Notes: generated by a model from the letters alone, not told the origin. Numbered from the stretch's first letter, positions 1 through 64,000 are shown. The stretch is DNA of 64,000 bases from Fimbriosthenelais zetlandica (GCA_977030845.1 OZ365114.1:10912001-10976000); one strand, 5' to 3'. A program made the numbers and translations.

Positions 1-2166
1 ACCGCAACACACGTCGCAAGCAGTGGAGACCCATTACCCCCATCGGATTGTTAATGTTGAGCCATCAGTTCGAAATTGCTATGGCATGTATCTAATAAAA
101 TAAGAACTAAGTACTCCCTCTGATTGTGCAACATGAGTATTTATTTCTCTTGGGGCACCTCCAAGTTATGACTAACAGCAATAGAAGAGATACTTGATAC
201 CTCTTATGACAGAGACTCAGATTTATGTGGGACTGTGTCTACTTTGTAGCCTCTGTGTAGTGAGAGTGCATCAGTTTGCTGTCAGAGAGATCAGATCACT
301 TCCAAGCCTGGCAAGATAGGTGTCAAAGTAGAAGATGACACTGGCTGAGAAAGATAGTGACTCTTGACACATGCCACAGGTGACTCTGACACCAGTGTCA
401 TAATCTATGGATAAAGTACAATAGCAGTATTGGTAACATATATGCCAGTAACGTTCCAAAGTTTGGAAATTCTTTCTGCCCAGGCGAGATTTCGACGTGT
501 CAATAAATAGTGTAATTGCCTTTAAGTGTGGCCCAAGCATTATGAATATAATAGATATTGCAACCAGTTCATCGAACCCAGTTTCCAGTTTCGTGCTGAT
601 AAAGTTATTAGACATGCATGGAACACTGATTAGGAGGACACACAGGACCCGGATATCCTGTTTAGTGAATAGAGCCATGCATTTTACCGTCTAAAATTTA
701 AACTTAACTTTTCAATAGCACTGAATATAGCTGTCTTCTGAGACATCTTTCATCACGGAAATTCATTTAATAGCTTATTGCATTCAATTCCAAAGTAAAA
801 TCTTAGGAAAATTGAATATTTATAAGACTCTATAATTCAGGGAACATTCATGCTTGATGCTATATCCAGGTTTAAAATGGACAATATAATATTACTGTTC
901 CAAAAATCACATATTTAATACAAATTCTTTACTATTCCTATCCGGTACACTTATTAATATGTGGGCGTGAAAGAAAGTAACTTGCGATAAAATTCACTGA
1001 TAAAAAAGGAAGGACATTTGGGCAAAGATATCGTGAATGGTGTGGGCAAAACAAAGACCTTTACGCCATAAATGAAATATTAAACTTTTTCAAATTACAT
1101 GCCTACGCATGAGATTTTCTTCATATTTCCTTCACGTTTTTGACGGAATTGCACCTCGCCCTTTCACCAAAGCCATCTGGGAAATTAAGCTTTGAAACCA
1201 ATGCAATGAAGTTTCAATCCGAGTGAAAAATATTAAATTTGAAAAAAAAGATATTTATCACTACATGTATACGTTCAAGTTTAACGAGGAATTCTCGGAG
1301 AAACACCTGCTGTGGTGCCACCAATCACCCTATTGTCAATCCATCTATTAATCGTCCATCCTCTTCTTTCAGTAATTTTATATCAACAATACCTGATAAG
1401 AAGGTCCGTACAATTAGCGTGAATTAAGACCGTTTTTATAGAGATCCCTCCTAATACTCAATACGGCTGGTGAGACGTAAAAGAAGCACCTGCCGAGGCG
1501 CCACCCATCAGTCTATTGTCAAACTAAGATGGGGGCCTCTCGCACTTCAGCTTTAAGCTTTTGAAATGCACACATTTCTCCTCCATTGGATTATCGACAT
1601 TTCAAATCACATAATGGGGCCGTGCATTATCTGGCAAGTTAATTGGTTTCCAAGGTAACAATAATGGCGGCGGGGAATCTTTTACAGAGCTAGAGATTAT
1701 TCATGCTGCCGGACAAAGCCTTATTGGTGAAAATTATTATCCGCACAAGATAAGAATACGTGGGCTTATTCGCAGAATTCAAATTCACAATTGAATAGTC
1801 GTGTTGCCATAATAATGCAAGAATACATGCCAAAGATGTCCTTTTAAAACGTCCGAATGGTACATTGTGCTCGGGAAAGGCTAAGTGTTATTGAAGGTAC
1901 ATGCCATTGTCAGTTGAGGGACGAGCTTACAGGCAAAAAGTATGGCGGTACTCTTTCGAAGTGAGAAGGAAAAGTCACAGAGTACTGCACATGCCTTTTT
2001 CTTAAAAATGAGGAGGTACAAAACTAATGTATTATTATTATAGCAATTGGACACAAGACCATTGGCAACATAAAAAATGCACAACACTGTTGTTCATGGG
2101 GTATAGATATACATGTACTGGATTTTCTGACGCAACTGATGTACATATCTGCCCTAAGTGTCAATG

Positions 2167-2340
2167 CACTGCACTGCACCTCATTGTATCACTGCTATTG
2201 GTGAAGGGTGTCTATATTTTGTTCTATTTGCGAGTTGTGTGGCATTGAAAAGTCAAACACATGGGCTGTCTAGCCACAAGAAAATCGCAACAATCACAAG
2301 GCAAGAGAACCCTAGGTTAGCTATACCCCATGAATGGCCA
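2167..2340 (+). mobile_element. Dispersed non-autonomous DNA transposon family B, copy
   Basis: Shares CTGCAC...TTCTATTTGCGAG...TAGCCACAAGAAAATCGCAACAATCACAAGGCAAGAGAACCC...AGCTA with copies at 13545, 32857, 44432, 50143, 53608 and 61987 (reverse). Confidence 0.7.
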
Positions 2341-5300
2341 AGTCAGAGAGCTGCACTATAGAACTGTCAAGAAATCAGTTTTAACAGTGGTGTCTCCAAA
2401 ATGTACCGCGTCAAAAATAAATGGCCTCGCCTGTTAGAGATATATGTAGCGAGAGGAAACAGAAGTGATTCAGCTGAGATGAGAGAAAGAGAAAGTCTGA
2501 TATATTGTTTGTGTCAGGCAGTTCTTTCACCTTCAGGGACATAAGAGCAGACAGTATCTGCAACAACAATGGTACAGTACCAGCGTCACCAAAGCAATGA
2601 ATTCTCCAAGAGTTCTAGACACAGGAAGTGTTTATATATTCTGCTGATATAAAATGATTGTACAATTTTGCAACTTCAACAGCTGTCACCAAAGCTGCCA
2701 AGTATAATGTTCTATAATCACTAAAGCTGTCAACCAGCAAGCTCTAAAATGAAACCTTCTATTTTCGTTATACCTTTCATCTGATCTATCACCTTCAGCT
2801 GTCAAAAAAGCTGTCAACTATCACATTTACCTGTCATCAAGGCTGTCAACAGTCACCTGTCAGCAAAGCTGACAAATACCACTGAAGCAATAATCACTAT
2901 AACCTCCTCCTCGATATTCCTTTGCCTGAAGCACAAGAGAGCCCTACTTCATTTTAATTATTGACATGAAGAAATGCAATCAATGAAATGAGGCGATAGG
3001 AGTGGGATTATATGAAGGAGAGACAAGAGGAGCAAATGAAGAAGTGTAATGACATGGGCTGAGTGAATCGTCATCGAGTGTTGTAATTAATATTAAAAAT
3101 AAAAGATGTACACGGGAAGCGAAGATGAAAAGTTCAACATTGGCAAATGTACTATTATGTAAGATGTTGGGATCAATATAATGTGTGAATCGTATACATT
3201 GTAAGTAAAAAGCCCGATGAAATAATACGATTTTTATGATCTAGATCATGGCTTTTTACTATAGTCCTATGGCAAAAGCATGAGCCAAAATGTAATCACT
3301 CACAAGGAACCCAAGCAAAGTATACTGGTAATTTATGGAGCTATAGGACCTTAGAATTTTATGTACCCATAAACCTCTTTTGTGAGAGAGGCGTTAGGTA
3401 TATGTTATTAATGATGAACATAATATTATAAAAACTATTTTCCTTTAGGATTTATTATATTTATTATAGGCTACTTCATTCAATAATTCATCATGCAGTG
3501 GCTTTTACATAAATTCATATTTAAATCTTGAAGGTGGTTGGTGAGAACAATGGGTGCTCCATAATCTCACGAACACTTCCGATTGAATATTTTGCAGAAG
3601 GGTTCAAAGGTTTATTCAACGCCAGTACTATTGAATAACCCATTGTTAATCAGTGATTTATGAAATAGGGACTTAGTAAGTACAGCATAGGAATAAGGAT
3701 GTATGATACATGTATATTCATTGAAATGAAGAAGGTAGTGAGACAAAATGAAACACTACCCATAATCCCTACCCCTCCCACCCACATAACCACTAAGCTC
3801 TCCCATCCTCTAGGCCTGACTAAGTCTATTACACATAGTCTCCTCTATCAGATCCGACAGTGCCAACTTTAATGTGGGCGATAATGGGAAAGCAATATCA
3901 TAAAACGCCACGTGCTCGTAGAAAAGGTGGCGGCGATTATGCCTCATTAGAAGGAGTAGAGCACCATTTAGGATTCTTCATACTCCAATAAAATGTGTTC
4001 CCTTTCCACCTCGCTGCATACAAAATGACAATTACTTTAATCAATGTTGAAGACACACCAAGCCTGTCACCCCTAAGGCACCGCCGACAAGGCTTATACA
4101 TATAACGGAATGCGTAGGATACACGCGATATAAGTGGAATAAAATTATATTTCACGCTGCTCGCTGAATTGAGGTAATGAAGAATAGATTCTGAACGTGT
4201 TGCATCGATTCACAAACACAAACTGAGCTTGATTACTGCTATTCCACACCACAGAAAGAATTCATATGTCTCATGATGGTTTTCTTTCTGTATGGAGAAA
4301 TTTAATGGGAAATATTGTCTCAGCCTATCGGGATGGGGAGGGGAATTTTTATTTTATTTTTTATATTGCATGGTGCAGAAATCAACTGTTCTATTGTTGA
4401 GTAAATCAATTATTATAATTGTTGAAATTAGAAATCTCTAGTATGTTTTGGGGGGAAAATCACGTATCTCGTTGAGAAAATCAACTATTATTGTTTAAGA
4501 GGATGAGGGATGCAAAGCTCTATTTGTCTAAGACCACAAAATATATTCCCAAAGAAATAAGTTCAGGAGGAAGATAATCTCATCAATTAGCGTATCCTCC
4601 ATTGCGGGATCTACGAACTAAGGTCACTGATTTTGATGATCATCCTCAAAACATTGAAAGACGTATTTCTCCAAAGAATAATAAGATCCCATCATGTTTT
4701 AACCAACAATAAATGAAGGGCCTATCTATTTATGTAACCGTTGTAGACGGACGACTCATGTTTCAGTTGTTAGTTCTATATTCGGACCAGGACAATTGAA
4801 TTATAAATAGCCTTCCATACTATTCTACCCAATGTCGTACCATACGCCAACAATTTACAATGACATTTTTATATATCATTACACAATATTAAAGTTATAA
4901 AATTACCATTCAACATACCTGTATGTGTAATAGATCATTACTCCAAATATTGAACTGAATGACACTCAATCTTCCATGGATGATGGCGGATTTGGGTAAG
5001 TGCTTTTGCTGACACTGGTATCCAACTATGGCCTCCTCCTCCTCCTCCTCTGACCTGTGACCTCCCACAATACCTTGCAATACTTTGATTCCCCCCCTCC
5101 CACTATGCTGGTGGTCACCTGGGGCTAGGCACTTTGTTAAAGTTGGATCTGTCGCAATTATATTAATCCATCTTTTAAATGCAAACTTAAAAATAACTTA
5201 TTTTAGAAGTAAACATTAAACGGCCATGTACATGACAGAAAAGATGTATGGATGAGAGATTACCTGGAATTGAATGTCTGAAACAAAAACCTGATCTTAG

Positions 5301-6251
5301 AATAGGACAATGTCCTAAAACTTGATCTTTTAATAGGCCTACCCTTAATAATATAAGAAGAATCACAATATAACATTTCGCTAAACATTTCATATAGACT
5401 AACTTGGAGACCAGACATTCTCATGATCACGTGTAGAATGATACATCACTACGGTATCCCCTTGTCAGAAAATTATCCACTAATTGTTTCCATGGCAACC
5501 AGTACTTATGTCATTGAGGAGCAACAATTGCACAGATATGATATGACGTGTTTTCTGATAGATCGGAAGTGACGAACGACTCGGGTTTCAGGATGGATTC
5601 TACACAAAAAAAGTCTGGAGGACGCGGTCTGGGAGAGGAGAATCCCAGGGAGCAAAAGGTGGAAAGATAAAATTTGAGGGGAAAAAAGAGCAAGACTAAG
5701 ATAGTGGGTAGATACTATAGCACTCAAATAAGTAAAGTAGACCTTAGCAATCGTGATAAAAATATCTTCAATTCCTGAGGTAACAAAAGAGAAAGGAAGA
5801 AAATAGTTCAAGAAGAAAAAGGAGATACAAATCTCTAGGACCATAGCAAGAGTGATAAAATATTGCTGGTCTGCCAATTTTTTCTTCAAATGGAGATAAA
5901 GTTCTCTTTCGGACCAGCCACAGCTCTCTTGAAATGTTGTTTAGTGACGATAGCCCGCCAGCAACTGGGGACAGCTCCCACGAGAGCAGGCTACTTAAGC
6001 CTGTCCTCCACTGGTGCGACACACTGGCGACACACAGTGTTTTGCTATTATAAAGTTTTAAAGCGTGGGCAAAGGTTTTATTTTACTGCCTAGGGGGTAG
6101 GTCCACTAAGTTGTTTTTTATGGCTGGATACTTCAGGGATATAATAGTTCGACATTGGAGCCCTATAAAGTTGCTTCAGTCGCAAAGGAAAGGCAAAAAT
6201 TTAATCCATGTACCACTTAGAGTTGCAAATCACTAGGGACAAAGACCGTCG

Positions 6252-6329
6252 TCCACTGGTGCGATTTTCCTTAAAATATACTTGCGACAAGGTCCACAAG
6301 TTTGTCGCAATGACAATTGTACCAGTGGA
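6252..6329. mobile_element. Short MITE, family C (TIR TCCACTGGT)
   Basis: TCCACTGGTGCGATT / AATTGTACCAGTGGA termini with internal TTGCGACA / TGTCGCAA inverted motifs; related solo ends at 6007, 32793, 36326-36339 and 39797-39812. Confidence 0.65.
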
Positions 6330-8647
6330 TGACATAGGCCTGCTTTAGCCCTACTTCGTCTCTCAAACTGGTCCACACAACTACGAAACTGAGCCGGTTC
6401 TTGTGAGGCTCAGACCCCGTCAGTCGAGGGGCATTCTGGGAGATCACCCCCGCCTAGCGGAAGTTGATACAAAGCCATAATCCTATTGTTGTGAGACCAG
6501 TGGCGCCCTCATCTGGGGAATGGGATAGTGATGGCGGAGGTTAATCGTATTTCAGCGCCATTATTTCTCCTAGCGGCAGGTTCATATCATTGCCAACTTG
6601 CCACAAAATAAGATTAGCCTCGAATCAATACTGATCGAGTCATGTGACCTAGTAGCAAACCACGTGAGGAGGGAAAGTAATGGGAGGAAATGCTTCCGCC
6701 GAAAGTGGATAGTTCCTGAGCATGCCGCATCAATTTAGCAGTACTGATGGTCTCGGGGATCCGACCTTACCTGTGGCTCCACCATGCGGAGAGAGGTGTT
6801 TATATCCCTGCCCCCTAGGGAGTTTAACAAGAACTGACTACTCAGATTAAATAGTCAAGAGGGCACTAGACATGTGAATAGGCAGATCCTGCGGGGAAAT
6901 GAACAAGAAGCAGCGCTGGCCAAATCTCAAATGAAGAGAACCTGGCTTGATAAATTGTATAAAGAAACAAATTTAAACCTCCATGTGATCTGGGATCAGC
7001 CTCAGAGGTTTTAATACACAGATCTCTGAACAGAGATGAACGGTTGACTTGTATTAAAGGAAACAGTTAAGTCAGGCAATGGTACGAAACAGCCTATAGC
7101 TGTAGCAGAAAAATTATATACAGCTCATCTAAAATCTACTTACACCTTAAAAATTCAAACTACAGACAGAAACAAGATTGTTCTTTTCTACCATACAATC
7201 TTTGCTCAAAAGAAGTCTGGAGATTCTAAATTTATATTGGCTTTCCCGTAATTCCCTCTCCTGTATTTCCTTCATCGTCCACCGAATAGTATGGACTAGC
7301 TTGAAGGTGAAACCTTAACGTGTTACCCCCCTCATACGACCACCCATTACGCCCCCTTCACAAAATGAAGACATATCAGGCACAATCGTAACCCACACGC
7401 AGAGAAAATAAAACTTGATGGACTTTACTTTATCACCCTTCCCAAGAGAGCTACAGAGGGCATGCGCAGAATGGGTCGGCCGCTTGTTCCCACTGAAAGG
7501 AAACGTTTAGGAAATAGCAGCCAGAGTATGCTTTAGTACCCGCTGCAACGTCAGGTCTGACTGGCCCATATCAGAACTCCTTAACGAGGCAAAAGGGTGA
7601 TTCATTTTCCCGCCAATTGAGAGGTAAATGACCTCAGCACAGGCCGGATTTGTCCATTCTTGATGGGGAAGGGGTCGGTGGTTGTGTCCATTGAATTGTC
7701 TATACCTTTATACCAGCTGCTTTTCGTTTGAGAGTACCCCATTCACATAGTGGCCCCCATCGCCAAAGCAACAGGTAGGGGGCAGTCCATATAATAATAT
7801 GGGCGTAATAGCTGCACAATCATCTCATACGTCTTATAGAATCTTCTATTACGTCCTTCTATTACTGAAATATGTCTGAATATAAAAGTAGATGGCAGTA
7901 GCAAACATAAAACCAGTATCAGTGCACCAAAGGACATAAATTTGAAACTAAAATCGGTAATGCATGTATTGAATTGTAAAAATCTGTAAAATGATCTTTC
8001 TGTACAAGAGTAAACGATCACTTCAATAGACATAATATGCCATCTCATTTTTCAACTAAATGAACTTGGGAAAAAGTCGATGGAACCCTACACTTGGCAA
8101 AACATGTATATTTCATAAGCAATTTTATGAAAGATGGGCACATTTGAAAGTTGTATTCAAAACCTGAGGTGGGATATATATGGCTTCAGGAGAAGAACTT
8201 TGGAAAGACTAAAATGAATCATATTGCCAATTGTTCCTGGGATCTGTAAAAAACTTTCTTAAACAGTAATGACAGTTACGAAGAAATATAATATACTCAT
8301 TCCTGTAATAATTATCCTGTTGTTGTAAAACATAGGCCTACATTTCGAAAGTTCTAATAGTAATAGTCATAGAAATATTGGTCGCAAAGAATGTTTAATA
8401 AAAGAAAAAGCACATAGAAAGATTCTTTAGATAAAATTCAAACAGACTCAAGAGAAACCATGAATGGGGTTTTAACTAAAATAAAATAGGCCTAATCTTC
8501 AAAGAATATGACATATATATCTTTGCAACCAGTAAGTATTCATGATCATGTTCACACCTAGGGGATGCTGACTATTGAGGTCCTTTCACACTGTTGTGAA
8601 AGGGCCCCGTTGCATAAGTGAAAATGATGAATCAATGGAATCCAGTA

Positions 8648-8809
8648 GAGGTGTTTCATAATCACCCGAGTACTCACGAAACCTGATTTTCAAGCGAACA
8701 TTTTGCTGAGCTAATGAGAATGTATTTGGAAGATTATACTCGCCAGATTCTGCAATCTGCTCACTTGAAGGACAGGTTTGACGAGTACTCGCAAGATCAT
8801 GCAACTCCC
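8648..8809. mobile_element. Fold-back MITE family A (~170 bp), full copy
   Basis: Ends GAGGTGTTTCATAATC / GATCATGCAACTCCC; internal palindromic arms GAGTACTC, CCTG..TTTTCAAG / CTTGAA..CAGG; core GAGAATGTATTTGGAA...ACTCGCCAGATTCTGCAA. Confidence 0.75.
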
Positions 8810-9503
8810 TTATTATGAAACGAAACACGTCTTGTGGAGACTCGGACTACATGGTGCACGTGAACATCCCAATAAAAACGAAACATAAATACCAAAGTTA
8901 TATATTTCTGCTGAAAATATCCGAACATAAAGAATCCATTAGAAACTAAAGACTTTTGTGTGGGGATTTCGAACTTTTTTCTGTCAGTTAGCCATGCATT
9001 AGAGGATATCATTTCAATACATGTTGATTCAGCCAAAACTGAGCAAAGCCATCGCCCAAAATACAACACAACATAGAATTCCTGATATAACTTTTTATGG
9101 CAGCGTCATTAGAGTGCCAGCATTGTACAGCGGATGTGATGTAAATCGTAATGTATTGTAAGCTTTAGGTGCCAGTATTCACTGAGTGGGGAGGAAGGTA
9201 AACAGTCGGTACTTCTGTGCTTAAACATTGACCTGTATTTTGGGGTGAATCTGTGAAAAAAAAACTTTAATGCAAATACACGTTTTGTAGATAGACCCAA
9301 AAAGCTAACAGTGGCATGAGTATGTGTCAGCGTGGGGGTGGTGTAGCAAACGGTATGTTTTTCATTTTATTTTAATCTTTTGGTATTTCACTGATCCATG
9401 GTCGGGAATATTCTATAGTACGTGTATTCATTATTACCAAATGGGAGACATGGTTGGCTTAGAAGTACTTGGTGAAGGACGCGGCAAATTTGGAGAATGC
9501 TTT

Positions 9504-9558
9504 GGGAATTGAACCAGGGACCTCCCACATTTAAGTCGAACTGTGTAGCGCTTGATCC
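9504..9558 (-). mobile_element. tRNA-derived SINE head fragment
   Basis: Minus strand ...GACTTAAATGTGGGAGGTCCCTGGTTCAATTCCC, with a B-box-like T arm. Confidence 0.4.
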
Positions 9559-10928
9559 GAGGTCCCACCCCCATAAATGAGTCGACAATAATATTCGGAA
9601 TCTTGGACTAAATCTAAAAAAAACCATCTTCGATGTCTGATATATATTCCATGCACGAGCATAAGAACGGAGAACTTCTGCAAAATAAAAAAAAAAGTAT
9701 ATTTGAGTTATAAAATTAAATTTCATGTCAGCCATGAGTTTCACAAGTTCTTGGCAGTTCCCACACTAAAAAGCAAGAAGACCTTGACTTCATCAAGTTG
9801 CTAAGAAACATCAGGCACATTTTGTGTGTTTAGTTTTTAATCAGCAACGATATAATTTCAGGAACATAAAAAAGCTTCTATCTAATTAATATTTCGCGAA
9901 TGTGAAGGAGTCAAATATTTACTCTCGAGAGGAGTGTTTCTTGCATGCATTATAATAATGATATTATTCAGACGTGTACTTTTGCAGCATGACATTTTAT
10001 TTCATATCTAATGCTGATTTTTTTCAAGGCACTCAGGGCTCGCAGAAGTTATGCGAGAGGGTGATTGTGATAGTATCTAACACACTACACACAGATATCG
10101 ACTTTGCTCTCGCCGTGAAGTTAGCCAATTTTACTGGAATGTCTTTAAATGAACATAATTATAAACTAGAGGCTGTAGACACTGGCGTGTCATTTAGGAG
10201 TCCAATCGTTTATTTTGTGTCGGCCTAGTGGGTTAATTGTTTAAGTTGTTTAGTTGTATAAGCCGAACATTATACGTCACATATAGCCCCAGTCGTTTAA
10301 GTTACACTGTAAAAACAGGTCTTTAGAAATTAAACACAATCCTTGACACTTCCATATCCCGTATCTTTCATAAACGCATTTATACTCCTAAACACGTTTA
10401 GTTGGCAAATATAAGTTGGCACAAAAATTAGTTTGCAAACTAATTTAAAGTCAAAAATTAGTTGGCCAACTAATTAAGTGTGTCATAACCTAATTTTTAT
10501 TTCGGACAGATGTTGTACATGTAGTGCATGTAGAATCTCCCACCCAATAGAATAGGGAGTCCAGTTTACAGGACTCCCAAAAACACAGGGGATATCAATG
10601 TATTGGACAGTATAACTGAACTTTCATTATGGCAGTAAACAGTTGAATAATGTTGGTGCCCACTCATAATGCTTTCCTGCTTGTCTGTAACTTGTTGACT
10701 TTGTCCTTGAGAAGGTCTCTCGGGTTGGGGAGATTATTGTGTATTAAGGGGACTTTGAGCTACAGAGGGTGGAACGTGCATGTTGAGAGGTGATTCATTA
10801 TAAACAGAATAAAACATGACAATCATCAAAGTGAGTGCATTCATGAGTACAAAATTAAAGGGCCATTCACATAAGGTCTCTAGGGGTGTCCACGAGTCCA
10901 TTTAAAGTCAAACTGATACTCAGAAATA

Positions 10929-11001
10929 CTGGGGCATGTTTCAGCGTACAAATTACCCATAGGCTTAGCATTGGTAACGGTTGTTCTGAAACAGGCCCCT
11001 G
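10929..11001. mobile_element. 73-bp mini-MITE
   Basis: CTGGGGCATGTTTCAG / CTGAAACAGGCCCCTG imperfect 16-bp TIR (14/16). Confidence 0.6.
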
Positions 11002-11639
11002 GTCAACGGATTGTTGATATTTCCGCGTGTGTGAAGTGGCCTTGAGTCGTAAGCCATGGTATACTATTATCTTTGAGGAAGTCTACCTTGGTTTCAAGCT
11101 GCCATTTTAAACTTAAAGGCCCACGGAGGTGACTACATTATATCCTTGGGGTATTATACCCAGGAAAAACTACACATTCGTGCAAGTGACCGGGTATTAT
11201 ACTTTCACTATTTGTACTTTGCAAGCCATGGAAAACAGTTGGAAATATACTCCAGTGGTCCGGCCACACCAGCAGGTACAGAGTGGAAGAAAGAACCATG
11301 ACAATATTTGCTTCATGTCTTTCGATAAATACTGGGTTTTTAATATGAGTTTTTTGGTGAGGGCAGAAAATGAGAGGGGGGTACTCTTGTACATTTCATT
11401 ATTTAAGAGGATATATAATCTATCACGACTTTAGCGGTTTGCCATGCGACTGTCTGGCAGTTTATGGCCAGCCTCACAGTCAGAAAAAAATGATAATGAA
11501 AATTGTTATATGATTCGGTTGGGTCACGTATAGGTTCCTAGGTCTATGGTTTGTATTTTACAAATAATATTATATGCAAGGCAATATCCCTTTGAATCAA
11601 TGATACTTTGCGGAGGTGGCTTCTAAGTGTGACTAGTGT

Positions 11640-11750
11640 GAGGGTATGTTGTGTCCTTGGTCGCAGAGCCCAGGAGCACTCGCGAATGCTGATTTAAAAG
11701 CGAACAGCTGCAGCTACATAGAATGCATTATGCTTTCCAGATTCGAGAAT
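11640..11750. mobile_element. MITE family A, partial copy
   Basis: GAGCACTCGCGAAT...GCGAACAGCT...GAATGCATTATGCT..CCAGATTC. Confidence 0.6.
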
Positions 11751-13544
11751 CAAATTGCTAATCCTAACTTTTGTCCACAAGGCTTTTCCATGGTGAACAT
11801 CAATGTGGTATGCCTCCTCTTAAAAACTCCTAAACTAAATTAAATACCAATGCAGATCTCCAACTATACTCAATGATGTGTTGGTAGACCTACAATCTGC
11901 CATAGCATGATGATCAGAGACCCGTTCTAAACGTAAAGTACCCCCCTTCCCTTCGGTATCTCTCATGTTCACACCAGGAAAATGTGTGTTAAATTCTTGG
12001 AGGGCCCTTGTACCATTAAAACCACGAATACTGGCAACCATTACACGCAGGGTTTTACCTCTGTCACCTTTCGAGATACCATCTTCATATTGAGAAGATT
12101 CGCCTACAATAAGTCTCAAGACTTTGAGATATTGAAAAAAACACAAACTTGAGGATTGTGAAGATAGGAATTCAGAAGGTGGAGTACGCAAAATCATGCT
12201 CACTGGCGGAAGTATTAGGACTTCATGAAAATTACGACGTAAACTGACGGTGCTCAAAGGGACTAACGTTAGGTAAGAGTGCAAGAGAATGCAATGACTG
12301 CTATTTGAAATATCGCGTTTTCGGGGGAAGCAAATTTCCATTCATAAAAATTAAGTAAATATAAATTATTGTCATTAATTTTGTACACTATTAGCTTAAT
12401 TTACATACATGTTGTCTGGTGAAACCTACATTACAGGTACATTCATAAATTTTATTATACATATGAGTATATATAAGTAAAAGATTATATTTAATATTAT
12501 GCCTATGTTATTTTGGCCTGCGATTCTTCCAATTTTCCAGCTGCAACTGCTATGTACATCTTCCTCAATTGCTGCTACAAACACATCACTTTTGAGTACA
12601 ATTTTACTCAAATTGACTACAATTCAGATGCAAATAGCATTAAGTGCATATTAAGTGCAGTTGCACATTTGGCAGATAAGACTGTGTGGCAGTTGTGGGA
12701 AAGGGAAAAATAATTGTGGTAATTAACCCTCCTTAGTACAAAATTCATTACAGGGCTAATTGAAACGTTGAAGTGTGCATATAGTTGCCCAAAAAGGAAG
12801 GATTGCCTACCCGCTTCCTAATTTATAGACCTATACTAAGACTTAATGGCTGTAAGAATTGCTAAAAGCAACCCATAAAAATGTGAAATCATTGTGCATT
12901 TTGAATCAAGTCCCAGCAATTATTATACTAAAACTCAAAGTTCAAAGAGACAAACAGATTCTGAAAGAACCAATTCAACAGACGTTTTAATTTGGGGGCA
13001 AAAAATAAGTAAAGATTCTGAACCATATCAGGTAACTATACTAAAGCAAACAGGCCAATGTGATCATCAAAGGGTGTTTCCCAAAGTACAAACTACTTAT
13101 GTTGGGTACTTAAAGTTAGGGAACATCCTCTTGTGGGGAAGAGTTTACATGAAAATTGTTTATTATCTGGGTGGTAATGACTGTGAAACTTCCATTTTTT
13201 AATCATAAAGTATTCATGCCAAAGAAATATCGTCATGTTGGTCTTGTATTTGAACACAGAACTCCATTCAGGGATTTCCAGCCTGATGTCGTCCAGACCG
13301 TAATGTATATTTGTTCGGGGGAAACCAAATACTGCCTCGTGTTGATTGAAGGGGTAGATCCACCAAGGTCCTAACAACAGGTCTTAAGACAGCCTTAATA
13401 AAGTCTTAAAAGGGGTTAAAATGGCGTCTGAATAGTGAAGATATACACCTGAAAGTATCCCCATATTTCAGTGAATGGATCAGTTTGGGTAGCTGGATTT
13501 TTTCCCGCATCTGCCGCATGTAACTTCAATAGCAGGGTATTGCT

Positions 13545-13680
13545 GTTTACAAGGTTTGCATGCCTATAAGTATATAGATCTGCGAATGGCATGGCAGCTG
13601 AATTAGGCAGAATGTAAGGGCTAGCCGCAACCAAATAACAACACTCACAAGGCAAAAGAACCCCAGTGGAGCTACCCTAA
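13545..13680 (+). mobile_element. Family B copy (partial)
   Basis: ATGGCAG...CTAGCCGCAACCAAATAACAACACTCACAAGGCAAAAGAACCCCAGTGGAGCTACCC matches the other family B copies. Confidence 0.7.
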
Positions 13681-14280
13681 CAAGTCACTCATTAGGTTAA
13701 TTTCCAAAGATAATGTTCCTATCCATGTTTGGTAGAAAAAGACAAGAACTTTGTGTCTCTACTGCTGTCCTAAACCAGAACTATTCTACTTTTCACTGCA
13801 TTTCAATGGGACACCTTTTCCCTCCCTTGGATATAGGAGGAGGCGAAACTACCAAGCATTTGACTAAACAATGCATTGACACCTTAACTGAGGCTTTATG
13901 GTATTAAATACCAACTCGAGCTAACTAGTCTCTAAACTATTTAATGTTTTCAGCAAATTGAAAGCCTTTACACAATAATACCAGTTCCTTAATATCAATC
14001 TGGCACCTGGTTGTATTGTGATCGCTTTTCAATTACTTGTTGACTGGCAGCCGCCACGCTTCTGAAAGCCAATCAATCCATTGACCTACCATGCATAACG
14101 AGGTCACATATTCCATGCTGGCTTGAATTACTGACTGGTTATACATATACTAACAACCCTGTACATATGCACTGATTAGTCAGAACACTGAATTCTTTGG
14201 TATAGCACCATTGGCATGCACGCCCCTGTATACAGTTATTTTCGCGAAAAGAAAATGTCACTTACGACCTTATGGCTCCC

Positions 14281-14570
14281 CTTGCTGTTCTCTTGCTGTT
14301 GCCACTCTCTCTTGCTCCTGCCACTCTGTCTTGCCGCTGCTGTCGCCCTCTCTTGTTCCTGCCACTCACTCTTGCTGCTGCTGTCGCCCTCTCTTGTTTC
14401 TGACACTCACTCTTGCTGCTGCTGTCGCCCTCTCTTGTTTCTGACACTCACTCTTGCTGCTGCTGTCGCCCTCTCTTGTTCCTGCAACTCACTCTTGCTG
14501 CTGCTGTCGCCCTCTCTTGCTGCTGCCACTTTCTCTTGCTGCTGCCCTCTCGTACTGCTGCTGCTGCTGA
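14281..14570. repeat. 41-bp minisatellite (two ~20-bp CTCTTG subunits)
   Basis: About 4-5 near-identical copies of CTCTTGCTGCTGCTGTCGCCCTCTCTTGTT(T/C)CTG(A/C)CACTCA with degenerate monomeric flanks. Confidence 0.9.
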
Positions 14571-14649
14571 AAATTCGCTAAACCATGTCGAAGAACCAGA
14601 AAACCAATTTGTGCACCTGATAATTATTAGTTAAAAGTGCTAAAAGGGA

Positions 14650-14727
14650 GAAAGCATAGTCCCAAAGGGGATTCGGAAAGCATAGGCCCATAGGGGATTC
14701 GGAAAGCATAGTCCCAAAGGGGATTCG
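14650..14727. repeat. 26-bp tandem repeat x3
   Basis: GAAAGCATAGTCCCAAAGGGGATTCG at 14650, 14676 (2 substitutions) and 14702. Confidence 0.9.
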
Positions 14728-15270
14728 CCCAGGGAGAAAGCATGTCATAGTTCCATTCGAACCCAGTACCTTTGGGTTTCAAATGCAACACTCTCCCACA
14801 AGGGCTGTCAAGGACAAATTGGTGTAGGCTTCCCCAAAAGATAGTTATGTAATCCCAGGTAAAGCTGTTTGAGTGACACCCATAGCTTCCATAAAAATGC
14901 TATATTCAATCCCACACATCGTTAACAGTCCTTTGTGTACTCGTCCTATTTCCATGTGCTGAAGTAGGGGTGAAGAAGTATACCAAGCAGTTTTGTTTGA
15001 ACTCGCTCAAATATAAACGTAAAAAGTGTAAGTTTACATTGGAAGACAATGGTACAACGTGAGAGGGCCTTTACAGTAAGAATTGACTGCATGGTATATA
15101 GTATAGAATACATTCGTAGGTTCGAACAGGGCATTTAGGGACCATTAATGGTACTTCGTGGGTTAAAATAAGGAAATATTTCAGACCTAAAAGGGTAACT
15201 TGGGATGGAAGACACATATGGGCATTAAATTTGGGGGTCTCCATCTGGATCCGCCCATTAAAACAGGACC

Positions 15271-15297
15271 ATTCACACTGTCTTTTCATTTTTGCAG
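15271..15297 (+). promoter_or_regulatory. Putative splice acceptor upstream of the 282-aa CDS (intron in 5' UTR)
   Basis: TTCAC branch-like motif, pyrimidine tract ctgtcttttcatttttgCAG ending at 15297; 54 nt of leader before the ATG. Confidence 0.6.
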
Positions 15298-15351
15298 ATA
15301 TTTGATATTTAAATCAATTGAGTGGCGGAATAAGCAGTAGCGTATATAGCC

Positions 15352-16200
15352 ATGGTCAACGATACAGTACATCTCATCTTGGTGGCTTTAGGCGCCGCTG
15401 CAGGCCTAGCCATCATAATCTTCATTGTAGCCTGCATCTGTATCGGACTATGTGGGAGAGCGCCCATGGCGCGACAAGGAGCCCTATGGTCCGAATCAGA
15501 AGAGAACACCAAAGTCTGCTGCTGGATGCAATGCACAGATGGCTGGTTTGGGAAAAAGAAACCCAGACTTTCTGAAGATGAGGGGAGAGGGGACAGAAGG
15601 GGTTCTAGTACCAGGAGAGGAAGCCGGGAGAGGAGAGATAGTGAAGGAGATAGGAGGGGGAGCAACGCAGGTCGACGAGAAAGCAACGCCGACCGCAAAG
15701 CCAGCAACGCCGGGAGGAAAGAAAGCAATGCAGGACGACGAGGAAGTCATTCAGCAAGAAGAGAAAGTAACGCTGACAGAAAAGAAAGCAACGCTGGAAG
15801 GAGGGAAAGCAACGCAGCAAAGAAAGAAGATCGGAAAGAAAGCAATGCAGGGCGACGAGAAAGTAATGCGGATCGAAGAGAAAGCAACGCGGGGAGGAGA
15901 GAAAGCGCTGCTGGCAGAAGAGAAAGCAACGCAGATCGCCGTGGGAGTAACGCGGGGAGGAAAGAAAGCAACGCTGACAGGAGAGAAAGGCTTGACAGTA
16001 GCAGTGGTAGGAAGTACAGCAGCAGCAGCTGGGTGGAGTCGCCGACTGCTCGACGAAGAGAGAGTGACGCGGGCAGAACCTTGTATGAGACGAATGCTGG
16101 CCACAAGAGAAAGATGCTAGCGGAAGAGGAAGTTAACATTCTCATAACAGATGACGATACTTTTTTGAATAATGTGCCTCATAAAATTATACAGATTTAG
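15352..16200 (+). CDS. Uncharacterised single-pass (signal-anchor) membrane protein with cytosolic R-[RK]-x-S heptad repeat array, 282 aa
   Basis: 849-bp ORF; GCCATGG start context; in-frame TAA upstream (15310-15312); hydrophobic segment aa ~8-33 (LILVALGAAAGLAIIIFIVACICIGL); 15 heptads [GDA]R[RK]xS[NHA][AS] at aa 100-208 with synonymous codon variation but conserved residues; upstream splice acceptor and downstream AATAAA. Confidence 0.82.
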   Translation: MVNDTVHLILVALGAAAGLAIIIFIVACICIGLCGRAPMARQGALWSESEENTKVCCWMQCTDGWFGKKKPRLSEDEGRGDRRGSSTRRGSRERRDSEGDRRGSNAGRRESNADRKASNAGRKESNAGRRGSHSARRESNADRKESNAGRRESNAAKKEDRKESNAGRRESNADRRESNAGRRESAAGRRESNADRRGSNAGRKESNADRRERLDSSSGRKYSSSSWVESPTARRRESDAGRTLYETNAGHKRKMLAEEEVNILITDDDTFLNNVPHKIIQI

Positions 16201-16214
16201 CATGACATTGCACA

Positions 16215-16220
16215 AATAAA
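16215..16220 (+). terminator. Candidate polyadenylation signal of the 282-aa gene
   Basis: AATAAA starting 15 nt after the stop codon; further AATAAA hexamers lie downstream, so usage is uncertain. Confidence 0.35.
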
Positions 16221-18057
16221 ATTCCAAAATATGCAAATGATCTTATAGCTTGTAGCCCTCAAAAGTGTTAAGTTCAAATGTTATGAAAGAAAAGCTTAGT
16301 TAGTTGAATATATTCTAGGCTTGTTGTGTTTCAAAGCATTCCAGAACGCTATTTCTTCCTCTTAACGTTTTCGGTTAGTTTCTGAATGTTAAATATATAA
16401 ATTTGGGAAATTCTGAAAGAGAATTTCAGTTAAAATAGTACATGTTTGGACAGCAACGTACAAAACAAACCAGGCTTACAAATTACAGAAGAGTTCATTC
16501 GGTTGTCTCAGGAAGAAAGAGAAGTAAAGGGTTGTATACGAGATTATGTTTTGGATTATTTTTAAGCCATATGAATGGCAATATTTGTGTACTGATGTTC
16601 CATAATGTTTGGACAAACACGTATGTACATTATTCATATATATCAATTTCAATTTTGTTGGTGTTTATATAATATCTGCTTGGTAGTTTATATGTGTAAC
16701 AATAGTTCTCATCATGTATAAATCTAGAAGATATACACACCGTCTTTTCGAGGCTAGTATTTCTGCAATGTAAGATAATTATCAGATAATATTCAGAAAT
16801 TTAGAAGGAAAAGAAACACACCTTAAAATGAAATTTAACAAAGTATTAGAGGTTGCTATCATAGTTTATTCTTACAAGAAAATATTCACAAAGTGACACA
16901 CAGGACAAAGTAGAACACAAATAACAATCAATGATATAATCACACGCTCATCTCAACAAAAATAAACTGATTCAGGTGTTTGACATCCTCAACAGACATT
17001 GAAAAAGTAATAAGGGGAAGGGCCCGCTAAATCCATTCTCCATTCGATCACCATCAGTTTTATAGTAGCCCAACAAATTCATATCAACTAAATACATGTG
17101 TCCACTATTTTTTATATTGCAATAGTTTGTTTGCAAGAATTAGAAATAATGACATACTGTAACTTAGTGTAACACCCTTGGAGTGTAAAAGATGTATTAA
17201 GTGGACTAGAATAAACTTAAATTTTAATTTAGATTTAAGAAAAGATCATTCATTCTTCTCGAGGGAATAAAGGAATTAGAGGAAAAAACAACCAATGTAC
17301 AAGGCTATGTATACAGCTGCTGTAAAGGAAATAAACTTCAATGTAAATTTCTTCGTATGTTTTTCTGTGAATGTATGAGCTTGACATAAATGTTACCATA
17401 CAGTCCACATATTATTCACTTTTCTAACAGAAAATACTGTTAGCTGGAAACAAAATGGGAACCTTACATTCACTTGTTCAACAGTTAAAATTCACAACCT
17501 GGTCAATTCTCGGAGCGAGAAATTGCCGCAATGTTTTGGAAGACAGTCTTTCAATTCAAGTGGTAAAAATAAAACTAAACTTTGTTTTTATGTGGTATAC
17601 ATTGATCTATATCGAGTTGTTCGATCTATATCGATTATAGGCTGATAATTATTTTGATTTCTGATCGTAATATTTAGACCACATAAGACAATGGTTCCGC
17701 TTTTTAAGCCAACTCTCATGTTCCTTTCCTCACTCACATATCTTCTCAACGCATTTCCAACAAGACTATAATAATATGTACAACATATCTTTACAACTCT
17801 GAGAGTAGAGCAAGTTTTTGTTCGAAAATTCATGGAGTTATTGATATAATCCGATCTAAACTCTAAAAGGATAACTACAGAACCAGATACAATTTGAAGA
17901 AATAAAATATCTAAATTAAGGAGGCTGAAAATACACACTAATGAAGGTTGGAAACCTGCTTGAAATGAATGAACAATGGCTTTACATGAGTAGAAGTGAA
18001 CGGTGCTGCCACCTGCCATGATTATGTCACACCAAAGCTTAACTGACAATAACCTTC

Positions 18058-18190
18058 CCTCAAAAGGCCCGGACCTGTCTCAAAACACTCAATCCTTTCC
18101 TCAAAAGACTCAATCGTTTCATCAAAAGACTCAATCCTGTCCTCAAAAGACTCAATCCTGTCCTTAAAAGACTCAATCCTGTCCCAAGAA
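18058..18190. repeat. 21-bp minisatellite (~5-6 copies)
   Basis: Consensus CCTCAAAAGACTCAATCCTGT. Confidence 0.9.
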
Positions 18191-18463
18191 GACCCAAAGT
18201 CCTGTCAAACAAAAATGACAGAGACGCCCACCATGTTATTCCTCCTATAGTTCATGTCCCTGCCGCTGATGGCGTCTCTGTTTGTTTACCCAGTTATGAC
18301 CAATCCAAGATGGCGGCCACGAATCAAAACTATGAAATATTATGCCTATTCACCTTTACATAACATTCATGAGAGGTTCTTTTTTTGATTAACCCAAATT
18401 TCGGAGATTATGGATGATGTCACAAGGTTTAAGGGTCGACAAAATGAACAGCACACAACTCAC

Positions 18464-18527
18464 ACTCCGCACAGTGTTGCTCCAGTCGTTCGCAACGAGG
18501 AACGACTGGAGCGCCACTGTGCGGAAT
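18464..18527. other. 28-bp inverted repeat (hairpin) with 8-nt loop
   Basis: ACTCCGCACAGTGTTGCTCCAGTCGTTC - GCAACGAG - GAACGACTGGAGCGCCACTGTGCGGAAT; 25/28 Watson-Crick pairs. Confidence 0.85.
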
Positions 18528-18571
18528 GTTCATACAACTCTGAGTCCGAATGAAACTGGTTTGACATGGGA

Positions 18572-18587
18572 ACACTAGGTGGCGCCA
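18572..18587 (+). promoter_or_regulatory. CTCF-like motif between the two convergent genes
   Basis: ACACTAGGTGGCGCCA versus consensus CCASYAGRKGGCRSY: only the first position mismatches. Confidence 0.4.
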
Positions 18588-21227
18588 CTGAGATACAAAG
18601 AACACCAGGAACGGTCAACGACGAAGCTCTTAGAATTTTGAATTACTTTGATGTATAACCAATAAAAAGGGACATATCCGAGGGAATAATACAAAAGAGA
18701 AAATAATAAAGACATAAATATAAACAGAATGGAATATCGTCCATTTCTCCGGTAGTCGACATCAAAAACAACTGACAAGACCATGTTCACATCAAATTTC
18801 TATTTTTCAGGAATATCCAAATAGAAAAGACAGTAATTTTTTTATGAGAAAAAAAAGGAATCATTTTATAGGAGATACAAAATTCAACATGGAAATCGGA
18901 GGGATACTGACTTTTGTCTCATTTGCAATATATAAAATCTATACATTATTTACACGACTTAATATTTTGTGACAATTCTTTTGGATGGTCAGACCTGACC
19001 GTGTTTTTAAAGTTTTACATCATAAAACTTTACGTACAAAGTAATTAATCCTTGTTTTGACATACTGGATTATAATTATGCACAGGTCTATACATTACAG
19101 TAACATACCATAAAATAACGTCCTTTTTACAGTGCTAAATACATGTAATAAGAAATCTCTATAAGCACCTTATGTCTCTAGTCACAAATGTCATAGTCCA
19201 TGAGCGGTTACCAAGGCAACTACCACTAAATTCAACTAATACGTCATCATGTTTTACCTTTGCAAGATACACGAGAATAATGACTTAATATCTTTGAAAA
19301 TATATAGCATAGACTATACATGATATTGTTTTAATACCTAGAATCTTATTTAAATAGTCTACTTTTTGAAGAACCGACAGACAATTAATTATTTAACCAT
19401 ATTTGAACCGCAAAAACAACCTTTGAATTCCCAGCAAATCATCGTTTTATTAAATATGAACCTTAAACGTAGTTAAAGCATCGTTGATATAGGGGCAACA
19501 TGTTAAATTATTCTAAATTAACACATGGCTAGAGTTGTGTTCAAATCAACTGTAGAATCGATAATAACTATTTCTGTTCTTAGTCGGCGGGCCAGTGATA
19601 TTAAATTCATATAAAATAAACTATTGATATTTATCAATTTTATTAAAGCAGTTTTTATAATAGAAAAATCGTATAAAGTTGACAAGCATGAGATATAAAG
19701 ATTATATAGCAGTTTTGATTCCAAACCATCTACAAACGGTAGGAGAATATGAAACAACTCCAGTACCATTCTTCAGAAAAGGCTGTCAAACAAAAATGAG
19801 ATTGAAACATTTGGTGCGGACATGTTAGTATTAATTTGGATGATACATGATCAGATTTCAAGGTATGAAATACTGCTGTGGAGATTTTTATTCAAAATGC
19901 AGCTCATCATTGACTGTTTCTCGTTTGATTAGGTTTTAAGAATGAGGCCAAAGTCGATAGCAACTTTCAGGGAGGAAAGACAAATATTTTGATACTTCAA
20001 TTTTAGTTCAAATCTTATGAAAACATCTATGAATCTTCTAAATATGAGATTCCGAAAGTCAAGACAATTTGTGGGTAAAGAAAAGAACTTGGAAGTTATA
20101 TTTCGGATGGTATTAATTCTTTACCTAGTTTCAAGAGGAAAGATTAGATTAAATTTACTCATGGTGATACAAGAGTAGGCCTATAATCTCAATGAAATTT
20201 GACCTTGGATCCAAGGTCATCACAGGTCCGCACCAAATGAATTCTGAACAGTAACAGTTCCCTTCCAAATAATGGTTTGATCACTTCCTATAGTTGTGCT
20301 TGAATTAATTCATAATATAATTTTAGAAGAGGAAAAAGGCAAAATAAAGAACTTCTAGAATTCCATGCCTGATTTGAAATAATCATATCTATAATAAACT
20401 GAAGACAAAAACCCTTAAATCTAGAAAACACACAGAGAGAAACCCAACCTATAATCTTACGGTAGAAGTGAGATGGTCAAGCATTGGTCTGTAACAACTT
20501 ATCTTAAATTTGTGAGTAAAATGAAAACATCAAGATCCTATAAAACTAATATTCAACCGGTCTGCAAACCAGATTTTGCCTAAATGTTAGCCAAATATGG
20601 CTACTTAAACTGTCATGAAGAGAACCAGTCCTGGTTCCAATCTAAAACTAAAATCCATGAATCCCTTAACGACGGTTCAAAAAACTAAAATATTTCAATA
20701 TTTGAACAACATTCAATCTTATGTAGCCACAACATCAAAACTTTGATGAACAAAGTAAATTCTAAAATACTTCCTGATATTTCTGTTTGTTCCCAGTATA
20801 CAGCGCACACAATTATTCAGATTATATATATCTTCCAGCTGAAGCAGCTTTTAAATCAAAAGGTTTGTCGTACAAGTAGTAAAAAAATCTTCTCTTAAAT
20901 CTAATTTTTCATGTTTGAAATGAATCAATCCAGCACACAAGCTCCTGACCAGCAGGAGCATAGAAAGCTGCTTTGAATATCATACTTTGGTTTAATATCA
21001 AATTTAAGATATTTCTTTTGGGTCAAATACCACTATTCAGTAGTACTTGAAAATACAGAAAATACAAAAATGTGTTGAATGAAATGGTACCAGCACCACC
21101 AATCCCTATAACAACCATATGTCACTCTTTTCCACACAGACAACTGTTGTATACAGAGCTAAATATATAGATCTATTTCTATATTTTCTATGTTCCCACT
21201 ACAGTTTCGTTCACTATGCATGACATG

Positions 21228-45755: not shown

Positions 45756-47483
45756 TACACAAATTTATAATGGATATCGGAGAAAAGTATGCAATGAAGA
45801 CATTTCAGCGGGGGACAGTTTGACGAGGGAAAGAATAAAATCTAGAAATTTGAAAACGCAATTGCCATACATGATAGTAGGCCCTACTAGAGGTCGTGCA
45901 CCCTACAAGACAGATAAACTATGAACAATATCATAATGAGCGTATGTTTTACTAAGTATAGACCTTGTTCAATACTTGATTATTTTAACCAGTCCATCCC
46001 ACCATCTTTAGATCAATATTGCCATGTTTTGCCTACAGCTACCTGCATGTGGTCTATATAATCTGTATAGGTAGGAGTTATATATGGCATGTTTATAAAT
46101 ATCTTATATGACGTAGATTCCACTATTATTATATTGCTATTTATTCCACTATAATATCCCAATTAAATGTCAATAGTTTTTTGTGTTTTTTTGTGAATTG
46201 CGATATGGATGAATATCAGAATGGACTGAGTGAGTGGACACTAATTAAATTTTGTTTAACAGCCAGTGGACAATTTCTCAGCAGGAGTAGGAAATATGCT
46301 CTTGGCACACAATAGCCTGCTCTTCTCGAACGGCAGCTCTTTTCCATGGACCTCAACACATATTGGAGGATATTGCTGGTCTTGTACATGCGTCATGACA
46401 AATTGAGAGGGAGGATACATGGCTGGTCTTTTACATGTAACATGCCTCTCACCACAAACTGTGGGTGGCACGGATATCCCAGTTAGCAGCACTGAGTACT
46501 CAGAACTGAACATATAGGACCTCCCACATTGGTCAGGATTGTATAAATGCATAGATCTATTATTATTAATCAGGGGAATAGCTACATTAAATAAAGATAA
46601 GTTTTACCATTAGGAGCACCCACTACTGATAATTCTCTGCACCCACATGGCCAATCCAATCTATATAAACCACAATTCCCCTCGGCATATTATCCCAAAT
46701 GGACTTTGAACATCAACCTCAAATATTTCACAAAATATGTGAAAAAGTATACAGTTTATGAACCAAAAAAATGTACTCTATTCCAAATACATGTATTTCC
46801 TTCCAAACTTCAGTATTATTTGGTCACTCTACAATGATGTTCTATAGAAAATCATCATTGTCAACACGTGTGACCTATAATTAATGTCAAAGGTCAATGT
46901 AGAGATGATTAGCCCCATTTATAGAGTCATGACCTTATATAGAAATAGCTGTCTGGGGGTTTGACCTATATTTAGCTAATGTTAGAAAGGGCAAAAGTAA
47001 TATTTTGACGACATGAATCATTTCTATGGCAACTCGGTTCTTTTTTCTTTTATTTTATTAAATTTCTCAAACTTGTACATGATTTTATTCCTTTAATTAA
47101 TTTTTGATATTTGATTCTGTTTCATGATTTTTTTCCGAGCTATTATTCCGAGTTGAGAATGACAAAAGTCAAGCCTTCAATTGTTCTCGAGTAGATACTT
47201 TACCACATTTGTATAATTTTATAGCTATATAATCTTCGTTTTATTATTTCTGAAATCCAGCCAAGCCGCTTTCAGTAAACATAAGTCATTGTGACATGGC
47301 CACTTGGCTTCTGTCTTTATTGTGTGGATTTTGGCACACGCCTCCTATCTAAATCAAGATTGAAAACTTTACTCTACACATGATTCCCATAAGCTTTAGG
47401 GAAAATTATCCTATGAGCTTATATAATTTTGTTTTTGTTGTTCATCACTCGTATCCGAGGGTAAGTTCAAGAAGATAGATAAT

Positions 47484-47652
47484 TGGGGACATTGCATAAT
47501 CGCATTCATGAGCCCTTCCGAATCCTTATTTTCAAGAGAACAGCTTGCAGAATCTGGCATGCATAATGCATTCTAAAAGCATTCACGCTAGATTCTGCAA
47601 GCTGATCACTTGAGAAACAGGATTTTAAGTGCTCATGAGATTATGCAACACA
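47484..47652. mobile_element. Fold-back MITE family A, full copy
   Basis: TTGCATAATC / GATTATGCAA ends; CAGCTTGCAGAATCT / AGATTCTGCAAGCTG 15-bp perfect arms. Confidence 0.8.
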
Positions 47653-49414
47653 TGAAATAAGCTCGCAGAGAGACGGCATATATATACGATGAATTGACAG
47701 TAGACTGTGGTGGTTCGAGGCCCAGTTTAAGATAGGAGGTAGGGTGGTAGTCTCGCTCCAAGACATAAATTTAATTGTTAAAAACTTGCGAACTTTTGAA
47801 TTGGCCCCTTATAAGGAATATTTGAGTTGGATGAGCCAGAGCTATATCATTATATTAACAGGCTGCATGGCCTTGTCGGTGGCACCAATTACTATCTGTA
47901 TAATGAAATACCAGCTCTCCAGGGTATAGGTGCCTGGATGTGTCTATCTACAGGTATCAGTGCTAATTGGTTGGAGAACTTATTAAAAAGTTTTAATACT
48001 TTAGGGTATTGCTCCAAAGTAATGCTCCAAGGTTATTCATTCAATGTGGCAAAATATAGGCCTACCCTCGCTGATATCCAGGACCATGATACCTGGTACT
48101 TTGTCAGCCCAGAGAAGATGAGATTTTCTAAGAAAACAAATTTCATCATTTTTTCAAGGACATTTCCATGAGTGTGACCGGTTATGGGGACACGATTGAT
48201 CGGTTTTTAGATTTCCAGGACATTCTAGGACTGTCAATGAGTATAAACCCTAGTATAGAATGATTATTGGAAAAGGTTAAAAAAATATAATACGTAGGAC
48301 CGACGGTATTATCCATTTAAGTAGACAAGAGGCCCACACATTGTGAGGTGGCGAGTTGGTTAGAGGAGGAAATACCATTTTATCTATGACAGCTTCCCTC
48401 GCTTCCTCCTCCCCTCTCCACCCTCACCGCACCAACTATAGGTCTTCAAGCTAAAAAGGTCATCATGTAGGATCCAAAAGTGGTCAAAAACTGACATCTT
48501 ATTTATGTGACAAACAGAAGGTGGGTAGATCGCACTTTCACAAGTGATGTTTCATCAATGAGTAAATTGAAAGTGTGTCTGTAATTTCTAGGTTAAAAAT
48601 ATCATTCCTTTACAGGATATAACAGCCTTTGAATGTAAAGGAGGGACATAAATTCAAGGACATGGTCGGTTAAATCTTGAGTAAATTATCATTTTACTCT
48701 CAGGTTAAATCAATTTAAACCAGAAAAAGTCAATATTTTTGAGAAAAAAAACTAAACCTAACATAAAATTGACCAGAGGGCATAAATGAACTAAAGAGAA
48801 CATTTCATAGTTAACAGGCATATAGCTATAGTGGTGCCAAATCACTCAATACATCATTCACAACCACTGGACTCAGCTATATAGTTTTCCCATGCTGCTG
48901 ACCATTACTATAGCCTCCCTCTACCCGTTAAGCTGAAGTGATTGATGGTCAGTGATGACCTTTGACCTCATGCATTGTTTGTGAGGTGGGTAAGGTCATT
49001 GTAAATCACATTATCTTCACTTCTATGTTAATCCTCAACAAATAATGGGGTCCTATCAACAGGGAAATATATATATGGGCTCACTGACATATGGACATGG
49101 TCTATCAAGGATATCTTTATTATTTTCATAGCAGGCTTTCATCTGCATGATCCTACTTTTTTAAGCTTCCTCATACTTTTCCTTAAAATACCATGGGCCC
49201 AGACATGGTGAAAAAATTCAATTCAAAGAAGGATATAGGCTTCCACAGTTGGTAGCCTAATATGGCTTAAAATGATCAATACCATTCCATAGTCCCTCAA
49301 ATTCCTTTGATTGGGTAAATAAAGACTAATGCGTTTTGGGCAATAATTTGGTTAACAAATTAGGTTGGGCCCGCTCGTCAAACTGCACAAGTTTTAGCAA
49401 GATATCGTCATATT

Positions 49415-49482
49415 ATTCACTTGAAAAACAACAGCCTTTGCAAGTGTTCCTGTGTTTATGCAATATGATTATGCAACATCCC
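49415..49482. mobile_element. MITE family A, right-end remnant
   Basis: TCACTTGAAAAACA...GATTATGCAACATCCC. Confidence 0.45.
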
Positions 49483-50142
49483 CACAGCAGCATAATTGAC
49501 AAAGAACATAGAACTATGAGTTGAGATGATATCTATAGGTAAACATATTGATATTCCAGTCTATAATCCATGTCCTATCTATGGGATAAGTAATTGGCAA
49601 TACAAACATGGTAATCAATAGACGGCAGGGTATAGGGGATGCGATAATCGTCTCACTGTCAGATATTGGATGTCTGCTCATCTAGACTACTATAGAGCCA
49701 GCTCGTCAGATGGCAGGAGGTGTGGGGAAGGAAGCATCAAGATGCAAATTTAATATCACACAATCTTGTATGACTTAAAATTTGTTGTACTTGATTAATT
49801 AGTCATTATGACATTAATTAGTCAAATAATTTCGGTACTGCTACCGCAGTTTTAATTCTCGAAATTTGTCTGTACATTTCAGGAATTTTGGCGGGGATAA
49901 GGGGTATTTGTTGGGTAAGATGTGAAAATAAAACGCAGTGAAAATTTAGCGGAGTGAAGGAAAAGGGTAATATATGGAGATGTGAGACTGGGAGGTGGAT
50001 GGGCAGGGTTGTCTGAAGCTCGTCGATCTCATATAAATACTGAATGATGGGTCGTGATTGTCCTATCATCATGGATATAATACTGTGTACACTATTCACA
50101 GAAAGTTGGGCAGAGATGACAATACCATTCTGGATTCCTTAC

Positions 50143-50203
50143 AGGGGTAGCTCCCTACAGGGGATTTTATGCTACAAATGTAACTGCACTAGCAGGTGCT
50201 TGC
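50143..50203 (+). mobile_element. Family B remnant
   Basis: GGGGTAGCTCC juxtaposed to GTAACTGCACTAGCAGG; internally deleted or rearranged. Confidence 0.5.
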
Positions 50204-50817
50204 TTTACCTATATGTCAATTGTTCTCTTTTTGCGATTGGTTTGCAGATTATAGCAGTTGAGGACTTTTCCACAATTCAAGAGGCAAAATTACTATCCTA
50301 GCAAAAAGGAAAGTTTATTATTCGACATTGCAGAGGAAATTTACAGCAACATCCAAGAGGAAACAGGCTATCATTTCTTAGACCTGCTCTTCTCGGTTGG
50401 CAGCAATGGATCTTTTACGACATTCTGCCCTTCAACACAGATGGTAGTAAATACAACGGAAATTGGGAGAAAAAAAAAAATGTGAGGTGTGGGAGGAATT
50501 TGACAAATTTGTAAAGATTTGTGCACCAGATGCCTGCAGGACTTGGTTGGACCCATGCAGGGAAACAAAATACTTTAGAAGTAGAAAGCAAATACATACT
50601 TGTATTCATATCCAACAAAAGTCTCAAATATCACCGGACAAAAATGAGGATGCACTTTTTGAACAAAATCTTCCCACGTCCTCGAGTCAATTATCATCTG
50701 TTGTCCAACATGATACATGATAGGTACAACTTTTTAAAAAGTGCAAAAAACAAGTGCTCGGATTGCTCACCTTGTTGCCACTATTCCCCTGAGGAGGGAA
50801 TAGTGGCAACAAGGGGA

Positions 50818-50820
<3 letters not shown>

Positions 50821-50874
<54 letters not shown>
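50821..50874. repeat. (AG)27 microsatellite
   Basis: Perfect dinucleotide run. Confidence 0.97.
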
Positions 50875-50877
<3 letters not shown>

Positions 50878-51683
50878 AAGGGAGAAGGACTGAGAGCGGG
50901 AGAGAGGATGACTGTTTTATTTTTTATTGTCCATCGTTCGTGTTTTCGTCAGCGTATATTGGATGTGTATGTACATAAGGTGGCCTAGATTCAGGACACA
51001 GCCCGGTGACATGTCAGCCAAATCACATAGATGTAAAGCCAAGAAATAAAACACAAAAAATACTCGACAACATATGGGAGAGGAGGAAGAGAGGGAGGAC
51101 CCAAGGGCTAATGTACTGAGACATGGGGCGGGAGTCGTAGATGAAATAAATCGTACAGAGGAAAGGGTGTAGAAAGGGTGGAGAAAATGGAGGAGAAAGG
51201 ATGAACAAAATGGAGGGGAAAAGGGTGGAGGAAATGGAGATCAAGACCAAATGGAAGGTAAAGAGTAAGGGAAAGATCTCGGGAAGTGAAGCGAAGGAAG
51301 AATGGAATGCTTTAAATATAACTTTTAAAAATAGTTTAACATTATTTCAACATTCAGTTAAGGTAATAAAACAAACACTATAGATGTATTCTATGACTCT
51401 GTGGCCCATAAATGCCTTATATTCGTTTCAAGGAAGATACTAGATGTCTTAAATCTGTTGTGTATGACAGACATTCAAGGATGAGAGAAGGGATGTATTA
51501 TGGAGGAGGGAAGTTGGATTTAAAATCTCCAGTCATCAAATGATCTTAATGCACAACACTGACAGCAAGCTTCCATATATCAAAGTCTACATGATAATAT
51601 CAAACGTATAGAAATTATAGTCGCTAGATTAAATGGCCTGGACCCACTAGGCCGATTTTCCACCCAAAGACAGTTAATAAAAT

Positions 51684-51795
51684 GGTTGTTGCATAATCTT
51701 GTGAGTGAGAACTCATAAACCACGTTTTTCAGTTCCAAGTGAACAGCTTGCAGATACTGGTAAGAATGTACATGTATTTGGAATACATTATCAAA
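51684..51795. mobile_element. MITE family A, left half
   Basis: GGTTGTTGCATAATC...CAAGTGAACAGCTTGCAGATACTGGTAAGAATGT...TATTTGGAATACATTAT. Confidence 0.7.
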
Positions 51796-53312
51796 CACGT
51801 AATCATTCGGAAAGGTAACAAAATCGCCCGACTAAATCTGCTAGACTTCAGATGGAAAATCAACTGAGTGGGTTTGAATCTTCACATGTATACAATGTAT
51901 TCACGTAAACATAAATTCCGCATTTATAAACACCCACAATTAATCACCCTATAAATCTCTGGTCTATCACTACCCCGACCCCTATAGGCCACTCAATCAT
52001 ACACATTGTACACCCCGCCCCCACCCCCAACCCCCCACACCCCATCCACATTCCATTACCCCATCCACACTATACATTACATAGAGGGCAAAACATGGAG
52101 GGATGCAATGTAACTTGGATGCTTTGTCTTCTTTCATCTTTGGAAATCCTGGCTTGTGACAAGTTGCAAAATGGAGATATTCACTAGCGATGTACATCAA
52201 AGGTTTTTATGGGGAGACCGGGGTAGGGTTTAAAAGTTAAATCTATTGAGAATCTTTCAAACTATTGGCTGACTGAACGTCAACATAGGGTCTAGTTAAC
52301 TGCAAGTGAAATGTAAATCTCTTCAGTGAACCCTGTATTATTATCACCCTGCCAAATAAATATAATTCAATTGGACACATTTTCTTCAATGATCCATTTT
52401 TCTGAGTTCAATTTTAAAATAAAAGATTATGGTATTTAATAGTTACCAATTTGGATGTTTTGAACAAACTGACTACAAAGAACACAACATTCTTGAGCGA
52501 TCCAAGGGAACTAGTTCCACCAATAATTTGGCTTAAGAAACATTTTAGTGAAGAAAGATAAGAACAGGTGAATTTAAACATAAAATACAACAAACCAATG
52601 GCTATATAGGCATGTTATTTTGCTCAGAAGTGCCCAGTTCTTCCTTTGAGGCATTAATATGATGCATACACATACGTGTAAATTAAGTACATGGAGGGAA
52701 GGTCTGGGTTTCCATGATCTTAGAGTGCAGGATTGGCTATAGATGTGTTATCTAGCAATGCCCTGGGGGAGACAGAGACACCATGATGATTCTGCGCATG
52801 GGAAAGGTCCCAAGAACATGTCAATAGAGTAGAGGGAGATAGGAAGCACATGTCGGGAGCGTGTGAGATATGATTAGTGACATGTACTCAGTTATGCTTG
52901 GCACTGGATCCCATACCACGCCCAGTGTTACAGAGATCAGGGGTTGGGGGGGTCCTAGAGTCCATTCCCATTTTAGAGATTTCATAGAACCCTCAGCCAA
53001 CAAGCTCAGGTAGAAGTAGTTTTCCTCTTGTCTGGATGTAGAAATGTGTCTACAGTAAACTTAGCAGGTCATATAGGAGTGAAAGGAAGGGGGGGGGGGG
53101 GGTACAGGGGTTTTGGAAGGGGGGATGGACACTTAAACAGGGGATAGAGATATCGATAACAATAAGGTGAGGGAAGAGAGATAGAGGCAGAGAGACAGAT
53201 TTTTCAAGATAGTACCAAGTAGAATACAAGTTTTCTCAGCGGAAAATGTAGCCTAACCTAGTAAGTTAGCTCGATAATTTTGAACTAACTATTCTGAAAG
53301 CATGGTCCACAG

Positions 53313-53360
53313 CTGGGACCGTTTTCATAAGCAAATACTATTTTATGAAATTGGTCCCTG
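53313..53360. mobile_element. 48-bp mini-MITE (essentially two TIRs)
   Basis: CTGGGACCGTTTTCATAA / TTATGAAATTGGTCCCTG around a 12-bp spacer. Confidence 0.55.
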
Positions 53361-53607
53361 GCTGGTCTAATTCTGGTTGTCATGGGGTCAAAATCTGACG
53401 TCATCACCCGAATCCTGACCTGACGTTTGTTTGAAGTGACATGAAGTGGGTGGGTGGGTGTAGACATGATAATCTAACATGTACATGTATTAGTACATGT
53501 GTAAGTTTACAATACAATAGCATGTCATGGCTACACATGCATGTAGGGAATCATATTATCCTGTCATATTCCCATACATTCTTAAACAGCTTACTTCAGA
53601 GTTAAGG

Positions 53608-53760
53608 CTGCACTAGTAGGGGTTTGATATTTGCGAGGGTTGCCTAGATTGTGCTCTATTTGTGAGTGGTATGGCAGATATGGCAGTTGAGGGCATAGAC
53701 AATTCAGTCGCAAGGGTTAGCCAACAAAATCGCAACACTCACAAGGCAAAAGAACCCCGT
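53608..53760 (+). mobile_element. Family B copy
   Basis: CTGCACTAGTAGGGG...TATTTGCGAGGG...GTGCTCTATTTGTGAGTGG...GATATGGCAGTTGAGG...CAACAAAATCGCAACACTCACAAGGCAAAAGAACCCC. Confidence 0.78.
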
Positions 53761-56700
53761 TCAAGGCACATCATGGCAAAAACATCTCTGGACTTAAAGA
53801 TGTATTAATTATTTGGCAATTGTTTAAAAAGTGTTCCTCAAAGAGTCCCTAGCTGCTACAAATGCGCTGGGACATTTAGAATTCCTACCAGAAGGGGCAG
53901 AACTTAAAATATTCCCCCAAGCTTTGACCTAAAAATATCCAACACAGTTGAAAAGTGAATATTTCCCAAAGTTGTTGTCACATGTTGACAGGCATTCATA
54001 GCTCATCCTTTGATGTGTAGCCAACACCAACAGCCTGCTGCTGCCATGGTGGAGGCAGTTATAAACTATATGATGAATGGCCATACCAGGCCTGGCTGTC
54101 ATGATCGGTTCTCCTACTGTCAGATATTTCTACCATTATTGTGTTACATGGGAGGTGGTAACGTCAAGATTTATTCAATGGTTATCAATATAGGGCAATG
54201 TAAGACGACCATAATGTATAGGCATTCATATTCAGGGTTCATTTCATTTTCCAGGTACAGTACAGTAAAGTTTTATTTTCAATTTAGATTTCGAAAAGTT
54301 TTGGAACGCTTCTTTGGTAGCAAAACATCCTAATCAACGGGGTTTCCCCATTCTATTTAGAACGTGATAAGAGTTGGAACCAAACAAATAAGTTTTAGTT
54401 CCTTAATGGAAACATAGGCCATAAACTAATTTTTAGTTTTAGGAGTCCATCCCATTTCAAATTTGGAGAAGAATTCAAAAGTGCATTGAACAATGTATTC
54501 ATAAATCTTAGTTGAAATTTGAAACCTAATTTCTATCAGCACTCACTGGCCCACACTTTACATTGGTACATGTATGTTTAAAACTAAACCTACCACCCCA
54601 CCCATGAATTTATGTTCCCCATCTCGTTCTTGTTCGATGCCAGAACGATATTGGTAGTGTCAGTTTCGACATCCACCAGATAACATAAGAGTTGAGGAGA
54701 ACATGACGATAAGACTGCCGAAAAACGTTACTGTCGTTATCCAGTGTCGTTATCCAATGTCGCAAAAGTTACCATGACAACGAGCTGATAGATGCAGTTA
54801 AAAGAAACAAAGTAACACAGTTCAGCACGGTGGCTCCTATAATAGTTTTGTATTAAGAGATATGGGACTGACAATAAAGAGAACTTGACAGAGATGTTTT
54901 GGGAAGTAACAGAGATATCTCTATGTGTGACATAGTATCAGAAGGTCAGGTCAAGATTTGGGTCAAGGTCAAAGTAAGGTCAAATGACATGGTTTTATTT
55001 ACATCCAGGTCAAAGGGCATAGTTTTGTTTATATTTTGTGTTTAGATAGGGTTATAATTGACCATTGTTTATAGAATGACCATCAGATTGAGGCTGGGCA
55101 CACAACCTCGGTGGCCCAAAATGATAAATGTACAATGTAACCTGTAGCCTACAGTCGAGGCCAATAAAACTGGTACTTTATTCCATTTTCGTCGAAAAGT
55201 CTAAAAGAATTTCAAAGAAGCAAGTAGAAAACCGTCGTTTCAAACATCACAGAAATCTCAAAAAATGTCAACTAGCTTCAGAAAAGTTGCATCTCTGATA
55301 TGAAATTTCATGAAGATTAAGAAATCCTATGTCCATGACAACCTCAATGCCAGCAGTACTAAAGCTTCAGCGCGAAATCAAGGCTGACATCCAGGCCCTG
55401 TAATCCGGCATTACAGGGTTAGATTACAGGGTTTCCATGTCACCAGAGCCAATGAGAGCGCCATGGGCGTCGTGATTGGCGTCAGGGTGACGCCTCTAGA
55501 GCTGTCTGATGGCGTATTAGATGGGCAGCTAGTGGTGGTGATTGGCAATGGTGTATGGTATCAGTATGGGGGGATTAAGGGGGTGTGGGGGAGCCTTCTA
55601 CAGTGGGCACTCAATAAAACGCCAAATCCACATTACATATAGCTTAAAAAGAGGCTGGTGTTGCTCCCAGGATTATGTACTTCCCCCATGGTCGGTGATC
55701 GGATGGGCAAATGCTGACATACTGATGGAAAATGTCGAAGTGGAAGTGGTTAGTTGTTCTAGATGAAACCACTGAAATATCTGGTACCTTTGGGCATGAA
55801 AATTGTCAGTCGAATATCCAACAGATAACTGCCTAATATGGGACTGGAGGGATTGTGGTCAGATAACGGAATGGTCGCTTTAGTGAGGTGGTTGATAAGG
55901 GAGTCTTGGCTGTACTCGTAATCATTGCTATTTCAGCCAGTAAGCTCTGATACTTCCACTTATCATGTTTATATTTATACTGAAGGACTTTACATTTAGA
56001 CCCAATTCAAAACAACTTTTAAAATCTAAACAATCTGAAGTAGATAACCTATTATCTACTTCCATAATGAATAAACATTAGAAAAGTTTAATGATAAGCT
56101 TTCTTCCACCAATCTCATACCCTTATATTTAGATTCATGAAATTACGTTTTTATCAAGACTAAAAGCAAGCAAAATCGGAGGACAGGAACTAATTTTCTT
56201 AGCTATAAAAGAAAGCGATAGTAAATGCATGAATAATCTAGAAATACCATCTACGTGTCTGCAGATAGAGATTTCCCAAGAAAACAGGGACCAGTCTGTC
56301 TCACTTAGCTTAACATATTAGGTCAATTAGGTCATTGTGACCTGATTCTCACCCAAGACAATGGACGTCTGTATTCATTAGGTACTTCATCACGTGATCG
56401 TTTAGCCCCATTCTCCTCTCACCCCCTCATAACGCATTAAATAACCATCATAATAATGAATCCACTGTATTTACTTGTCATTGATTGACTCTTCATGTTA
56501 TAAATATTCTATTTCTGGAACCTTTGAACACAATTATTAATAGTACTTACCATCTCAGGTATCCATTGTATACATTGGTACTCAATTTATATAGCAGTTG
56601 AGGTTCGAATTCTGTAGGTCTTTGATCTATTAGGATCTCTTAAAGACAGAAAGCAATGAGAGGAATTGTGTATGTCCTTTCGCAAGGTTCCCATTGACAT

Positions 56701-57287
56701 TTCAAAGGAACAAAACTCCCTCGTTTTTTCAACTTAAAATGATTGTAATCTGAATCTACAGTATTTCCATCTCTGATACTAAGCCATGGTTGTTGTGAAA
56801 GTATTCAACAGAGCCTTTTCAGAGTTCTGTTTTTTTGGATAGGAAATAATTCATATACAGTGGCAATGCTTGCTACTTGTAGCCTCGTTCCACAATCATT
56901 GGGCCTGCCACAGAACAAAAAACTAAATTACAAATTCCCATGAATATCAGATGATAATGGTTCCCATTGTAATGTGCAAACCACTCATAACTTCAGACGA
57001 CTCTTCAAATTCAAGGATGACACACTTTAGAACCTCATTTAATTGTTAAGAAAGCACCATCAAGACTCATTACTTATGATGAAATATTTGTAAATGATCA
57101 ACACAAGCCTGTCTAATGAAGCATCAACATATCAGTGTTAGGACTGCTTCCATCGTTAATTCATGGCAGATGTCCATACAAGGTGATAGAATTGACATGA
57201 ATGTGCATGAAAGATTCATGTATTTCTGGTTAATGGTGAGTGTATGGGAGTGAGAGCAATCTCGGTTTGGCACTGCTGGCGTCGTAA

Positions 57288-57522
57288 GGTCCCCACACAC
57301 TGGAGGCGTGCGCGAATCTCTGTCGTTCGAGTATGAAATTTCAATCGCAGCCGCATCAAATCCGGACGCATATCTCAAAATGTTTTTATCCAAATGCTCC
57401 GACGATGCACCTACCTTTTTGGACGCATACGTTGAATAAACCGCGCGCCTTTGCAGCAATGCGTTTGCATTTCATTCGTATGCGTTTCAATTTTGGCCCT
57501 CGGACGCCGCCAATGTGGGGCT
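57288..57522. mobile_element. CpG-rich MITE-like element
   Basis: Imperfect TIR CCCCACACACTGGAGGCGT / ACGCCGCCAATGTGGGG; internal GACGCAT / ATGCGT motifs. Confidence 0.55.
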
Positions 57523-58355
57523 ATATAGGAGTGGGATCCATCACTGTTTGACACTGTAGGGTGTATGGGTATGTGAGGTGTATATATTATGTATGTGAGG
57601 GGGGTGGTAACACGCTATATGGGCTATATAATACCCGTTTACTGACCAGTATTTGGGTTTACAGGCTTCCCTTCCGTAACCAGGCCCTTCATAGACTTGC
57701 TAAGTTCTGGGGTAATTTTTCTATTAAATGGAAGAGGCCCCAGATGAATTCAATGAACAGTTGCTCTTCTCAAAGGGCAGTGATGGGTTATATGACTTCT
57801 TTAGACACATGGCTGGCCTTCGATATCTCAGTACAAAATGCACTAAGAACAAAGTATTTTGTCCACATCCTCGGGGTATAGGCATGTCTAGCCTTTAGGT
57901 TTGTGAGGGCAAGGAGGTTAAAAGGTGGCATTAATGTATATTTGGGATTTAGGGTTACAATACTCGGGTCGCAATCCAAATATCACAGCTTTAATGTTAG
58001 GCTAGAACTGCGCAGTAGGGGGGATTTATTTTCTGCGCTCATTTCGAAAAGATCGGAATCTTTGAAGGAATTGATCATTAAGAATGACTTACCAGTTGGA
58101 AGATTTTTAGATTGAAGAGGCGAAATTAATCTTCTATGGTAAAATCCAGAGATCTGAAAGAGATAGAGATGAATTATTGAGGTGTACTCAGTGAATAAAG
58201 AAAGTAAAATGGGTGCTGACAGATAGGGACAGGGAGGGAAGACAGATGTGGTCTCAACAAGACGCTTATCTAACGGGTGGTTGAATAATACAATATCGAC
58301 AATCTGACTCAGTGATTTCCCGTTATTGGTAATTAATTTAAACAAAACGTAATTT

Positions 58356-58435
58356 GGATGGATGGATGAATGGATGGGTGGATGGATAAATGAATGAATG
58401 AATGAATGAATGAATGAATGAATGAACGAACGAAC
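58356..58435. repeat. Compound microsatellite (GGAT)n-(GAAT)n-(GAAC)n
   Basis: Direct reading. Confidence 0.95.
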
Positions 58436-61400
58436 GCCATTGTAGTAGTTAAAGTGATTTGGGATAGCTCGAGAGTGGGAGTGAGAGAGAGTGGGATAGG
58501 CCCTACGTATAGAGAAAGAGAGGGAGAGAGAGACCTGAACAGATACAGAATATGTTCTTTCCCATGTTATGACAGCTTCAGGAGATGCCCCATTATCCTC
58601 CTCACATCTGCTGCTCTTTTTCCATTGGTGAAACAACCATCTTACCTTTTCTATCTTAGTAAAACGAGCCTGCAGACCAGCCCCCGACCCCCCGCCCAAC
58701 CCCCCACCCTGCCAGCCCCGGGCCCCAATCCAATACACACTAAAACTCCAGCCCTGGGCCACAACCCAAAACATGAGGTTCCCATCAAAAACTCATACAG
58801 CACCAAAATAAAAACACAAAGAAAGAATTACCAAAAATACCCTTACAACCCAATAAAAAATCATATGATAATTTGTTACCGACGGTGAACAAAGGAGTTG
58901 GTTGAAAGCACAAGACCAATGAATGATTTTGTACATGGAAATACGATGGCAGTGAAACATAAATTGTTTGTTTTTTCTCATGGTTTCTGTGGGTCAGACA
59001 TGTGTTTTGGGGGTAGTGAGATGGAGGTGGGAGCCACGTGTGGTGGAAGACTGAGGTACTAAATGGTCACGTGGTTTGTTATGATTGTGACGTCATAATG
59101 ACTCAGGTAAGGGACCGGATGTGATCCAGACTCACTCCTTGAGTTGCTCTTCCCCAACTCACCAAGTCAGGAAAGGCGATTTGTCTCAATTAAAAACAGT
59201 AGTAGCTTTGGGGTAGGTTTAAGGTCAAGTCAGAAGTCTTATTAAAGTTTTAATCATAATTTTTGGGGTTATCTTGCGTGGGGCATCACAAAAATAGAAA
59301 GTCTGACTTAGAGGCCTACTTTACTACTACTGTAGCTATATTTGTCTTTGCATGGAGGCATCACACAATATAGTTCTACTCCCCGATAATCTGAATTTGT
59401 CCTTTACTTAAAAGGTAAAGGTTGATTTTCTCGTATTTTGTGTGGGAGAGGGCGGGGGTATCAGGAAAATAGTTAATGCTGCCATCTGAATTTCTCCTTT
59501 AAGCCCAGGGTAATTTTACCTTACATTTATCTGACTTTCCCCATCATGCCTAGATCTGTAAGGAATAAACCCACTTTCAAATACATGCAAACACATTTTT
59601 CATTACAATAATCCATAATCCATAATTTTTTCTACCAAAAGCAACATCTCTTGAGCAGCAGACATCTTATAGGTACTTTACTTTGAGATTTGACTTGCAC
59701 CATTTGGCCCTGATCTGTATACGAAATGGGAAATCATGTCTTAAAAAACTTTTTTTCTGCCGAGTCCTCTCAGACTTAGTCAGACTGGCCTGGGTGTGAG
59801 GAGGTAGGAGGCTGGCTAGTTTTCTGGGTCGTGGCACCTGGTCCTGGTTAGACCAGACCCAGGGGTCTCATGTCTAATACCAACTATAGATCTCCAGCAC
59901 AATGTGGGCACTGACATTTATAGATCCTCAGCCTGAAGTAATAGCATACTTTACAGGGCCGGATTCCAGGGCATCGGACAAAGCATTGATAGGCATCGGT
60001 CAAAAAATGGTAAAAAAAAAAAAATAATAATTTTTCATGAAGAGGTCTCTGCATTGCAAAGAGAGGGAACCTGCCGCATTTGCCGCAAAGTTGTGCCTCT
60101 CACTGGGAAATTTATCGCAAAGGGCTGGTCCTAAGACAAATTACAGTACTCATTTTTTGCTTAGATTTAAATCCTTAATTATTAGGTTCCGATACTGAAG
60201 CTATTCACTCCATATGGTGTAATCCCATATGGATGAAGACGACAGACGAGTTAGCATTTTTTGTAGCGACAAACGGATTGTTTGGATTGAAATCAATGTC
60301 AATATTCCATTTCATTATGACGACGCCCCGGGGCGGCCATTTGTGGAACTTTGAAGTGGGCAGACGCTGTTTGCATAATTAATGAGGGCCAGGTTGTGGG
60401 TCAGTGACGTCACACACCTGGTTCAACCTGGCGTCCCTATCCCAGGTCACAGACTGTTTTCTAGATTTCAATCTCTTTTTTGTTTAATGAAAAAATGCTT
60501 TACTTGTGCCAAATCGTTGATAAACAGCAATCATTGGACTTGTTTTTAGAGATCATCTTTAATTCATATCTCTTGTAGTAATTTTCAAAGAGAAGAATGA
60601 ATAATTTCAGAGAAGTGAATGATATAACTTATTTAGAAGGAACAGTTTCAAAAATCTCTGAACAAGGAAGGAAAGGTGGAAAAATGGGACCAATATAAAT
60701 ATTTTGTGAACAGTTTGTGGGAAATTCACTGAGAAAGGACGAAAAATATCCACAAAAGTAAGATGTAGAAAGAGACAAGGCACTGGAAACACCAAATATT
60801 TTACAATGATGACTTTATCAAAGAAAATTCCTGCGGACAAAACATAATCAGGAAATCAAATAAAACCCATTTCCTGACTACACTATACTTTAAACACTCC
60901 ACAAAGAAATACCTTCTTGCAAAATAAAGATAGCAAAAGGTCGATTTTAGATAAATGATCAAATTCACTGCTTGATAAACAGCAGGTAGATGACATGAAA
61001 GACTAGCTAGGTTTAACTATTGGAAGCACGTCTTCATACAAAGAGACTGTACCAGGAAAAATACACACCTATATCACTACAAGATCAAAGACTCTCCAGA
61101 TATGTTTACATAACTGGTTTTTTTACTTTTGTTTTTTATAGTGGTTAGAGACAGGTCCATATGTGATTCCACGAAGTATGATTGTGTTGGAGCAGCGCAC
61201 GTGGCCGAGGACCGAGACATTGTTTTCAGAGGGAGTGATCCCAGAGTGACGGTTGTTTGGGTGGGGTGGACGTCCGCGGTTGGGAAAAATATTAAGTAAA
61301 AAAGTTTTGCAAGGGATAAAAGTTTGGAGTGAATAAGTGGGACTTTTCAGCTATTTCAGGACGAGAAAGGAAAACGCTGTCGGCATATATTTTCCTGAGC

Positions 61401-61986
61401 TTTTTGAACGCTTCTTTTACATGTATATCGCCCTTAACATTATGATAGACAGTGGGGGACATGGTTGGTCTTTGATATCCCAGTTAGCAGCACTGGCTGG
61501 AGAAGGACAATGGCACATTTGGAGAATCATTTTGGTGAATTTCCGAATAGACAAGGAGAGGTCGGGAGTGGGGCTCGGATGAAATGGTTGGGGGGAGAGA
61601 AAGGCATGATGGAAAATCAGAGCTGGGAAGAAATACAGAGAAAAGTAGGAGTAACTTTGTACCTGGATACAATCCAAAATGTGAGCCAGACTAATGTAGG
61701 TTTATGAGGCACTCACCTCCATCCTCCTGAGTTTCACCCTTCACCCTTAACCTCACCATGATCCGTACAAACGAGTGTATTGACCTGATCCACCTCTATA
61801 CCCTATAGATACACCACCAGGTATGTACACCTATAATAATAGTACCCTGTCTCTCATCCCGCTCCAGGCTCCCAACTACTATACTGGAGGTGGTCCTATA
61901 GCAGCTCCCCACTCACCTGGGTGTCCATACAGTTAGACATCAGCCAGACCCTGGAGGAATTATAGGCAGTCAGTTAACTACAACTC

Positions 61987-62456
61987 CATGGCCCGTTTCA
62001 TAGGGCTTAATCATTGGGGTAGCTCCACTTGGGTTCTTTTGCCTTGCGATTGTTGCGATTTTGTTGCGGCTACCCATTTTTTAAGACTTCAACTAATGAA
62101 GACTTTCAAGACTTCTGCCATAGCAAGCCAAGATACAGCCCAATAGGGGCACCCCTCGCAAATAGGAAGCCCCTGCTAGTGCAGTTACATTTGTGACACC
62201 GACGGTGTAGTCTCTCTGCACCGACAGATGCGATGAAACGGCGGTTTCAGCTGCGGCCACCCATTTTTGCTGACTTTCTAGTGGCAGATATGGCAGATTC
62301 GCTCTCCTTGCACCACTTGAGATTTCTGCTTTCACTACAATCAAGTTTTTAAAATACAAGTAGAAAATCACAAAGGAAAATAGCAATATATCCCAGTGGA
62401 GTCGCCTAATAAATCAAGTGTATGAGCTGATGTAGCCTAAACTGAAACAGGCCCCG
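61987..62456 (-). mobile_element. Family B, possibly full-length copy with terminal inverted repeats
   Basis: Reverse-oriented family B core at 62010-62188, bounded by CATGGCCCGTTTCATA (61987) and ACTGAAACAGGCCCCG (62441-62456), which are imperfect inverted repeats. Confidence 0.6.
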
Positions 62457-63571
62457 GATGTTACAGACACACAGGTGGGCCACTTCAAACGGTGTGGATG
62501 TATACGATCAACATACCGCTTTATCTTTATACCTTACAGCTCCCCAACCCTCCTATACCCCTTCCCAAGCACCCCTCCCTCTTCCCTTCCCGCTCCCGTG
62601 GCTCTGTCAATCTAAATTTGTCTCTCCCATCTTCCCTTGTACTAAATCCATTATCCGTCTTCGTCTATTTTCTTCATCCCTTCTCCTATCCCTCCATACA
62701 GCCAACTTTGTACCTAATTGCAGCAGTCATTTGACCGATATCTCGTATTATTCCATTGCTTTCATCCATCATAATTTCCATAAACTTGATATTATTTATA
62801 GATGAGTAAAGTTAAAATATTCCAATTCCCAATCTTTGATCAATCTAGCAAAGGCTACGACTATATTTTTCCCAATCAAAATCTTTGTAGAACAAGTTTC
62901 TTTCATAATTTTTCAGTGAATTTTCAATGGATATTCACTGCACTAACTTTGTTACCTTTCAGGTGATTTTTTCTATGGTTTTTGTCTGGGTAAGGTGAAG
63001 CAGGTAAAGTGTTGGTTATGTTAAGGGATAGTTGCAGCTATGTATATGTAAACTAGAGAGTAACTAGCCTCCAGCGAGGATAAACTCTCACTCAAAACAA
63101 ACCTACAAACACACTCACTCACCTACAGAACTTCTACAAACACAAACTGACAGATAGTGTGTGGACAGAAATACTGAAAAAACGTCTACTTAAAAATGCT
63201 CTATTACTAGCCTTTATCCCAGGATGAGAAACAAAATGCCCCTTTTTCATGTAAGCTAATTCCACTCTGAATCTCTTAAAGAATCCATGGTAATAATTCA
63301 CCTTTTCAGCATCTATACATCAAATGTGGGTTTAGCACCACATGTGTTTTTCATGTATTTTGATAGGAGCCATGTTTAAGGGTTAAACAAGCATGCAGCC
63401 CATCATTAAGTGAGTCTGGTATAGGGTGTGGTGGTGGTGGAGTGTAGGGCTGGAGGGTGTACTTGTTACACGGGTGGAGGGCTGGGCAAATGAGGCGAGG
63501 ATGTACCTCATGTTTGTGGCATTTTATTTGTGTCTTATTCTATAATTTTACATGTTTTATAATTTACTCTA

Positions 63572-63646
63572 TGTAAAGCGCCTTTGAGCATGTTTTATAC
63601 ATGAAAAGGGCGCTATAAAAATCCGGTATTATTATTATTATTATTA
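63572..63646 (+). mobile_element. L2/CR1-clade LINE or SINE 3' tail with (TAT)n end
   Basis: TGTAAAGCGCCTTTGAG...AAAGGGCGCTATAAAAAT followed by (TAT)n: the AGCGCC/GGCGCT stem-loop and short-repeat tail typical of L2-family 3' ends. Confidence 0.7.
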
Positions 63647-63835
63647 CCTCAGACGGTCGACTACATCTGACCAGTCAAAACCTGTAGAAAACTCACACGT
63701 CAACTAAAGGTAGGTCTGCCAAAATGCAGCTGCACCCCGAAAAAAGTCTCCAGCACTGCAGACGTGCCCACAATCTGCCTGAATGGACTATTTGGTACTC
63801 TGCAGTCACACTGCAGCACTTCAGTCGTAGGCCTA

Positions 63836-64000
63836 GCCACAATCTGCCTGTATTAACCGAATGGCAACACTTCAATAGTGGCCACAATCTCCCTGTATTC
63901 ACCGATTGGCAACACTTCAATAGTGGCCTCAATCTGCCTGTATTCACCGATTGGCAACACTTCAATAGTGGCCTCAATCTGCCTGTATTAACCGAATGGC
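63836..64000. repeat. 45-bp minisatellite running off the window end
   Basis: GCC(A/T)CAATCTGCCTGTATT(A/C)ACCGA(A/T)TGGCAACACTTCAATAGTG; units start at 63836, 63881, 63926 and 63971. Confidence 0.92.

What the first reader, a model, noticed from the sequence alone, without database searches (positions are those of the whole stretch)
15595..16065. Orphan membrane protein with a 20-site R-[RK]-x-S array: candidate cAMP/PKA phosphorylation rheostat
Seen: aa 82-238 of the 282-aa ORF contain 20 R-[RK]-x-S motifs (RRES, RKES, RRGS, RRDS, RKAS, RKYS). Fifteen of them sit in a 7-aa register (aa 100-208), often alternating GRRESNA/DRKESNA. Established: R-[RK]-x-S is the PKA consensus, also used by PKG and Aurora kinases; the CFTR R domain is a known multisite PKA region. 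Inference: each heptad is net 0 to +1 unphosphorylated and -1 to -2 phosphorylated. The disordered tail could therefore act as a graded electrostatic switch, a phosphate sink or a PKA decoy at the membrane. I recognise no described family with this design.
Basis: partly seen in the sequence, partly recalled or inferred. Interest (0 to 1): 0.88.

Follow-up and report, generated by a model that had tools for sequence, protein, structure and literature searches.

The report
Membrane protein with repeated kinase sites
An unannotated 282-residue gene in an invertebrate genome encodes a small membrane-anchored protein whose tail repeats a protein-kinase-A-type target motif 20 times; the codons show that selection has preserved the motif, but no relative, transcript or phosphorylation data could be found.

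Summary
ORF 15352-16200(+) encodes 282 aa with one N-terminal hydrophobic anchor (aa 8-35). Residues 82-238 carry exactly 20 R-[RK]-x-S motifs, against 2.1 +/- 1.3 in composition-matched shuffles. Fifteen motifs lie in 21-bp units, in two sub-arrays separated by a 4-aa insertion.

The array is not a young minisatellite. Units are 68% identical in DNA and 73% in protein. Synonymous sites are near saturation (pS 0.91, pN 0.16, ratio 0.18), while the other frames give 0.39-2.1. All 15 units keep R-[RK]-x-S, against 2.7 expected under random mutation. So this frame has been under protein-level purifying selection.

No homologue was found in about 15 billion proteins, Pfam, PDB, JGI metagenomes or three relatives' contigs. 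The source species is absent from those databases, and no sequencing run was listed, so expression is untested.

Seven units read R-[RK]-x-S-N-A-G, the context of VASP Ser157, a documented PKA/PKG substrate. My best reading (about 0.45) is a membrane-anchored cytosolic tail that a PKA/PKG-type kinase phosphorylates at many sites, swinging its charge from +21 to about -19. The kinase, the topology and the supposed disorder remain inferred; AF2 predicted a long helix. I rate it an orphan, a new variant of multisite phospho-regulated tails, of moderate interest.

The parts
15291..15298 (+). Possible 3' splice acceptor (ttttgcag) ending a 5'-UTR intron, 53 nt before the start codon
   Evidence: Read directly from the sequence: a pyrimidine tract plus CAG. 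In-frame TAA at 15331-15333, so no upstream coding exon can join in this frame through this acceptor. Inference only; no RNA data.
15352..16200 (+). Complete 282-aa coding ORF (ATG in GCCATGG context, stop TAG 16198-16200)
   Evidence: It is the second-longest ORF in the 64-kb window. The frame is confirmed by the codon-level selection signature.
15373..15456 (+). Single hydrophobic membrane anchor, aa 8-35 (LILVALGAAAGLAIIIFIVACICIGLCG), preceded by only 7 residues
   Evidence: Kyte-Doolittle 19-residue maximum is 3.0 at aa 8; no other window in the protein exceeds 0.1. AF2 predicts a helix at 2-35. At 28 residues it is too long for the h-region of a cleavable signal peptide (established rule, inference).
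15514..15534 (+). Juxtamembrane Cys cluster CCWMQC (aa 55-60), followed by KKK (aa 68-70); candidate palmitoylation/polybasic patch
   Evidence: Sequence. The function is inferred by analogy with palmitoylated transmembrane adaptors.
15595..16065 (+). Region with 20 R-[RK]-x-S motifs (aa 82-238), net charge +21
15649..15975 (+). Core array: 15 in-register 21-bp units encoding [GD]-R-[RK]-[EG]-S-N-A (aa 100-208)
   Evidence: pS 0.91, pN 0.16; 15/15 units keep the motif.
15817..15828 (+). 12-bp (AKKE) insertion that splits the array into two registers
   Evidence: Spacing of 11 between sites 150 and 161.
16129..16146 (+). EVNILI (aa 260-265), which fits the [DE]xxxL[LI] acidic dileucine sorting signal
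   Evidence: Regex match. It is a short motif, so weak evidence; it is meaningful only if the tail is cytosolic.
16215..16220 (+). AATAAA, possible polyadenylation signal 15 nt after the stop
   Evidence: Read from the sequence; inference.

Best explanation
This is a real, lineage-restricted protein-coding gene, probably with one coding exon after a 5'-UTR intron. It encodes a small single-pass membrane protein. Seven residues lie outside, a 28-residue anchor spans the membrane, and about 247 residues face the cytosol, with Cys-rich and polybasic stretches next to the membrane. The tail is built around an old tandem array of [GD]-R-[RK]-E-S-N-A heptads. I propose that each heptad is a phospho-acceptor site for a Ser-preferring basophilic kinase that needs Arg at -3 and Arg/Lys at -2. 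That means PKA or PKG type, since the context is that of VASP Ser157. Unphosphorylated, the array is net +21 and would lie on the acidic inner leaflet or bind other polyanions. Stepwise phosphorylation of up to 20 Ser takes it to about -19, releasing it or creating many phospho-Ser docking sites. It would thus act as a graded, high-capacity electrostatic or adaptor switch, a Ser/PKA counterpart of LAT-type transmembrane adaptors or the MARCKS effector domain.

Shown: the ORF, the motif count, the anchor, and protein-level purifying selection on the repeat. Inferred: expression, topology, phosphorylation, kinase identity and output.
For: (1) Coding and selected. Among the 15 units pS is 0.91 and pN 0.16 (ratio 0.18) in the ORF frame. 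The other sense frames give 2.1 and 1.1, and the antisense frames give 1.96, 1.24 and 0.39. A random-mutation null never falls below 0.53. All 15 units keep R-[RK]-x-S against 2.7 expected, maximum 7. Arg codons switch between AGR and CGN; Ser is always AGY, Asn AAY, Asp GAY and never GAR. Two 117-bp blocks inside the array give pS 0.54 and pN 0.11.
(2) The invariant positions are exactly the kinase determinants: R(-3) 20/20, R/K(-2) 20/20 (RR 14, RK 6, never KR or KK), S 20/20, never T. Positions -1, +1 and +2 vary. The five degenerate flanking copies keep R-[RK]-x-S but lose N-A.
(3) The R-R-x-S-N-A-G context is that of VASP Ser157. Its peptide EHIERRVSNAGGP is phosphorylated by PKA and by PKGI/II (PMC7865299).
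(4) Architecture. There is one strong N-terminal anchor and no second hydrophobic segment. The N-flank is short and acidic, and R36 and R41 follow the anchor. There is a CC/Cys cluster, and EVNILI fits a dileucine signal. The nearest language-model look-alikes are small N-terminal-anchor proteins with cytosolic tails (SMIM36, stannin, TMEM52, FAM163, LIME1), at weak scores of about 0.8.
(5) The ORF is intact and is one of only two ORFs of 280 aa or more in 64 kb.
Against: There is no transcript evidence: no runs were listed, and the exact protein is not on record. No orthologue was found, although the array looks old. It is also absent within 10-19 kb of the neighbour's orthologue in three relatives' contigs. 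Those relatives are distant, however (about 72-75% nt identity in the neighbouring coding sequence), and the source species itself is missing from the databases.

The whole heptad is conserved, including E(-1), N(+1) and A(+2), not only the kinase determinants. Something beyond a minimal PKA consensus is therefore selected. PKA usually prefers a hydrophobic +1 residue, whereas here it is Asn. Topology is inferred; the flanking-charge difference is only 0 to +1. AF2 predicts a long confident helix rather than disorder.
Confidence: 0.45

Rival explanations
1. The repeat is a structural or binding module rather than a kinase target. It would be a membrane-anchored polybasic/polyampholyte rod or brush that binds polyanions (RNA/ribosomes, acidic lipids, tubulin tails) or acts as a spacer. 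This resembles the basic decapeptide repeats behind the N-terminal anchor of ribosome-binding protein p180/RRBP1. Ser would be kept for solubility or packing.
For: All seven heptad positions are conserved, not only R-R-x-S. The array is net +21 with 46% charged residues. AF2 draws aa 101-217 as a single helix with pLDDT up to 92. The architecture of an N-terminal anchor plus basic tandem repeats is the same as p180 (established knowledge).
Against: Polyanion binding does not predict an invariant Arg at -3 with R/K allowed only at -2, nor Ser never replaced by Thr, Ala or Asn in 20 copies. The heptad has no hydrophobic a/d seam and no opposite charges at i/i+3 or i/i+4. Gly, Ser and Asn are poor helix formers, so the helix is doubtful. 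There is no Pfam match to the p180 repeat region.
Confidence: 0.2
2. It is a secretory or type II precursor cut at the dibasic pairs into many tiny peptides, analogous to TRH precursors. RR-ESNAG-RR would give pGlu-Ser-Asn-Ala-amide, and the D-units would give ESNAD.
For: There are 20+ dibasic pairs. Gly precedes the pair in 8 of 15 units, which is the amidation signal. The N-terminal Glu could cyclise. The N-terminus is hydrophobic. Tandem short peptides between dibasic sites are the classical neuropeptide-precursor design (established knowledge).
Against: The hydrophobic segment is 28 residues long with no positive n-region, so it is an anchor and not a cleavable signal. Length and flanking charges favour a cytosolic tail. 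The pairs are RR (14) and RK (6), never KR, which is the convertases' preferred pair. Gly is present in only about half the units. The products would be 4-5 polar residues with no aromatic or hydrophobic residue. No spacer peptides exist. The dileucine motif makes sense only in the cytosol.
Confidence: 0.08
3. It is not a functioning gene today: a formerly coding but now silent relic, or an exon wrongly read as a stand-alone ORF.
For: No transcript, no annotation and no orthologue were found. The purine-rich repeat is open in several frames. A codon-usage test of the non-repeat parts was uninformative.
Against: The ORF is intact over 282 codons, including 81 and 44 non-repeat codons on either side, in AT-rich DNA. 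The start context is good, with an in-frame stop upstream. The selection signature is strong and frame-specific. The missing database hits are explained by the absence of the source species, since the neighbouring gene has no 100% hit either.
Confidence: 0.12

Closest known systems
VASP Ser157 site (E-R-R-V-S-N-A-G-G), a PKA/PKG phospho-site
   Same: The local context R-R-x-S-N-A-G is identical at -3, -2, 0, +1, +2 and +3 in three of the window's units (with RK at -2 in four more). The VASP peptide is a substrate for PKA and PKGI/II (PMC7865299).
   Different: VASP has one such site, in an EVH1/proline-rich actin regulator. Here the site is repeated about 15-20 times on a membrane anchor, with Glu or Gly instead of Val at -1. 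There is no sequence homology beyond the motif.
CFTR R domain (multisite PKA-regulated region)
   Same: Many R-[RK]-x-S sites lie in one cytosolic segment of a membrane protein, and phosphorylation there is graded. CFTR has more than 10 sites (PMC11573500 abstract).
   Different: The CFTR sites are dispersed and non-repetitive, and they regulate an attached ABC channel. Here the sites form a tandem heptad array on a protein with no other domain. No homology.
LAT/PAG/LIME-type transmembrane adaptor proteins
   Same: Very short ectodomain, one TM helix, juxtamembrane Cys, and a long domain-free cytosolic tail that is a string of kinase sites. LIME1 is among the weak language-model look-alikes.
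   Different: Those tails carry Tyr motifs for Src/Syk kinases and SH2 docking. Here the sites are Ser in a basophilic consensus and are tandemly repeated. No homology.
MARCKS effector domain and other polybasic electrostatic switches
   Same: A basic segment held at the membrane whose charge is reversed by Ser phosphorylation. This is the proposed mode of action.
   Different: MARCKS has 25 residues, 3-4 PKC sites and a myristoyl anchor. Here there are 157 residues, 20 sites and a transmembrane anchor.
RNA polymerase II CTD and other tandem heptad phospho-arrays
   Same: A tandem 7-residue repeat whose units are each kinase targets, with old units conserved at the protein level.
   Different: The CTD consensus YSPTSPS is targeted by proline-directed or CDK-type kinases in a nuclear enzyme subunit. 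The sequences are unrelated.
Phospholamban / phospholemman (small single-pass PKA-regulated membrane proteins)
   Same: A small single-pass protein with R-R-x-S in the cytosolic part.
   Different: They have one or two sites and defined partner pumps. The FXYD and phospholamban families are not matched in Pfam. Phospholamban's anchor is C-terminal.
P0001, a kinase-domain protein with a [GD]-K-R-E-S-Q-S heptad array (unlabelled ENA contig)
   Same: Best phmmer hit (E 6e-31). It is a 7-aa repeat with basic-basic-E-S and G/D alternation.
   Different: Its 21-bp units are nearly identical in DNA, so the expansion is young. The codons differ, and there is no similarity outside the repeat. It is convergent low complexity, not a relative.

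Membership tests
PKA/PKG-type (basophilic AGC kinase) substrate | Consensus R-[RK]-x-S/T at the acceptor | tested here: met
   20 matches. R at -3 in 20/20, R/K at -2 in 20/20, Ser in 20/20. Seven units share the full VASP-Ser157 context.
PKA/PKG-type (basophilic AGC kinase) substrate | Hydrophobic residue at +1 (PKA preference) | tested here: not met
   +1 is Asn in 13/20 and never hydrophobic. The VASP Ser157 site also has Asn at +1 and is still a good substrate, so this is not disqualifying.
PKA/PKG-type (basophilic AGC kinase) substrate | Site accessible in the cytosol and actually phosphorylated | not testable with these tools
   Topology is inferred from sequence only. No phosphoproteome or RNA data could be reached.
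Neuropeptide / prohormone precursor | Cleavable N-terminal signal peptide (h-region about 7-15 residues, small residues at -1/-3) | tested here: not met
   The uninterrupted hydrophobic stretch is 28 residues long, with an acidic n-region. Judged by rule of thumb; no SignalP was available.
Neuropeptide / prohormone precursor | Repeated peptide flanked by KR/RR sites, with an invariant Gly donor if amidated | tested here: inconclusive
   Dibasic pairs are present, but they are RR/RK and never KR. Gly occurs in only 8/15 units.
Coiled coil / charged single alpha-helix | Hydrophobic a/d positions, or E/K/R pairs at i/i+4 | tested here: not met
   The heptad G/D-R-R/K-E-S-N-A has no hydrophobic position other than Ala and no opposite charges at i+3 or i+4. 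AF2 nevertheless predicts a helix.
FXYD (phospholemman) and phospholamban families | Match to the family profile (FXYD motif / phospholamban fold) | tested here: not met
   Pfam scan at E up to 10 returned only a chance TMEM132_C hit (E 2.5).
SR / RS-domain proteins | RRM domain plus runs of RS/SR dipeptides | tested here: not met
   There is no RRM. Arg and Ser are separated by one residue and never form RS dipeptide runs. A membrane anchor is present.
RRBP1/p180-type ER ribosome receptor | N-terminal anchor, basic decapeptide repeats and a C-terminal coiled coil; profile match | tested here: not met
   The anchor and the basic repeats are analogous. But the period is 7, there is no coiled-coil domain, and there is no Pfam or phmmer match.

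The most novel reading that the evidence does not exclude
A selection-maintained natural concatemer of about 20 VASP-Ser157-like PKA/PKG sites on a palmitoylated single-pass anchor would work as a high-capacity, graded cyclic-nucleotide-driven device at the membrane. It could be an electrostatic switch (+21 to -19) or a local substrate buffer that shapes kinase and phosphatase availability. This design has not been described for any protein family.
Probability: 0.25. Interest if true: 0.75.

Novelty: new variant of a known kind. Interest (0 to 1): 0.5.

Why it matters
If expressed and phosphorylated, this would be the first tandem-repeat array of basophilic-kinase sites on a minimal membrane anchor. 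That would make it a natural test bed for how the number of phospho-sites converts kinase activity into graded or switch-like output at a membrane. It would also be a possible local buffer of PKA/PKG signalling. The case further shows that an orphan ORF can be validated from a single genome, by reading selection from the codon pattern among its own repeat units.

Tried and rejected
Homology searches, all negative:
- Whole-protein word-indexed search: none.
- N-terminal 81 aa alone: none, even at E 10.
- Exhaustive phmmer against 1.84 billion representatives: 77 hits, all confined to the repeat and to unrelated repeat proteins, several plainly translated minisatellites.
- Pfam: only a chance hit.
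- PDB: none.
- JGI metagenome scan: none.
- Exact-sequence look-up: not on record.

RNA evidence: two run searches listed nothing, so read laying could not be used.

Synteny: I fetched contigs of three relatives through the neighbouring MESR3-like gene and walked 10 kb further (L001, L003, L004). No RRxS ORF appeared, and nothing was conserved apart from the neighbour itself.

Taxon: cluster look-up gave no names and Rfam gave nothing.

P0001 as a possible relative: rejected, because its repeat is young and uses different codons.

Codon-usage likelihood trained on the neighbouring gene: it did not discriminate between frames in the non-repeat parts.

Literature: the literal heptad strings returned only irrelevant acronyms. 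Searches for tandem or heptapeptide PKA-site arrays found no described family.

Other ORFs in the window scanned in Pfam: nothing.

Full report
**What is there.** The window is AT-rich eukaryotic DNA (GC about 0.33-0.48). ORF 15352..16200 on the + strand encodes 282 aa. Its ATG sits in a GCCATGG context, with an in-frame TAA at 15331-15333. A pyrimidine tract plus CAG ends at 15298, which looks like the acceptor of a 5'-UTR intron. An AATAAA lies 15 nt after the TAG stop. These gene-model features are read from the sequence and remain inferences. Only this ORF and the neighbouring 751-aa ORF reach 280 aa in the 64 kb.

**The observation.**
- This stretch holds 20 R-[RK]-x-S motifs and no additional [RK][RK]x[ST] site. 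Every acceptor is therefore Ser and every -3 residue is Arg.
- Shuffling the same residues gives 2.1 +/- 1.3 motifs, maximum 8 in 10,000 trials.
- No other place in the six-frame translation of the window has even 5 motifs per 150 aa.
- Fifteen motifs lie in 21-bp units (aa 100-208). The units form two sub-arrays, split by a 12-bp insertion encoding AKKE at aa 156-159. TRF also finds 42-, 63- and 117-bp higher-order periods.
- The segment is net +21 with 46% charged residues. It would be about -19 if all 20 Ser carried a phosphate.

**Is it a gene or a minisatellite?** This was the key test, and it could be made from the window alone.
- The 15 units are only 68% identical in DNA but 73% identical in protein.
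- Variation is concentrated at third positions and at the synonymous first position of Arg codons. The first Arg is AGR eight times and CGN seven times. Pyrimidine third bases occur only with CGN.
- Ser is always AGY, Asn AAY and Ala GCN with all four bases. The G/D position is GGN or GAY and never GAR.
- Nei-Gojobori counting over all unit pairs gives pS 0.91 and pN 0.16, a ratio of 0.18, in the ORF frame. The other two sense frames give 2.1 and 1.1.
- The antisense frames give 1.96, 1.24 and 0.39. The last is the antisense frame that shares wobble positions, and it contains stops.
- A null model put each unit's observed number of differences from the consensus at random positions. It never gave a ratio below 0.53 in 2,000 trials. 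It preserved R-[RK]-x-S in 2.7 units on average, maximum 7, against 15 of 15 observed.
- The two 117-bp blocks that mark a later internal duplication show pS 0.54 and pN 0.11.

This confirms the independent first-stage note s1-228887 ('conserved at protein level but scrambled at synonymous sites'). The array is old and has evolved under purifying selection in this reading frame. The best database hit, P0001, makes a useful contrast. It carries a [GD]KRESQS heptad array whose 21-bp units are almost identical in DNA, which is a young expansion.

**Relatives.** None was found.
- Whole-protein and N-terminal word-indexed searches found nothing.
- An exhaustive phmmer against 1.84 billion representatives gave 77 hits. 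All are confined to the repeat and to unrelated repeat proteins.
- Pfam gave only a chance hit at E 2.5. PDB, a JGI metagenome scan and an exact look-up gave nothing.

This absence must be read with care. The neighbouring gene (21228..23483, -) has no hit above 80% identity either, so the source species is simply not in these collections. I fetched the neighbour's orthologous loci from three relatives (L001, its extension L003, and L004). They show 72-75% nucleotide identity in that gene, nothing alignable outside it, and no RRxS ORF within 3-19 kb. No sequencing run was listed for the stretch, so transcription could not be examined at all.

**Anatomy of the protein.**
- There is one very hydrophobic segment, aa 8-35, with a 19-residue Kyte-Doolittle maximum of 3.0. 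Nothing else exceeds 0.1.
- Twenty-eight uninterrupted apolar residues after a 7-residue acidic N-terminus, followed by R36 and R41, is the pattern of an N-out/C-in anchor. It is not that of a cleavable signal peptide or a type II anchor. This rests on established topology rules and is not proven here.
- The tail carries a CCWMQC cluster and KKK near the membrane.
- Its C-terminal part contains EVNILI, which fits the [DE]xxxL[LI] sorting signal.
- Language-model look-alikes are small proteins with an N-terminal anchor and a cytosolic tail (SMIM36, stannin, TMEM52, FAM163, LIME1). All score about 0.8, which is only a lead.
- Single-sequence AlphaFold2 gives a helix for aa 2-35. Unexpectedly, it also gives one continuous helix for aa 101-217 with pLDDT up to 92. 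The heptad has no hydrophobic seam and no i/i+3 or i/i+4 opposite charges, and three of its seven residues are poor helix formers.

**Which mechanism?** Several features point to a basophilic, Ser-preferring kinase rather than to charge alone or to convertase cleavage.
- The only positions invariant in all copies are Arg(-3), Arg/Lys(-2) and Ser(0).
- The basic pair is RR (14) or RK (6), never KR or KK. This asymmetry matches the dominant -3 Arg requirement of PKA-type kinases. It is the opposite of the KR preference of prohormone convertases.
- Ser is never Thr, although Thr is one mutation away from AGY.
- The five degenerate flanking copies keep R-[RK]-x-S while losing N-A.
- There is no Arg at -5 and no hydrophobic residue at -5. 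From general knowledge of kinase motifs, that argues against Akt/RSK/PIM-type and CaMKII/PKD/AMPK-type kinases.
- Seven units read R-[RK]-x-S-N-A-G, three of them with RR. This is the context of VASP Ser157. Its peptide EHIERRVSNAGGP is phosphorylated by PKGI/II and is a good PKA substrate on peptide arrays (PMC7865299). Asn at +1 is therefore compatible with these kinases.

My best reading is a membrane-anchored cytosolic array of PKA/PKG-type sites whose charge flips on phosphorylation. In architecture it is comparable to LAT-type adaptors, in electrostatics to the MARCKS effector domain, and in multiplicity to the CFTR R domain, which has more than 10 sites (PMC11573500). I put this at about 0.45. 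PKA specifically is perhaps 0.3.

**Rivals.**
- (a) A polyanion-binding or structural basic repeat, as in p180/RRBP1. It is favoured by the conservation of the whole heptad and by the AF2 helix. It is disfavoured by the position-specific R versus K pattern and by the invariance of Ser (0.2).
- (b) A precursor cut at dibasic pairs into pGlu-Ser-Asn-Ala-amide-like peptides, formally like TRH precursors. It is disfavoured by the anchor-like N-terminus, the RR/RK-only pairs, Gly in only 8 of 15 units and the absence of spacers (0.08).
- (c) A silent relic or a mis-modelled exon. It is disfavoured by the intact frame and the selection signature, but it cannot be excluded without RNA data (0.12).

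**Novelty and verdict.** No described family fits, and literature searches for such arrays found none. The concept of a multisite phospho-regulated tail is known. What is unusual is the implementation: an old tandem heptad array of basophilic-kinase sites on a minimal anchor. I classify it as a new variant of a known kind. Interest is moderate at 0.5. The sequence evidence for a real, selected coding repeat is strong. Expression, topology, phosphorylation and function are all untested, and lineage-restricted repeat-tailed membrane proteins are common in invertebrate genomes.

Noticed in passing
window 21228-23483 (-): An intronless 751-aa ORF adjacent to the finding. Its C-terminal 250 aa has relatives at 80, 77 and 66% identity in unlabelled ENA/Logan assemblies and at 38% in the annelid Paralvinella. 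Its nearest atlas cluster is 'Misexpression suppressor of ras 3' (0.93; arthropod and rotifer clusters), followed by WH1/WASP clusters. It has no Pfam hit. This suggests a protostome-type genome rather than an echinoderm, and it overlaps first-stage note s1-228867 (WH1-basic-CRIB).
   Followed up: partly
window 14307-14545: A 41-bp tandem repeat (5.8 copies, 92% matches) rich in CTG. It creates spurious Leu/Cys-rich ORFs (14216-14581 and 14413-14634) about 0.8 kb upstream of the gene. A 26-bp repeat with 3 copies follows at 14650-14727.
   Followed up: no
L002:3001-6975 (protein P0001, ENA ERZ26167708): A 1324-aa single-ORF protein with a protein-kinase domain and about 24 nearly identical [GD]-K-R-E-S-Q-S heptads. 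This is a young 21-bp expansion that also creates basic-basic-E-S sites. It is convergent with the window's array and not related to it.
   Followed up: partly
window 15652-16002 (aa 101-217 of the ORF): AlphaFold2 without an alignment predicts the whole heptad array as one 117-residue helix with pLDDT up to 92. The sequence nevertheless has Gly/Ser/Asn in every heptad, no hydrophobic seam and no salt-bridge register. This is either a repeat artefact or a hint of conditional helicity.
   Followed up: no
window 50521-50988 (+) and 57983-58774 (-): Long ORFs produced by simple repeats: a (GA)n-type run read as RERERE..., and a 12-bp repeat read as FIHSFIHS.... Neither has a family match. They are probably non-coding.
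   Followed up: no
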